DNA from: an uncultured delta proteobacterium
GTDB lineage: Bacteria; Myxococcota_A; UBA9160; SZUA-336
Direction: 5' to 3'
Assembly (NCBI GenBank): GCA_963704165.1
Contig: CAVPHD010000003.1
Span: 548,217-612,216 of the forward strand
DNA length: 64,000 nt
Of this stretch, positions 1-64,000 are shown piece by piece (the first letter of the stretch is position 1; each line of letters begins with the position of its first letter). Below the pieces are notes generated by a model. The model was not told where the DNA came from. It was given only the letters and a program-made list of their open reading frames with translations, and made no database searches. The position numbers and the translations under genes are program-made.

Positions 1-725
1 AGGATCGCGCGCGAGTCGATCTTGTGCGCCTCCATCGGATGGTCTGCGCCGAGCATCTTCCAGACCAATTGGCGCGAGACCGCGACCGAGATCGCGGAGG
101 TGTTCTCGGCGATCTCACGTGCGAGCTCGCGCGCGGCCGGAAGCAGGTCGTCCGCTGCGTGCAGGCTCCGCACGAGTCCCGCGTCGAGCGCCTCGCTCGC
201 CGGAAACACGCGCCCCGTGTAGACCCACTCGAGCGCGCGCGAGACCCCGACCGCGCGCGGCAGGAACCAACTCGAGGCCGCTTCCATGCAGATGCCACGG
301 CGCGCGAAGACGAAGCCGAAGCGCGCGTCGTCCGAGGCGAGTCGGATGTCCATCGGCAGCGTCATCGTCACGCCCACACCGACGGCGGGACCGTTGATCG
401 CGGCGATCAGCGGCTTCGTGCAGTCGTAGAGCCGGAGCGTCACGCGGCCGCCGCCGTCGCGGTGGCCCTCGATCCCGACGTCGGCCGATCGGTCGCGCGC
501 ATCGAACGTGCCGGAGCCGGCCGACAGGTCGGCGCCCGCGCAGAACGCGCGGCCCGCACCCGTGAAGATGATCGCCCGCACGTCGTCGTCGGCATCGGCG
601 CGATCGATCGCGTCGAGAAGCTCGAACATCATCCGACCGGTGAAGGCGTTGAGCTTCGCCGGCCGGTTCAGTGTCACGGTGAGGACGTGGTCCTCCACCG
701 CGTAGAGGATCTCCTGGTAGTCCAT
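1..725 (-). CDS. Enoyl-CoA hydratase/isomerase (crotonase) family, 3' end outside window
   Basis: Own translation of minus strand: MDYQEILYAVEDHVLTVTLNRPAKLNAF...GAGRAFCAGADL...AAINGPAVGVG; not in ORF track because it has no stop in the window. Confidence 0.9.
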   Translation of the reverse strand, partial: MDYQEILYAVEDHVLTVTLNRPAKLNAFTGRMMFELLDAIDRADADDDVRAIIFTGAGRAFCAGADLSAGSGTFDARDRSADVGIEGHRDGGGRVTLRLYDCTKPLIAAINGPAVGVGVTMTLPMDIRLASDDARFGFVFARRGICMEAASSWFLPRAVGVSRALEWVYTGRVFPASEALDAGLVRSLHAADDLLPAARELAREIAENTSAISVAVSRQLVWKMLGADHPMEAHKIDSRAI

Positions 726-735
726 CCGCAACCTC

Positions 736-1813
736 CTAGTCGAGCCCTGCGACGCGCGCGAAGAGCGCCTCGATCTCTTCCGCCCACCGCTCCACACCGA
801 AGACCGTCGCGATCCGCTGGCGTGCGGCACAGCCCATCGCGGCCGCGCGGGAGGGATCTTCGAGCATCCCGCGAATCGCGCGCACGAGCCCATCCACGTC
901 GCCGGTCGGATAGACGAGGCCCGTCTCGCGTGGCACGACGACCTCGCGAACGCCGCCGACATCGGCCGCGATCACCGGGATCGAGAGCGCCCCCGCCCGC
1001 ATCAGCGCGGAGGGAAGTCCCTCGTGCCGCGACGGCAGCGCGAGCGCGCAGAAGCTCACCAGGTAGCGCTCGGGCTCCGAGCTCGGGCCCGCAAAGAACA
1101 CGCGGCGCTCGAGACCCTTGCGGTGAACGTCCGCGCGAAGTGCGTTCTCTTCGGGGCCATCTCCGACGATGCACAGGCACACGTCCTCGGGAAGCCGCAC
1201 GAGCGCGCTGATCGCGTCACCGACGGCCTTCTCCGGCGAGAGCGACCCCACCACGCCGATCACTCGCGCATCGCGCGGAATGCCGTGCTTCGCCTCGAGA
1301 TCGATCGGCTCGGTCACGCCGGGACGCGGTAGCTCGACCCCTTCGTAGACGACCTGGCCGATCGCGCGCCCCCAGAGCTCGGCGAGCTGATCGCGATCGG
1401 ACCGCGATGTGAAGAGCACCTCGTCGGGCAGACGCTCGAGAAGCACGCGCGCGACTCGAGCGCTGCGGCGCAGCCGCGTCGGGCGCACCGTCGCGACGAG
1501 CGCGGTCCGTGCGAGTCGCATACCCGCGCGCCACCCCGGCGAGCAGCGTCATGCGCGGCGTGTGCGTGTTCACCAGATCGATCGCGTGCTCCCGGCAGGC
1601 GCGCCCGATCGCAGAAACGGCGCCGACCGGATTCGCGCGTCCGGGAATTCGAACCGTCGCGTGGCCTCGCGAAGCGATCTCGTCCGCGGCCGACCGGCCG
1701 GAGACGCCGATCACCGCACCGTGCCCGCGCGATCGCAAGGCGGTGGCCAGGCGCAGAACTTCTGCCTCGCCTCCCCCACCTCGCACAGCTTCGATCAGGA
1801 ACAGAACGTTCAG
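736..1813 (-). CDS. Glycosyltransferase family 4 (GT-B), frameshifted near 1520
   Basis: N-part LNVLFLIEAVRGGGGEAEV...DLVNTH (frame of ORF 1217..1786); C-part VGSLSPEK, IVGDGP, PSRHEGLP, ADVGGVRE (ORF 736..1521); start uncertain. Confidence 0.8.
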
Positions 1814-3036
1814 AACAGCAATCCCAGCCCCGTCGCGCGCCGCGTCGAGCCTTCACTCCGGAAGGCGTCGATCACGTGCTTCGCGATCTGCGTCATGTGA
1901 ACCTCGTCCGCGCCGTCCACGAGCCGCGCGGAACGCGCGTTCTTCAGCATCTGCTCGAGTGGCGTGTCCGAAGAGTAGCCGAGTGCGCCGTGTACTTGAA
2001 TCGCGGCATCGACGACCCTCCAGAGCGTGTTCGCGACGAAGAGCTTCGTCATCGAGACTTCCTGGCGGAACGGCAGCTTCGCCTCGATCAGATAGGCGGA
2101 GTGCAGGACCATGAGCTTGCACTGGTACAGCGCGAGCGCCGCCTCCGAGGTCTTCCACTGGATGCCCTGTTTCTCCGAGAGCTTCGCGCCGTGGAGCATG
2201 CGTTCTTCGCTGCGCGCGACCATCAGGTCGAGCGCCTTCTCGATCTGGCCGATCCAGCGCATGCAGTGCGCGAGCCGCGCGGGCCCGAGCCGGACCTGGC
2301 CGAGCGTGTGGCCCTGGCCCTGCGGACCGAGCATGTTCGCGTCCGGTACCTCGAGGTCGCGGATCAGGATCTCGCAATGGTTGTGGCCGCCGGCCAGCGT
2401 GTGGATGTCGCGAACGATCTCGAAGCCCGGGTTCGGCAGATCGACGATGAACGCGGAGTTCCGCGCCTGCGGCGGGTTCGCGTCGGGATCGGTGCACGCG
2501 ATCAGGATCGCGAACTGCGCCCCGCGCGCGCCCGAGATGAACCACTTGTGGCCGTTGATGATCCAGCGATCGCCCTGGCGAACCGCGCGCGTCTGGATGC
2601 CGGTCGGATCGGAGCCCGCGACTTCGGGCTCGGTCATCGCGAAGCAGGATCGCACGTAGCCGTTGCACAGCGGCACCAGGTACTTCTCGCGCTGCACGGG
2701 CGTCGCGAAGTGCAGCAGCGTGTGCATGTTGCCTTCGTCGGGGGCCTGGCAGTTGATGATGAAGGCCGAGAGCGGAACGCGGCCGCACTCCGCGGAAACC
2801 GTCGCGATGCCGAGCGCACCGAGGCCCATTCCGCCGAGATCCTTCGGCATGTGGGGAAGCCAGAGCCCGAGCTCGTGCGCGCGCTTGCGCAGGCGGACGA
2901 TGTGATCGCGCCAGAGCCGCAGGTCCTTCGAGTTCTCGAGCTCGTTGGCGGCCGGCTCGACTTCCTTGTCGATGAAGCCGCGGATCTTGTCGCGCAGCTC
3001 CACGATCTCGGGAGGCAAGCTGAAGTCGATGGCCAA
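1810..3036 (-). CDS. Acyl-CoA dehydrogenase
   Basis: CFAMTEPEVAGSDP, INGHKWFISGA, AIQVHGALG, LVDGADEVH motifs. Confidence 0.95.
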   Translation of the reverse strand: MAIDFSLPPEIVELRDKIRGFIDKEVEPAANELENSKDLRLWRDHIVRLRKRAHELGLWLPHMPKDLGGMGLGALGIATVSAECGRVPLSAFIINCQAPDEGNMHTLLHFATPVQREKYLVPLCNGYVRSCFAMTEPEVAGSDPTGIQTRAVRQGDRWIINGHKWFISGARGAQFAILIACTDPDANPPQARNSAFIVDLPNPGFEIVRDIHTLAGGHNHCEILIRDLEVPDANMLGPQGQGHTLGQVRLGPARLAHCMRWIGQIEKALDLMVARSEERMLHGAKLSEKQGIQWKTSEAALALYQCKLMVLHSAYLIEAKLPFRQEVSMTKLFVANTLWRVVDAAIQVHGALGYSSDTPLEQMLKNARSARLVDGADEVHMTQIAKHVIDAFRSEGSTRRATGLGLLF

Positions 3037-3063
3037 GGAAGTCTCCTGGAGGCGCGTCGTATT

Positions 3064-3471
3064 CTAGCTGGCTCGAGTGTCGAAGCGCGCACGCGAGCGC
3101 CAGAGCCACCACGCGAGCGCGCCGAAGGCCAGAAACGGCGGGATGCCGAAGACGAGCTCGCGACCGTCGGCGCGCGGATCGAGCAGCGCCCAGACGAGCA
3201 TCCCGATCGCGATCTGGGCGGTGTACAGCGCGGCCCAGGGGTGCATCCAGGCGCGCATCTTCCAGAACCCGTACGCGCCCGCGGCATAGATCGCCCAGTG
3301 CAGCGGCTCGGTCGCCTTGGCCGCCCAGCCCGTCAGCAGAAACCCGAACCAGACCTCCTGGTCGTCGGCCACCGGCTTCCAGAAGAAATCGAACGGCATG
3401 TAGACGAAGGTCATGTACAGGCAGAACGCGAAAAGCGCGTTCATCCACATGGGCCGCGCGCCCAGGCCCAC
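3064..3471 (-). CDS. Hypothetical membrane protein
   Basis: 135 aa with about 4 hydrophobic segments, tightly co-oriented with neighbours. Confidence 0.7.
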   Translation of the reverse strand: MGLGARPMWMNALFAFCLYMTFVYMPFDFFWKPVADDQEVWFGFLLTGWAAKATEPLHWAIYAAGAYGFWKMRAWMHPWAALYTAQIAIGMLVWALLDPRADGRELVFGIPPFLAFGALAWWLWRSRARFDTRAS

Positions 3472-3472
3472 G

Positions 3473-4438
3473 CTATCGCTCCAGCCGCCGACGCAGAAAT
3501 GCGTCGATCGCCAGATTCAGCGCGTCCGGCTCGTCGAAGTGCACCATGTGGCCCGCGCCCGGGATCTCGACGCACTCGATGTCGGGAAAGCACGCGAGCC
3601 GGCGCTGCAGCTCGTCCGGAGCGAGATAGGCCTCGATCTCGCCGCCGCGCTTGGAGCGGCCGAGATCGCGCCGCCAGAATTCCCCCGAGCGCGATCCGTT
3701 GGCCGCGAGCGTGGGCACGCGGATGCGCGACCACATCTGCTCCATCTGCCCGAAGTTGAAGCTGCCCCAGCTCGTGACCAGGTAGGGGTCCCACTTCCAG
3801 CGCAGGCCGCCCGCCGGGTGCGGGCGCACGCCCTGCTCGGCCAGGAAGCGCGCGCGGCCGGGCTCGAGCCGCGGATGGCTGCGCAGGATCCGAGCCGTGG
3901 CTTCGTCCGCATCCGCGAGTCGGCGTCCTTCGGGATCGATCGCGTCGAGTCGCTCGACCATCGTGCGCGACCAGAAGATGCCGGCCTCGCGACTCCCCTC
4001 GCCTTCCCAAGGGGGCGGGCCGAGGCCTTCGATCAGGACGAGCGCGCCGAGGACTTCGGGAAACAACCCCGCGTACTGCGCCGCGACCTCGCCGCCGAAG
4101 CTGTGTCCGATCAGGACCGGCCGCTCGAGCGAGAGACCGCGCAGGGCCGCACGCACGTCGAGAATGAAGTGCGCGAGCGCGTAGTAGCCGACGTGATCGC
4201 TGTCGCCGTGTCCGCGCAGATCGAGCGCCACGACGCGGAATCGATCGCGGAAGAACTGCGCGACCGAGTCGAGGCTCCAGGCCAGGTCGCGCATGCCGTG
4301 GACGAGGAGCATCGAGGGGGCGCCCGGGCCCGGATCCCCGTAGTCCAGCGCCGCGACCTCGATCCGGTGGCTCCGCAGGCGAACGGCCTGGGGCGACGGC
4401 GCGGGCCGCTTGACTTTCGTCTTGTGTTCGCCTCTCAT
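3473..4438 (-). CDS. Alpha/beta fold hydrolase
   Basis: LVHG, DLRGHGDS, GHSFGG nucleophile elbow, GAGHMVH. Confidence 0.92.
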   Translation of the reverse strand: MRGEHKTKVKRPAPSPQAVRLRSHRIEVAALDYGDPGPGAPSMLLVHGMRDLAWSLDSVAQFFRDRFRVVALDLRGHGDSDHVGYYALAHFILDVRAALRGLSLERPVLIGHSFGGEVAAQYAGLFPEVLGALVLIEGLGPPPWEGEGSREAGIFWSRTMVERLDAIDPEGRRLADADEATARILRSHPRLEPGRARFLAEQGVRPHPAGGLRWKWDPYLVTSWGSFNFGQMEQMWSRIRVPTLAANGSRSGEFWRRDLGRSKRGGEIEAYLAPDELQRRLACFPDIECVEIPGAGHMVHFDEPDALNLAIDAFLRRRLER

Positions 4439-4482
4439 GAGGCTAGGAAGGAGAGGGACATGAGAGCCGGATACACCAGGTT

Positions 4483-4968
4483 TCAGAGCCGTTCGAGCGC
4501 GCGGGAGGCCGCGTCGGCAACCGAGTCGTGCGACGTCGCCATCTCGAGGTTCCGGAGCCGGCTTCGCAACAACGATTTCTGCTCGCCGGAGAGGGATTCC
4601 GCGATCCGGCCGATCTCATCGGTGATCTGGAGGACGTCGCGCGGCGACTCCAGGTCGAGCAATCGCACCAAGAGCCCTACGTCGGCCGGCATGCCGTAGC
4701 ACTTCGCGTACTCGCGGAAGATGCGGACGAGGTTCTCGGCGCCATCGGCCTCGCGCAATCGCTCTTCCAGGCGAAGCCGGCCGCGGTCGGCCTTCTTGCC
4801 GAAGAGGCGCTCCTCGACCTTGCGCCGGTAGCGCGCCGCCGTGTGACGCGCGCGATTGTTTCTGCCATCTCGGCCATTGGGCATCGGGCCACCGCCATTT
4901 CCATTGGCCTTGCGTTCGGGTCGCGTCGGACTGCCGTGCTCCGCCGGGGTCTTGTCCTGGTCGCTCAC
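4483..4968 (-). CDS. Hypothetical helical protein
   Basis: C-terminal part of ORF 4483..5298; GTG start at 4968 with AGAGGAG RBS upstream. Confidence 0.65.
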   Translation of the reverse strand: MSDQDKTPAEHGSPTRPERKANGNGGGPMPNGRDGRNNRARHTAARYRRKVEERLFGKKADRGRLRLEERLREADGAENLVRIFREYAKCYGMPADVGLLVRLLDLESPRDVLQITDEIGRIAESLSGEQKSLLRSRLRNLEMATSHDSVADAASRALERL

Positions 4969-5278
4969 GCCTGTGCGCTCCTCTTGGGCATCCTTGTCCC
5001 GAGCCGGGCTCGGGCGGGGGTGCCGGTCGGATCCGGTCGCGAGGCATCTCGGCCCGATTTCGGGCGCTCCAGAGTCGCTACCGGTTCGGAGGCCGCGACA
5101 ACGATCCGGACTCCGACGAGCGGGGTCGGCTCTGAGCCGTTCACCCCACGCCGCGTAGCATGCCTCATCTCCGCGGCGCTGTCGCGGATTTCTTCGGCGG
5201 GTCCGCGCCGAACCTTTTGCGCACGAGTTGCGCACGACCTGCCTTGTGGCGGGTGCACGCGTGTGACAGGCTCGATTC

Positions 5279-6769
5279 GTGCTCGGCCGAATCGCCATCG
5301 CGCTCTGGATCGCCGCTGCCGCGCTGGCCTACTTCGCCCTGGGGTCGAGCGTCTCGCAGATCGCCGAGGGCATCCAGGACTCGCGGCATCCGGGAGCATC
5401 GGTCTGGCTCTCTCTCGCGACGATTGCCGCGGCGAGCCTGACGACGCTGGCCTGGTCGGTTCGCAGCGCCTCCCGGAGCGCTTCCGCGACGGGTGAGGCG
5501 TCCGACGGCCGGCGTGTCGGGCGGCGTGGATTCGTCCGCGGCGTCGCCCTGCTCGGCGGCGGGCTCGCGGCCACGAGCGTCGCGCTGCTGGCCCGCGTCC
5601 AGGGCTGGTTCCTGATCACGACGCGAAACATCGTGATGCCGGAGGTCGAGAAGGTCTCGCCGAATCCCCTGCCCGACTGGGCGGGCGCGCGCGTCCAGAG
5701 CTATCGGCGCCTCGGCCGGACCGAAGCGCGCGTCTCGGACATCTCGCTGGGGTCCGGCGTTCTCACCGAGGAGTCGGGCGGCGAGGCTCTCGCGCGTGAA
5801 GCGCTCGACCGGGGCATCAACTACTTCGACACCTCGCCGGACTATTCCGGCTCGAGCTCGGAGCGCGCGCTCGGTCGTGCGATCGGCGATCGGCGCGACA
5901 AGCTCTTCCTCGCGACGAAGTTCTGCACCCGGAACGGCCACCTGCCCGCCGGCTCACCGGTCGCGGCGTACATCGAAGCGGTCGAGGCGAGTCTCGAGCG
6001 GCTGCAGACGACGTACGTGGACCTGGTTCACGTCCACTCCTGCGACGACATCGAGCGGCTCCGCGATCCGAATCTGCACGAGGCCTTCCGCCAGCTCCGC
6101 GACGCGGGCAAGGTGCGATTCCTCGGTGTCTCGACCCACACGCCGAATCTCGAAGAGGTCGCGAACTTCGCGATCGACGACGGCCGATTCGACGTGCTCA
6201 TGCTCGCGTACCACCACGGCGCGTATCCGAAGCTCGCCGAGATCATCGACCGCGCCGCGAAGGCCGACGTCGGCGTGGTCGCGATGAAGACGCTGAAGGG
6301 CGCGAAGCACCACGGTCTGGCCGAGTTCCGCGACGAAGCCGACTCGTACGCGCAGGCGGCGTTCAAGTGGGTGCTGTCGAACCCGAGCGTCTCGTGCCTG
6401 GTGATTTCGTTCTGGGAGCCGCGGCAGCTCGACGAGTATCTCTTCGCCTCGGGGAGCGCGCCCACCTCCGACGACCTGGCCACGCTTCGACGCTACGACG
6501 AGCTGATCGCGGGCAAGCACTGCTTCGCGCACTGCGGCGCGTGCCTCGGCTCGTGTCCCGAAGGGCTCGCGATCAACGACGTGCTTCGCCACCGCATGTA
6601 CTTCGAGGACTACGGCCAGCAGAAGAACGCCATCTCGCTGTACGCGAAGCTCGAGAAGAAGGCCGACGTCTGCATCGGCTGTGCAGCGCCGTGCGTCGGC
6701 GCGTGTCCCGAGGGTGTTCCGATCCAGGAGCGCACGACCGGCGCGCATCGCCTTCTCACGCTCGTCTAG
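5279..6769 (+). CDS. Membrane-anchored aldo/keto reductase with C-terminal 4Fe-4S dicluster domain
   Basis: YRRLGRT, YFDTSPDY, LATKF, HVHS AKR motifs; CFAHCGACLGSCP and CIGCAAPCVGACP; hydrophobic N-terminal helices and RRGFVRG. Confidence 0.9.
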   Translation: MLGRIAIALWIAAAALAYFALGSSVSQIAEGIQDSRHPGASVWLSLATIAAASLTTLAWSVRSASRSASATGEASDGRRVGRRGFVRGVALLGGGLAATSVALLARVQGWFLITTRNIVMPEVEKVSPNPLPDWAGARVQSYRRLGRTEARVSDISLGSGVLTEESGGEALAREALDRGINYFDTSPDYSGSSSERALGRAIGDRRDKLFLATKFCTRNGHLPAGSPVAAYIEAVEASLERLQTTYVDLVHVHSCDDIERLRDPNLHEAFRQLRDAGKVRFLGVSTHTPNLEEVANFAIDDGRFDVLMLAYHHGAYPKLAEIIDRAAKADVGVVAMKTLKGAKHHGLAEFRDEADSYAQAAFKWVLSNPSVSCLVISFWEPRQLDEYLFASGSAPTSDDLATLRRYDELIAGKHCFAHCGACLGSCPEGLAINDVLRHRMYFEDYGQQKNAISLYAKLEKKADVCIGCAAPCVGACPEGVPIQERTTGAHRLLTLV

Positions 6770-6786
6770 AATCGAAGCGGAGGTCG

Positions 6787-7698
6787 ATGATGAGCGCGCT
6801 GACCGAGATCGCGTCCGGACTGCAGTTCCCCGAAGGGCCGATCGCGCTCGGTGACGGCAGCGTCCTGCTCGTCGAGATCAAGCGCGGCACGCTGACCCGT
6901 GTCGCAGCCGACGGCGCGCAGACGATCGTCGCGAAGACCGGTGGCGGCCCGAACGGCGCCGCGGTCGGTCCCGACGGCAAGGTCTACGTCTGCAACAACG
7001 GCGGCTTCGAGTGGCACGAAGCCGGACCCTACCTGCTGCCGGGAAACCAGCCGAAGGACTACAGCGGCGGAAGGATCCAGCGTGTCGATGCGAAGACCGG
7101 CGAGGTCGAGACGCTCTACACCGCGTGCGGCGCACACGAGCTGCGGGGCCCGAACGATCTGGTCTTCGACCGAAACGGCGGCTTCTGGTTCACCGACCAC
7201 GGCAAGAACCGCGAACGCGATCGCGACCGCGGCGGACTCTACTACGCGCGCCCCGACGGCTCATCGATCCGCGAGATGATCTACCCGCTCGATTCACCGA
7301 ACGGTGTCGGCCTCTCGCCCGACGGCACCCGCGTGTACGTCGCGGAGACGCACACCGGTCGCGTGTTCTTCTGGGATCTCTCGGCGCCGGGTGAGATCCG
7401 CCCGCACGCCTCGCCGAACCAGGGCCACCTGCTCGTCGGCCTGCCCGGGCTTCAGCTCCTCGACTCGCTGGCCGTCGATGCGGACGGAAACGTCTGCGTC
7501 GCGACGATCGCGAACGGCGGCATCACGATCATCTCGCCCGACGGCGCGCGCACCGAACACGTGCCGCTCCCCGACCCGCTGACGACGAACATCTGCTTCG
7601 GCGGTCCCGACCTGCGCACCGCCTTCATCACGCTCTCGGGCACCGGCCGACTCGTCTCGATGCCCTGGAAGACGGCGGGCCTGCGGCTCGCGTTCTAG
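6787..7698 (+). CDS. SMP-30/gluconolactonase/LRE family protein
   Basis: GLQFPEGP, GPNDL, SPNGVGLSPDG, DSLAVD, TTNICFGG; GGAGG RBS before ATG 6787. Confidence 0.93.
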   Translation: MMSALTEIASGLQFPEGPIALGDGSVLLVEIKRGTLTRVAADGAQTIVAKTGGGPNGAAVGPDGKVYVCNNGGFEWHEAGPYLLPGNQPKDYSGGRIQRVDAKTGEVETLYTACGAHELRGPNDLVFDRNGGFWFTDHGKNRERDRDRGGLYYARPDGSSIREMIYPLDSPNGVGLSPDGTRVYVAETHTGRVFFWDLSAPGEIRPHASPNQGHLLVGLPGLQLLDSLAVDADGNVCVATIANGGITIISPDGARTEHVPLPDPLTTNICFGGPDLRTAFITLSGTGRLVSMPWKTAGLRLAF

Positions 7699-8106
7699 AA
7701 GCAGGTCGCCGCGGTGCCCGCCGTGCACTCGAGCGGGCACGTCGGGCACCGCGGACTTCCCGCTGAGTCTGCGGTACTGCGCGAGATCGGCCGACCCGAC
7801 GAAGAGACCGCTCGCCGTGAAGTCCGCGTCGCAACGGTTCCCGTAGCCGTCGCGGTCGTCATCGCGCTGACCACCGGTGAGCGTCGCCCACGGATTCGTG
7901 GCCAAGTAGTCAGGAGCCTGGCGTGGGTTGCTGACGTTCACGCAGTTGTCGCAGAGATCGCCGACGACATCTCCTTCGCCGTCGGCTTGATCCGCGTTCG
8001 CCACGACTGGCCCGTGGGCGCGGACCCCGCTCGCGAAGATCAAGGCGAGCAAGACGCCTCCCACGGTCGCCGGGACCGCCCCTGGATCCCTCTAGATGGG
8101 ATGCAT
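7695..8106 (-). pseudogene. Remnant of secreted thrombospondin type-3 repeat protein
   Basis: GGGAGG RBS + ATG 8106; in-frame TAG at 8092-8094; signal-like stretch; NADQADGEGDVVGDLCDNC and DDDRDGYGNRCDADF; frameshifted tail CPTCPLECTAGTAATCF*. Confidence 0.65.
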
Positions 8107-8286
8107 GGTGGATCGCCTCCCTGTTCACTCCACGGTCAGTCCAACACAGCTCGCCACTACGCCGGGTGCGGGCGTCGTAGTCAGCCTACAGGACGCCATC
8201 TGCGACCAACACGCAGAATCGCTTGCTCGGTCTCAGTGGCCGTCCGAAGCCGTTCCGTGGAGAGGCCCTACCGGTGTCACGTTTTC

Positions 8287-9303
8287 CTAGAGCGTGCGGG
8301 TCACCTTCGTGATTCCCGCCGGGCGGTCGGGATCGTGACCGCGGGCGCGGGCGAGCCAGAAGGCGACGAGCTGGCCGACGATCGTCGCGGGGATCGGCGC
8401 GAGCCATTCGTCGGCCGCCGGCAGACTCAGATCGGCGTCGCCCTCGTCGCTGACCCGGACGAGCCGCGCACCGCGCTCGACGAGGTCGAGGCCGAGCCGG
8501 CGGACGTCCGCGCGCGCGGGGCCGGCGAACTCGATCGTGAAGATCGGGGCGCCGGCCGACGCGAGCGCGATCGGGCCGTGGCGGTAGTCGGCGGCCGAGA
8601 AGGACTCGGCGAAAACGCCCGCGATCTCTTTCAGCTTGAGTGCCCATTCGAGCGCGACCGGGAAGCCGAAGCCGCGCCCGATCACCGCGCAGGTCGCGTG
8701 CTCCGCGATCGTATCGGCGAGCGCGCGCGCCGCGGGTTGGGCCGTGAGAGCGCGCGAAGCGAGTTCGGGCACGCGCGCGAGCGCCGGCTCGTCCGCGCCG
8801 CAGAAGCCGGCGACGAGGTGCGCGAGCGCGTAGAGCGTGGTGGTGAACGAGCCGGTCGCCGCCACGGATCGCTCGCCGCCGAGTCGCAGCGGTACGACGT
8901 GCTCGACGGCGGCGGCCAGCGGTGAGTTCGCGCGATCGGTGAGCGCGAGCGTCGGAGCGCCCTGTGCGCGCGCGGAGTCGATCACGCGCACGACGTCGGG
9001 CGATTCGCCCGACTGCGAGATCGCGATCACGACCCAGTTCGCGAGCCTCGGCGGACGTTCGTAGATGGTGAAGAGCGAGGGCGTGGCGAGCGCGACGGGA
9101 ATGCCCGCGCGCGTTCCGAGCAGGTACTTCGCGTAGACGGCGGCATGGTCGGAGCTGCCTCGAGCGGCGATCATCACGCCGACGGGCCGGGACGCCGCGA
9201 GGCGCGCGCCGATCTCGCGAGCGCGGGCGCCCTCCTCGACTCGAAATCGCTCGAGCACCTCCGGTTGCGCGAAGATCTCGCGCGCGAGCTCCGATTCGTT
9301 CAT
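8287..9303 (-). CDS. SIS-domain sugar-phosphate isomerase/deaminase (GlmS C-terminal-like)
   Basis: REIFAQP, ARGSSDHA, ISQSGESPD, EWALKLKE, DYRHGP, ITKVTRTL. Confidence 0.92.
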   Translation of the reverse strand: MNESELAREIFAQPEVLERFRVEEGARAREIGARLAASRPVGVMIAARGSSDHAAVYAKYLLGTRAGIPVALATPSLFTIYERPPRLANWVVIAISQSGESPDVVRVIDSARAQGAPTLALTDRANSPLAAAVEHVVPLRLGGERSVAATGSFTTTLYALAHLVAGFCGADEPALARVPELASRALTAQPAARALADTIAEHATCAVIGRGFGFPVALEWALKLKEIAGVFAESFSAADYRHGPIALASAGAPIFTIEFAGPARADVRRLGLDLVERGARLVRVSDEGDADLSLPAADEWLAPIPATIVGQLVAFWLARARGHDPDRPAGITKVTRTL

Positions 9304-9349
9304 TCGCGGGACGAAGCTACCATTCCACGCGGCGCAGGCGAGGCATCCG

Positions 9350-10328
9350 GTGGCGATCTTCACGCTCAGGAATCGGCGCGGCAGCGAGGCGATCTTCACG
9401 AATCGCGGCGCCGCGCTGATGCGCCTGCGCATCTCGGGTGCCGACGTGCTGCTCGGTTTCGACGACCCGGCTCGCTACGACGAGCCGCATCCGTACCTCG
9501 GCGCGATCGTCGGGCCGCTTCGCGAATCGGATCGCGAATGGCCGCTTCACGCTCGACGGACGGACCCATTCGCTCGCGCGCAACGACGGTGCGCATCACC
9601 TGCACGGCGGGCCGCAGGGTCTGTCGCATCGACTCTGGTCGGGCGTGCGCGAGGACGATGCCGTCCGGTTTCGAATCACCAGCCCCGACGGTGACCAGGG
9701 CCATCCCGGCACGCTCGAGGTCGAGGCGACCTACACGCTCGCCGACGACGACGCCCTTCGCATCGAGCTTCGCGCCCGCGCCGACCGCGCCACGATCGTG
9801 AGTCTCGCGAGTCACGCGTGGTGGAACCTGCGCGACGGCGGCGCGAGTCCGATCCTCGACCACGAGCTCTGGCTCGACGCCGAGGACTACCTTCCCGTCG
9901 ATGCGGCGGGCATTCCGACGGGCGAGCTCCGGTCCGTTCGCGACACGCCGTTCGACTTCACGCGGCCCGTGTCGATCGGCGCGCGGATCGCGGAGGCGGA
10001 ACGACTCGAACACCGCGGCGGCTACGACCACTGCTTCGCGCTCCGCGGCGACGGCTTGCGCCGCGTCGCCCGGCTTCGCGACCCCGAGACCGGACGCGCG
10101 CTCGAAGTCGAGACGACACAGCCCGGTGTTCAGCTCTACACCGGGAACTTCCTCGACGGCACGCTCGTCGGCCACGGTGGCGCGGTCTACCGGCGTCACC
10201 ACGGCCTGTGTCTCGAAACCCAGGGCTTTCCCGACTCGCCGAACCAGCCGGGATTCCCCTCGACGAAGCTCGAAGCGGGCGAGGAGTACGCGCACACGAC
10301 GGTCTACCGCGTCGTGTCTCGTTCCTGA
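9350..10328 (+). CDS. galM: Aldose 1-epimerase (galactose mutarotase), frameshift near 9515
   Basis: DVLLGFD...YLGAIVG / RFANRIANGRF, HHLHGG, GYDHCF, QLYTGNF, CLETQGFPD. Confidence 0.88.
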
Positions 10329-10332
10329 TCGA

Positions 10333-11480
10333 TCAGGATCTCGGCAGACCGAGAATCCGCTCGGCGACGATGTTCTTCTGGATCTCGCTGGTGCCGCCCG
10401 CGATCGTCTGCGCGCGATCGCCGAGCCAACGCATCGCCGCCGCGCGCGCGTCGGGCGCGTGGTCGTGGTTCTCGTAGAGCTGACCGTACGCGCCCAGAAG
10501 CGAGAGGTGCGCGGTGGACATCCGCTGCGCCAGCGACGTGCCCGCGAGCTTCATCGCCGCGGAGAGGTGCGGATTCAGGCGCCCCTGGAGCCCGTCCGTC
10601 ATGCCGCGGTAGCCGGAGTACTTCGAGATCGCGCACGAGATCGCGAGGTCGGCGATCTGCTGGCGCGTGCGCGGGTCCGCGTTCCTTGCCGCGCCTCTTC
10701 GCGGCCCCGATCAGACGCTGCAGCGCCTCGTCCTGGCGCATGCCGCCGGCGATGCCGTTGCGCTCGTTGACGAGCGCGTTCGAGATGATCTTCCAGCCCT
10801 CGCCCTCGGCGCCGAGTCGGTTCTCGACCGGAACGCGCGCGTCGGTCATGAAGACCTCGTTGAACTCCGACTCGCCGGTGATCTGCACGATCGGCTTGAT
10901 CTCCATGCCCGGCGCGTTCATCTCCATCAGCAGCACCGTCAGCCCGTCGTACTTCGACGTCTCCCATGCCCGGCACGCGCACGAGGCAGAAGTACCAGTT
11001 CGAGAGGTGCGCGATCGTGGTCCAGATCTTCTGTCCGTTCACCACGTAGTGGTCGCCGTCGCGGACCGCGCGCGTCTGCGTGTTGAACATGTCCGAGCCC
11101 GCGCCAGGCTCGGAGTAGCCGGTCGCCCAGATGTCCTCGCCCGAGAGAATCCGCGCGACGAATCGCTGCTTCTGCGCCTCGGTTCCGAACTTCATGATCG
11201 CCGGGCCGACCCACCAGATGCCCATCTGTCCGGGCACGCCCGGCGCCTTCGCGCGCGTGAGCTCCTCGGAGAGGATCGCCTGCTCCATGTCGGAGAGGCC
11301 CGCGCCACCGTACTCCTTCGGCCAGGCCGCGCCGAGGAACCCGCCGGCGTGCAGCTTGCGCTGCCAGGCCTTGCCGTCCTCGAGCGAGAGCGGGCCCTTC
11401 TGCGTCGGTGCGTTCTTCTCGAGCCAGGTCCGGACCCGGCTTCGGAAGGCCTCTTCCTCGGGCGCGTAGTGCAGATCCAT
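10333..11480 (-). CDS. Acyl-CoA dehydrogenase, two or more frameshifts
   Basis: Three consecutive ORFs: GYSEPGAGSD/NGQKIWT; EFNEVFMTDARVP; TIAGGTSEIQKNIVAERILGLPR. Confidence 0.85.
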
Positions 11481-11562
11481 GGCGCGATCCTATCACCGGG
11501 GCGGCGGATGCTTCTCGGCCGGCTCGGCAGCGACTGCGACCGCTCGGGTTATGCTGCGAGGG

Positions 11563-12216
11563 ATGCAGGCGAACCTCGACATGCTCGCGCCGCTGCTCGC
11601 CGCGGGGCTCGGGGCCGCGGGCTGGACGCTGCTCGAGTACGTTCTACACCGGTTCGTGTTCCATGGCGCCTCTCCGGGGCGACTCGGCGTGGGGGAGCAC
11701 CGCGAGCACCACGCGCGCGTCGACTACTTCGCGCCGTGGTGGCAGAAGGCGCTCGCCGCGCTCGCGGCGGTCGGCATCATTCTGCCGCTCGCCGCCCTGG
11801 CGACGAGCCTCGCGGTCGGAATCGCCTTCACCGCGGGCTTCGTCGCCATGTACCTGATGTACGAGGTTCTGCACCGGCGCGCGCACACGCATCCGCCCGG
11901 GGGTCCGTACGGGCGCTGGCTGCGGCGAAACCACTTCGCGCATCACTTCGTCGACCCCCGCCGCGCGCAGGGAGTCACGACGTCCTTCTGGGATCGCGTC
12001 TTCGGAACCCGCTTGCCGATCGAGAGGGTGCCGGTCCCTCGTCGGCTCGCGATGCCCTGGCTCGTCGATGCGAACGGCGAGCTCCGACCGAGCTTCACGA
12101 ACGATTACGAGCTCGTGGGCAGCGCGCGCAGCGACGCGCGCAGCCGGCTCGCGGACAGCGAGGCCGCCCGGGCGCATCGCAGACCCGACCCCGAGGTGAG
12201 TCCGACGGCGAGCTAG
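11563..12216 (+). CDS. Sterol desaturase/fatty acid hydroxylase family
   Basis: His boxes EYVLHRFVFH, HREHH, HRRAH, HFAHH, then GVTTSFWDRVFGT; start approximate. Confidence 0.88.
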   Translation: MQANLDMLAPLLAAGLGAAGWTLLEYVLHRFVFHGASPGRLGVGEHREHHARVDYFAPWWQKALAALAAVGIILPLAALATSLAVGIAFTAGFVAMYLMYEVLHRRAHTHPPGGPYGRWLRRNHFAHHFVDPRRAQGVTTSFWDRVFGTRLPIERVPVPRRLAMPWLVDANGELRPSFTNDYELVGSARSDARSRLADSEAARAHRRPDPEVSPTAS

Positions 12217-12276
12217 CGGGCGGATCCCCCAAGCCCCGACCGCGCCCCCGTTGACCGAATCCCCCCTTACCAGAAT

Positions 12277-12305
12277 CTGAAAGCCGTGCTTCGATCTTCT
12301 ATAAT
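12277..12305 (+). promoter_or_regulatory. Candidate sigma70 promoter
   Basis: CTGAAA-N17-TATAAT (perfect -10 at 12300-12305) in an AT-rich patch before the SH3 lipoprotein gene. Confidence 0.5.
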
Positions 12306-12327
12306 TTCGACCCATTGGGGGATTGGC

Positions 12328-13008
12328 ATGACTCGTTCTCGGATGGGGATCGTGATCGCGCTCGCGTGTGCGGGTGCCGTGCTCTCGGGTTGCGCGGGGC
12401 GCAGGGCGGCGGAGACGAAGGCGGAGACGGCCGCGGCGCAGCCGAGCACGCCCGTGGTCGAGGTGACGGCGTCGACGCTGAACGTCCGAGCGACACCGAG
12501 CGCGACCGGCGCCGTGGTCGGAGCGCTCAAGCGCGGCGAGCGCGCGAACGCTCCGCAAGCTGAGTCGGGAGGCTGGCTCTACGTCGAGACCGGCGCCGGC
12601 GCCAAGGGGTACGTCGCCTCCCAGTACGTTCGCACCGTCGAGCCGGCCGCAAGCCCGGCGCCCGCTGCCGCGCCAGCCGCAGCCGCAGCCGCAGAGCCCA
12701 GCACGCCCGCGCCCGCGAAGAAGAACGCGAAGGCTCCGCCGAAGCCGGCCCCGCCCGGGAGCAAGCTCGCACGAGTCACGAACGGAATGACGGAGGCGCA
12801 GGTCGTGGAGATCCTCGGCGCGCCGACGAGTCAACAGAACTATATGACCGGCAAGGCCTGGATCCCCTACTACTACGGCTCCGACACCTCGCGCCTCGAC
12901 TACCGGTACAAGGGCGTCGGCATCGTGGTCTTCAGCCGCAACCGCTACTCGGGCGGAACCAAGGTGATCCGCGTCGACTACGATCCGAGCGAGGACGGAT
13001 TGCCGTAG
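12328..13008 (+). CDS. Lipoprotein with SH3b domain, Ala/Pro linker and SmpA/BamE-like C-terminal domain
   Basis: Lipobox VLSGC; LNVRATPS...GWLYV...KGYV; GMTEAQVVEILGAP. Confidence 0.8.
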   Translation: MTRSRMGIVIALACAGAVLSGCAGRRAAETKAETAAAQPSTPVVEVTASTLNVRATPSATGAVVGALKRGERANAPQAESGGWLYVETGAGAKGYVASQYVRTVEPAASPAPAAAPAAAAAAEPSTPAPAKKNAKAPPKPAPPGSKLARVTNGMTEAQVVEILGAPTSQQNYMTGKAWIPYYYGSDTSRLDYRYKGVGIVVFSRNRYSGGTKVIRVDYDPSEDGLP

Positions 13009-13029
13009 CGCTCGAGCGTAGGGAGTCGG

Positions 13030-14180
13030 CTAGCGAGAGGTCGCCCCGTCGCGCTTTCGCGCGGCGGCGAAGAGCGCGTCGATCGCGACGTCCGAGGCGG
13101 GCTCGTGCGCGCAGAGCGCGAGGTTCTCCTCGACGTGTTCGGGACCGCGCATGGCGCAGAGCGTCGTCGTCACGCCCGGTGTGCTGCGCGCGAACTGCAG
13201 ACACCGTTGTGCGTCGGTCGCGAGCCCGGGAAATGCCTGGCGGAAGAACTGCGGCAGCCCGCGCGTCGCGCGTCCCTGCACGAGCGGCCCCGAGGTGAAG
13301 ACGGCTGTGCCGGTGTCGCGGAGCGTGTCGAAGAGCGAGCTCGCGTGGGAATCGGGGCCGAACTGCGACTCGAGCCCCTTCGCTTCGCCGAGCGCGACGT
13401 TGTACGGAAGCGCGATCCCGCGCAGGTGGTGGTCGGGCCCACCGACGTCGATCGCGGTCTGGAAGACGTCGAGGATCGAGAGGTGCCCCCGCTCCCAGTA
13501 CGGGAGCAGAAGTCCGTGCCAGGTCGAGAGCCCATACGCGGCGATCGCGCCACGGGCGACCGCCGCTTCGAGGGCCTCGAAGAGCCGCGCGAGCTGGTCC
13601 TTGAAGAGCGTCGGCCCGCGCGCGGCGAGCTGGAGCTCCGGGTCCTCGAGCAGATACAGATCGATCGTCTCGAGACCCAGGTTCCGACGGCTGCGCTCGA
13701 TCTGGTCCGCGACGAAAGCGGGAGAGAGCACGTGCACGCCGTTCACCACGTCGTTCACGTCGACGATCCCGGTGTCGACGTAGGTCACGATCAAGTAGCG
13801 GCGACCCTCGATCACGCTCTCCGCATCGACGGACAAATAGCCACACTTTGAGATCACGAAGATCTCTTCGCGGGTCGCGATCTTCTCGACGAAGGCGCGG
13901 CGCAGCGCGCGGCCGAGGGCGCGCTCGCTGCTCTGACTGCGGTACGAGATCGACGTGTCGAAGACGTTCACGCCGCCCTCGAGCAGGCGCGGAACCGCGG
14001 AGCGGTAGAGCAGGTCGTCGACGCCCGCCGGGAGCACCGGGCTTGGTGCCGAGCCCGAGCGACGAGAGCGTCAGCCGATCGGGCCTTGCGGAAGTGCCCG
14101 GGAGGCGCGGGAAAGCGCGAAGCGAAGCGCCGCGTGCCCTCGGGTGTGGCGCGGCCCGGGTGGAGCTCGGACTCGGGCAT
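13030..14180 (-). CDS. Aldo/keto reductase family protein, frameshifted near 14040-14085
   Basis: MPESELHPGRATPEGTRRF, LSSLGLGT, GVNVFDTSISY, VISKCGY, LETIDLYLL. Confidence 0.82.
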
Positions 14181-14276
14181 CCCCGCGCACTCTACCCCGC
14201 ACCCGGGGCGCTCGCACGCGTGACAGCGCGCATGCGTTTCAGGCACGATGCAACGCCCGCTGCGAGGAGAATGGCG

Positions 14277-15916
14277 ATGGAATTCAATCTGGCAGAGCTG
14301 CACGAGGCGATCGCGTCGGTGATTCCCGACCGCGAGATGCTGGTCTGGCGCGATCGCCGACTGACCTACGGTCAGGTCGCGGAGCGCACGCGACGTCTCG
14401 CCAACGTTCTGCACTCGCGCGGCCTCGGCGTCCGCAGCGAGCGTGCGAAGATCGACGGCTGGGAATCCGGCCAGGATCACGTCGCGCTCTACCTGTACAA
14501 CGGCCCCGAGTACATCGAGGGCATGCTCGGCGCCTACAAGGCGCGCACCGCGCCGTTCAACGTCAACTACCGCTACGTCGAAGAGGAGCTGATCTACCTG
14601 CTCCGCGACGCGAAGGCGCGCGCGATCATCTATCACGCGCGCGTTCGCACCGACGCTGGCGAAGATCCGCCCGCAGCTGCCCGACCTCGAGGTGCTGCTG
14701 CAGGTCGGCGACGAGAGCGGTCACGCGCTGCTGCCGGGCGCGCTCGAGTACGAGGCGGCGCTCGCGAGCGCGTCGCCGGAACGGCCGCCCGTCGAGCCGT
14801 CGCCGGACGACCTCTACATCCTGTACACGGGCGGCACGACCGGCATGCCGAAGGGCGTGCTGTGGCGCCAGGCCGACATCTTCGTCGCGGCGCTCGGCGG
14901 GCGCGGCGCCGGCGGCGTCGAGCCGCAGTCCTACGCCGAGATCGCCGAACGCGTGAAGGCCGGCGGCATGAAGACGCTGCCGACGCCTCCGCTCATGCAC
15001 GGCGCCGCGCACTGGGCGTCGTTCAACGGCTTCCACTCGGGCAACACCGTGGTGTTCCAGGACGTCACCGACCGCTTCGACCCGCACGACGTGCTCGGCA
15101 CCGTCGAGCGCGAGAAGGCGAACGTGATGCTGATCGTCGGCGACGCGTTCGCCCGCCCGCTGCTCGACCAGCTCCGCGTGCAGAGCTACGACCTGTCGAG
15201 CCTGTTCGCGCTCGTCTCCGGCGGCGCGGCGCTGAACGCGACGCTGAAGAAGGAGCTGCTCGAGCTCTTGCCGAAGGTGATGATCATCGACGCGGTCGGC
15301 TCGTCCGAGACCGGGTCGCAGGCGCAGAACGTCAGCACCGAGGCGACCGGCGCGACGACCGGCACGTTCAACCTCGGCCACGGGGCATGCGTGTCGTCCG
15401 AGGATCTGACGGCGAATCCTCGAGCCCGGACACGACGGACTCGGCTGGTTCGCGCAGACCGGTCGCGTGCCGCTCGGCTACCTCGGCGACCGCGCGAAGA
15501 CCGAGCGCACCTTCCCGACGATCGACGGCGTCCGCTACTCGGTGCCCGGCGATCGCGCGCGGCTTCGCGCCGACGGCATTCTCGAGCTGCTCGGCCGCGA
15601 CTCGGTCACGATCAACTCGGGCGGCGAGAAGATCTTCGCCGAAGAGGTCGAGCACGCGCTGAAGTCGCACCCGTCGGTCTTCGATGCCGTCGTCTGCGGC
15701 CGGCCGAGCGAGCGCTGGGGCAGCGAGGTGGTCGCGATCGTGCGCCTGCGCGAGGGCAAGCCGGCGAGCGAGTCGGATCTTCTCGAGGAGTGTGCGAAGC
15801 ACATCGCCCGCTACAAGCTCCCGAAGGCCTTCGTGTTCCGCGACGAGATCGTGCGCTCACCGTCGGGCAAGGCCGACTACCGCTGGGCGAAGGATCAGGC
15901 GCTCGGCGGCCGCTGA
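14277..15916 (+). CDS. Acyl-CoA synthetase (FadD19-like AMP-binding), two frameshifts
   Basis: NVNYRYVEEEL, YTGGTTGMPKG, PLMHGA, GSSETG, INSGGEKIFAEEVE, RSPSGKADY over three frames. Confidence 0.9.
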
Positions 15917-16242
15917 GCCGCGCGCAGCCGCAGCCGCCAGGCTTCGGATTCCGGCGACGCGACACCGCGCAGCGACAGGTCGTCGGCGAGCAGCCAGATC
16001 GCGTGCTGGAAACGCGCGCGGTCGCGTTCGAGGTCGGGGGTCGCGGGCGCGGCATCGCCGCCGAGCACGAGGCTCGCGACGGAATCCTCCGGCCCGAACA
16101 CCTCCGGGCCCGCGACGTCCGCCCAGAAACCCTCGAGCTCGACGCGCATCTCCTCGCGCGCGGCGAGAGAGCGGATCGCGAGTGCCCGCGCGCCGTGACC
16201 GTACTTCGCGAGCAGGCTCGCGATCTCGTCGAGCGGAGTCAC
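15895..16242 (-). CDS. Hypothetical protein
   Basis: GTGA overlap with the upstream stop; MTPLDEIASLLAKYGH... Confidence 0.55.
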   Translation of the reverse strand: MTPLDEIASLLAKYGHGARALAIRSLAAREEMRVELEGFWADVAGPEVFGPEDSVASLVLGGDAAPATPDLERDRARFQHAIWLLADDLSLRGVASPESEAWRLRLRAAQRPPSA

Positions 16243-16937
16243 CTCTCCGGCCAGCCGACGCTCGTCTCTTCGAGGATTCTCCAGCCGCCGTCCGGACCGG
16301 GTCCGACGACGATCTCGATCGCGCTCGTCGTGGGGTCGTGCGTGCTGCGCCGCGTCGCACGGACGCGCACACGCTCGGCCTCGGGCTCGAAGGCGGGCTC
16401 GCGCCAATCGACCGAGATGCCCTCGTTCCGCTCGCGCTCGATCGCCTCGCGGACCCGGGGCTTGTACTCGGATCCACGGAGCGACTCCCCGCCCGTGAGC
16501 GAGATCGATGCATCGACGCTGTAGCAGTCGTCGAGCCGATCGTCCTGACCGCGGATCAGCTTCCGGCAGACGTCGAAGAGACGCCGAGCGGTGTCGGCCG
16601 GCGCCTCACCGTCCTTCGCGTGGACGAGCGCGGGGCGATCGCTCGCGACCTGCGTCCGCGCCTCGATCCGCTTCGCCCGCTCGCCATCGCGGCCGATCGA
16701 GACCGGCAGGAAGAGCGTGTCGGCCACCAGCGAGAACGGTAGATCGACGAGCGTGATCATCACCCAGCCGAACGACAGGTGCAGGAACGCCGGTCCCATG
16801 ATCTCGAGATCCTTGCGCACGCCGCTGTACACGTACGTGCCCTTGTACCCGGGGTTGAGCTGCGTATCGAGCGACATGCAGCCGCTCGCGCCGACGAGGA
16901 GCGCGAGCAGACCGGCGAGCGAGCGCGTCGAGAGCAT
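16239..16937 (-). CDS. YceK/YidQ-family lipoprotein with C-terminal extension
   Basis: Lipobox ASGC; YSGVRKD, VDLPFSLVADTLFLP signature. Confidence 0.82.
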   Translation of the reverse strand: MLSTRSLAGLLALLVGASGCMSLDTQLNPGYKGTYVYSGVRKDLEIMGPAFLHLSFGWVMITLVDLPFSLVADTLFLPVSIGRDGERAKRIEARTQVASDRPALVHAKDGEAPADTARRLFDVCRKLIRGQDDRLDDCYSVDASISLTGGESLRGSEYKPRVREAIERERNEGISVDWREPAFEPEAERVRVRATRRSTHDPTTSAIEIVVGPGPDGGWRILEETSVGWPER

Positions 16938-16940
16938 CGG

Positions 16941-17789
16941 TCAGCGCTCCGCGCGGACGATCCAAGCGGCGTAGTCCATCCGGACACCGTCGGGCTTCGC
17001 GTGCGCGGCGAGCGTCTCGCGGATCGCCGCGGATGCCGCCTGGCGCTGGGCCGGGGTGGCGTCGCGGAGCGCGGCGCCCGCGGGTCCGATCTCGACCGCG
17101 AAGTCGAGCGCCTCGTCGATCGTCCGGCCGAGCGCGATCTCGCCGACGAGCGGCTCGTGCGCCACGCCGCGAAAACCCGCGCGCCCGAGGATTCCACTCA
17201 CGCGCGCGGCGTCGGCGAAGGAGAACGGCCCCGGTGAATCGGGCGGCGGAGGCGCGGGCAGCGGAACGTGCTTGGCCAGCGCCGCGATCGACTCGCGCAT
17301 CCAGGGGTTCTGCGCGAGCCCCTGCCAGCACACGAAGACGAGCCGCCCACCGGGCCGAAGCGCGCGGTGCAGGTTCGCGAACGCGGCGTCCGGATCGGTG
17401 AAGAACATCACGCCGAAGCGCGAGAACACGAGATCCACACTCTCCGGTGTCAGCGCATGCGTCTGCGCATCGGCGTTCTCGAACGTCACGTTCGTGAGCG
17501 CCTCGGCGCGGGCGCGCTCGCGCGCGCGCGCGAGCATCGGCGCCGAGATGTCCACGCCGAGCACGGTGCCCTTCGGACCGACGCGCGCGGCGAGCTGCAG
17601 CGACGACTGGCCGACTCCGCAACCGATGTCGAGCACGCGCTCGCCCGCACCGGGTTGCGCGCGGTCCATCGCCGCAAGACCGATCGGCGCGAGCATCGCG
17701 TCGAGGCGCGCGTTCTCGGCGATCCACTTGGGTCCGGCTTGCTGGTTCCAGTACTCGATCTGCTCCGCGTTCGGCCCGCTCGCCTGCAT
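16941..17789 (-). CDS. Class I SAM-dependent methyltransferase
   Basis: VLDIGCGVG, GVDISAPML, SRFGVMFF, LRPGGRL; GGAGGA RBS. Confidence 0.93.
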   Translation of the reverse strand: MQASGPNAEQIEYWNQQAGPKWIAENARLDAMLAPIGLAAMDRAQPGAGERVLDIGCGVGQSSLQLAARVGPKGTVLGVDISAPMLARARERARAEALTNVTFENADAQTHALTPESVDLVFSRFGVMFFTDPDAAFANLHRALRPGGRLVFVCWQGLAQNPWMRESIAALAKHVPLPAPPPPDSPGPFSFADAARVSGILGRAGFRGVAHEPLVGEIALGRTIDEALDFAVEIGPAGAALRDATPAQRQAASAAIRETLAAHAKPDGVRMDYAAWIVRAER

Positions 17790-17834
17790 GCGTCCTCCCC
17801 GGTGAGACCCGGATTCTAGAGGTTCATGGCCCAC

Positions 17835-17864
17835 TTGACTGGAGAGCGAAGAAAGAGCGAAACT
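17835..17864 (+). promoter_or_regulatory. Candidate promoter with direct-repeat operator (putative LexA/SOS box)
   Basis: TTGACT at 17835-17840, then GAGCGAA repeated at 17844 and 17855 (11-bp period), directly before the imuA-like gene. Confidence 0.55.
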
Positions 17865-17870
17865 CCGGTC

Positions 17871-18641
17871 GTGCGCTCGGAACCGGCGATCGCGACCACC
17901 CGAATCGATCAGCTTCGCGAGCTTCTGCTCGAGACAGGTCTCGTCGACCGGGTTCGCGTGGGTGCTTCGTGTCCCCCAGCCGAGGCCCCGCGGGCTCCGA
18001 GAACCCACCGCACGGCGACCGAAAGGCCATCCACCCCCGGGGCGGGGGAGGCGTTCTCCCCGGACGCTCTCCTCCGCCCCCATTCGCGCGAAGCGTCCCA
18101 CGCCGACGAGGGGCGGCTGATCGAGCTCGCGGGGGCGCGCTCTTCGGGCAAGACCGCGCTCGCCTACCGCATGGCGGCGGGGGCCACGTCGCGCGGCGAG
18201 CTGGTCGGCTGGGTCGATCTGCCCAACGCCCTCGATCCCCGCTTTCTGCTGCGCGCGAAGGTGAGGCTCGGGGACGTGCTCTGGGTACGGCCCCCGAGTC
18301 TTTCGACGGCCCTGCGCACGGCCGAGCTTCTGGTCAAGACGGGCTTCGCGCTCGTCGTACTCGACCTCGAGGGCGCGCGGTCACGCGAGCTCGCGCAGCT
18401 CGGCGCGTCGGTCTGGACACGGCTTCTGCGCGCGCTTCGCGAGTCCCGCGCCACCGCGCTCCTGCTCGGTGCACAACGCGCCGCGGGCTCGTTCGCGACG
18501 CTCGGCGTCTCCACCAGGCGCGAGCACGCGCTCTTCGACGCGGGGCTGTTCGAAGGGCTCGTGAGCCGCCTCGAGGTGCTGCGCAACCGATCCGGTGCGA
18601 GCGACGGCGAGCTGCGCTTTGCCGTACATCACCGGCCCTGA
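17871..18641 (+). CDS. imuA: ImuA-like RecA-fold protein
   Basis: LIELAGARSSGKTAL Walker A, GWVDLPNALDP, VLWVRP, FALVVLDL; lacks RecA C-terminal domain; start GTG 17871 or ATG 17826. Confidence 0.72.
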   Translation: MRSEPAIATTRIDQLRELLLETGLVDRVRVGASCPPAEAPRAPRTHRTATERPSTPGAGEAFSPDALLRPHSREASHADEGRLIELAGARSSGKTALAYRMAAGATSRGELVGWVDLPNALDPRFLLRAKVRLGDVLWVRPPSLSTALRTAELLVKTGFALVVLDLEGARSRELAQLGASVWTRLLRALRESRATALLLGAQRAAGSFATLGVSTRREHALFDAGLFEGLVSRLEVLRNRSGASDGELRFAVHHRP

Positions 18642-18668
18642 TGGAAGGCTCGGAGCGCGGGCGACCCT

Positions 18669-19247
18669 TCAGATGACCGACGGGCGCACGAGCGCCGCCA
18701 CGTCGGCCCGCGCGGCGCCGAGCTTCTCCTGAAGCTGCGTGTGACCGTGCTTGCGCGCGAAGTCCGCTTCGGCGCGCGTGATCGGCACGAGCCAGATGAA
18801 GCGCACGTTGCGCGTGCGGTCGGAGAGCCACTCGAGCTCGGGATCGAAATAGGTCGGCAGCGAGACGAGCAGGTGATCCGCGACGGCACCGGGCAGCCAG
18901 CCGTGACCGATCTCGAGCGTCTGACCGAGCGAGAGCGGGTAGCGCTCGTCGGCGTGGAGATTCGCGACCATCGCCAAGAGCTTCGTCGCGAACTCCTCGG
19001 GCGCGCGCGTGAGCAGAACGAACTCGAGCCCGTAGCCGTCCTCCATCGGCGCGATCGACGCACCCGCGGTCAGGTGGATCCACGACGGGGCGGGGACGTC
19101 CGAGGGTGGCGCGACGCGCACGACCGCGAGATCGGGCAGATTCTGGACGACCCCGCCCGCGTCCCAGCGCAGCGTCTCGAGCGCGCGGCCCGGAAACACG
19201 CGCGAAGCGTGCGCGTGAACCGCATCGATCAGCGTCTGCTCGCTCAT
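18669..19247 (-). CDS. Suppressor-of-fused (SUFU) domain protein
   Basis: WIHLTAGAS, LEFVL, LGQTLEIG, FIWLVPITRAEADFARKHG. Confidence 0.8.
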   Translation of the reverse strand: MSEQTLIDAVHAHASRVFPGRALETLRWDAGGVVQNLPDLAVVRVAPPSDVPAPSWIHLTAGASIAPMEDGYGLEFVLLTRAPEEFATKLLAMVANLHADERYPLSLGQTLEIGHGWLPGAVADHLLVSLPTYFDPELEWLSDRTRNVRFIWLVPITRAEADFARKHGHTQLQEKLGAARADVAALVRPSVI

Positions 19248-19839
19248 CCGACCTCGGCTGCGTAGGGAGGCGCGGGATCGTACTCCATCGCGCGCTGCAC
19301 CTGCCGGGCGACCGACACGCCGTGGATCTGACCGACGAGCCAGAGCGCCATGTCGATGCCCGCCGAGACACCCGCCGCCGTGACCAGGTTTCCGTCGCGC
19401 ACGTAGCGGACGCCCTCGAGCACCTCCGCACCGACGCTCACGCAGCGCCGTGACGAAGCCCCAGTGCGTGGTGACGCGCCGGCCCTGCGCGAAGCCGGCC
19501 TCGTGCAGGAGCAGCGAGCCCGTGCAGACGCTCGTCACCCAGGTGCAGCCCGCGCCGGTCTTGCGCAGCCAGTCGATCAGCACGGGATTGTCCACCTCAC
19601 GGCGCGTGCCGACGCCGCCGGGCACGAGGACGACGTCGAGCTTCGGAGCAGTCCTCGAACGCGTGGTCGGGGATGATGCGCATGCCCTTCGCCGCGCGGA
19701 TCGGCTCGCGCGTCTGCGCGATCGTGACGACGCGGTCGCCCGGCACGATGTGTCGCACCATCGTGAACACCTCCCACGGCCCGACGAAGTCGAGCTCTTC
19801 CGCGTCGTCGAAAATCAGCATTCCGGTCGTGATGCCCAT
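19244..19839 (-). CDS. DJ-1/PfpI family protein (InhA-like), frameshifted
   Basis: EELDFVGPWEVF; VPGGVGT; SVCTGSL; TTHW; TAAGVSAGIDMAL...MEYDPAPP over three frames. Confidence 0.85.
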
Positions 19840-19875
19840 TCCACTTCTCCTTCGGATTCTCGAGTTGCGTCGGGA

Positions 19876-20853
19876 TCAGGCGGCCGCGGAACGGAACCGC
19901 GCGCGGTAGGCCGCCGGTGAAACGCGTACGCGGCGCACGAAGGAGCGGCGCAGGCTCTCCGCGCACGCGAAGCCGCAGCGCCGCGCGACCTCGTCCACGG
20001 CCGCAAGCGACTCCTCGAGACATCGCCGCGCCGCCTCGACCCGCACGCGCTCGACCCAACGCGCGGGCGTCTCGCCGACCTCGCGCGCAAAGACGCGGGC
20101 GAAGTTGCGCGGGCTCATTCCCGCGCGCTTCGCCAGCGCCGCCACGCCCAGGTCGGCTCGGAGGTGCGCCTGTGCCCACGTCTGCAGATCGCGAATCGCG
20201 TCGTGCTCGGTGGCCTGTGCGGAGAGCTCGGCGCTGAACTGCGACTGCCCGCCGGGTCGCTTCAGGAAGAGCACGAGCCAGCGTGCGACCGTGAGCGCGA
20301 GCTCGCGACCGTGGTCCTGCTCGACGAGCGCGAGCGCCAGGTCCATGCCCGCGCAGACGCCCGCCGAGCTCCAGAACTTCCCGTCGCGCACGAAGATCGG
20401 GTCGGTCTCGACGGCGATCTGCGGGTAGCTTGCCGCGAGCCGGGTGCAGCTTCCCCAGTGCGTGGTCGCGCGCCGGCCATCGAGCAGCCCCGCCTCTGCG
20501 AGCAGGAAAGCCCCCGTACACACCGATGCAACGCGGCGCGCGTGCTTCGCTCGTCGGCGCAGGAATCCGATCAGGGCCCGGTCGTGCAGGGCCGCCGCGC
20601 TGCCCTTGCCCCCGGCGACGAGCAATGTGTCGATCGGGCCGCGCAGGTCGCGCAGGCCGCGAGGCGCCGCCAGCTCGATCCCCGACGTCGTGCGCACCGG
20701 ACCCGGCTCGCGCGCCGCGATCTCGATCTGGTAGCGCGGCACGCGACGATCGCGCTTCTCGTCGAGCCGACGATTCGCGTTCGCGAAGACCTCGAGCGGC
20801 CCGGCGACGTCGAGCACCTGCACGTCGGGATAGACCAGCATCACGACTCTCAT
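19876..20853 (-). CDS. GlxA-family AraC transcriptional regulator with DJ-1 domain
   Basis: LDVAGPLEVF, SVCTGAF, RPGGQSQFS, MSPRNFARVF, C-terminal HTH. Confidence 0.93.
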   Translation of the reverse strand: MRVVMLVYPDVQVLDVAGPLEVFANANRRLDEKRDRRVPRYQIEIAAREPGPVRTTSGIELAAPRGLRDLRGPIDTLLVAGGKGSAAALHDRALIGFLRRRAKHARRVASVCTGAFLLAEAGLLDGRRATTHWGSCTRLAASYPQIAVETDPIFVRDGKFWSSAGVCAGMDLALALVEQDHGRELALTVARWLVLFLKRPGGQSQFSAELSAQATEHDAIRDLQTWAQAHLRADLGVAALAKRAGMSPRNFARVFAREVGETPARWVERVRVEAARRCLEESLAAVDEVARRCGFACAESLRRSFVRRVRVSPAAYRARFRSAAA

Positions 20854-20930
20854 CGAGCGAAGGGTGGTCGTTTTCCGATCTGGCGGCAATGACAAAGATC
20901 CAACGATTCCTGCCAGATCGAGGAACGCGC

Positions 20931-22559
20931 TCAGGGACGCGGACAGGCGTCGCCGAAACCGTCCTTGTCCGCGTCCGCCTGGTCTGGATTCGCGAGATCG
21001 GGGCAGACGTCGCAACCATCGGGGAAGCCGTCCTGATCGCGGTCGAACTCCGCGGACAGGCAACCCGGTGTCGCGCAGGGCACGTCGTTCGGGCCGAAAC
21101 GACAGACACGGTACGGTGTCGATTCGAGATGCCGGGACCAATTGACGTAGATCGCGCTCCCGATCACGACTTTTTCGCAGTCGGACAGCCGCGCGGGCGT
21201 CCGCCTGGAACGGCAGCCCCTCCGGTCCGGCTCCAGCATGCGGACTCGCGGGTAGACCGCGCCGTCCGGGACCTCGAGCCCGCGCACTTCGAGCCTGCAC
21301 CGATCGAGCCCTTCTCGCGCGCGCACGCACGGTGCCGAGGCGAGTATGCGGCCGCTCGCGTCGAGAAGCTCGAGGACGTCGAAGCGCCGGGTCAGGCGGG
21401 GATCGCCGTTCGCGTTGCGGGGATCGTTCAGAGCGAGAACGTGCACCTCGACGCGCCCGTCCGGTGCGTCGAGGTTCGCGCCCATCGGCAGCCAGGCGCC
21501 GTTCTCGCCGCTCCGCATCTCGAAGCGCAGCGCCGGCCTTCCCGACGCGGCGTAGTAGCAGCGCCGAGCGTGCATCGCATCTACGAGCGCAGCGCGCGTC
21601 TTCGCCCAGACCCAGCACACCGTCGCTCCGTTTCGGAGGGACGCGGCGCTCCGCGGACCCGTCGCATCGTGGCTGTCCGATCCGTAGGCGGGAAACACCC
21701 GGTAGCCGGCGCGGAGCATGCGCTGGTAGCTCGCCTCCCACTCCGGGTCGCGCTTGCCGGAGCCCACTTCGACGCCCTGCACGAACGCGTCCGAGAATCC
21801 GCCGGGAGCGTTCGCCGGGTGCAGGGGCCGCAAGTCCATCGCGTCTGCGGCGCCCGGGTGTGCCTGGATCAGCGCCCCCTGCGGGCGGCTCGAGGTCGCG
21901 AGCCAACGGTAGAGCCGATACTCGTCGGCGCAGTACTCGTCGCCGGCGAGCCACCCGTCGTCCGCGCACATCCCGCGCGTCTCGCCGGGAAGGATCACGA
22001 CCTTGTGGCCGCCCTCGCGCGACGCGACGCCTTTCTGTGTGAACGCGTAGTTCGTGAACTCGCGACCCGTGAGCGCGAGGAACCCGCCCTCCCCTTCGAC
22101 CGTCTTGGATGTCGCGAGTCGCGAGAGCGCGAGCGCTTCGTTCGAGCGCGGAGACAGGATCGCGCCGTCCTTCGCCATCGCGTCGGGAAATCCCGCGGGC
22201 GTCACGTTCATCGACCACCAGCGGTACTTCTCACTCGCCGTGTCGAGGCAGATGTTCGCCCTCTCCCCGGGGAAATTCGTGTCGTGGTGCGAGAGACTTC
22301 CCCACTCGTAGCCGGTCGCGCGCATCGCGTCGTACGCGTCGAAGCTCGATCCGCTCTCGTGGAGCCCTCCGGGGAATCCGGGCACGGGCGGCTCCCTCTC
22401 GAGCCGCTCGATCATCCACAACGTCGCGGCATGCTGGTGGCTGTCGCCCGCGACGAGGCTCATGCCGGCGTACGCATCGCCGCCGGGCAATTCCGCGCGG
22501 GCGAACCATGCAGGCGCGAGGAACGCGTGAAGCGCGAGCGCGGCCGATGCCCACTTCAA
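20931..22559 (-). CDS. Secreted PHP-fold metallohydrolase (CehA/McbA-like) with C-terminal TSP3 repeats
   Basis: Signal peptide; GDSHQH, LSHHD, GREFT..GGH, QAHP, GSDSHD; DRDQDGFPDGCDVCP..NPDQADADKDGFGDAC. Confidence 0.75.
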   Translation of the reverse strand: MKWASAALALHAFLAPAWFARAELPGGDAYAGMSLVAGDSHQHAATLWMIERLEREPPVPGFPGGLHESGSSFDAYDAMRATGYEWGSLSHHDTNFPGERANICLDTASEKYRWWSMNVTPAGFPDAMAKDGAILSPRSNEALALSRLATSKTVEGEGGFLALTGREFTNYAFTQKGVASREGGHKVVILPGETRGMCADDGWLAGDEYCADEYRLYRWLATSSRPQGALIQAHPGAADAMDLRPLHPANAPGGFSDAFVQGVEVGSGKRDPEWEASYQRMLRAGYRVFPAYGSDSHDATGPRSAASLRNGATVCWVWAKTRAALVDAMHARRCYYAASGRPALRFEMRSGENGAWLPMGANLDAPDGRVEVHVLALNDPRNANGDPRLTRRFDVLELLDASGRILASAPCVRAREGLDRCRLEVRGLEVPDGAVYPRVRMLEPDRRGCRSRRTPARLSDCEKVVIGSAIYVNWSRHLESTPYRVCRFGPNDVPCATPGCLSAEFDRDQDGFPDGCDVCPDLANPDQADADKDGFGDACPRP

Positions 22560-22993
22560 CCCGAGGATTCCCGACGCCCGATCGCGCGCGCGAGCCGGGT
22601 CGCCGTCGCTTCGAGTCGCGCGGGCTCTCCCGGAATGCGGGTGTGAAGCTGAAGGGGCTCACCGAGGGCCCGCGGCATGAGATGCATGTGGTAGTGGAAG
22701 ACCGTCTGGCCGGCGGCCTGACCGTTCAGCTGGAAGACCATCAGCCCATCGGGCGCCAACTCGGCGCGGATCGCCGCGGCGACGCGGTGGGACGCGCGCG
22801 CGATCGCCTCGAGCGTGGCCTCGTCGACTTCGTAGACGTTCTCGAAGTGGTCCTTCGTGACCACCAGCGCATGACCGTCGGTGACCGGGAAGATGTCCAT
22901 GAACACGATCGTGTGTTCGTCCTCGTAGACACGGTGCGCACCGGCCTCGCCGCTGACGATCTTGCAGAAGATGCAGTTCGGTCTCGCCGCCAT
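22556..22993 (-). CDS. HIT family protein
   Basis: CIFCKIV, GHALVV, GQTVFHYHMHL. Confidence 0.93.
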   Translation of the reverse strand: MAARPNCIFCKIVSGEAGAHRVYEDEHTIVFMDIFPVTDGHALVVTKDHFENVYEVDEATLEAIARASHRVAAAIRAELAPDGLMVFQLNGQAAGQTVFHYHMHLMPRALGEPLQLHTRIPGEPARLEATATRLARAIGRRESSG

Positions 22994-23010
22994 TCGTCCC
23001 GGCCGTGAGC

Positions 23011-23832
23011 TCAATCGAGCGGGTCGAGCGGCGGGGAGTCCTTCGTCGGCGAGAGCGTGAAGCGGGGTTTGCGCTTCTCGAGGAAGCTCATGACGCCCTC
23101 CTTCGCGTCCGCCGTCCCGCCGAGCGCGAACAACGCCTTCGCTTCGCGCCGCGCGACCCGGACCGGGGGCGGGCCGCCCAGATGCTCCCAGATCATGCGC
23201 TTGGTCAGCGCGACGGAGACCGGCGCGGTGTTCTCAGCGATCTCGCGCGCGATCTCTCGCGCGCGCGGCAGCACGCGCTCGGCCGGGACGGCCTCGTTCA
23301 CGAGCCCGAGTCGCGCCGCCTCCTCGCCGAGCAGAATGCGTCCCGAGAGCAGGAGATCGGCCGCGCGCGCGATGCCGATCAGCCGGGGCAGGATCCAGGT
23401 GCTCGAGAGCTCCGTCACGACGCCGCGGCGCACGAACAGGAACCCGAGCTTCGCATCGTTCGCGGCGATCCGGATGTCGTACTGAAGCGGCAGCGTGATG
23501 CCGACGCCGACGGCCGCACCGTTGATCGCCGCGATGATCGGCTTGCGCACCTCCCAAGGCTGGATCGTCCGCATCGGCGCGGCTTCGCCCCGACTCCCCC
23601 CGCCCGCGAACGTTTCTCCGCCGCGCTCGAGGTCCGCGCCCGCACAGAACGCGCGTCCAGCACCGGTGACGATCACCACCCGCACCGCGTCGTCCTCGTC
23701 GGCGCGGAGCAGATGCTCGTTCAGCTCGGCGCCCATCTGCGCGGTCCAGGCGTTCATGCGTTCGGGCCGGTCGAGCGTGATCTCTGCGATTCCGTCCGCG
23801 ACGTCGATCCGTGTATGCGCAGCCGCGCTCAT
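23011..23832 (-). CDS. Enoyl-CoA hydratase/isomerase
   Basis: RAFCAGADL, AAINGAAVGVG, EGVMSFLEKRKPRF. Confidence 0.93.
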   Translation of the reverse strand: MSAAAHTRIDVADGIAEITLDRPERMNAWTAQMGAELNEHLLRADEDDAVRVVIVTGAGRAFCAGADLERGGETFAGGGSRGEAAPMRTIQPWEVRKPIIAAINGAAVGVGITLPLQYDIRIAANDAKLGFLFVRRGVVTELSSTWILPRLIGIARAADLLLSGRILLGEEAARLGLVNEAVPAERVLPRAREIAREIAENTAPVSVALTKRMIWEHLGGPPPVRVARREAKALFALGGTADAKEGVMSFLEKRKPRFTLSPTKDSPPLDPLD

Positions 23833-23842
23833 CGTTTCGCTC

Positions 23843-24919
23843 TCACCACCCGGCCAGCGCGGCCGCGCGCTCGCGGTGCGCGGCGGGCGTGCCGAGGAAT
23901 GCGCGGTCGAACATCGCGCGCTTGAAGTAGATCTGGACGTCGCACTCCCAGGTGAACCCGATCCCGCCGTGCGCCTCGACGGCGTCGCGCGCGACCTGCA
24001 TGTAGACCTGCGTCAGGTGCGCCTTCGCGAGCGCCGCGCTTCGCTCGGACTCGGCCGGAATCCGATCGAAGGCGTGCGCCGCGTACCAGTAGAGCGCGCG
24101 GGCCGGCTCGACCTCGACCGCCATCGCCGCGAGCTGGTGCTTCAGCGCCTGGAAACTGCCGATCGTGACGCCGAACTGCTGGCGTGTCCGGGCGTACTCG
24201 ACCGAGAGATCGACGAGCGTCGCCGCGCCGCCGAACGCATCGGCCGCGAGCAGCACGAGGGCGGCGTCGCGCACGCGCGCGGCGCCCCTGGGACCGTCCG
24301 GGAGCACGTCGCAGGGCGTATCGGCGAGTCGCAGCGAGGCGATTCTTCGGGTGCGATCGATTCCGGCCAACGGCTCGACCGAGAGACCCCGTGCACCGCG
24401 CTCGCAGAGCGCGAGTCCGCCGTCGCGCGTACCGACGACGAACAGGTCCGCGTGCTCGCCGAACGGGACGTGCGCCTTCACACCCTCGAGTGTCGCGCCG
24501 GACTCGAGCGTCCACTCGGCGGGCTGCCAGCGTCCCTCGCCCTCGGCGAACGCCACGGTTCCGAGGATCTCACCCGAAGCGAGCTTCGGGAGCCAGGTCT
24601 TCTTCTGCGCGTCGCTTCCCGCATACAGGATCGCGAGCCCCGCGAGCGAGTGCCCGAGGAACGGCCCGGGCACGGCGCCCGCACCGAGCACCTCGGCCGC
24701 GAGCGCGAGATCGAGCAGCTCGAGCCCGGCGCCCCCGAACTCGTCGGGAACCGCGATCGCGCCGAGGCCGATCTCGAGCAGGCCCTTCCACAGTTCGGTG
24801 TCGTGGCCATCGTCGCCGTCGAAGATCGCGCGACGACGCGTCGGCGCGCACTGCGCCGCCGCGAACTGCGCGACGGTCTCCTGGAGCATCTCCTGCTCCT
24901 CGGTCAGGTCGAAGTTCAT
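23843..24919 (-). CDS. Acyl-CoA dehydrogenase (short partner subunit type)
   Basis: RQQFGVTIGSFQALKH, HGGIGFTWE. Confidence 0.92.
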   Translation of the reverse strand: MNFDLTEEQEMLQETVAQFAAAQCAPTRRRAIFDGDDGHDTELWKGLLEIGLGAIAVPDEFGGAGLELLDLALAAEVLGAGAVPGPFLGHSLAGLAILYAGSDAQKKTWLPKLASGEILGTVAFAEGEGRWQPAEWTLESGATLEGVKAHVPFGEHADLFVVGTRDGGLALCERGARGLSVEPLAGIDRTRRIASLRLADTPCDVLPDGPRGAARVRDAALVLLAADAFGGAATLVDLSVEYARTRQQFGVTIGSFQALKHQLAAMAVEVEPARALYWYAAHAFDRIPAESERSAALAKAHLTQVYMQVARDAVEAHGGIGFTWECDVQIYFKRAMFDRAFLGTPAAHRERAAALAGW

Positions 24920-24922
24920 CGC

Positions 24923-26122
24923 TCAGCTCCTCTGCGCGGCCGCGTCGCGCGGCAGGCCGAGGCCGCGCTCGCCGATCACGTTTCGCTGGACGTTGGCCGT
25001 CCCGCCCGCAATCGCGGACCCGAGCGACCAGATGACCTGGCCGACCCACTGGCTGTTCTCGCGCGGAGCCCCGGGCCTGCGCTCGCCGACCTCGAGCAGA
25101 CCATCGTCGCCGATCAGGTCGAGGCCGATCTTCGCCATCTCCTGCCCGAGGTTCGTCGACATCAGCTTGTTCATGAGCCCGATCCGCCCCGGGTCCTGCG
25201 CCTTCGAGGCCTTCGTCAGCTGCCGGTACCCGGAATACTGATGCGAGCGGACGTAGCCCTCGAGCTGAACCAGACGCTGGCGGATTCCCGGGTCGTCGAT
25301 CGCGGGCCGGCCATCGCGCAGCGTGCGCTTCGCGAGCGAGACCAGTCCCTGGAACATCATCACGGTGTTGGCCGCGTCGCCGATCATGTTGCGCTCGTGC
25401 TTCAGCGTCGTGCGCGAGACGATCCAACCCTCGCCGCGTTTGCCGACGATCCAGTCGACCGGTGTGCGCGCGTCCGTGAAGAAGACCTCGTTGAAATCCG
25501 AGGAACCCGTCATCTGGCGAAGCGGCCGGACCTCGATTCCCGGCTGCTTCATCGAGAGCAGCAGGTACGAGATTCCCGCGTGCTTCTGCGCGTCACGCTC
25601 GGTGCGGCAGAGACAGAACATGTAATCGGCGACGTGCGCGCCGCTGGTCCAGATCTTCTGGCCGTTGATCACCCATTCGTCGCCCACGATCTCGGCGCGC
25701 GTCTGCAGCGACGCGAGGTCGCTTCCCGATCCCGGCTCGCTGTAGCCCTGGCACCAGATGACCTCGCCGCGGATCGTCGGGCCGATGAACTTCTCCCTTT
25801 GCCACTCGGTGCCCTTCTCGAGCAGCGTCGGAACGAGCATGCTCGGACCGATTCCGGCCAGATCACCGGGCGCACGCGCGCGGAAGAACTCCTCGCGGAT
25901 GATTTGCGCCTTCAGGACGTCGGCGGGTTGCTCCGATCCCCCGTACCGCTTCGGAATCGAACGCGCGAGATAGCCCGCCTCGATCGCACGTCCTCGAAAG
26001 ATCGACGCCTTCTGACCGGACGGCAGCGCTGCCTCGGCTCCCTGCAATGGCCAGCTCGTGCTCAGGAACGTCGAGACCTCGGAACGGAACGCCTCGTACT
26101 CCGCACTGTAGGAGAGATCCAT
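24923..26122 (-). CDS. Acyl-CoA dehydrogenase
   Basis: WCQGYSEPGSGSDLASL, NGQKIWTSGA, IAGGTANVQRNVIGERGLGLPR. Confidence 0.93.
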   Translation of the reverse strand: MDLSYSAEYEAFRSEVSTFLSTSWPLQGAEAALPSGQKASIFRGRAIEAGYLARSIPKRYGGSEQPADVLKAQIIREEFFRARAPGDLAGIGPSMLVPTLLEKGTEWQREKFIGPTIRGEVIWCQGYSEPGSGSDLASLQTRAEIVGDEWVINGQKIWTSGAHVADYMFCLCRTERDAQKHAGISYLLLSMKQPGIEVRPLRQMTGSSDFNEVFFTDARTPVDWIVGKRGEGWIVSRTTLKHERNMIGDAANTVMMFQGLVSLAKRTLRDGRPAIDDPGIRQRLVQLEGYVRSHQYSGYRQLTKASKAQDPGRIGLMNKLMSTNLGQEMAKIGLDLIGDDGLLEVGERRPGAPRENSQWVGQVIWSLGSAIAGGTANVQRNVIGERGLGLPRDAAAQRS

Positions 26123-26189
26123 CGAACACCTCTGGGTGGGGTACCCGAGGGCGCAGTCTATCATGGGGTCGCGACGCGCTTCCGAGGGC

Positions 26190-26801
26190 CTAGCCGGAGA
26201 TGTCGTGGAGCGCGCCGAGCGATTCGATGCGAGTGTCGCCGTCGATCCGCAAGCCGACGAAGTGCACGCCCGCGCCGCCCGCGGCCTCGCGGTCGTAACG
26301 GGAGTCACCGACGACGATCGCCTCGGCGTTCGAGACGCGAAGCCTGCGACAGGCCTCGTGAACCATGTCCGGCGCGGGCTTCGCGTTCGGCACGTCGGTT
26401 CCGCCGACGACGGTGTCGAGCTCGAGCGCTGCGGCGCCGAGGATCTCGCGCGCGAGCGGAGACGGCGTGTTCGTGATCAGCGCCTGTCGGAATCCCCGGC
26501 GTCGCAGCGCGTCGGTCACATCGCGCGCGTCCGGATCCACGCGCAGGTGCTGCACGTGGTCCATGAAGTGCGCGTGGTAGTGAGCTTCCGTCTCGGCGAT
26601 CGTCTTGTGCGGAAAGAAACGCTCGACGTCCGCGGCGATGCCCTGCCCCCAGCCGTCGCGCATGACCTCGCGCGTGATCGGAACTCCACCGAAGTCGCGC
26701 GAGGTCTGGTTCAAGAGGTGGAACCAGACCTCGTAGCTGTCGATCAGCACGCCATCGAGGTCCCAGAGGACGGCGCGGACGCCTAGTGGAAAGCGCTGCA
26801 C
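26190..26801 (-). CDS. HAD-family phosphatase
   Basis: WDLDGVLIDS, ITN, KPAPD, VGDSRYD; start approximate. Confidence 0.9.
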   Translation of the reverse strand: MQRFPLGVRAVLWDLDGVLIDSYEVWFHLLNQTSRDFGGVPITREVMRDGWGQGIAADVERFFPHKTIAETEAHYHAHFMDHVQHLRVDPDARDVTDALRRRGFRQALITNTPSPLAREILGAAALELDTVVGGTDVPNAKPAPDMVHEACRRLRVSNAEAIVVGDSRYDREAAGGAGVHFVGLRIDGDTRIESLGALHDISG

Positions 26802-27916
26802 GTCGATGCGGGTGGATCGTGCCGCAGGAGCACGCGAGAGCTGTTCAAGAGCGTCTTGCCGCCGAAGGTCGCGCAGAACCGCTGTCCGCCGTCGCCGATC
26901 GCGAGCTGCACGAAGATCCCTCCCCGGGCCGGAAGCTCGAGACCGATCGCGCGGCCCAGGCAGTTCGCACGCACCGAGGTCGTGGTGATCACGACCGAGT
27001 GACACGGGTCGGCGTCGCTTCCGGCGCCGCGGTAGCGATAGCCGAAGGGGGTCTCGAGTCCGAGGCGCTTCCAGCCCTTGCGGGGCAACGCGATCTCGAG
27101 CTCGCCGTGGTGCTCGAGATCGACGACGCGGAGCACCGCGCCCTCGATCGTCGGATCACTCTCCGGACTCGAAGGTGAATCACGCGCGATCCGCTCCGAG
27201 TGAAGTCGCAGGAGCCGCTCCGGCACGATCACGAGCGATCCGCCCCCGAGCATGACCTCCCAGTCGCTGTCGCGGCGGATCTCGACCGCCTGCTCGATCA
27301 CGTTGTTCGTCTCGTCGGCCTCGTCGATCTCGGAGCCGGGATCGACGGTGACGCGAAGCGCGTACGTTCCCGACGGCACGTCGGTGATCTCGATGTACTG
27401 GCAGCCGAGATAGGACGGGTAGATGTCCCAACATCCCGCATAGAGACCCTGGTTCGTGCAGGTGTGACGGAGCGAGGGGCCGATACACCCGCTCTCGGCC
27501 AGGCAGAAGCTCCGCTTTCCACCGATGCCGACTTGCGCGCCGTGCGAATCGATCAGCTCGTAGCGCAGGAAGTTCCCGTAGTGCGGATGGCCGTGCCCTC
27601 CCGCCGGACTGCAGATGAACCTCGAATCCGCGCAGGCCGCGCCGGGGTACGAGGCGCAGAACGGACAGCGCGGATCACCGAACGTGAGATCGCCGGGACC
27701 GTCGTTGCGCGTCGTGAGCGCGAGGCGCAGCAGGTCGAGCCCTTCCGTCGCCGTCGCGCATCCCTCCGCAACGTCGCCCGGGGATACGCTCGTCCCGTAC
27801 ACGAAATGGACGTCGGAGACCTCGGGCACGAGGTCGGGCAGAGACTGCGCGGACGCGAACGCCGCAAGCGACGAAAGCCAGAGCGTGCAGACCGCGAGGA
27901 GGGATCGGCGAATCAT
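26783..27916 (-). CDS. Secreted lysyl oxidase family protein
   Basis: Signal peptide; PDLVP; HGHPHY copper-type motif; GKRSFCL; GCWDIY..LGCQYIEITDVPSGTYALRVTVDP..E.DETNN. Confidence 0.85.
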   Translation of the reverse strand: MIRRSLLAVCTLWLSSLAAFASAQSLPDLVPEVSDVHFVYGTSVSPGDVAEGCATATEGLDLLRLALTTRNDGPGDLTFGDPRCPFCASYPGAACADSRFICSPAGGHGHPHYGNFLRYELIDSHGAQVGIGGKRSFCLAESGCIGPSLRHTCTNQGLYAGCWDIYPSYLGCQYIEITDVPSGTYALRVTVDPGSEIDEADETNNVIEQAVEIRRDSDWEVMLGGGSLVIVPERLLRLHSERIARDSPSSPESDPTIEGAVLRVVDLEHHGELEIALPRKGWKRLGLETPFGYRYRGAGSDADPCHSVVITTTSVRANCLGRAIGLELPARGGIFVQLAIGDGGQRFCATFGGKTLLNSSRVLLRHDPPASTCSAFH

Positions 27917-27925
27917 CGCGCCATT

Positions 27926-28648
27926 CTAGCCCGCGCTTTCCTCCCCCAGGTACGCGGCGCGCACGCGTGGGTCGTTCGCGAGCTCGCTCGCGAGCCCCTC
28001 GAGCGCGAGCACCCCGGTCTCGAGCACGTAGGCGCGGTGCGCGACCCGCAGCGCCTGATGCGCGTTCTGCTCGACGAGGACGACCGTGGTGCCCTGCGCG
28101 TTGATCTCGCGGATGATCGCGAAGATCTGCTTCACGAGAATCGGCGCGAGCCCGAGCGATGGCTCGTCGAGCAGGAGGATCTTCGGCTCCGCCATCAGCG
28201 CGCGTCCGATCGCGAGCATCTGCTGCTCCCCACCGGAGAGCGTTCCACCGGCCTGACCGAGCCGCTCGCGCAAGCGCGGGAAGAGCGCGAATACGCGCTC
28301 GAGACCTTCGGCTTCTCCGCCACGCCGAGGCCAACCGCCCATGCGCAGGTTCTCGAGCACCGAAAGGTTCGCGAAGATGCGCCGGCCCTCGGGCACGTGC
28401 GAGCAACCCAGCCCGACGATCGCCTCCGGCCGATGCGCGGTGACGTCGATGCCCTCGAGCAAGATCCGTCCGGCGCTCGGCCGGACGAGACCGCTCACCG
28501 CCCGCAGCAAAGTGGACTTGCCAGCGCCGTTCGAACCGATCAGCGTGACGATCTCACCCGCGTGGACCTGGAACGACACTCCACGCAACGCGTGGATCGC
28601 GCCGTATCGGACATCGAGTGACTCGACCGAGAGCAACGCCGTGCTCAC
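27926..28648 (-). CDS. livF: Branched-chain amino acid ABC ATP-binding protein
   Basis: GSNGAGKST, VPEGRRIF, LSGGEQQML, DEPSLGLAP. Confidence 0.93.
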   Translation of the reverse strand: MSTALLSVESLDVRYGAIHALRGVSFQVHAGEIVTLIGSNGAGKSTLLRAVSGLVRPSAGRILLEGIDVTAHRPEAIVGLGCSHVPEGRRIFANLSVLENLRMGGWPRRGGEAEGLERVFALFPRLRERLGQAGGTLSGGEQQMLAIGRALMAEPKILLLDEPSLGLAPILVKQIFAIIREINAQGTTVVLVEQNAHQALRVAHRAYVLETGVLALEGLASELANDPRVRAAYLGEESAG

Positions 28649-29418
28649 TCGTCGTCCTCCCCGTCGCGGCCGAGATACGCCTCGATCACCAGCGGATCGC
28701 GGCGCACCGCGTCGGGCGCACCGTCGGCGATCTTCTCGCCGTGATCGAGCACGGCAACGCGATCCGACAGGTTCATCACGAACGAGACGTCGTGGTCGAT
28801 CAGGACGATCGTCAGCCGGCGTTTCGCTCCGAGATCGCGGATCAGCTCCCGCAGGGCCTGCTTCTCGGCCGGGTTCATGCCTGCCGCGGGCTCGTCGAGG
28901 AGCAGGAGCTTCGGCCGCGTCGCGAGAGCGCGCGCGATCTCGAGCCTTCGCTGTTCGCCATAGGGAAGCGAGTCGGCCGATGCGTCCGCGAACGAGCCGA
29001 GGTCGAGCTCGTCGAGCAGAGCACGCGCCTCGACCTCGGCCCCTGCTTCTCGCGCGCGCCAGCTCGACAGCCGCAGGACGTCGCCCATTCCGCTGCGCCG
29101 CGCGCCCTGAAGCGCAGCGCGTACGTTGTCGAGCGCCGACAGGCTGCGGAACAGGCGGATGTTCTGGAACGTGCGCGCGATCCCGAGCGCCGAGATCACG
29201 TGGGGCGCCGTGCCGCCGATCTCGCGACCGTCGAAACGAACGCTTCCTTCGCTCGGCGCATACAGACCCGTGATGACGTTGAACGCCGTCGTCTTGCCCG
29301 CGCCGTTCGGACCGATCAGCGCGACCAGCGACCCCTCCTCGACGTCGAGGTCCAGTCGAGACACGGCCTTGAGGCCGCCGAAGCGAACCTCGAGCCCGCG
29401 GATCTCGAGCAGACTCAC
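28645..29418 (-). CDS. livG: Branched-chain amino acid ABC ATP-binding protein
   Basis: GPNGAGKTT, ARTFQNIRLF, LPYGEQRRLEIA, DEPAAGMN. Confidence 0.93.
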   Translation of the reverse strand: MSLLEIRGLEVRFGGLKAVSRLDLDVEEGSLVALIGPNGAGKTTAFNVITGLYAPSEGSVRFDGREIGGTAPHVISALGIARTFQNIRLFRSLSALDNVRAALQGARRSGMGDVLRLSSWRAREAGAEVEARALLDELDLGSFADASADSLPYGEQRRLEIARALATRPKLLLLDEPAAGMNPAEKQALRELIRDLGAKRRLTIVLIDHDVSFVMNLSDRVAVLDHGEKIADGAPDAVRRDPLVIEAYLGRDGEDDE

Positions 29419-30416
29419 TTCACACCGCGGGTGAAGAGCGAGATGGGCCAGAGCTCCCTTTGTCCGAGCAGCCCCTGCGGCCGCGAGATCATCATCGCGA
29501 TCAGCAGAATCGAGTACAGCACCATTCGCCAGTCGCCCAGACCCCGCAACAGCTCCGGTGCAGCCGTCAGCGTCGCGGCGGCGAGGATCGCGCCCGAGAG
29601 CGATCCCAGTCCGCCGAGCACCACGAACACCACCAGCTCGAACGAGCGCACGAAGCCGAAGCTGTTGGTGTGGATGTAACCCTCGCTGTGGGCGAAGAGC
29701 GCACCCGCGACGCCCGCAAAGAAGCTCGCCACGAGGAACGCCTCGACCTTCACGCGCGTGGTCGCGATTCCGATCGACTCGGCCGCCGTCTCGTCCTCGC
29801 GCACGGCGCGAAAGGCGAGCCCGCCGCCCGCGTACACGAGCCGCGCGATGGCCACGATCGCGATGCCTCCGACGGCGAACACCCCCGCCAGACTCTCGAA
29901 GCGAAGATCGATGCCGGGGTGCGCGAGCGAGGCAACCGAGAAACCACGCGCCCCACCGACCGCGTCGATGTTCAGGATCGCAATACGGATGATCTCTCCC
30001 GCGCCGAGCGTCGCGATCGCGAGGTAGTCGCCGCGCAAGCGCAGCGCGGGCACGGCGACGACGATTCCCGCCAGCGCGGCGACGAAACCGCCGACGACGA
30101 GCGCGACCGGAAAGTACAGCCAGCGTGCGACCGGAAGGGGCACGACCCGCGAGACGGCCTCGAGCACGTCGGCGCCGGCATAGACCGAAAGCGAAGCCGA
30201 GGCATAGGCGCCGATGGCCATGAATCCCGCATGACCGATCGAGAACTGCCCGGTGAATCCGTTCACGAGCTGAAGTGAGACCGCGGCGATCACCGCGATG
30301 CCAATCCGCGAGAGGATCGTCACGTAGTAGGGATTCAGGAGACGCGGCGCGACCAGATCCAGCGCGACCAGAAGTACGAGCACGGCGCCGGCAGTGAGGA
30401 GGGAGCGGGGCCGCAC
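29415..30416 (-). CDS. livM: Branched-chain amino acid ABC permease
   Basis: GQFSIGHAGF, LRLRGDYLAIATL, VLGGLGS. Confidence 0.92.
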   Translation of the reverse strand: MRPRSLLTAGAVLVLLVALDLVAPRLLNPYYVTILSRIGIAVIAAVSLQLVNGFTGQFSIGHAGFMAIGAYASASLSVYAGADVLEAVSRVVPLPVARWLYFPVALVVGGFVAALAGIVVAVPALRLRGDYLAIATLGAGEIIRIAILNIDAVGGARGFSVASLAHPGIDLRFESLAGVFAVGGIAIVAIARLVYAGGGLAFRAVREDETAAESIGIATTRVKVEAFLVASFFAGVAGALFAHSEGYIHTNSFGFVRSFELVVFVVLGGLGSLSGAILAAATLTAAPELLRGLGDWRMVLYSILLIAMMISRPQGLLGQRELWPISLFTRGVK

Positions 30417-30420
30417 GCCT

Positions 30421-31323
30421 TCAGACCTTCTCGGTCTGAGGCGCGCCGAAGAGGCCGGTCGGCCGGTAGAGGAGGATCAGAACCAGGATCACGAAGGCGA
30501 TCGCATCCCGATACGTGCTCGAGAGATAGCCAGTCACGAGTGTCTCGATCACTCCGAGGAGAAGTCCGCCGAGCATCGCGCCGGGAACGCTGCCGATCCC
30601 GCCGAGCACCGCCGCCACGAAGGCCTTCAGTCCGGGCATCAGCCCCATCAGCGGATCGATCTTCGGGTTCGAGAGCCCGACCAGTATGCCCGCCGCCGCG
30701 GCCAGCATGGAACCGAGGACGAACGTGCCGAGGATGACGCGATCCACGGGCACACCCATCAGCGCGGCCGCTGGCGCATCGTACGAGACGGCGCGCATCG
30801 CGCGGCCGAAACGCGTGCGCTGTACCACGTACTGCAATCCCCCCATCAACACGATCGCGGTCACGAGCACGACGATCTGGATGTTCGATACGGCGATTCC
30901 CCCGATCCGGAACGCCTCCTGTGAGCGCAGGAGCGGCGGAAAGAACTTCGGATCCGCGCCGAAGACGACCTGCCCCGCGTTCTGGAGCAGGAGCGAGACG
31001 CCGATCGCGGTGATGAGCGGCGCGAGTCGTCCCGCCCCGCGAAGCGGCCGGTAGGCGACGCGCTCGATCAATGCGCCGAGCAGACCGCAGGCGAGCATCG
31101 ACACCACCAGCACGATCAGGAGCGCACCGAGCGACGGAGCCTCCGCCACGCCGAGTGCATGTGCGGCGTAGTAGCCGACCATCGCGCCGATCATGTAGAT
31201 CTCGCCGTGGGCGAAGTTGATCAGCTTCAGGACCCCGTACACCATCGTGTAGCCGAGGGCGATCAGGGCGTAGATCGAACCCCACTGGATCCCGTTCAGG
31301 AACTGCTCGAGCAGATTCTCCAA
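30421..31323 (-). CDS. livH: Branched-chain amino acid ABC permease
   Basis: YALIALGYTMVYGVLKLINFAHGE, KAFVAAVLGGIGS. Confidence 0.93.
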   Translation of the reverse strand: MENLLEQFLNGIQWGSIYALIALGYTMVYGVLKLINFAHGEIYMIGAMVGYYAAHALGVAEAPSLGALLIVLVVSMLACGLLGALIERVAYRPLRGAGRLAPLITAIGVSLLLQNAGQVVFGADPKFFPPLLRSQEAFRIGGIAVSNIQIVVLVTAIVLMGGLQYVVQRTRFGRAMRAVSYDAPAAALMGVPVDRVILGTFVLGSMLAAAAGILVGLSNPKIDPLMGLMPGLKAFVAAVLGGIGSVPGAMLGGLLLGVIETLVTGYLSSTYRDAIAFVILVLILLYRPTGLFGAPQTEKV

Positions 31324-31338
31324 GGGACCGGGCGACCG

Positions 31339-32481
31339 CTACCTGGCCGATACGGTTCGGTGATAGCGGAACTTCCCGCCTTCGATCTTGAGCACGACGG
31401 CATCCTTGCGTGCGTTGCGCCGTTCATCCATCGAAATCTTGCCGGTCACCCCGTCGAAATCCTTCGTCGCGGCGATCGCGTCGCGGAGCGCGGCACCGTC
31501 GGTCCTTCCCGCACGCCCGAGCGCATCCGCCAGGATCCAGGCCGTGTCGTAGCCGAGCGCCGCCATCGCGTCGGGCGTCGCGCCGTTGGCGGCCTTGAAC
31601 TTGCGTACGAACTCCCGAACCCGCGGGCTGTCTGAATCCGCCGCGTAGTGCGTCGAGAAGTAGTAGCCCTCGACCGCTTCACCGCCGATCTCGATCGTCT
31701 TCTCGGAATCCCAGCCGTCCCCGCCGAGGAGCGGAACGCCGATGTCCTTGTCGCGCGCCTGTCGTGCGATCAGTCCGAGCTCCGTGTAGTACCCCGGCAC
31801 GAAGACGACATCGGGGTTCGCCGCGCGGATGGTGGTCAGCTGCGGCCGGAAGTCGATGTCGCCCGTCGTGTAGCGCTCGTCGGCCACGATCTCGGCGCCG
31901 AGCTCTCGCGCTTTCGCGCGGAAGAACTCCGCGAGTCCCACGGAGTAGTCCTGCTTGAAGTCGAACAGGATCGCGAGTCGCTTGGCCTTCAACTCCTCGA
32001 CCGCGAACTGCGCCATGACCGCGCCCTGGAACGGATCGATGAAACAGGCCCGGAAGACGTAGTCGCCGACCTCGGTCACCTTCGGGTTGGTCGAGCCCGG
32101 CGAGATCATCGGCACGCGCGCGCGCTGGGCTTCGGGCGCCGCGGCGAGCGACCGCGACGACGCGATCTCGCCGAGCAGCGCGACGACCTGGTCGCGCTGC
32201 AGGAGCTTCTGCGCCGCGGTTCGCGCTTCCTCCGTGATGGAACGATCGTCCTCCGTGATCAGCGTGAGCGGGCGCCCGAGCGCGCCCCCGGCGGCGTTGA
32301 TCTCTTCGATCGCGAGCCGCATTCCCTGATCGGTGCTCCGACCGAAGGTCGCGGTGTCACCTGTCATCGAAGCGACGTGACCGACCAGGATCGCGTTGAC
32401 CGGGCGCTGCTCGCCGCCACACGCGAGCACGAGGAACAGCAACGCCGCGCAGACGGAACCGGCAAACCACTCCCCCCGCAT
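31339..32481 (-). CDS. Branched-chain amino acid ABC substrate-binding lipoprotein (LivJ/LivK family)
   Basis: Lipobox VLAC; AIEEINAAGG, FRACFIDPFQG, LGYD, FDGVTGKI. Confidence 0.92.
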   Translation of the reverse strand: MRGEWFAGSVCAALLFLVLACGGEQRPVNAILVGHVASMTGDTATFGRSTDQGMRLAIEEINAAGGALGRPLTLITEDDRSITEEARTAAQKLLQRDQVVALLGEIASSRSLAAAPEAQRARVPMISPGSTNPKVTEVGDYVFRACFIDPFQGAVMAQFAVEELKAKRLAILFDFKQDYSVGLAEFFRAKARELGAEIVADERYTTGDIDFRPQLTTIRAANPDVVFVPGYYTELGLIARQARDKDIGVPLLGGDGWDSEKTIEIGGEAVEGYYFSTHYAADSDSPRVREFVRKFKAANGATPDAMAALGYDTAWILADALGRAGRTDGAALRDAIAATKDFDGVTGKISMDERRNARKDAVVLKIEGGKFRYHRTVSAR

Positions 32482-32577
32482 GCTACCTCCCGAGATCCGC
32501 TTGGGGTACACGCCCCCGCCCGGCTTGGCAAGGCGGCCTTGGAGCGAAATCCCCGACAGGGCTATCGTCGCCCGCGC

Positions 32578-34347
32578 ATGGAATTCGACGCCTGGCTCAC
32601 GCTCGCGGTCCTGCTCGCGATGATCGTCGCGATGGCGCGCGAGATCGCCGGGCCCGACGTCGTTCTGATGGCGGGCTTGATCGTCCTCTCCGCAGCCGGG
32701 GTACTCACTCCCGAAGAGACGTTCGCGGGCTTCGCGAACGAGTCGATGCTCACGGTCGGGGCGCTGCTCGTGCTCGCTGCGGCGCTCCGCGCCACGGGTG
32801 CACTCGAGCCGAGCTTCTCGCGGCTCTTCGGGCGCACGCGCAACGAACGTGTCGGTCTCTTCCGCATGATGTTCCCGATCGCGGGTGTCTCGGCGTTCCT
32901 GAACAACACGACGATCGTCGCGATGCTGACGCCCGTGGTGATCGATTGGTCGCACCGCAACCGGATGTCGCCGGGCCGATTCCTGATCCCGCTCAGCTTC
33001 GCGACGATCCTCGGCGGTGTCACCACGATCATCGGCACCAGCACGAATCTGACCGTGGCCGGAATGATGCTGCAGTCGGGCATGCGGCCGATGGGGTTCT
33101 TCGAGCTCGCGCCGGTCGGGATTCCCGTCTGTATCGCCGGGCTCGCGTACCTGCTCTGGGCGGCGCCGAAGCTGCTTCCGGCGCGCAAGGAGCCGACCGA
33201 GGACCTCGGAGCAGCCCGGCGGGAATACACCGTCGCGATGATCGTCGAGCTGCGCTCACCGCTCGCGAACCGATCCGTCGAGGACGCAGGCCTGCGCCAC
33301 CTGCCCGGCTTGTTCCTGGTCGAGATCGACCGCGCGGGCCGCGTGATCACGCCGGTGGCGTCGGACGAGGTGATCCTCGAGTCGGACCGACTCGTCTTCG
33401 CCGGTGTGGTCGACACGATCGTGGATCTGTCGCGGATTCGCGGGCTGGTGCCGGCCACCGACGACGAGCAGCCGGCGCCGTCCGATCCCGGCCGGCGGCT
33501 CTCCGAGGCGGTCGTCTCGCACTCTTCGCCGCTCGTCGGACGCAGCATCCGCGAAGCGGGCTTCCGCACCGTCTACGACGCCGCCGTGATCGCCGTGCAC
33601 CGGAACGGAGAGCGCGTCGCGGGGAAGATCGGCGACATCGTGCTGCGGCCCGGCGACACGCTCTTGCTTCAGACCGCGCCGGGATTCGTGCGCGTCCACG
33701 GCAACAGCCCCGACTTCTATCTGGTGAGCGAGCTCGCAGGCACGGAGAATCCGCGTTACGACCGCGCGTGGGTCGCGCTCGGCGTGCTGGCCGGCCTGAT
33801 CGCGACGGTCACGCTCGAGATCCTGCCGATCTCGATCGCCGCTTTCCTCGCGGCCGGGGCGCTCGTCGCGACCCGCTGCATCAGCGCCGCTCAAGCTCGC
33901 AGGAGCATCGAGTGGTCGATCCTGATCATGATCGCCGCGGCGCTCGGCATCGGTGCTGCGATGGAGAAGACGGGGGTCGCGGCGGCGATCGCCACCCAGC
34001 TCACGCAGGCGGTCGGCGACTTCGGACCGCTCGCCGCGCTCGCGCTCGTCTACTTCGTGACGGTGCTTCTGACCGAGGTGATCAGCAACAACGCGGCCGC
34101 CGCACTGATGTTTCCGATCGGCGTCGCGACGGCATCCCAGCTCGGAGTGGACGTGCGGGGTTTCGTGATGGCGGTCACGGTCGCGGCGAGCTGCGGCTTC
34201 TCGACTCCGATCGGCTACCAGACGCACCTGATCGTCTTCGGCCCCGGTGGCTATCGCTTCAGTGACTTCGTTCGGGTCGGTGCGCCGCTCGATCTGCTCT
34301 GCGGTGTGGTCGCGCTCACCGTGATTCCCTACTTCTTTCCGTTCTGA
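32578..34347 (+). CDS. SLC13/DASS family permease with TrkA-C domains
   Basis: SAFLNNT, TIIGTSTNL, central SPLVGRSIRE TrkA-C repeats, TPIGYQT, GPGGYRFSDF. Confidence 0.92.
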   Translation: MEFDAWLTLAVLLAMIVAMAREIAGPDVVLMAGLIVLSAAGVLTPEETFAGFANESMLTVGALLVLAAALRATGALEPSFSRLFGRTRNERVGLFRMMFPIAGVSAFLNNTTIVAMLTPVVIDWSHRNRMSPGRFLIPLSFATILGGVTTIIGTSTNLTVAGMMLQSGMRPMGFFELAPVGIPVCIAGLAYLLWAAPKLLPARKEPTEDLGAARREYTVAMIVELRSPLANRSVEDAGLRHLPGLFLVEIDRAGRVITPVASDEVILESDRLVFAGVVDTIVDLSRIRGLVPATDDEQPAPSDPGRRLSEAVVSHSSPLVGRSIREAGFRTVYDAAVIAVHRNGERVAGKIGDIVLRPGDTLLLQTAPGFVRVHGNSPDFYLVSELAGTENPRYDRAWVALGVLAGLIATVTLEILPISIAAFLAAGALVATRCISAAQARRSIEWSILIMIAAALGIGAAMEKTGVAAAIATQLTQAVGDFGPLAALALVYFVTVLLTEVISNNAAAALMFPIGVATASQLGVDVRGFVMAVTVAASCGFSTPIGYQTHLIVFGPGGYRFSDFVRVGAPLDLLCGVVALTVIPYFFPF

Positions 34348-34359
34348 TCAGGAGGCAAA

Positions 34360-34653
34360 ATGGTCTACCGCTATGCAGCTCTGCTCGTCTTCGCGCTCAT
34401 GGTCCTCGCCGCGGCTCCGGCTCCGGCCCACGCCGGGGCCTGCGCCGGCGGACGCAGCTCTCAGAGCGCGATGTGGTTCTCGATCCTGCACCCCGGAGTC
34501 GGCGAGTACTACCTGAAGGGCTGGGGGCCGTTCGACAACATCCCGCAGAAGAAGTTCTGGCTCGGCTTCATTCCGTTCTACGGCTGGCCCGGCTACCTGC
34601 AGGTGAGGAGCGCGATCGACGCTGCGAACTGCCGGACGAACGACAACATCTAG
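34360..34653 (+). CDS. Small exported/membrane hypothetical protein
   Basis: AGGAGG RBS, signal peptide ending AHA, SILHPGVGEYY. Confidence 0.75.
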   Translation: MVYRYAALLVFALMVLAAAPAPAHAGACAGGRSSQSAMWFSILHPGVGEYYLKGWGPFDNIPQKKFWLGFIPFYGWPGYLQVRSAIDAANCRTNDNI

Positions 34654-34660
34654 TCGGCGG

Positions 34661-35104
34661 CTACCGGCCCTTCGGCTCGGTTCCCGTCTTCCCGCCGAGC
34701 TTCGGCAGATCGTCGTGGATGTCGACGAAGCTGGCGCGGTCGTCCACGTGCACGTGGAGCGACGGCAAGCGGTCGATCTCGCCGTCGATCGACCCGAGCG
34801 CGATGTCGAGATGGTCGGGATGCCTGCTCGACTCGCAGAGCATGCTGCTCCCGCATCTCTCGCAGAAGCGTCGCCATCCGTGATCCGAGGAGTCGTAGCG
34901 GCGAAGCAGCGCTTCACCCGCGGTGATCCGGAATCGCTCGTACGGCACGCCGATCCAGGTGACGAATCCCGCTCCGTGCGCCTTCCGGCACATCGAGCAG
35001 TGACAGTGCGCGCAGAACAGCGTCGGTAGGTCGATCTCGAATCGTACCGCCCCGCAGAGGCAGCCACCGGGAATCGTCGAAGCGCTTCTCGGAAGTTCCG
35101 ACAT
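34661..35104 (-). CDS. GFA (CENP-V) family protein
   Basis: GGCLCGAVRF, CHCSMCRK, FCERCGS. Confidence 0.92.
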   Translation of the reverse strand: MSELPRSASTIPGGCLCGAVRFEIDLPTLFCAHCHCSMCRKAHGAGFVTWIGVPYERFRITAGEALLRRYDSSDHGWRRFCERCGSSMLCESSRHPDHLDIALGSIDGEIDRLPSLHVHVDDRASFVDIHDDLPKLGGKTGTEPKGR

Positions 35105-35108
35105 GGCC

Positions 35109-35510
35109 TCAGCGTAGCCGAATCCGAAGCAGGAAGGACTCGAGACGATCGCGTTCGAACGCGCGCTTGTCCCAGGGCTCGTGGGAGAGCGAGCTTCTAT
35201 TCGACTCGCGAACGACGTAAGCATGCGCACCCACGCTCCGGCCATCGCGCACCCGGACGTCGACGCAAAGGCGTTCGTAGAGAGCGCCTTCGAAGCGGTC
35301 GAGCACGGCGAGCGCGCCCGCATCGAGTCCGCGCCAAAGCGTACCGTCGGTGCTCGCGCCGGATTCGGGCACCAGGCCCGGGTAGTCCGCGGCGCGCACG
35401 CGGTAGCGTGCAAAGCCGTCGAGGGCGGCGGGCTCGCCCGCAAAGGTGCGACCCGTGACGGCGCGCATCACGTTGGCGAACTCGAGCGAGCCGTAGCAGA
35501 AGAGAAGCAC
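35109..35510 (-). CDS. Gamma-glutamylcyclotransferase (AIG2-like)
   Basis: FCYGSL, YPGL, LDRFEGALYER. Confidence 0.88.
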   Translation of the reverse strand: MLLFCYGSLEFANVMRAVTGRTFAGEPAALDGFARYRVRAADYPGLVPESGASTDGTLWRGLDAGALAVLDRFEGALYERLCVDVRVRDGRSVGAHAYVVRESNRSSLSHEPWDKRAFERDRLESFLLRIRLR

Positions 35511-35517
35511 CGCGCGC

Positions 35518-35883
35518 TCAGAGCTCCTCGAGCTTCAGGAAGGCCCCGCATCCCGGGCACCGCTGGATCGCGGGCAGCTTCATCGGCGGCTCGAGCTTCT
35601 GCTCGCCGGAGCAGCCGGGACACGGACCCGTGAGCGAGAGGTACTCGTGCACCTCGTTGTAGCGCTGGGTCGCGAGAATCGAGCCGACGAACGAGAAGCC
35701 GAGCAGCCAGACGACGTGTGGCGGGATCAGGAAAAGCACGCAGCCGGCCGCGAAGATCGGAAGGAAGCGCCGAACCGCACGGCGGAGTCGGTCGCGGCGA
35801 CCGTATTCGGCGATGCTCACCGTGAGCCGGGTCGGCTCCGCCCCGTGTGTCGTCGCGCGTATCCCCGCTTCGCGAATCGTCAT
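35518..35883 (-). CDS. Hypothetical 2-TM protein with Zn-ribbon
   Basis: Two hydrophobic segments then CPGC...CPGC; GGAGGA RBS. Confidence 0.7.
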   Translation of the reverse strand: MTIREAGIRATTHGAEPTRLTVSIAEYGRRDRLRRAVRRFLPIFAAGCVLFLIPPHVVWLLGFSFVGSILATQRYNEVHEYLSLTGPCPGCSGEQKLEPPMKLPAIQRCPGCGAFLKLEEL

Positions 35884-35911
35884 TTCGTCTTCCTCCGTCG
35901 AACTCCCGCCC

Positions 35912-36364
35912 TCACGCGCGGCTTGGATCCTCGCTCGCGTACATCCGTTGGCGTCGCTGCTCGCGGAAGTTCGTGATCTCGAGCCGGATGCCATCCGGAT
36001 CGTCGAAGAAGATCGCGTAGTAGTCCGGAGCGTACTGTGGGTAGTAGATCGGCTCCGTCACCACCACGCCGAGCACGCGCAGCTCCGAGGCCGCTCGATC
36101 CACCGCGGAAGCGTCGATCACGCGAAAGCAGAAGTGGTGCAGGCCCGGCGCGTACGGGTCGTGCGCGGGTGTCTCCGGCCGCGCCGGCCGCAGCGAGAAG
36201 CCGAACTGCCGATTGAAGTAGTGCACGTGCGGATCGCCGGCGATCACGGACTCCGCGCGCCGATAGCCGAGCACTTCCATCACGCCGTCGTAGAAGTGCC
36301 GCGAACGTGAGAGATCTCTCACCGAGAGGTAGACGTGATCGATGCCGAGGACTTCGACGGGCAT
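35912..36364 (-). CDS. VOC/glyoxalase family protein
   Basis: IDHVYLSVRDL, GLHHFCF, DPDGIRLE. Confidence 0.9.
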   Translation of the reverse strand: MPVEVLGIDHVYLSVRDLSRSRHFYDGVMEVLGYRRAESVIAGDPHVHYFNRQFGFSLRPARPETPAHDPYAPGLHHFCFRVIDASAVDRAASELRVLGVVVTEPIYYPQYAPDYYAIFFDDPDGIRLEITNFREQRRQRMYASEDPSRA

Positions 36365-36379
36365 GCACCTCCTCCTGTC

Positions 36380-37120
36380 TCACGTGAGTACGAGCTTCAC
36401 TCCCGCGACGAAGAGCACCACCGCGAGCACGCGACGGAGCGAGGTCGTCGCGAGATGCCGGCTCCCCGCGCGCGAGCCGATCAGCCCGCCGAGGACCGCC
36501 GCCACGGCCCAGTATCGGATCTCGCCCGGGACATTGCCGACGCTGGCCAGGTGACCGGAGAGCCCCGAGATCGAATTCACCAGGATGAACGCCGCGGACA
36601 CCGCGCTCGCGCGGCGCGTGTCGGCCCAGCCCGCGAACAGCACGAGCGGCGTCAGGAAGATCCCTCCACCGACTCCCGTGAGTCCCGAGAGAAGTCCGAT
36701 CCCCGAGCCACAGACGAACGCGAGCCACAGCGCCGGAGGTCGTGGAGAATCGGAGCGCGAGGCCGAGGCGTCGACGAGAAATCGGAACGCCGCGAACACC
36801 AATACGAATCCGACGATCGTCTTGTAGACACCGGTCGGCGCCTGGATCACGCCGCCGATGAACGCGAACGGAACGGAGAGCACCGCGAACGGCCAGAACA
36901 GCCGCCACTGGAAGTAGCCCGCGCGCGCGAAGCTCACGGTGGCGAGCATCGAGACGAGGATGTTCAGCACCAGTGCGGTCGGCTTCATCACCTCGGGCAC
37001 GACGCCGAAGAGCGCCATCGCCGCGAGATACCCCGAAGCCCCACCGTGTCCGACCGACGAGTAGAGCGCCGCGGCGACGAAGATGAGACCGGTGAGGATC
37101 AGGACCGATTCCTGCGTCAC
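36380..37120 (-). CDS. TauE/SafE sulfite exporter family
   Basis: SSVGHGGASGY, GLTGVGGGIFLTP; about 8 TM. Confidence 0.9.
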   Translation of the reverse strand: MTQESVLILTGLIFVAAALYSSVGHGGASGYLAAMALFGVVPEVMKPTALVLNILVSMLATVSFARAGYFQWRLFWPFAVLSVPFAFIGGVIQAPTGVYKTIVGFVLVFAAFRFLVDASASRSDSPRPPALWLAFVCGSGIGLLSGLTGVGGGIFLTPLVLFAGWADTRRASAVSAAFILVNSISGLSGHLASVGNVPGEIRYWAVAAVLGGLIGSRAGSRHLATTSLRRVLAVVLFVAGVKLVLT

Positions 37121-37129
37121 GACCGGCTC

Positions 37130-37390
37130 TCAACCGCCGCTGATCGCGCACAGGATCTGAACGTGGTCGCCCTCCGACAGGCCTCGCGCGAGATCCCGCG
37201 AGAGCTCGGAGTTCACGAAAAGCCGGATGTGCTCGCGGATGCGGCCCTGCTCGTCGATCATCCGAAATCGGATTCCCGGGAACGAGCCGTCGAGATCCTC
37301 GAGCAGCTCCGCGAGCGTCATGCCGTGCGCCTGGACCTCGACCTCGTCTCCGGTGTACGAGCGCAGTGGACTCGGGATCGAGACGCGCAT
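37130..37390 (-). CDS. ThiS/MoaD family ubiquitin-like sulfur carrier
   Basis: MRVSIPSPLRSY...FPGIRFR...RLFVN...AISGG C-terminal diglycine. Confidence 0.9.
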   Translation of the reverse strand: MRVSIPSPLRSYTGDEVEVQAHGMTLAELLEDLDGSFPGIRFRMIDEQGRIREHIRLFVNSELSRDLARGLSEGDHVQILCAISGG

Positions 37391-38559
37391 CAATCGAGCG
37401 TGGCCGCGACCACGGACAGAACGTGGGGGAGATGCTCGGCGATGCGGCGCCAGCTCTTGCCCTCGTTCGCGCTCCTCCAGAGCTCGCCGCCCGTCGTCCC
37501 GAAGTAGAGGCCGAGCGGCGTACACCCGTCGGCGCTGAACGACTGACGCTTCACTGTGTACCATCCGTGCTCGCGCGGCAGGCCCCGCGCTTGGCGCTCC
37601 CAGGTCCCGCCCGCGTCGCGAGACCGGTACACCGCGGGCCTTCCGCCCGGGCTCACCCGCGGCCAGACGGTCGTCCCGTCCATCGGGAAGACCCAGACCG
37701 TGTCCGCGTCGCGCGGATGCAGCACGATCGGGAATCCGATGTCGCCGATCTCCGAGGGCATGTTCCTGCCGACCCGATTCCAGCGCGTCGCCGGACGGTC
37801 GAGGCGGTAGATCCCACAGTGGTTCTGCTGGTACAAGCGATCGGGACGCAGCGGGTGGAGCGCCATGCAGTGCGGATCCTGTCCGTACTCGGGGAACGGC
37901 TCGGGCGACGCAGGCGCCTCGACGCCCTCGTTGAGCGGGTGCCAGCTCGAACCTGCGTCGCGGCTCTCGAACGAGCCTCCACCGGAGCAAGCGACATACA
38001 AGTGTGACGAGTCGCGCGGATCGATCAGGATCGAGTGCAGCATCGAACCGTCGGGAGTCTGGTCCTCCGGCGGGCACCAGGTCGTGCGCAACGGGTTCTC
38101 GTTCCAGCCATCGACGCCGCGCCAGCTCGCGCCGCCGTCCTCGCTGCGAAACAGACCCGGCGGAGAGGTTCCCGCGTACCACACGCGGGGCTCGCGTTCG
38201 CTGCCCGGCACGAGCGCCATCGTGTACTCGACCGCGAATCCGCGTTCGCCTTCCGCCGCCTTGCGGAACGCGGGCGGCACCGACGCCTCCTTCCAGGTCG
38301 CGCCGAGATCGGTCGAGCGGAAGATCGTCGGACCGAGATGCCCGGCGCGCGCGGCGCAGAGAAGCGTGCGCCGGTCGCGCGGATCGAGCACGACGTGGTT
38401 CACGATCTCGCCGAAGCGGTGAGGTCCATCGACTCTCCACCGCGTGCGCGAGGGATTGCCGTGAAACACGAAGGCACCCTTGCGGGTACCGACGAGCAGC
38501 ACGACGCGGGGCTGTCGAGCGGGCTTCGCCGGGAGTCGCTTCGGTTTCCGGGCAGACAT
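37390..38559 (-). CDS. BNR/Asp-box beta-propeller protein (sialidase-like)
   Basis: LLVGTRKGAF; repeated S-x-D-x-G-x-T/S-W boxes; QQNHCGIY. Confidence 0.88.
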   Translation of the reverse strand: MSARKPKRLPAKPARQPRVVLLVGTRKGAFVFHGNPSRTRWRVDGPHRFGEIVNHVVLDPRDRRTLLCAARAGHLGPTIFRSTDLGATWKEASVPPAFRKAAEGERGFAVEYTMALVPGSEREPRVWYAGTSPPGLFRSEDGGASWRGVDGWNENPLRTTWCPPEDQTPDGSMLHSILIDPRDSSHLYVACSGGGSFESRDAGSSWHPLNEGVEAPASPEPFPEYGQDPHCMALHPLRPDRLYQQNHCGIYRLDRPATRWNRVGRNMPSEIGDIGFPIVLHPRDADTVWVFPMDGTTVWPRVSPGGRPAVYRSRDAGGTWERQARGLPREHGWYTVKRQSFSADGCTPLGLYFGTTGGELWRSANEGKSWRRIAEHLPHVLSVVAATLD

Positions 38560-38632
38560 CGGCCGATCCTAGACCGCGTGAACGCGAACGTCGAGCGTTC
38601 CGTGACGCGCGCCCGCGTGCAAGACTCGCGGC

Positions 38633-39079
38633 GTGTTCGAGATCCGCGTCATGGCCGAGTTCGAGATCGAGCCCGTCGTGCGTCTCTGGCACGAGACCAA
38701 GCGCGACACGTACGATTTCATTGCGCAGGAGCGCGGACGAACGATCGACGAGGACGACGCGTTCTTCCGGCGCGAGATACTTCCGCGCTGTTCGATGTTC
38801 GTGGCGGGCGAAGCTGCGCGCGTGGTCGGCTTTCTCGCGCTGCACGGGAGCTACGTCGACCGACTGTACGTACACCCCGACCGGCAGCGCCGCGGGATCG
38901 GCGAGGCGCTGCTGCGTCATGCCATCGCGCTCTCTCCCGCCGGACTCGAGCTTCACACGCACGTGAAGAACGCGAAGGCGCGAGCGTTCTACGAGAAGCA
39001 CGGCCTGCGCGCCGTGACGTTCGGCACCAGCCCGCCGCCCGAGAACGAGCCCGACGTCGAGTATCACTGGCGACCCTGA
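38633..39079 (+). CDS. GNAT acetyltransferase
   Basis: LYVHPDRQRRGIG, NAKARAFYEKHG. Confidence 0.9.
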   Translation: MFEIRVMAEFEIEPVVRLWHETKRDTYDFIAQERGRTIDEDDAFFRREILPRCSMFVAGEAARVVGFLALHGSYVDRLYVHPDRQRRGIGEALLRHAIALSPAGLELHTHVKNAKARAFYEKHGLRAVTFGTSPPPENEPDVEYHWRP

Positions 39080-39097
39080 GCGCGGTCGTGCGACGAG

Positions 39098-39700
39098 CTA
39101 CGCGGACGGAAGACGCCCGATGAAATCGGCGGTCGTGTTCGTGTGCGGGAACGGCTCCTCGGGCACGGGCACGCCCAGCGCGCGACAGATCGGATCCCAG
39201 CCGTCCCCGGCGCGCCATTCGAGCAGCCGCCGTGCCGGGACCGTCGCGCGCACGCGCGCGTTGTGACGCTCGAAGGCCGCGATCGAAGCGGCGCGATCGC
39301 GAATCTCCGAAGTGAATCGCGATGCGAACATCTCCTCGATCATCGAGCGCCAGAGATCGCTCGGCGCGCGCTCCGTGGCCGGGAAGATCGTGCCGTTCGC
39401 GCTCTTCCACCACGATTCCGCGTCGCGCACGGAGAGCAGCACGAGGGCATCGGGAAACGCCTCGACGAGCTCGGGCCAGAAGGCCGATGCGGGCCAGTCG
39501 ACGGCCGCGGCATATCCGCCGAGCAATGCCGACCAGTCCGGCATCTTCCCGCGAGCCGCGTCGCGCCACACCGGAACGTGTTCCTGGTGCGCAAAGACCT
39601 CGGCCATGTGGTAGCACGGCGCGCCGAGCAGGCGCTCGAGCGCGACCTTGAGCGAAAGCGTGCCCGTTCGGCCCACTCCGGCTCCGATGACTCTCAGCAT
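39098..39700 (-). CDS. Sulfotransferase-like P-loop protein
   Basis: VIGAGVGRTGTLSLK, CYHM, AVDWP, GWDPIC, FPHTN. Confidence 0.9.
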   Translation of the reverse strand: MLRVIGAGVGRTGTLSLKVALERLLGAPCYHMAEVFAHQEHVPVWRDAARGKMPDWSALLGGYAAAVDWPASAFWPELVEAFPDALVLLSVRDAESWWKSANGTIFPATERAPSDLWRSMIEEMFASRFTSEIRDRAASIAAFERHNARVRATVPARRLLEWRAGDGWDPICRALGVPVPEEPFPHTNTTADFIGRLPSA

Positions 39701-39797
39701 TGCGATCCTCCGTCGTTCGCGTCGAGACCGTCTGATCTTCTACCAGATCGCGGCGGGTCGAGGGCTGCCCGGTCCCGCGCTGTGCTACAGGGGGAGC

Positions 39798-40457
39798 GTG
39801 GCCGAGGCGTTTCAGCTCTACGAAGCCCTGCTCTGGGAGCCACGATCCGGCTACTTCCTGCTCGAAGATCATCTGCGGCGCCTCGAGAAATCGGCTTCGC
39901 ACTTCCGCTTCGCTCTCGATCTCGACACGGTCCGATCAGAACTTCTGGCGCGAGCCACGACGCTGCCGGAGCGGCCGCGGAAGATCCGCCTCGAGCTCTC
40001 GGCCGACGGCACGATCGCGATCGAAGACGTCGATCCGAAGCCGAGCACACCCGTCCGGGTCGCTCTCGCGGCCTGGCCGATCGACAGCGGGGACGAGTTC
40101 CTGCGGCACAAGACCTCTCGCCGCTCGGTGTACGAGCGCGCGCTCGAAGCGCGTCCCGGAGCCGAAGACGTGCTGCTCTGGAACGAACGCCGGGAGCTCA
40201 CCGAGACGTGCACGGCGAACCTGGTGCTCGAGATCGGCGGCCGGAAGCTGACGCCGCCGGTATCGTCCGGCCTGCTGGCCGGCACATTCCGGTGTCACCT
40301 GCTCGAGCGGGGCGAGATCGAGGAGCAGGTGCTTCCGGTCGGATCTCTCCAGCGCGCCACGCACATGTTCCTGGTCAACTCCGTGCGCAGGACCTGCGAG
40401 CTCCGGCTGCTGCCGGAAGATCACGAGCCGCCGTCGGAGACCCGACGAAGCCGGTAG
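39798..40457 (+). CDS. Aminotransferase class IV (PabC-like)
   Basis: HLRRL, RHKT, LTETCTAN, GLLAGTFR, VNSVR. Confidence 0.85.
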   Translation: MAEAFQLYEALLWEPRSGYFLLEDHLRRLEKSASHFRFALDLDTVRSELLARATTLPERPRKIRLELSADGTIAIEDVDPKPSTPVRVALAAWPIDSGDEFLRHKTSRRSVYERALEARPGAEDVLLWNERRELTETCTANLVLEIGGRKLTPPVSSGLLAGTFRCHLLERGEIEEQVLPVGSLQRATHMFLVNSVRRTCELRLLPEDHEPPSETRRSR

Positions 40458-40993
40458 AGCACGTGCCGGCGCAGCGGATGTCCTTCGGGCAGGGCCGGAT
40501 GGTCGAAGTCGTCCTCGGGCCGACGGCGCATTCCGATCTTCTCCATCACGCGTCGCGACGCGGCGTTGTCCGAAACGGTGAACGACACGATCTCGTCGAG
40601 TCCGATTTCGTCGAAGCCGTAGACCGACACGGCGCGAGCGGCCTCGCTGGCATAGCCGGAATTCCAGTACTTCGAAGCGAGCCGCCAGCCGATCTCCACG
40701 CATGGCGTGAAGTGCGACTCGAAGCGGGGAATCGACAACCCGACGAAGCCCGCGAACTCCGCGACCTTCTCGATCTCCAAAGCGAAAAGACCGAATCCGT
40801 GCTCGTCGAAGTGCTCCTCGATGCGGTCCGCCAACCGGTCGCTCTCCTCGCGCGTGAGCGGGCCGGGCAGGTGCGCCGTGACCCGGGGATCGGCGTTCAG
40901 GGCTGCGAACGGAGCCCGGTCTTCGGCGCGCCATCGGCGCAGGCGAAGGCGATCGGTCCGAATCACCGACTTCTCAGGGGACGGCCGGTGCAT
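40421..40993 (-). CDS. GNAT acetyltransferase (RimJ/RimL-like)
   Basis: TDRLRLRRW, VEIGWRL, GYASEAA, NAASRRVMEKIGM. Confidence 0.9.
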   Translation of the reverse strand: MHRPSPEKSVIRTDRLRLRRWRAEDRAPFAALNADPRVTAHLPGPLTREESDRLADRIEEHFDEHGFGLFALEIEKVAEFAGFVGLSIPRFESHFTPCVEIGWRLASKYWNSGYASEAARAVSVYGFDEIGLDEIVSFTVSDNAASRRVMEKIGMRRRPEDDFDHPALPEGHPLRRHVLYRLRRVSDGGS

Positions 40994-41585
40994 TCGACTC
41001 CCGTGCGCGCTTCATCCCGGCCAGCAGCTCCGTGGCACCTTCTCCCCACTTCGAGATCACCGCCACCGCGCGGGTGAACGGGACATCGACCCGATGCACC
41101 CGCGACTTCGCGATGATGTAGATCGAGCCCGCCGCGGGCGTCGGTGCCGACGGCACGAAGACCACGCACCGCTCGTCACCGCAGTCCTCGACGAGAAAGG
41201 CCGGCACGAGCGCTTCCTCGATCTCGGCGAGCACGACCGTGAAGGCCTGCTCGCCCTCCTTTCCCACGACACGTCCCGTCAGTCCGCGGATCAGCGAGTA
41301 GCCCGGAATCCGGGCCAGCAGTGCGCGCTCGACCCGACTGTTCACCCACTGCCCTGCACGCGTGCGCGCAACCAGCCCGGCGACGAAGCAGATCGCGATC
41401 AGCAGGACGGCCGCACCGAGCGTTCGATAGTGCACCGCGGCCGGCAGTCCCGCCGTCAGCGGTGCGAGCAGCTCCATCACGCCCATCAGTGCCTTCACGA
41501 GCAGGAGGCCGGTCAGGTACACGGGAATGACGACGAGAACTCCGCCGATCAACGTCGTCCTGATGAACCTCGCCAGAGCTCGCAT
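40974..41585 (-). CDS. DUF502-like membrane protein
   Basis: RIPGYSLI, VFVPSAPTPAAG. Confidence 0.75.
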   Translation of the reverse strand: MRALARFIRTTLIGGVLVVIPVYLTGLLLVKALMGVMELLAPLTAGLPAAVHYRTLGAAVLLIAICFVAGLVARTRAGQWVNSRVERALLARIPGYSLIRGLTGRVVGKEGEQAFTVVLAEIEEALVPAFLVEDCGDERCVVFVPSAPTPAAGSIYIIAKSRVHRVDVPFTRAVAVISKWGEGATELLAGMKRARESNAPAVP

Positions 41586-41691
41586 CCCCACTCCTTCTCG
41601 CCGATGAGGTGCCAAATCAAACGGCTCCGCGACAGCGAACCCGGCCACGATGGAGATCTCGTGAAGGTCCGACTCCCGCTAGAGTCACGGA

Positions 41692-43020
41692 GTGAGCGAG
41701 CAGTGGGGTACGCGAACTGGCTTCATCCTGGCGACGATCGGATCGGCCGTCGGGCTCGGAAACATCTGGCGCTTCGCCTACGTCGTCGGAGAGAACGGCG
41801 GTGGAGCGTTTCTCCTCGTCTACCTCTTTCTCGTCGTCGTGATCGGATTGCCGCTCGTGATCGCCGAACTCGCGATTGGAAAGCGCGGGGCGGCCGACTC
41901 GGTGACCGCATTCGAGGCGCTCGCCCCGAATTCCGCCTGGCGGCACGTCGGCTGGATCGGCGTCGTCGGTTCGATGCTGGTCGTCAGCTACTACGGCGTC
42001 ATCGCCGGCTGGGCGCTCCGGTACTTCGTCGCGGCTGCGAGCGGGAGTCTGTGGCAGGTCGATGTGTTGGAATACGGCGGCTACTTCGCGCGATTCATCG
42101 CCAACGTGGGCGAGCCGCTGGGTTGGCAGCTCGCGATGGTGCTGGCCACGATGTTCATCGTCGTCGGGGGCGTAGGCCGCGGCATCGAGCGCGTGAGCTA
42201 CGTCCTGATGCCGCTGCTCGCGATCATCGTCGTCGCGCTCGCGGCGTTCTCGTTGACGTTGCCCGGGGCGGAGCGCGGCGTCGCCTTCCTGTTCTCGCCG
42301 GACTGGAGCGCGATCGCCGACCCGAAGGTTCTCTTGGCCGCTCTCGGCCAGGCCTTCTTCTCCGTCGGCGTCGGCATGGCGGTATTCGTGACCTACGGCG
42401 GTTACATGCGGCGGGACTTCAGCATTCCGAAATCCGCCGCGATCATCGTCGCGGGCGACACGCTCTTCGCGATCGTCGCAGGTCTGGCGATCTTCCCCGC
42501 CGTCTTCGCCTTCGGCGGCGATCCCGGGGCGGGACCGGAGCTCGCCTTCATCACGCTCCCCCAGGTTTTCGTCGGTATGCCGGCAGGGCGGCTGATCGCT
42601 CCCGTCTTCTTCTTCCTTCTCAGTGCCGCGGCACTGACCTCGATGATCGCAATGCTCGAAGTCCCGGTGGCGACGGTGATGCACCGCCTCGGGATGGCGC
42701 GCTTTCGCGCGGTATCACGGGTCGGTGTCGCGGTCCTCGTGACCGGAGTACCTTCGGGCTTGAGCTACGGCGTGCTCCGCGAAGTCACGCTCTTCGGGCT
42801 TCCGATTCTGGACGCGACCGACGCCTTCGTGTCGGACTTCGTGCTCCCCTTGGGCGGATTCGGACTCGCGGTCTTTGCCGGTTGGATCCTGCCGCGGCGG
42901 CTGATCACCAGGACGGCGGGTTTTTCCGACGGCGTGTCGGGGCGTGTGTTTCTCTGGACGCTGCGCGCGCTGCCGGTGCTTCTCGCGGGTTTGATGATCT
43001 ACCGCGCGCTCGCGGGCTGA
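41692..43020 (+). CDS. Sodium:neurotransmitter symporter (NSS/SNF) family transporter
   Basis: GSAVGLGNIWRF, NGGGAF, GQAFFS, GPELAFITLP. Confidence 0.95.
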   Translation: MSEQWGTRTGFILATIGSAVGLGNIWRFAYVVGENGGGAFLLVYLFLVVVIGLPLVIAELAIGKRGAADSVTAFEALAPNSAWRHVGWIGVVGSMLVVSYYGVIAGWALRYFVAAASGSLWQVDVLEYGGYFARFIANVGEPLGWQLAMVLATMFIVVGGVGRGIERVSYVLMPLLAIIVVALAAFSLTLPGAERGVAFLFSPDWSAIADPKVLLAALGQAFFSVGVGMAVFVTYGGYMRRDFSIPKSAAIIVAGDTLFAIVAGLAIFPAVFAFGGDPGAGPELAFITLPQVFVGMPAGRLIAPVFFFLLSAAALTSMIAMLEVPVATVMHRLGMARFRAVSRVGVAVLVTGVPSGLSYGVLREVTLFGLPILDATDAFVSDFVLPLGGFGLAVFAGWILPRRLITRTAGFSDGVSGRVFLWTLRALPVLLAGLMIYRALAG

Positions 43021-43030
43021 GACACCGACC

Positions 43031-43996
43031 TCACTGCTGTTGCTGTTGCTGGGGGTCCCCCGTCTGCGGTGCACGCGGATCGTTCGCCGAGGGGAGCGGT
43101 GGCTCGCGGTAGACGGGAACGGCGATCTCTCCGATCTCCTCGTGAAGGCGCGCGACGTCCCGCTGCTGGGATCTTCGCGTGTGAACCTCGGCGTGGAGCT
43201 TCTCGCTGGAGCTGCCCCGGTAGATGCCGCGGTTCGGAGGCACGTCCTCGTAGTTCCGTCCCTGCCCGACGTGGATGTAGTTCTCGTCGGGGACCTGTCC
43301 GTGCGTAGGATCGAACGCGACCCACCCACCGGCACTCGCGTGGATCTCGACCCATGCGTGGCTCTGGGAAGGCAACCCGTCGCTGCGCTCCACGTGCAGA
43401 TAGCCGCTCACGTACCGGCACGGAATCATGCGCAGTCGCAGGATGCCGAGCATGACCTGGGTGAAGTCCTGGCAGACGCCCGCGCCCTGACGTAGCACGT
43501 CGTCGGTGGTGGATTGCCAATCGGTGACGTCGGAGCGGTACTGGATCTTCTCGCGCAGCACGCGACCGATTCCCTCCACCTGCGCTCCGATCGACAGATC
43601 GCGCGGAACTCCCAGAGCCCGGTCGAACTCCGCGAGCGCTTGCGAACGTGCGACGGGCCCGCCGAAACTCGTGAAGTCGAGAAGCGCTCCGAGATTCGAA
43701 GCCGCGACAGGCCGGTCCGTGAGCGAGGCGAGAGCGGGGTACATGGGGTGCGTGTCGACGACCGAACGCGCGAGGATCTCGAGTCGGTCGTGATAGTCGG
43801 CGACGCCGAAGTGGTGCACGATGTTGCCGTTCCAATCCCGGTAACGCGCGACGCTCGCACGCGGCCCGACGGCGAGGTAGAACGAGCGCGTCGTCTGGTG
43901 CTCCGAGATCGGCGGCTCCGCGCGGAGCTCCATCCACGACTCGCGGATGAAGCCGTTGTACTCGAACGAGAGCTTGTGTTCGATGTCGAGTCGCAT
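43031..43996 (-). CDS. Transglutaminase-like protein with bacterial N-terminal domain
   Basis: GVCQDFT, YVSGYL, SHAWVE, FDPT triad motifs; C-terminal QQQQQQ. Confidence 0.92.
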   Translation of the reverse strand: MRLDIEHKLSFEYNGFIRESWMELRAEPPISEHQTTRSFYLAVGPRASVARYRDWNGNIVHHFGVADYHDRLEILARSVVDTHPMYPALASLTDRPVAASNLGALLDFTSFGGPVARSQALAEFDRALGVPRDLSIGAQVEGIGRVLREKIQYRSDVTDWQSTTDDVLRQGAGVCQDFTQVMLGILRLRMIPCRYVSGYLHVERSDGLPSQSHAWVEIHASAGGWVAFDPTHGQVPDENYIHVGQGRNYEDVPPNRGIYRGSSSEKLHAEVHTRRSQQRDVARLHEEIGEIAVPVYREPPLPSANDPRAPQTGDPQQQQQQ

Positions 43997-43999
43997 GCG

Positions 44000-44966
44000 T
44001 CAGCCCGGAAAATACTGACGGGTGATGGCGTCGTGGGCGGCCATGAGCTCGCGTACCACTTCGTCGCAGAAACGGCTCAGGTCGGGATCGGGACATGATC
44101 TGGTCATCCTCGTAAGTGAGACGGGCGTGCAGCTTGCCGATCGTCCGCTCCGCGGAGCTCGACCTGCGCCGCGCCCGGAAGCTGTCGCACGTAGGTGGCG
44201 ATCCGATTGACGCCGCAGAGACCGACACGGGGCGCCGAGCGATCGAAGAGCAGGAAGCGAAGAACCGCTCGCGAACCAGCCCCGCGCCGTGAACGCGCCG
44301 GAAGTTCTCGAGCGATGCCAGAGAGCGCAGGAGTCCGCGCCAGCGCGCATAGATGAGCGGGAGATCGCGCTCGCCCGTCGGGTCTTTCAACGCCGGGCAG
44401 CTTCGCGCGCAGGACCAGGATCGTGCGGCGCGTGCGCTCGATCGCCTCGCCGAGCTTCATGAAGGTCCAGCCCTGGTCTCGGGTGAGCGTGTTCTCGACC
44501 GATGCCCAGCGTCGTGAGCACCTGGCGGTGCGCGCGGACGATCTCGTGTGGGCGGTGACGGGGTCGGACGGCGGCGACCGGCGAAGGTTCTCGAGCGCGA
44601 GATAGCCCTCGTTCAGGTTGCGAATACACCTCCCGCGTCAGCGCTTCGCGCACGGATCGCGCGTTCTCTCGCGCGCGGCCCATGCAGTTCCGCACCGACA
44701 CGGGATTCTCGGGGTCGAGCAACAACCAGTTCATGTACACGACCGAGAGCGCCCTTTCGTCGTTCGAGATCGGAACCGGTGTGCCGCCTGCGGGAACCGC
44801 ATCGATCACGTCGCGCCATTCGTCACGCGCGAGCGCCGGGTCGAGACCTTCGATCTCGACCGAGAGCTCGCTCGCGACCAACGCAGAGGCGGCGTCACGT
44901 TCTCCGCACGCTCCAGGTAGCGACCCAGTCCAGATAGAGGGAATCGGCGACACGCGAGAGGATCAT
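44000..44966 (-). CDS. Alpha-E domain protein, heavily frameshifted
   Basis: [55 protein letters not shown] across frames; operon context. Confidence 0.78.
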
Positions 44967-46404
44967 TTCGGCTTCTCGTCGAGCACCCAGGTGTCCTTGC
45001 TGCCGCCGCCCTGCGAGGAGTTCACGACGTACGAGCCCTCGCGCAGCGCGACGCGTGTGAGCCCGCCCGGCAGCACGCGCACGCGATCGCCGTAGAGCAC
45101 GAACGGCCGCAGGTCGATGCGACGCGGCCGGAAGGCGTCTGTCGAGAAAGGTGCGGGCTGCGAAGAGAGCTCGACGAGCGGCTGCGCGATGTAGCCGCCG
45201 GGATTGCGTCAGCATCTGGCTTGCGGTACTCGGCGATCTCGTTCTTGCTCGCGAAGGGCCCCATCAACATGCCGTAGCCGCCGGAGTCGCCGGTCGTCTT
45301 CACGACCAGCTCGTGCAGGTGCTCGAGCATGTAGGCGAAGTCGTCGTCGCGCATTCCGACGTAGGTCGGCACCTGACCGAGCAGCGGTTCCTCGCCGAGA
45401 TAGAAGCGGATCAGATCGGGCATGAACGCGTAGGTCGCCTTGTCGTCGGCCACGCCGGCTCCCGGCGCGTTGGCGAGCGCCACGTTGCCCGCGCGGTAGG
45501 CGTTGATCAGGCCGGGTACGCCGAGCGTGCTGTCGCGCCGGAAGGCCAGAGGATCGAGGAAGTCGTCGTCGATGCGCCGATAGATCACGTTCGACGCGCT
45601 GGCGGCCTTCGGTGGTGCGCATGAAGACCTGATTGTCTTCGACGACGAGATCGCGGCCTTCGACCAGCGGGACGCCCATCTCGCGCGCGAGAAAGGAGTG
45701 CTCGAAGTAGGCGGAGTTGAAGATCCCCGGCGTCAGCAGCACCGCGCGCGCCGACTGGCCCTCGAGCGGCGCGGAGTGCGCGAGCGTGTCGAGCAGGAGC
45801 TGCGGGTAGCTCTCGACGGCCGCACCGGGTGCGACGCGAAGAGCTCGGGAAACGACCGCTCAAGAGGTTCCGGTTCTCGAGCACGTACGAGACGCCGCTC
45901 GGGCAGCGGCAGTTGTCCTCCAGCACCAGGTACTCACCGCGCTCGTTGCGGATCAGATCGGTCCCGACCACGTGGGTGTAGACCTTCGCGCGGCGGAGAC
46001 ACTCCGAGCAGCTCGCGCTTGAACTCCTTGCGCGTGAGCACCAGCTCCCACGGCACGATGCCCTCGTGCAGGCACCGCTGCTCGCCGTAGACGTCGGAGA
46101 GGAACAGGTTGAGCGCCGTCACGCGCTGGACGAGGCCGTCTTCGATCTGCTTCCACTCGTCCGCTGGAATGATGCGCGGCACGAAGTCGAACGGAAAGAT
46201 CCGCTCGACACCCTCGTCCTCGCCGTACACGGCGAACGTGATGCCCTGGTTCAAGAGCGAGAGCTGGATCAGCTTCTCGCGGCGCGCGATCTCCTTCGGA
46301 TCGAGCGCACCGAGCGTCGCCACGAGCTCGGCATAGTGGGGGCGCGGACGATCCTTGGCCTCGAAGATCTCGTCGAAGCCTTCCGCCTCTCGTAGCCACT
46401 GCAT
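44963..46404 (-). CDS. Circularly permuted type 2 ATP-grasp protein, frameshifted
   Basis: [67 protein letters not shown]. Confidence 0.88.
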
Positions 46405-46503
46405 TCCTGTTTCCTCCCCGGTCCGCTTCCCAGAGTACCGTACTCGCGTCCGTCGGCAGGTCGCCGGTAGAATCGCGACCCGTCATTGCACTTTGGAGGT
46501 CAG

Positions 46504-47364
46504 ATGCGCGCGTATCGAACCGCCCTGTTCGACAATGCCCGGTGGACCGGCTTCGAACCCCATCCGGCGGACGTCTTCGTCTGTACGCCGCCGAAGTGCG
46601 GGACCACCTGGACCCAGACCATCGTCGCCAATCTACTGTGGCCCGACGGGAATCTGCCCGCGCCGGTGATGCAGATCTCGCCCTGGCTCGAAGCGCTGTT
46701 CATGCCGGAGGCGATCGTGCACGCGTTGCTCGCAGCGCAGAACTTTCGCCGGGTGATCAAGAGCCACACGCCGGCCGACGGGATTCCTTGGTTTCCGGAT
46801 GCACGATACATCTTCGTCGCGCGTGACGGGCGCGATGCGTTCATGTCGATGGTGAATCACATGGAGCGCATGAAGATGACCGACGTGCTCAATGAGCAGG
46901 CGGCGCGCGACGGGATTCCCGGCATTCCCACCTACGACGGCGACGTTCACCGCTACTTCGCCGAGTGGCTGAAGGACGAGTTCGTGTTCTTCGGGATCGT
47001 TTCGAGCTTCTGGGAGAAACGCCACGATCCCCGTCTGTTGATGGTCCATTTCAACGATCTCAAGCGGGATCTCGCGGGAGAGATGCGGCGCATCGCAGAT
47101 CATCTCGGGATCTCGATCCCCGAGAGCTCCTGGCCGGCGGTCGTCGCGCGCTGCACGTTCGAAGCCATGCGCGAGAACGAGTCGATGGTCGGCGACATGA
47201 GCATCGCCTTCGAGGGCGGTACCAAGGGCTTCCTGTTCAAGGGCACGAACGGCCGCTGGCGCGACGCGCTCACCGCGGACGAGGTCGCGAGCTACCAGAA
47301 GCGACTCGACTCCGAACTGCCGCCCGAAGCATCGCGCTGGCTCGAACGGGGCCGGCTCGGCTGA
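46504..47364 (+). CDS. PAPS-dependent sulfotransferase domain protein
   Basis: PKCGTTW, IKSH, RDGRDAFMS, FKGTNGRW. Confidence 0.92.
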   Translation: MRAYRTALFDNARWTGFEPHPADVFVCTPPKCGTTWTQTIVANLLWPDGNLPAPVMQISPWLEALFMPEAIVHALLAAQNFRRVIKSHTPADGIPWFPDARYIFVARDGRDAFMSMVNHMERMKMTDVLNEQAARDGIPGIPTYDGDVHRYFAEWLKDEFVFFGIVSSFWEKRHDPRLLMVHFNDLKRDLAGEMRRIADHLGISIPESSWPAVVARCTFEAMRENESMVGDMSIAFEGGTKGFLFKGTNGRWRDALTADEVASYQKRLDSELPPEASRWLERGRLG

Positions 47365-47374
47365 ACCGGTTCGA

Positions 47375-47803
47375 TCATTCGACATCGACGACCACGGACG
47401 CGGCGGAGCGCCGACCCCGCGCGTGCCAGACGACCTCGATGTTGTTCCCATCCGGATCCAGCACGAAAGCCGCGTAGTAGCCGGGATGGTACGACCGTTC
47501 CGCAGGACGACCGTTGTCGCGTCCGCCCGCTTCGATCGCCGCATCGAAGAAGCGAACCACCGATTCGCGATCGGACGCCTGGAAGGCGAGATGAACGCGG
47601 TGCGGTGGTGTCGCCTCGACTCCGAGCTCGGCCCGGTTGCTGACGAAGAGCTCGTCGCACGCGAATGCGTTCTCCGACTCGAAGCTGAACTCCAAACCGA
47701 TGGCATCGAGCGCTGCACGATAGAAGCGCTTCGACACTTCGATGTCGGCGACCACGAGGTGGATGTGATCGATCAGGCGGCCCAGGTGATCGCGTCGCGG
47801 CAC
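47375..47803 (-). CDS. VOC/glyoxalase family protein
   Basis: GRLIDHIHL, VHLAFQA, YHPGYYAAFVLDPDGNNIE. Confidence 0.9.
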   Translation of the reverse strand: MPRRDHLGRLIDHIHLVVADIEVSKRFYRAALDAIGLEFSFESENAFACDELFVSNRAELGVEATPPHRVHLAFQASDRESVVRFFDAAIEAGGRDNGRPAERSYHPGYYAAFVLDPDGNNIEVVWHARGRRSAASVVVDVE

Positions 47804-47825
47804 GAGACCTCCGCTCCGCTCGCGT

Positions 47826-48254
47826 TCATCCGCCGAGGTGGGCGAGCGCCGCCCGGCCGACCATCCCAAAGAGCGCGAGCGCGGAGACGAGGTAGAGGTT
47901 GAAGCGCAGCAGCACGAGGTTGACCGTACAGTGCACCGCGCTGTGCAGGATGCGGAACACGGCGAAGACCCACGCGAGTCCGACGTGCGTTCCATCGACC
48001 TGACCGACGGCAAACAGGTAGAGGACGACCGCGTAGAAGAGCACCGGCAGCTCGAAGAGGTTCTTCAGGTTGTCGGACGGGTTCGACACGACGGCCGGAG
48101 AGTGGAGCGCGAGCGCGCCGGGTACGGAGAGAGCCTTCGGACTGAGGTTGCTCGTTCGAATGAAGCTGATCCGGCGGATGTACATGTACACCCAGACGAC
48201 GAACGTCAGGACCATCATCGCGAAGAACGGACCGAAGATCGACGTCTCTGACAC
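47826..48254 (-). CDS. MAPEG family membrane protein
   Basis: NLKNLFELPVLFY, RILHSAVH. Confidence 0.88.
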   Translation of the reverse strand: MSETSIFGPFFAMMVLTFVVWVYMYIRRISFIRTSNLSPKALSVPGALALHSPAVVSNPSDNLKNLFELPVLFYAVVLYLFAVGQVDGTHVGLAWVFAVFRILHSAVHCTVNLVLLRFNLYLVSALALFGMVGRAALAHLGG

Positions 48255-49314
48255 TCACTCACCTCCGGGTTTCTGGCGGCACCCGTCCTCGAAGACCGCG
48301 ATCTCCTGCTCATCGTACGGCGTTCCGTCGGGATGCAGTAGGTCGTGGTGCCAGATGGTTCGCCGCCCCAGGCGTCGGCAGGCCGGGCCAGGGAAGGTGC
48401 GTCTGCGTGCGACCGTTCACGAGACCCCAGTGGAAGCAGCCGATGCGCTCGTCGGCAAAGTACGGAAGATGCGTGCCGGGGAGCGAACCGAGGCTTCGCG
48501 CCAGCCACTCGGTGCACATGAGCGGGCGTCCCCATGCACGCAGCCGTTCCACCTGCCGCGCGAGTCGCTCGACAGAAAAGTAGTTGTGGAAGCTCACGAA
48601 GTCGGAGAGTTCGAGCAGCGGCGTTTCGCGGGTCTGCCACTCGCGACTCCACACGCCGCAGGTCAGTGGCTGGCTCGGCCGCGCACCGCGCGCCCAGTCG
48701 AAGCAGGCTTCGGCGAGCGCGATGCTGTGGGGCGCCAGTGGCCCGTCCGGGTGCGGCACGGCCGCGCGAGTGAAGACGGCCTCGTTCCCGGGCTCGTTGT
48801 AGAGATCCCACGCCAGCACACGCTCGTCGTCGGCGAAATGCGACACGACATCGCGTGCATAGCGCTCGAGGTCCGGCCAGGTCGATCGGTCGCGCACCGC
48901 CGCACGACCGGGACTCGCCGCGCCGCCGCTGTTGTGGATTCCGGGAGTCGGCTCGTCCTGCGCGCCGAGGTACGGCTCCCGACCGCTGAACGCGCAGTCG
49001 TCGAAGAGGCAGAGCATCGTGCGCATTCCGTTCCGCGCGGCCGCGCCGAGGAAGCGATCGATGCGCGCCCGAAGTCCGACTGCATCGTCACGCCACACCA
49101 GGTACTGCAGGTTGGTTCGGATCGCCGTGAAGCCGATTCGCCCGGCCCACTCGAGTTCCTGCTCGATCGTCTCGGGATCGAAGCTCTCCGCCTGCCACTG
49201 CTCGGTCCAGTTCACCGCCGTGCGCGGCAGGTAGTTGAACCCGACGATCCACGGCTGCCGCGCGTACCACTCCCCTATGCGATCGATCGGCCACCGTTCC
49301 ACCCGCGCTCCCAC
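48255..49314 (-). CDS. Clan-A (GH5-like) glycoside hydrolase, frameshift near 48360
   Basis: GFNYLP, WDLYNEP, SFHNY, CTEWLAR; alternate-frame tail WHHDLLHPDGTPYD...GGE*. Confidence 0.85.
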
Positions 49315-49342
49315 CTCGATTTCGTCGCGCAGGCCCGCGGGA

Positions 49343-50029
49343 TCAAACGCGGACCGTGAGCTCCAGACCGCCTTCGAACGGCAGCGTCATCGTCCGTAGC
49401 CGGTTTCTCGGATCGTTCACGAACTCGAAGAATCCGCGGTACTGCTCGACGTGCGAGGCCGTGTTGTCGCAGACGACGATCGCCCCAGGACGCAAGCTCG
49501 GCGACACGCGCTCGAGCGCGGCGAGAGCGACTTCCCAGATGTCGAGCAGCAGGAAGTCCACCGGTCCGCCGACGTCGAGAAGCGTCTCGCGTAGATCCCC
49601 TTCGCGAAGCTCGATGAACTCGCCGAGTCCCGCTTCCTCGAAGTTCGCGCGCGCGGCCGCCGCCTTCTTCGGCTCGTACTCGGTTCCGATCACGACTCCG
49701 TTCTTCACGCCGTTGTCGCGAACCGCGGCCGCGAGGTAGAGCGTCGAGACCCCGAACGACGTTCCGGCCTCGACGACGCGCGCCGCCCGGAGCGCACGGC
49801 AGAGCTGGTAACAGAAGAGCGCCTTGTCCCGGTCGAGCGCGACGAGCTTGTCCGAGAAGAAGCCGTGCAGATCGGCATCGAACGAACTCCCGGGACCGAG
49901 CGTGCCCTCCTTGGCGCGCCGCGCGAAGTAGGCGTTGGTCTCGGCGACCTGCGCGTCGCTCCGCGCGTGCAGGCGATCGAGCAGGGTCTCGAGCTTCGGA
50001 TCGCAGAGTGGAGATCGAGACGCGGTCAT
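49343..50029 (-). CDS. Class I SAM O-methyltransferase
   Basis: VEAGTSFGVSTLY, GDLRETL, LLDIW, LRPGAIVVCDN. Confidence 0.9.
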   Translation of the reverse strand: MTASRSPLCDPKLETLLDRLHARSDAQVAETNAYFARRAKEGTLGPGSSFDADLHGFFSDKLVALDRDKALFCYQLCRALRAARVVEAGTSFGVSTLYLAAAVRDNGVKNGVVIGTEYEPKKAAAARANFEEAGLGEFIELREGDLRETLLDVGGPVDFLLLDIWEVALAALERVSPSLRPGAIVVCDNTASHVEQYRGFFEFVNDPRNRLRTMTLPFEGGLELTVRV

Positions 50030-50053
50030 GGCGTCAATCTACACGAAATCGGC

Positions 50054-50521
50054 TCAGGCTCTCGGCTCGCACACGAAGATCGGGATGTCGCGAGTCGTCC
50101 GCGTGCGGTACTCGGCGTACGGTGCGTAGTGTCGATCGCAGATCGGCCAGAGCTCCGGCTTCTCGTCGGACCGCGCCAGGCGCGCGCGGAGCTTCATCTT
50201 CCGGCCACGGTGATTCACGCCGATGTCGCCGTGCTGCACCAGGTTGTGGTACCAGGCCGGGTTCCTCGGGGCGCCGCCCTGCGACGCGACCAGGAGCACA
50301 CCGTCGCGATACGGAACGTGCATCAGGGGAATCGTCAGCAGACGGCCGCTCTTCGCGCCCGTCATCGTCACGAAGCAGACGTCATCGCCCGAGAGCGTGT
50401 TGAAGAAGCGTCCGCCGGTCAGGCGGTGCAGAAGCACGTGCAGACGGGTGACGGTCTTGAGCACCCAACGCGGGGGAGGTGCGCCCTTTCCCGATGGCGT
50501 CCCCGCAGACTCGATCGTCAT
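50054..50521 (-). CDS. Deazaflavin (F420)-dependent nitroreductase/DDN family
   Basis: TGAKSG, VASQGGAPRNPAWYHNL, YAEYRTRTTRDIPIF. Confidence 0.9.
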   Translation of the reverse strand: MTIESAGTPSGKGAPPPRWVLKTVTRLHVLLHRLTGGRFFNTLSGDDVCFVTMTGAKSGRLLTIPLMHVPYRDGVLLVASQGGAPRNPAWYHNLVQHGDIGVNHRGRKMKLRARLARSDEKPELWPICDRHYAPYAEYRTRTTRDIPIFVCEPRA

Positions 50522-50523
50522 GC

Positions 50524-51051
50524 CTAGGGTGAGGGAAGGAAGAGATCTCGCGCGACGGAGACCAACGTCCCGGTGGCCCCCAACAGGCACAGACCTGCCC
50601 CCGGAGCCGCGATCAGCTCGACCGCAGCCTTGGCGGCATCGGTGCTTCCGAGCCCCGGCGCCAGGAGTCCCGCACACAACCAACCGAACGAGTAGATCAG
50701 GGCTCCCGCTCCGAACGAGACGGCGCTGATCTGCGCGATCCGACCCAGGCGGCAGAGCAGGATCATGATGGCGATCGAGGCGAGCGACGCCGCGCCGATC
50801 CCACCGCCGTGCAGATGCGCCCGCTTCAGATAGTCGAAGGACTTCTTTACCACGGCGTCTTTCTTCTCGACGTCTCCCTGGTACGTGGACTCCAGCACCG
50901 CGGTCCCGGAATCATCGAGGTACGACTTGATCTGACTCTCGACGATGCCAAAGAGACTGCCGATGCTGAATCCGAACAGCACGGACAAGAGCGAGAGACA
51001 AACTCCGAGAGAAACGAGCTTCGGAACCGGTTGCAGCTGTCGGCTCATCAT
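50524..51051 (-). CDS. Hypothetical membrane protein
   Basis: About 4 TM, RAHLHGGGIG; GGAGG RBS. Confidence 0.7.
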   Translation of the reverse strand: MMSRQLQPVPKLVSLGVCLSLLSVLFGFSIGSLFGIVESQIKSYLDDSGTAVLESTYQGDVEKKDAVVKKSFDYLKRAHLHGGGIGAASLASIAIMILLCRLGRIAQISAVSFGAGALIYSFGWLCAGLLAPGLGSTDAAKAAVELIAAPGAGLCLLGATGTLVSVARDLFLPSP

Positions 51052-51136
51052 CAGTTGCCCTCCAACACGGCGATCGACGTCGGTGTCGGCGCCTAACTTA
51101 ATCTGCCGGGCTGCGGCAGGCAAATGCGCATCGGCC

Positions 51137-51427
51137 CTACTTGAGTGCCACGCCGCATGCGGGACACTGGGCGGGATTCAAGCCCTTGCCGAGGTACGCC
51201 CTGCACCCCGGACAGCGCCAGTTCAGCCAGGAGAACCCGGCCGCCACCGCGCCCAGGAACACGATGCTGATCGCAACCTGCTGAAACCCGAAGGCTGCGA
51301 TGTAGCGCTCGCTGAAGACCAACAGGAACAACGCGCCGGCCAGCGGGACGGACAGCGCCATCTGGTAGCGCCAGGTCTGCCTGTACTTCGACTTGAACTC
51401 GGCCTTCTGCTTCTCGGTGTACTTCAC
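51137..51427 (-). CDS. Small 2-TM protein with Zn-ribbon
   Basis: NWRCPGC...CPACG; AGGAG RBS. Confidence 0.75.
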   Translation of the reverse strand: MKYTEKQKAEFKSKYRQTWRYQMALSVPLAGALFLLVFSERYIAAFGFQQVAISIVFLGAVAAGFSWLNWRCPGCRAYLGKGLNPAQCPACGVALK

Positions 51428-51470
51428 GGGATTTCTCCTGCTGACATGCCGGCCGGCGGTGACTCCACCT

Positions 51471-51962
51471 TCAACGCGTGAAGAAGAGCCTGCGGAGCCC
51501 GCCTTCGCCGAGGTGCCGGTCGATCTCCGAAAAACAGTTGTAGATCAGAAATGCCAGGCCGACACCGAGGTTCATCGCCAGAAAATGAGCGAAGTCCCTT
51601 CCCGCCCACAACACACCCAGCAACGCGCCCGGTTCGGTCCCCTCGCGGTACACGTCGAACGCGCTCTCGGCCAGGGTGACGACGAAAACCGCGGCCGTGT
51701 AGCAACCCGAGCGCCAGAGGACGTGGAAGAACGGGAGGACAGACCGAAATCGATCGCCGAACGAGGTCTTCTCGAGCAGGACGACGACCTTCGCGACGAC
51801 GAGCGCACCGACCACCGCCGTGCCGAGTACCGCGATCTCGATCTCGTACTCCGCCAGCAGAAGTTTCTTCAACGAGAGAAAGAGCAGGAAACAGACCAGA
51901 AAATGAAGCGTCACGAGACCGATCTCGCGGATCTCGTGGCGAATGCGCTCCGTGATCGACAT
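51471..51962 (-). CDS. Hypothetical membrane protein
   Basis: 4 hydrophobic segments; GAGGT RBS. Confidence 0.72.
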   Translation of the reverse strand: MSITERIRHEIREIGLVTLHFLVCFLLFLSLKKLLLAEYEIEIAVLGTAVVGALVVAKVVVLLEKTSFGDRFRSVLPFFHVLWRSGCYTAAVFVVTLAESAFDVYREGTEPGALLGVLWAGRDFAHFLAMNLGVGLAFLIYNCFSEIDRHLGEGGLRRLFFTR

Positions 51963-51990
51963 CAGACCTCACCTTCGACGCCCGCTCTGG

Positions 51991-52803
51991 TTAGTCGGGC
52001 TCGCGATTGAAGCGCGGCCGTCTCTTCTCGATGAACGCCTGCATCCCTTCGCGCTGATCCGGCGTTCCCATCGTCGCAAGCACCGCGCGCCTCTCGTCGG
52101 CGATGGACTCGGCGAGTGATTTCCCGGCTGCGCCGACGACGCAACGAAGCATCTCTCGAACCGCGGCCGCCGGCATGCTCGCCAACTCGTGCGCGAGATC
52201 CCGCGCGCGCTCGAACAGCTCGCCGATCGGCCAGACCTCGTTGACGAGACCGATGCGCAGCGCCTCCGGTCCCGAGATCTTCTTCGCGCGGAGGATCATG
52301 TCGAGCGCATGGTCACGGCCGACGCAGCGAGTCAGTCGCGCGCTGCCGCCCCACGCGGGCACGGTTCCCAGGTCGAGCTCGGGCAACCCGATTCTCGCTC
52401 CCTCCGACGCGGCCAGGCGGAAGTGGCAGGCCAGAGGAAGCTCGAGGCCGCCGCCGAGGCAGTAGCCGTAGAGAACGGCGATCACGGGCTTCGGGAGGTT
52501 CTCGATCGCGTCGAGGACCCGGAGGCGCTGGTCGAGCACGGCCTCGAAGCTCCCCTTTCGGGCGACACCCGCGGGGAGCTGCTTGAGGTCCATTCCGACC
52601 GAGAAGTTCTCTTCGCCCGCACCGCGCAGGACCAACGCGCGCACGCCAGCGTCGTTCGCTACGCGTTCGATCTCCACCTCGAGTGCATCCATGAAGTCGA
52701 GACTCATCCGGTTTCGCGGAGCGTCGTTGATCACGAGCGTCACGACGGCGCCCTCGCTCTCGACGAGCAGCGGAGCTTCGTCTCTGTTTCCGTCAGTCGG
52801 CAT
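51991..52803 (-). CDS. Enoyl-CoA hydratase/isomerase
   Basis: FSVGMDL, GYCLGGGLEL, GLPELDLG, EGMQAFIEKRRPRF. Confidence 0.92.
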   Translation of the reverse strand: MPTDGNRDEAPLLVESEGAVVTLVINDAPRNRMSLDFMDALEVEIERVANDAGVRALVLRGAGEENFSVGMDLKQLPAGVARKGSFEAVLDQRLRVLDAIENLPKPVIAVLYGYCLGGGLELPLACHFRLAASEGARIGLPELDLGTVPAWGGSARLTRCVGRDHALDMILRAKKISGPEALRIGLVNEVWPIGELFERARDLAHELASMPAAAVREMLRCVVGAAGKSLAESIADERRAVLATMGTPDQREGMQAFIEKRRPRFNREPD

Positions 52804-53386
52804 CGTTCTTCGCGCGCAGCTTACCAGAGGTCGATCGGTGCGCGCCGCGCGCCATGGCGAGCATGCAGAAGTAGTAGGCAGCCGGGGCGGCGAGCCAGAT
52901 GAGCTGCGGAAGGAGCGTGACGGGATGAGCGGAAACGCGGAAGAGCACGGGGTTCCAAGCGTGCGCGTCGCTGTAGACCCAGCCCTCGTTGAGGACGCTC
53001 GCGATCTCGACTGCGAATGCCGTGCCCTGGCCCCAGAGCACGAAGACGCCGAGCTCCGTCCATCGAAACCCGGTCCACACGGGCCGGGCGCACAGCGCCT
53101 GCACGACGCCGAGACCCGCGAGGAAGATCCCGCCGTCCCAGAAGCTGTGGGCGACCATGAAGACGATCGGGTGAAGCGGTGGCGGGCGAACGAATCCGAG
53201 GATCGGATCCGTCGCAAGGAGCGCCGAAAGGAAGATCGGGAGCTCCCATGTGAGCCCGATCGCGACGCCGAGCCAGAAGAGGGGAACGATCGCGGCGCCA
53301 TCGGAGCGAGATCCACGACGGAGGTGAATGTAGACGGGAAGCGACAGACCCACGAAGAGATCGATCGCGTAGAAGCAGTCCACCAC
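52793..53386 (-). CDS. Hypothetical membrane protein
   Basis: 5-6 TM; GLTWE, HSFWDGG. Confidence 0.65.
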   Translation of the reverse strand: MVDCFYAIDLFVGLSLPVYIHLRRGSRSDGAAIVPLFWLGVAIGLTWELPIFLSALLATDPILGFVRPPPLHPIVFMVAHSFWDGGIFLAGLGVVQALCARPVWTGFRWTELGVFVLWGQGTAFAVEIASVLNEGWVYSDAHAWNPVLFRVSAHPVTLLPQLIWLAAPAAYYFCMLAMARGAHRSTSGKLRAKNDAD

Positions 53387-53454
53387 GACCCGAAGCTTCC
53401 CCGGTTTTCGCCTGCGCGACCAGTGGGCACGTCGTCACGGTGACGGCCCGCGTG

Positions 53455-53940
53455 TCAGTTCGGGGTCCGGGGTCGGGCGAGGTCGCTTCGGAAGAGCGCC
53501 ATCGCCTCGTGCGCGTTGCGTTCGGAAGCGCTGACGATGCTCGCGTAGAAGTCCCAGCGCTTGACGATCGACGCGCTCCACAGAACCCGACCCGTCCTCG
53601 AGTCGCTCAACACGAGCTCGAGCTGAACCGGCGAGAAATCCGAGGTCCGGATCGTCGCATCGAAGACGGCGTCGGGGTCCTCGAGGACGACGATGAATCC
53701 GAGGGCGGGCAGTTCGGATCGCAGCACGTCGCCCGCCGGGTCGTACTTCGCGATGCCGCTCGAGCGGATCATGATCCGGCGCGGCATCTCGGGCGACGCG
53801 CCGAACGACGGACGGCTCTCGCCGAACGACGTAGAGGGAATCGCCCCCGCGCACCCAACGAGCGTAACGGTGCAGTAGAGACCGAGCAGTACGAGAGGCA
53901 CGAAGCGCTCTTCCAGCGACGCAGATGATTCCAAACTCAA
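53455..53940 (-). CDS. Hypothetical lipoprotein
   Basis: LVGC lipobox-like; DSRTGRVLWSA; start uncertain. Confidence 0.55.
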   Translation of the reverse strand: MSLESSASLEERFVPLVLLGLYCTVTLVGCAGAIPSTSFGESRPSFGASPEMPRRIMIRSSGIAKYDPAGDVLRSELPALGFIVVLEDPDAVFDATIRTSDFSPVQLELVLSDSRTGRVLWSASIVKRWDFYASIVSASERNAHEAMALFRSDLARPRTPN

Positions 53941-54449
53941 CGACCGCGAAGGGCAAAGCCTTCGTGCTCCATTGCTGCGGCGAGAGCGCGACTACCATCG
54001 AGGAGGCGCGCCTTCGTTCCACCGACGTTTCGCCTCCCGTCTCCGTCGTGCAACGGATCGAGTCGGACGGGAACGGTGTTTTCGCCGCAAGGCGCCAAGA
54101 AACGCACCCAGCGGTCCGCCAGCCCGTACTTCTCTCGAAGAAGTTGGTCGATTCGCGGGTGGGCACCGGGAACCGCGCGAGCTCGGTAGCGCCGGATCTC
54201 ACCGTCGCGTTCCAGCTCGACGACGGGGTCTCCCGCGAACCGACGCTGCCAGGCCTCGCCCGCGCTGTGGAGCCACGAAGCATCTCCGTCGTCCACGAGC
54301 CAGAGCCGCGTCGAGTGCCAGTCACCGTTCGCGAACGGTGTCCGCAACGTGACCACTTCGCGACCGACCTCGATCACGGCGAGGTGAGCGACGATCGCAG
54401 CGACGCCAACTGCGATCACGGTCGCGATCGTAATGAGGAATCGTCTCAT
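53937..54449 (-). CDS. Split beta-barrel (nitroreductase/DUF385-like) protein with N-terminal anchor
   Basis: EVVTLRT..TRLWLV..W.....P.VELER..EKYG. Confidence 0.6.
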   Translation of the reverse strand: MRRFLITIATVIAVGVAAIVAHLAVIEVGREVVTLRTPFANGDWHSTRLWLVDDGDASWLHSAGEAWQRRFAGDPVVELERDGEIRRYRARAVPGAHPRIDQLLREKYGLADRWVRFLAPCGENTVPVRLDPLHDGDGRRNVGGTKARLLDGSRALAAAMEHEGFALRGR

Positions 54450-54584
54450 CCCGCCGCCTGAAGGCTCGGAACGCGGCTGTGTGGCACCGCGCCATCGGTT
54501 TCAGCTGCGCACCGGTTGCTCCCCCACGAACGTATCACGGCCAATCCCCCCGGAGGAGCGGCACCGTGCCCGACGGTCACGAGA

Positions 54585-55103
54585 TCAGTGGTGATGGGCT
54601 TCGGGCGCGGGGGAAAGACCGGGGAAGCGGTGCCGAGCATACGTCGCGTGGCAACCGACGCAGGCCTCCGTGAGCTTGTACGTGTAGAACGCAGCGAGCT
54701 CCGCGTCGGCGCTCTTGGCGGCCGAAGCCAATCGCTGCGACTGCGCATGAAACTCCCGGTCGAGCGCGAGAAACGACTCGGGCAGGACCCGATGGAGTTC
54801 GCCCCGCTGGTCTGCACTCAGGCGCTGTTCGAGGATGAACGAACCCTTGATCTCTCCCGCGTCGCGTTCGACGGCGGCCCAATCCGCGCGAGCCACCGCC
54901 GAGACCACACGTTGAAGACCCAGATCGAGATGCTGCATCTCCGCGATGAAGGCAGCGCGAAGCTCTGGCGACAGCTCGACGGTCGGGCCATCCGACGACT
55001 GAGCCCACGCCTGACTGGAGCACACGAAGACGACGGTAAGTGCCGTGGCTACCCACCGAGTGAGCGTAGAGAGCGACATGAGTTCCTCCCATTCTCTGGC
55101 CAT
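54585..55103 (-). CDS. Periplasmic class II (c'-like) cytochrome c
   Basis: Signal peptide ending AWA; helical body; C-terminal CVGCH; start ATG 55103 or 55079. Confidence 0.8.
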   Translation of the reverse strand: MAREWEELMSLSTLTRWVATALTVVFVCSSQAWAQSSDGPTVELSPELRAAFIAEMQHLDLGLQRVVSAVARADWAAVERDAGEIKGSFILEQRLSADQRGELHRVLPESFLALDREFHAQSQRLASAAKSADAELAAFYTYKLTEACVGCHATYARHRFPGLSPAPEAHHH

Positions 55104-55177
55104 CTGACGGTTCGACTCTCGGGTGCGACGGCTCGGACTTCCCGAGTCCGGCCTACCTCGAGAGCAGCATGCCAGAC
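55102..55177 (-). mobile_element. attC-like site (degenerate)
   Basis: Minus: GTCTGGC-ATGCT-GCTCTCGAGGT..hairpin..ACCCGAGAGT-CGAACC-GTCAGAT(G); one extra base on the left arm; R' overlaps the next ATG. Confidence 0.55.
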
Positions 55178-55303
55178 ACGATCGGCGTGCGAAACCGAGA
55201 ACCGGGATCCAGTCAGCTACACGCCCTCGTCGAACGGCATGCGGGCCGGGCCGGCTCAGAATCAGGTTGCGGGTGGCCACGTCGAAGCGCAGCATCGTGC
55301 GCA

Positions 55304-56155
55304 GTGCCGCGCTTGCAGAGAAAGAGCTTCACGACGCCGGACCAGGTCCGCACGTTCACGACGGGTCGAATCGAGATCGTCAGCCTCGACGAGGTGGCCG
55401 TCGGTCGTTTCGTGTTTCACCCGGGCTGGAAGTGGTCCAAGGACGTCGCGCCGGTCGCCGGTACTAGCTCCTGCCAGCATCGCCACGTCGGCTACACGAT
55501 CTCGGGCTCCCTCGAGGTGTGCATGGACGACGGAACGAAGCTCGTCATCGGACCGGGCGAGGCTTACGAGATACCTCCGGGTCACGACGCCTGGGTCGTC
55601 GGCGATGAAGCGTGGGACTCGGTCGAGTTCACGAGCGCTCACGAGTTCGGGCTCTCGCCCGACGATCTCGGTGAGCGCGTGCTGGCGACGATCCTCTTCA
55701 GCGACATCGTCGGCTCGACGGCTCTGCTCGAACGAGTCGGCGACCACGCCTGGGCCAAGCTCGTGCGCGAGCACAACGTGAGGATCCGCGCCGCCATCGA
55801 TCGCCATCGCGGTCGCGAGATCGACTCGACCGGCGACGGATTCCTCGCGCTCTTCGACGGAGCCGCGAAGGCCGTGCACGCGGCCGCGCTGATGGATCCA
55901 TCGGTCAAAGAGCTCGGCGCCCGCGTGCGCGTCGGCATCCACACCGGCGAGGTCGAGATCGTCGGCGGGAAGGCGCGCGGCGTTGCCGTTCACGCCGCGG
56001 CGCGTGTCGCCTCTCTCGGCGGTCCGGGCGACGTGCTCGTCTCGGGTACCACGCGCGATCTGCTCGACGGGTCGGGTTTGTCCTTCGAATCGCGGGGCGA
56101 ACACGAGCTCAAAGGTCTGAGCGGCGCTCGGCCGGTCTTCGCGCTGCTGCGCTGA
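55304..56155 (+). CDS. Cupin domain fused to class III adenylate/guanylate cyclase
   Basis: PGWKWS..CQHRHVGY..IPPGHDAWVVG; ILFSDIVGST, TGDGFLALF, GIHTGE, VHAAARV, LKGL. Confidence 0.9.
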   Translation: MPRLQRKSFTTPDQVRTFTTGRIEIVSLDEVAVGRFVFHPGWKWSKDVAPVAGTSSCQHRHVGYTISGSLEVCMDDGTKLVIGPGEAYEIPPGHDAWVVGDEAWDSVEFTSAHEFGLSPDDLGERVLATILFSDIVGSTALLERVGDHAWAKLVREHNVRIRAAIDRHRGREIDSTGDGFLALFDGAAKAVHAAALMDPSVKELGARVRVGIHTGEVEIVGGKARGVAVHAAARVASLGGPGDVLVSGTTRDLLDGSGLSFESRGEHELKGLSGARPVFALLR

Positions 56156-56178
56156 ACGGCGCTCCGGAAGTCCGATCT

Positions 56179-56568
56179 TCACGACTCGGTGATGCTCACG
56201 ATGTTGCCGTCGGGATCGAGGTATCGCGCGGTCCTGCCCCACGGCTCGCTCCTCGGCTCCGCGACGACTTTCGCTCCCGATGCAATCACTCGTCGGTGGA
56301 CCGATTCGAAGTCCGACACGTGAAACCCGATCTGCACCGCCGTGGTCACCGGGCGCTGCGGCGGATGCGCCGGGTACACGGCGAAGTGGAGGAACGCACC
56401 GTCGGTCCACGAGTACGCGGCATGCTCGCCCCCGTACCATGGGTCCTGCTTCTCGGAGTCGTGAGAAGCGTCGTCAAGCGCAATGCCGAGAACGTCGCGA
56501 TAGAACCGAAGCGATCGTCGAAGATCGGACACGCTCAGCGCGACGAAGCTGAGTCGGCGATCCGTCAT
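56179..56568 (-). CDS. VOC/glyoxalase family protein
   Basis: VSDLRRSLRFYRDVLG, EPWG, DPDGN. Confidence 0.88.
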   Translation of the reverse strand: MTDRRLSFVALSVSDLRRSLRFYRDVLGIALDDASHDSEKQDPWYGGEHAAYSWTDGAFLHFAVYPAHPPQRPVTTAVQIGFHVSDFESVHRRVIASGAKVVAEPRSEPWGRTARYLDPDGNIVSITES

Positions 56569-56602
56569 GGCGTGTCTCCATCCCGTCCAATGGTGGATGG
56601 GT

Positions 56603-57193
56603 TCACAGCCAGCGCCGAACGCGGGCCCGGTAGGCCCGGTACTGCGACCCGTGCAGTTGGGTGAGGTGGACCTCTTCCAATCGTACCTGGACCTGGATCA
56701 GGACCTCACCGACGAGCAGCAGTCCGATCGTCGCCGCACTTGGAACGACGAGGAAGAGTCCGAGCAGCGTGACCCTCATCGAGAGGAAGATCGGGTTTCT
56801 GGAGATCCGAAAAAGACCCACCTGGACGAGATCGGTGCGGTTCTCCGAATCGATGCCGATTCGCCACGAGGCTCCCATCTGTGCCTGGGCGATCAGCACC
56901 CACAGGAGTGACGCGATCAGAAGGAGCCAACCCGCGATCACGAGTGCCGGGATCTCGAGCTTGGAAAGTGGGCCGACCCAGCTGGCGGAAGACGGGTGGA
57001 AGTTCAGCCCCACGACGACCACGCACGCAGCGATCACGATCTTGAACGCGCGTCCTACATAGCCGTAGGCATCGTCTTCGGAAGTGAGCACGAGCGGGTT
57101 CTGACCCGTTCTCCGGTAGACGAGGACGCTTCGCCAGACGAACGCAAGCCCCAAGTAGGCGACTAAGTAGATGGCGAGTGCGAATGCTCTCAA
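56603..57193 (-). CDS. Isoprenylcysteine carboxyl methyltransferase (ICMT/PEMT) family
   Basis: MGASWRIGID, GLFRISRNPIF, EEVHL, YRARVRRWL. Confidence 0.88.
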   Translation of the reverse strand: MRAFALAIYLVAYLGLAFVWRSVLVYRRTGQNPLVLTSEDDAYGYVGRAFKIVIAACVVVVGLNFHPSSASWVGPLSKLEIPALVIAGWLLLIASLLWVLIAQAQMGASWRIGIDSENRTDLVQVGLFRISRNPIFLSMRVTLLGLFLVVPSAATIGLLLVGEVLIQVQVRLEEVHLTQLHGSQYRAYRARVRRWL

Positions 57194-57589
57194 GCGACGC
57201 CCCGCGCTTCCTCACCCGGAGTCGCCCGACAGTCGTCGAACGGGCGCAACACGAGTGTTCGAAGGCGACTGAACATCGGCGCGATCCCTCCTCGTCCCCC
57301 ATCTCTCATGGGTCGAGAATCTGGCCTCGGAACGTACCACCTGGGCGGACCGCTTACGATTGGTGGTGTCGGATCCGAACCGAGCCGCGTGCCCGCCGAC
57401 CCTCGAACCGCAGCGCAGCGCATCCGTAGGGAAGCTGATCTCATCGACAACCGAGTGCATCACCTCCCATTGCAACGCTTGGCGGTCCCGGTGCGCGAAG
57501 ACCACTCGCGGGATTCACCATCGGTTGCCACCCGTCGTCTCGCTGCATACGCTCCTTCGATGGGTGTGAATCATGGAAGCGGGGATGTT

Positions 57590-58108
57590 GTGAGCGCGAT
57601 TCGACGGGCCTTCTTGGCACTTGCCTTCGTGATGACTGCGAACCCGAGCGCCGCGCAGAGCGAGAGCCGAGGCGACTGGAAGCCGATGGCCGATTTCGAG
57701 AGCGTCGATGCGTTCGAGAAACAGCTCTCGCGCGACTAGGAGGATTGCCTGGCGGGGGCGGGTGGAGGCTCCATGGCCGTGACGTGCTTCAAGCTCTACG
57801 AGCTCTGGGACCGCGAGCTGAACATCCAGTACGCGAGGATCCAGGGCGTACTCGACGCGGAGGGGAAGAGGAAACTCGCGGAGTCGCAGAGGCGTTGGAT
57901 CGAGTTCCGGGACTCCACCTTCGCATTCGAATCCTACGTGCTCGCCTTCACCTACAGCGCGCCCGGCACGATGTGGATCGCGATCCGAGCGGGAGAAGCG
58001 GACAAGTCAATGGCCGGAATCGCCAGGGATCGAACGCTCATGCTGCTCGATTGGGAAAAGCGATGGGCGCGTGGGCCCGTCGACGAGGAATCCCTGCTCA
58101 ATGAGTGA
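57590..58108 (+). pseudogene. LprI (DUF1311) lysozyme-inhibitor family secreted protein with in-frame TAG
   Basis: Signal peptide; TAG at 57737-57739 in frame with EDCLAG..C..WDRELNIQY..LAESQRRWIEFRD. Confidence 0.7.
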
Positions 58109-58144
58109 GGATGACCCGCTGCACTTCGTCGTCGGCCGACGACC

Positions 58145-58556
58145 TCACTTCTTCGAAACGGGTGGAGCACCCGGGGTCGCGTCGACGGGCCCCTCGAACG
58201 CGATGAAGAGCGTGCACGGCTGACTGCTGACGCAACGGCCGTGGTGAGGCGCCTTCGGCGGACCGTAGGCATACATCCCGGGTTTCAAGACGACGGCCTC
58301 TTGGCCTTCGTAGGTGATGCTCAGCTCGCCCTCGACGAGAACCATGCGCTCGGCCGAACCATTCCAGTGGTTCGGGAGATCGTAGTTCGCCGCGATTCGA
58401 AAGAAGACATCTGCGTTCGGCTTTGCGGGATCCCCATGCAGGACCGCGATCTGGCACCCGGCGGGGAAGAACTCAGGACACGATCCCGACTCGAACGGAT
58501 GCAGAGATGAACGCCCCGGCCATCACGTGCAGACACCAGATCGAGACTCGTCGCAC
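58145..58556 (-). pseudogene. DUF4437-like cupin, N-terminal frameshift/deletion
   Basis: CPEFFPAGCQIAVLHGDPAKPNADVFF..SAERMVLVEG..PGMYAYGP..PHHGRC; upstream GTG/signal segment in another frame. Confidence 0.7.
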
Positions 58557-58612
58557 GGGCACCCTCCTTCGCGTTGCCGCCCAACCGATCCGTTCTCATC
58601 GTAGCCACCGCG

Positions 58613-58981
58613 CTAGAGTGGTCGATGGTCACCGTTGGGTCCCGGCGTCACATGAATGAGTTGAGTTTCTTCTAGCACATTGACGAGGTGCCACTCGCCT
58701 CTTCGAACGATGCAGGCGTCGCCGGGACCCATTTCAATCGGAGCGTTGGGTTCTGATTCGCCCGTGACCCGGAGCTTTCCAGACACGACGTACAGGATCT
58801 CGTCACCGTCCGGATGAACCTCTCCACGATGGGGCGCGTCATGGGACATCGTCACGATTCCGATGGTCATGCCATCGATTCTCTCCGGGGGACCCGGTTT
58901 TCCCGCTCGAGCCGAAACAGAGAGATCCCGGTGGATGTCGAACAGATAGCGGGAAGGGTCGACTCGAGTGATCTTGCTCAT
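58613..58981 (-). CDS. Cupin domain protein
   Basis: GEVHPDGDEILYVVSG, PGDACIVRRGEWH. Confidence 0.88.
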   Translation of the reverse strand: MSKITRVDPSRYLFDIHRDLSVSARAGKPGPPERIDGMTIGIVTMSHDAPHRGEVHPDGDEILYVVSGKLRVTGESEPNAPIEMGPGDACIVRRGEWHLVNVLEETQLIHVTPGPNGDHRPL

Positions 58982-59016
58982 CGATGCATCTCCGTAGTCA
59001 CGACGATCACACGGTC

Positions 59017-59078
59017 GCCCGACGTTTCACGCATCAGCTGCGGCGCGCAGCGTCGGCTGCCGCACGCGCTCGTCGAGA
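59017..59078 (-). mobile_element. attC-like site (62 bp, degenerate)
   Basis: Minus: TCTCGAC-GAGCG-CGTGCGGC-AGCCGACGCTGCGCGCCGCA-GCTGATG-CGTGAAAC-GTCGGGC. Confidence 0.65.
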
Positions 59079-59759
59079 AGCGCGTGCGACGTCGCGACGC
59101 CCGGTGCTGTTCGTCAGGTTGGCCTTGAGGAAACCAACGGTGCGCTTCCACGCGAGTGCCGCGGCCTTGGCCTCGAAGGAATCGGTACGGTCCGACTCGA
59201 AGAACCAATGGCCGGTCCGTGGATACTGGTGGAACGTGGCAGGCACGCCGACTCGATCGAAGTGTCGAGCCAGCTTCTTGACCGCTGTCTCCGAGACCCA
59301 GTCATCGTTCTCGGCGAAATGACAAAGAAAGGAAGATCGAGTCCGAGAGAAGTCACCGTTTCGAGCAGCGTAGAAGCTGACCGTCGCCGCGATTGGAAGC
59401 TCCGGTCGCTGAGCGAGCCAGAAGGTCCAATGACCTCCCATCGAGAATCCCACCTGGCCGATGTCTGACCCTACGACGGCTTCATGGTGCCTGAGAACCT
59501 CGATCTTGCGGATGAGGAACTTGTAGACCGGCTCGCGCCGTCCGGCGGTCGCGGACGCCCGCAGCTTCTGCGCGGCGGATGGGGTAACCGCGACCTTGCC
59601 TCCGAAGAGGTCCGGAGCCAGCGCCACGAAGCCCTTGGATGCCAAACGCTCACACACCTCGCGGAAGAAGGCGTTGAGGCCCCACCAGGAATGCAGCACA
59701 AGCACGCCTCTTCCCGAGCCGCACCTTGGTACGGCCAGGTAGTGCTCAGAAGTATTCAC
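59034..59759 (-). CDS. Dienelactone hydrolase family
   Basis: LHSWWGLN, LAPDLFGG, GFSMGG, HFAEND, GHWFFE. Confidence 0.9.
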   Translation of the reverse strand: MNTSEHYLAVPRCGSGRGVLVLHSWWGLNAFFREVCERLASKGFVALAPDLFGGKVAVTPSAAQKLRASATAGRREPVYKFLIRKIEVLRHHEAVVGSDIGQVGFSMGGHWTFWLAQRPELPIAATVSFYAARNGDFSRTRSSFLCHFAENDDWVSETAVKKLARHFDRVGVPATFHQYPRTGHWFFESDRTDSFEAKAAALAWKRTVGFLKANLTNSTGRRDVARASRRARAAADAARRS

Positions 59760-59783
59760 CTGCTCATCGTCGCTGTTCCGTCC

Positions 59784-59939
59784 GCCTGACGGATCGGGCT
59801 TCAGCTGCGCGGCACGGCGCCGCCGAGGCCAGCTGAACCCCGATGGTGTTGCATCAAACTATCACGCCCGAACTCGCTCGAGCAGCACCGCGGCCGCTGC
59901 AGCGCCGGGTTGTTCGACAGCCGCAGCGCCTTGCTGGAC
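59784..59939 (-). mobile_element. attC-like site with two candidate left arms
   Basis: Minus: GTCCAGC-AAGGC-GCTGCGGCT, then GTCGAAC..GGCGCTGCAGCGG..; right arm GCAGCTGAAGCCCGATCC-GTCAGGC. Confidence 0.65.
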
Positions 59940-59948
59940 GACGGGCAC

Positions 59949-60725
59949 CTATGATTGCCCGTTCCGGTGCCCGGAATCCGAACCGGCTACTTCTCGCACG
60001 GCAAAGTCGACGAACTCGACCGCCCGGGGCGCTGGATCGCTCGCACCCGGCTGGCTGCGCCATGCGAGCGAGTGCTCGATGAGACCAGACCACTGCGGGT
60101 ACTCCCGCTGGGCCCAAAGCGCGGCCTGTCGCTTGGAGGTCTGTCGAGAGGATCGGCAGACGTGCAGCGCTCGGCAGATCGTGAGCACCGCGTATGCGTG
60201 GAAGCCCGGCTGATCGGAGAGCGCGATCCAGCTTGGCCACGCGTGCAGATGCGCCCGAACCTCGGCCAGGAATTCACCACTCGTAATGGTCGGCATCCAC
60301 ACCGTCGGTGGCAGACCGAGCAGGGTCTGACCCTGCTCCTGAAGCAGATACCAGTTGATGATGTGCTGGCTGGTATCGGTCAGGTGGAGGGGCTCACCGG
60401 GGCTGATGAAAGCCGTACGGCTCGGCTGCGAGCGGAAGCTGCGGAGCGCCGCGACCGGGACGTAGATCACGTCCACGCGATCGTCCCACGAAGGGTGAGT
60501 CACGGCTAGATCCCCGTGCAGCCGCTCCAAGTCGTGAAGGCGCGCTTCAACTTCGAACGAACACGCCACGACGAGGTCCAGGTCGCTTCGGTCCGGGTCG
60601 AAGTCGCCCGCCACGGCAGAGCCGTACAGACAGACGGAAACCACTTGATCCGCGAAGACAATCTGCAATCGCTCGATCAGGTCTCGCAGCACTTCGTTCG
60701 CGGATACGTGCGGCGTCAGTCGCAT
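59949..60725 (-). CDS. Aminoglycoside adenylyltransferase-like nucleotidyltransferase (AadA/DUF4111-like)
   Basis: LYGSAVAGDFDPDRSDLDL pol-beta motif; YAVLTICR..TSKRQAALWA C-terminal domain. Confidence 0.8.
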   Translation of the reverse strand: MRLTPHVSANEVLRDLIERLQIVFADQVVSVCLYGSAVAGDFDPDRSDLDLVVACSFEVEARLHDLERLHGDLAVTHPSWDDRVDVIYVPVAALRSFRSQPSRTAFISPGEPLHLTDTSQHIINWYLLQEQGQTLLGLPPTVWMPTITSGEFLAEVRAHLHAWPSWIALSDQPGFHAYAVLTICRALHVCRSSRQTSKRQAALWAQREYPQWSGLIEHSLAWRSQPGASDPAPRAVEFVDFAVREVAGSDSGHRNGQS

Positions 60726-60797
60726 CGCGGGACCTCCCGCCGGTCCGCGGACCAATGCTCCGCTTCCGCTCTTGACCTCATCAGCTTCGATCCGGCC

Positions 60798-60929
60798 GCG
60801 TAGGTCTTCGGCTTCGGCTGCCAGAGCCCGCGCCGCGTCCTTGATCGAACCTACACCGCATGATGCCACGCGCTCCCGGTGGTGGACAGAGCCAAGCGGG
60901 CCCTCGTCAGTTGCAAGCCCTTGTTGGGC
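60798..60929 (-). mobile_element. attC-like site (intact R'', decayed R')
   Basis: Minus: GCCCAAC-AAGGG-CTTGCAAC-TGACGAGGGCCCGC...GCGGGCTCTGGCA-GCCGAAG-CC; R' unrecognisable (CCTACGC). Confidence 0.7.
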
Positions 60930-60949
60930 AGCGGCCCTTCGGACTCCGA

Positions 60950-61360
60950 TCACGGCTCAACGGTAACCACGACAGACGGCGCGGACCGTTGGGCGGGACC
61001 GTGATGAACAACCTCCAGGTTGTTGCCGTCAGGATCAAGGAAGTAAGCGCTGTAGTACCCCGGGTGGTATGCACGCGCGCCGGGGGCTCCGTTGTCACTT
61101 GCACCTGCCGCAATCGCTTCGCGATAGCAGCGATCGACCTCACCGCGATCAGCCGCCTGGAACGCGAGGTGGACACGCGAAGTCTGTTCGCCCCCGCCTG
61201 CCGTCACGAATAGTTCGTCGGCGGCGAAGAACCCCGGCCCGTCCATGGTGATGTCGCGTTCGAGCGAACGCAGGACACTACGATAGAACAGCTTGCTCGC
61301 CTCGAGATCCGCCACGCGGAGGTGCACGTGGTCGATCAGCCTTCCGAGATGAAGCTCCAT
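60950..61360 (-). CDS. VOC/glyoxalase family protein
   Basis: GRLIDHVHL, VHLAFQA, YHPGYYSAYFLDPDGNNLE. Confidence 0.9.
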   Translation of the reverse strand: MELHLGRLIDHVHLRVADLEASKLFYRSVLRSLERDITMDGPGFFAADELFVTAGGGEQTSRVHLAFQAADRGEVDRCYREAIAAGASDNGAPGARAYHPGYYSAYFLDPDGNNLEVVHHGPAQRSAPSVVVTVEP

Positions 61361-61385
61361 CCTTGCGAGTCTCCCACGTGCCGGC

Positions 61386-61420
61386 GCCTGACGGGAATGG
61401 AGTTCAGCGGCTTCTTGGAC
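61386..61420 (-). mobile_element. Collapsed attC-like site (35 bp)
   Basis: Minus: GTCCAAG-AAGCC-GCTG-AACTCCATTCCC-GTCAGGC; both outer boxes present, central stem missing. Confidence 0.55.
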
Positions 61421-61430
61421 GGCGGGCTGG

Positions 61431-61995
61431 TCAGGGACGGTTCAGCTTGAACTGCTTCGCGTACTCTGGGAACTCGTTCAGGACTTCGATGGCGATGCCG
61501 ACGGACGGGCCGACGGCGGCGACGATCTCTTTGGGACTCGGCACCGACTTCTTTTCTGCGAGACGCTGTGCGACGAAGTCGTGCATCTCGGGGATCCGGG
61601 CCCGGCGCTCGGCCTCCTCTTCCTCGGTAAGCGGCTGTTGGACGTGGATGTGGTTGCCGAGGAAAGAGGTGCGTGAGGTAGATGACCGGGAACTCGTACG
61701 GAGCAGCCGAGATCACCTCTGCGGCTCCGGGACGGCGCTCGTTCCACTCGTCTGCCAAGGCCTGCGCGTCCGCGACCTTGATGTTCAGCCAGACGTTCGA
61801 CGGAGTGCCGGGATGCTCGTTGAGCGCGATCTCGAGCCCGTCGCGGGAGACCCAGGCGATCCTCGGCTCGCCGGGCGCCTCCTTCCATTCACCGTCGAGC
61901 TGGAAGCCGAGCCAGTCGACGTAGTAGTCGATCGCCTGCTCCATCGACCGGACCCCGAGGACCGGGTGCCACGATTGAAAGTTTCGCTCGGCCAT
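61431..61995 (-). CDS. VOC/bleomycin-resistance-like protein with C-terminal helical extension, frameshift near 61660
   Basis: PVLGVRSMEQAIDYYVDWLGF; alternate frame GNHIHVQQPL...EYAKQFKLNRP*; GAGGA RBS. Confidence 0.75.
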
Positions 61996-62081
61996 CGGTT
62001 CCTCCTCTCCCGTCTCCGGCGACTCCAAAGCGACTGGAAAGACGCGCCAGGGCATCGCGCTACGGCTACGTCACTCCCGTC

Positions 62082-62209
62082 GCCCAACGGCTCGCGGCCA
62101 AGCTGCCGACCCGCTGGCCGGCTGGCTGGAACCGCTTGGTTTCGTTGCCCAATGGTACACGGTTGATGATCGCGAGCTGTGGCAGGTCAGCTTCATCCGC
62201 TCGCTAGCC
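62082..62209 (-). mobile_element. attC-like site (128 bp)
   Basis: Minus: GGCTAGC-GAGCG-GATGAAGCTGACC...GGCAGCTTGGCCGCGAGCC-GTTGGGC; R'' contains the upstream gene's stop codon. Confidence 0.75.
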
Positions 62210-62853
62210 AGAGCCTTCCAGCTCGGCGTTGTGCGCTCGTTCAAGTTCGGTGAGCGACTCTGGAACAACCAAGGTTTCGCAGTGCCGAAGAAAGAGCAGC
62301 GCGATACCCACGCCGACGACGAGATCCGGCCACAGGGTTCCAAACCAGGCGACCAGTGCGGCTGCTATGAGAACCGCGCCATTCGCGATGAGGTCGTTGC
62401 GAGAGCAGAGCCACGTCGGATCGGAGGTTCGATATCGTCTGCTCGATGTCGCCAAGACGAAGGAAGCAGCATCCGTTCGCGGCGAGGGCAGCTACGCCAT
62501 CGGCACCATCGCCGGGGCACGCGGAAGAACACCGGTAGAAGCCTGAGGATCGCTTCCGCCAAACGCCGAGAGGGGCCGAAACCAGCCATGACGACGCCCT
62601 TCACCAGAGCCGCGCGAGAGCGCCACACAATACTTCGATGGAGGACAAGAGGCTGAATCCGTAGACGAGCGAGTCGCCGAGCGTGTCCAGCGAATCGGCG
62701 AGAAGTGCGGTCAGCCCGCGGAGAAGACCGGCTCCGAATTCGATGCAGAACATGGTTGCATTGATCGCCAGCACTGCTGCAAGGGTATCCGCCACTGGCG
62801 CAGCCGGCAGGCCGACAGTTCGCTCTGCCCTGGCTTCGCAGCATTCGATCCAT
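62204..62853 (-). pseudogene. CDF-family cation transporter (short CzcD-like), multiple frameshifts
   Basis: VLAINATMFCIEFGAG..ALLADSLD.LGD..VYG; WLCSRNDLIAN..WPDLVVG. Confidence 0.75.
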
Positions 62854-62884
62854 CGGTCGCAGTACCTCAGCTCGGCGTGGCGCT

Positions 62885-62945
62885 GGCTAACGCTCGGCAT
62901 CAGCGGAGGCGCGCAGCGCCGTCCGCTGCCGTGCCGTTGCGGGGC
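62885..62945 (-). mobile_element. attC-like site (61 bp, classic 59-be size)
   Basis: Minus: GCCCCGC-AACGG-CACGGCAGC-GGACGGCGCTGCGCGCCTCC-GCTGATG-CCGAGC-GTTAGCC. Confidence 0.78.
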
Positions 62946-62950
62946 GGCGA

Positions 62951-63674
62951 TCAGTCGGGGCCGTGCATGCTGGCTCTTCGACTTTGCCTGGGCAGGCGTC
63001 TGCGCGAGGACACCGTCCTCCATCTCGTAGAATGTGTCGAACACGTCCGGCCCGGTGGTCGTGCGTCACGACGATTACTCCAGTGCCGTGCTGGTGGGCC
63101 ACTTCGCGGAACAGCCCCATCACCTGACGGCCCGCGTCGCTGTCGAGGGCGGCGGTCGGCTCGTCGGCGAGGATGAGGCTGGGCTGATTCGCCAGTGCGC
63201 GGCGACGGTGACGCGCTGCTGCTCGCCCCTGCGAGTTGGGTGGGTCGCTTGGAGGCGCACACCCACGCCCCGTGCGCCAGCAGCTCCATCGCGCGGCGGC
63301 GGGCTCCGACGGCGGCTGACCGATCAGCTCGCCCACGACCTGGACGTTCTCGACCGCATTTAGGAACGGGATCAGGTTGGATTCTGGAACACGAAGCCGA
63401 TGTTCTCGCGGCGAAAGCGACGCAGATCGGCGACGGCGCGCCGCGCGTCCACGACGGGCTTGCCGCCGATGGCCACGCGCCCGCGGGTGGGCGGGTTGAT
63501 GAGGCCGACGCAGAGGAGGAACGTGGACTTGCCCGCGCCGCTCGGGCCGAGCAGGGCGACGATCTCGCCGCGGCGCACGCGCATGGACGCATCGCGCATG
63601 GCGACCACCTCGGTGTGCCCGCTGCCGTACACCTTGGTCAGTCCGTCGGTCTCCAGTGCCAGCGTCTCGCCCAT
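62951..63674 (-). CDS. ABC transporter ATP-binding protein (LolD/MacB-type), multiple frameshifts
   Basis: GPSGAGKST, IGFVFQ, NLIPFLNAVENV, ILADEPTAALD, VVTHD. Confidence 0.82.
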
Positions 63675-63701
63675 TCCGATGCGATCCTGCAACCGTTCGC
63701 G

Positions 63702-64000
63702 TCAACCGATGGCCTCGTTGGGGGCAACGCGCATCGCCTTCCAGATGCCCAGGAGGCTCGCGAGCACCGAAATGACCAACACGATTCCCGCCCAAGCGGA
63801 GCAGATCGTCATTCGTCACCAGCACGCGCCGGGGGAACATCGGGAAGAGCCGCAGCCCGATGAGGTACCCCGACGCCGAACGCCAGCGCCCCCATGATGA
63901 GGGATTGCTGGAGGATCAGCCCGACAATGGTGTGGTTGGGGAGCGCCGATGAGCTTGAGGAGCGCGATCGGATGGAGCTTGTCGAGCGTGAGCGTGTAGA
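63702..64000 (-). CDS. ABC transporter permease (FtsX/MacB-type), 3' part only, frameshifted
   Basis: YTLTLDKL..IALLKLIGAP..IVGLILQQ..ASLLGIWKAMRVAPNEAIG*; directly upstream of the ATPase gene. Confidence 0.7.

Follow-up and report, generated by a model that had tools for sequence, protein, structure and literature searches.

The cassette array at the end of the studied window, a stretch of 64,000 nucleotides from an uncultured delta proteobacterium, harbors several attC sites whose R' box reads GTC instead of GTT. This raises the question of whether these cores represent wear, a device for holding cassettes in place, or the footprint of an altered integrase. A sequence-only reading had proposed all three, namely AT-to-GC drift after integrase loss, selection to lock cassettes, and a variant integrase accepting GTC cores.

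Considered alone, the window resembles a CALIN, i.e., an attC cluster without intI (Cury et al. 2016, PMC4889954). This assignment was rejected because the array is joined across a six-base gap to an intact intI and a GTT attI on a second contig, C8. The array spans the end of the window contig (C3) and the end of C8: in genome G182, the homolog of an ABC permease gene matches the C8 tail as far as 1803 and the C3 tail from 1796 onward. Hence, one gene, bridged by this homolog in the assembly sequence, spans both ends, and the array is contiguous with intI, which lies approximately 8.4 kb past the contig break. Frameshifts were found in the ABC genes at the contig end. Two or more co-oriented attC sites featuring the R''-L''-L'-R' anatomy are present in the array, and C8 additionally holds the attI and the proximal cassettes. 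Judged from these sequences, the array appears to be a complete chromosomal integron, of which the window represents the far end. The features at the junction and at the array head are as follows:

63690..64000, minus strand: ABC permease gene, 3' part; the gene is split at the contig end, with the 5' part forming the end of C8
C8:64625-65569, minus strand: intI, uninterrupted, no stops (TIGR02249, 468 bits)
C8, G at 65940: attI, GTTAGGC directly before the first cassette, facing the array upstream of intI; assigned by position and sequence

The encoded integrase matched VchIntIA (PDB 2A3V) at E=3.5e-100 and carries the integron-specific insertion as well as the catalytic R-K-H-R-H-Y residues. 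In the alignment to VchIntIA, the equivalents of K160/G161, Y18, Y26, H271, H293, and Y302 are kept, and the residue contacting T3 (K171 in IntI1, K160 in VchIntIA) is lysine here and in 17 of 17 related integrases. Accordingly conserved at every core-contacting residue, the enzyme appears to be ordinary. The supposed integrase loss did not hold, since the uninterrupted intI and the GTT attI head the same array.

Recognition of the sites relied on a profile trained on attC sites of relatives, with core positions 2 and 3 set neutral, in place of a generic hairpin scan that returned mostly noise; core bases were taken from the assembly sequence. The following sites and cassette genes were distinguished in the window:

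62885..62945, minus strand: short attC (covariance model, E=2.8e-10) whose R' still reads GTTAGCC; the eroded R'' is GCCCCGC in the family alignment
62082..62209, minus strand: attC; R'' GGCTAGC, whose TAG ends the upstream frame, and R' retained as GTTGGGC
61386..61464, minus strand: eroded attC with GTCAGGC as R' and no R'' left (GTACGCG)
60950..61360, minus strand: cassette gene of the glyoxalase family, with GTC in the 5' box and AAC in its own R''
60798..60929, minus strand: full-length attC with an intact R'' (GCCCAAC) and an R' worn by changes of another kind
59949..60722, minus strand: nucleotidyltransferase cassette gene (NTP_transf_2 and AadA_C)
59784..59939, minus strand: attC with R' GTCAGGC and a pair of 5' arms, GAACAAC (59915) on the inside and GTCCAGC (59939) on the outside
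59034..59759, minus strand: dienelactone hydrolase cassette gene; its frame continues across R'' and L'' to a stop within L'
59017..59078, minus strand: short attC; paired cores TCTCGAC / GTCGGGC, arms eroded
58613..58981, minus strand: cupin cassette gene
58579..58585, minus strand: remnant of an R' box that retains GTT (GTTGGGC); in G008 and G010, the homologous cupin cassette opens with an identical box and tail
58114..58137, minus strand: attC 5' arm, R'' GGCCGAC; GCCCAAC in the homologous cassettes of G008 and G010
57224..57282, minus strand: hairpin with imperfect pairing that terminates in GTCGGGC, followed downstream by a methyltransferase-like gene (56603-57193); unconfirmed as attC
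55102..55235, minus strand: eroded attC of 134 bases; R'' GTTCGAC, R' GTCAGAT
54456..54541, minus strand: attC remnant whose R', TTCAGGC, carries both G1>T and T3>C; two family matches (E about 1e-4)

All five GTC heptamers reported earlier were recovered on the minus strand, and four of them belong to true attC sites. The site at 59790 scored 29.7 bits and had 138 BLAST matches to related attC sites, while 59017-59078 matched the covariance model for short attC sites (E=3e-6) and possesses the complementary GAC/GTC pair as claimed. Both arms of 55108 were recognized (9.2 and 12.0 bits) at the usual 134-base family spacing, with no family found for it by BLAST. For 61392, a 3' arm of 16.3 bits and a weak 5' arm (4.6) were obtained, and the homologous glyoxalase cassette in G026 (81% identical) begins with GTTAGGC. 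The fifth, 57230, remained unconfirmed because it scored -7.0, had no BLAST or covariance model match, and is only the end of an imperfect hairpin. Regarding the R'' boxes, TCTCGAC was correctly assigned, but three others were not: GTCTGGC was replaced by GTTCGAC (55235) as partner of 55108, GGCTAGC (62209) belongs to the GTT site at 62088, and GGCCGAC (58137) ends the cassette starting with GTTGGGC at 58585. This GTT box, the AAC-bearing site 60929-60798 (sharing 88% identity with C8:67001, a proximal site), and the inner AAC arm at 59915 had been overlooked in the interval. The statement that no site combines AAC with GTT proved true for the examined sites, being alignment-dependent at 62891. 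Homologs of the methyltransferase and hydrolase cassette genes in 225 genomes were distant (42%), and none resided in cassettes.

In total, nine R' boxes were recognizable between 62891 and 54462, five with T3>C (61392, 59790, 59023, 55108, and TTCAGGC at 54462), three with GTT (58585, 62088, and 62891), one eroded otherwise, and none with a clean GCT; this count leaves out 51097 (GTTAGGC, score 1.4) and 54024 (GTCGGTG), both without support. The boxes on C8 comprise five GTT and one GTG, and all seven attC sites on contig C12 carry GTT, i.e., T3>C was found in 0/13 of these sites vs 5/9 distal ones (p=0.005). The GTC boxes are located 11-18 kb from attI, and the proximal sites read GTT. Along the same axis, the relative abundance of the dinucleotide TC increases, being 1.23-1.31 close to attI and 1.45-1.58 across the GTC stretch against a host median of 1.56, indicating DNA that already bears the host signature. 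Compared to their family consensus, six distal sites changed from AT to GC at 32 of 153 positions and from GC to AT at 29 of 393 (p=3e-5); a non-core spacer A became G in three of the six, and T3 became C in four. The predicted fold is canonical for a proximal site (z -3.4) and leaves the cores unpaired at 59790 and 55108. Homologous cassettes in other genomes carry GTT or AAC, and only one of the four cassettes starting with GTC has GAC as its own R''; therefore, they were not captured as GTC/GAC. The changes most likely arose in place, with distance from attI reflecting age.

Taken together, GTT>GTC is probably AT-to-GC wear at those attC sites of a complete chromosomal integron that are oldest, which upholds the drift part of the first proposal. 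With cassettes pushed far from attI, AT-to-GC substitutions, GTT>GTC being one among many, would build up across the distal sites. The changed sites are predicted to be poor substrates, so their cassettes would become fixed as a by-product, and the distal sites presumably no longer recombine.

In favor of an integrase preferring GTC/GAC cores are the recurrence of GTC, the two paired GAC/GTC sites, and two integrase differences at otherwise invariant columns (E151 for D, G256 for A). However, the retained contact and catalytic residues, the GTT in attI and in the recent cassettes, and the scarcity of GTC cassettes with their own GAC argue against it, as do the 2/18 GAC cassettes starting with GTC in relatives, the 38 GTT vs one GTC in the own family, and the single integrase found in the assembly (84% complete), although RYYY pairing was stronger by cassette than by site (3.42 vs 3.00). 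Moreover, ordinary IntI1 already recombines paired GTC attC sites with wild-type attI1, at 1.0 (aadA7) or 0.044 (VCRd) (PMC2811028). The variant-integrase reading is thus already largely refuted and has hardly any probability left. Base-calling or assembly errors are similarly improbable: the contig end carries the frameshifts mentioned above and the bases derive from the assembly alone, but the same change was found in many other genomes by pattern search, like contexts in this assembly (C12:196329 and 200367) read GTT, neighboring frames are open, and the changes follow the positional gradient.

The complete lack of GCT requires separate consideration. A GTC:GCT ratio of 5:0 has a probability between 0.03 and 0.45, depending on the assumed bias, and may reflect a modest TT>TC context bias together with reader ascertainment and chance. 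Such a bias is weakly supported by sequence comparison: at TT, the 3' T changed more often than the 5' T both in the array (7/28 vs 3/28, p=0.30) and in the site interiors of relatives (4.3% vs 2.7%, p=0.12). Host hexamers favor GTC outcomes 5.8:1 and 2.5:1. Across genomes, dinucleotide bias did not predict GTC vs GCT (rho 0.19 for array DNA, 0.06 for the flanks of 25 genomes).

Alternatively, an active integrase could act as a filter, removing cassettes with working sites and leaving a distal tail enriched for T3>C, with or without host selection. Recombination between two GTC partners by IntI1 dropped to 0.0056 and 4.8e-5 of wild type, and GTC attC was uncleaved in vitro, position 2 being more tolerant (PMC2811028); since one GTC partner is tolerated and two block recombination, locking is a predicted consequence. 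The integrase is intact, one cassette is 99.6% identical over 271 bases between C8 and C12, and three GTC boxes are nearly consecutive. T3>C also exceeded the changes at same-context non-core positions of the array (5/9 vs 4/23 by subtraction, p=0.045, post hoc), and the class-wide pattern search yielded 11 GTC vs at least 5 GCT (p 0.1-0.2). The former excess, like that over T3>C in old sites of relatives (10/89, p=0.004), weighs against plain wear. Against this, T3 was not enriched in 255 related sites of 19 families, where T>C/A>G at the four core positions (12, 12, 11, and 12 of 255; 4.3-4.7%) matched the interior rate (285/6843 = 4.2%); selection for locking thus failed at class level the test proposed with it. 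In relatives, GCT is as distal as GTC (0.63 and 0.67, vs 0.48), the 5' arm is absent equally often (10/25 each, vs 83/439), and clustering by array did not separate the two (p=0.10). Many further positions of the sites are broken as well, so the T3 change is not needed for a block, GTT persists at 58585, 62088, and 62891, and the published assays paired attC with attI using IntI1. Overall, such a filter seems unlikely.

Survey of 140 loci, 108 of which yielded sites, produced 525 sites, a set biased by the choice of loci around intI and of pattern matches including GTC and GCT, and by a profile favoring one attC family. In relatives, T3>C occurred in 7/22 sites with R'' A1>G vs 13/345 others (p=5e-5; permuting within locus gave p=0.010, within genome p=0.0002, and within degeneracy class p=0.00015), the seven being spread over six genomes. 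This co-occurrence weighs against plain wear and would be compatible with re-pairing in place, i.e., a change of the facing base that restores the G:C pair through hairpin-templated repair or weak selection, so that GAC/GTC, as at 59023 and 55108, stays usable with a GTT partner, in line with the IntI1 values for paired GTC. However, neighboring sites at offsets -2..+2 also showed T3>C in 10/64 cases, and therefore much of the co-occurrence is regional. Position 2 showed no comparable effect (2/15, p=0.15), part of the loci had been sampled for their GTC, and the two changes amount to one substitution, AAC>GAC, on either strand. Furthermore, the arms of both GAC/GTC sites are eroded, and re-pairing covers only two of the four GTC sites, making it quite improbable. 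It is likewise doubtful, if less so, that T3>C sites, often re-paired, mark a ratchet in which they remain usable with a GTT partner and two in a row cannot excise, GTC runs then representing a distinct domestication route under an active, ordinary integrase. If the co-occurrence were true in a large unselected survey, it would favor hairpin-templated repair or a step that locks cassettes during domestication.

Read as wear, the locus clearly illustrates, in a natural setting, how age grades along one integron, from foreign, canonical cassettes near attI to host-like, immobile ones at the far end, and cautions that CALIN calls at window level and motif-led reading overstate GTC. The engineered attCaadA7 and attCVCRd mutants (Frumerie et al. 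2010, PMC2811028) carry the same T3>C and give the expected recombination effect, but they are paired, otherwise intact, and assayed with IntI1 and attI1, whereas the sites here are natural, partly unpaired, eroded, and served by another integrase. Similar to fused or domesticated cassettes, where attC is lost by slippage (10.1101/2022.09.11.507474, PMC8946536), the array contains truncated sites (58585 and 58137) as well as a reading frame that extends into attC (59034); however, point substitution erodes sites here, and deletion is not the sole cause. With sedentary chromosomal integrons as defined for IntegronFinder (Cury et al. 2016), exemplified by that of VchIntIA, the array shares intI, a divergent attI, and co-oriented attC cassettes, but it is short, extends over two contigs, and has a distal half of host-like composition with eroded or partly deleted attC sites. 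In a search of titles and abstracts, mostly outside subscription journals, natural GTC-core arrays or a GTC-specific integrase were not described. Further features in common with sedentary integrons are a BrnT/BrnA toxin-antitoxin cassette and IS elements inserted into attC.

All five GTC heptamers that a sequence-only reading had placed at R' boxes of attC sites (R' core normally GTT, R'' core AAC) are present in the sequence as written, and four of them were supported as parts of attC sites, while box 57230 remained without support. The attC profile used was trained on canonical sites of related genomes, with core positions 2 and 3 kept neutral to avoid favouring GT- cores; at a threshold of at least 16 bits, 11 matches were obtained outside arrays across the whole assembly. 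The earlier list of array sites was also incomplete, three members having been overlooked (58585, 60929–60798, and 54462). The sites, named by R' position where only a box is given, are as follows (T3, third core base).

61392, minus strand: GTC box, 16.3 bits; the homologous cassette in the related genome G026 has GTTAGGC
60929–60798, minus strand: full attC site, AAC intact, R' eroded by different changes
59790, minus strand: GTC box, 29.7 bits on the profile and 138 family hits
59023, minus strand: GTC box, covariance model (CM) E = 3e-6
58585, minus strand: R' box with GTT
55108, minus strand: GTC box, both arms found, 134 bases
54462, minus strand: R' remnant with T3>C

Among nine recognisable R' boxes, five featured T3>C, three kept GTT, and one was eroded otherwise.

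The assembly (84% complete) encodes one stop-free integron integrase (IntI) above the TIGR02249 cut-off, located on contig C8, where GTTAGGC at C8:65940 resembles the insertion site attI and cassettes run from there to the contig end. The same ABC permease gene is broken by this end and by that of C3, the contig of the window, so that the integron is complete and its distal half lies in the window, with the GTC sites 10.9–17.9 kb from attI. In the related genome G182, the homolog of this gene spans the break, the gap being six bases. The C8 boxes read GTT (five) and GTG (one).

Across 225 genomes of the class, the core-neutral pattern recovered 13 matches with T3 changed, 11 of them GTC (including one from this array), and 182 with T3 kept; among the 150 listed of the latter, the cores were GTT (143), GCT (5), and GGT (2). 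In a scan of named genomes, a matching 5' arm was present at 68 sites, of which 64 had GTT and one had GTC. In a set of 525 sites from 70 genomes, selected in part around variant hits, GTC and GCT occurred 25 times each, in sites equally distal and equally eroded. For 255 sites, grouped into 19 families, the transition was counted at each of the four A/T positions of the core (12, 12, 11, and 12 sites), a frequency that agrees with that of the interior (4.2%), and T>C thus occurs at T3 as often as elsewhere. Such equality was named in the sequence-only reading as refuting two of its explanations, namely selection locking cassettes in place and a variant integrase accepting GTC.

The distal tail of the array is decaying and probably old. 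The relative abundance of the TC dinucleotide is foreign-like near attI (1.23–1.31) and host-like over the GTC stretch (1.45–1.58; host 1.56). Compared to the family consensus, six distal sites carry AT>GC changes at 32 of 153 and GC>AT changes at 29 of 393 positions, and a non-core spacer A is replaced by G in three of them. A canonical hairpin was predicted for a proximal attC (z −3.4); in the predicted folds of the 59790 and 55108 sites the cores are unpaired, and in that of the 59023 site the cores are paired and the arms only partly so. Moreover, the attC of one cassette is read through by its gene, and two sites are truncated. The structure belongs to a known kind: an eroded array end in a chromosomal integron whose integrase is normal.

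As crossover takes place after the G, the TC of a box moves with the downstream cassette, and a cassette captured as GTC should therefore have GAC at its own R''. This applies to one of the four GTC-starting cassettes here, that of the hydrolase gene; AAC stands at the R'' of the glyoxalase cassette. The cupin cassette starts with GTT yet has GAC at R'', where its homologs have AAC, and in relatives a GTC start occurs in two of 18 cassettes with GAC. Because the cassettes mostly are without matching GTC/GAC ends, the GTC changes most likely arose in place. A locus in the related genome G043 (C22:1-7000) features GTC in four of six sites, two of them with GAC at R''; one of its cassettes, with a perfect GCCTGAC/GTCAGGC pair, is the best candidate found for a mobile GAC/GTC cassette.

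The 5:0 skew within the array has a probability of 0.03 without bias and of 0.09–0.45 with the measured biases. TC is strongly preferred over CT in the host, and aged sites contain AA>GA-type and AA>AG-type changes at 28:11 (p = 0.005), partly reflecting TGA stop preference; at interior positions the context bias is just 4.3% versus 2.7% (p = 0.12), and dinucleotide bias had no predictive value for GTC versus GCT across genomes. T3>C is marginally in excess (5/9 versus 4/23 at same-context positions, p = 0.045), the finding having been picked for that excess. In relatives, GAC and GTC co-occur in the same site, T3>C being present in 7/22 sites with A1>G at R'' versus 13/345 other sites (within-locus permutation p = 0.010). 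A survivor filter acting on the array, or in-place re-pairing of cores to GAC/GTC, would accommodate the leftover skew, the T3 excess, and this co-occurrence, the last being weakened, however, by T3>C in 10/64 neighbouring sites; the odds are low for the filter and likewise for re-pairing.

The integrase of this array is an ordinary one. It aligns to VchIntIA (PDB 2A3V) with E = 3.5e-100 and keeps the T3-contacting lysine, present in 17 of 17 related IntI, as well as the tyrosines and histidines listed in Frumerie et al. (PMC2811028). It differs at two invariant columns (E151 and G256), both outside the motifs listed there. According to the same paper, recombination by IntI1 reached 1.0 (aadA7) or 0.044 (VCRd) of the normal level when a paired GAC/GTC attC was combined with wild-type attI1, and 0.0056 or 4.8e-5 of that level when both partners had GTC; an unpaired core gave 6e-6 versus 2.2e-3, and VCRd-GTC showed no detectable IntI1 cleavage in vitro (PMC2811028). 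Given these IntI1 results, accepting one GTC partner would require no new enzyme, and sites in GTC runs or with unpaired cores are predicted to be immobile.

Within the window, a cassette gene (59949-60722) resembles those of aminoglycoside nucleotidyltransferases, with the domains NTP_transf_2 and AadA_C, and the opposite strand of the eroded array carries a cupin-adenylate cyclase gene (55169-56155) and an LprI-domain gene (57773-58108). Several frameshifts in the ABC transporter and neighbouring genes (62887-64000 and 44900-46400) represent assembly error or pseudogenes. On C8, intI is followed immediately downstream by a presumed mutagenesis operon with imuB-like and dnaE2-like genes (59800-64530); one attC is interrupted by a presumed IS3-like element (67443-68843), and a presumed IS110-like remnant (71100-72097) stands in place of the R'' of another. 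This IS-replaced R'' (GTCCATC) was found again in many relatives' sites. The BrnT/BrnA cassette of C8 is closed by an attI-like short site (66553-66572), which is not an attC, and resembles the delta-attI cassettes described in PMC12901181. A second cassette cluster on contig C12 (192650-200373), without adjacent intI, has GTT in all seven attC sites, two attI-like stretches (192650-192781 and 197337-197487) that share about 80% identity with the attI region of C8, and a truncated BrnT cassette copy 99.6% identical to the first cassette of C8.
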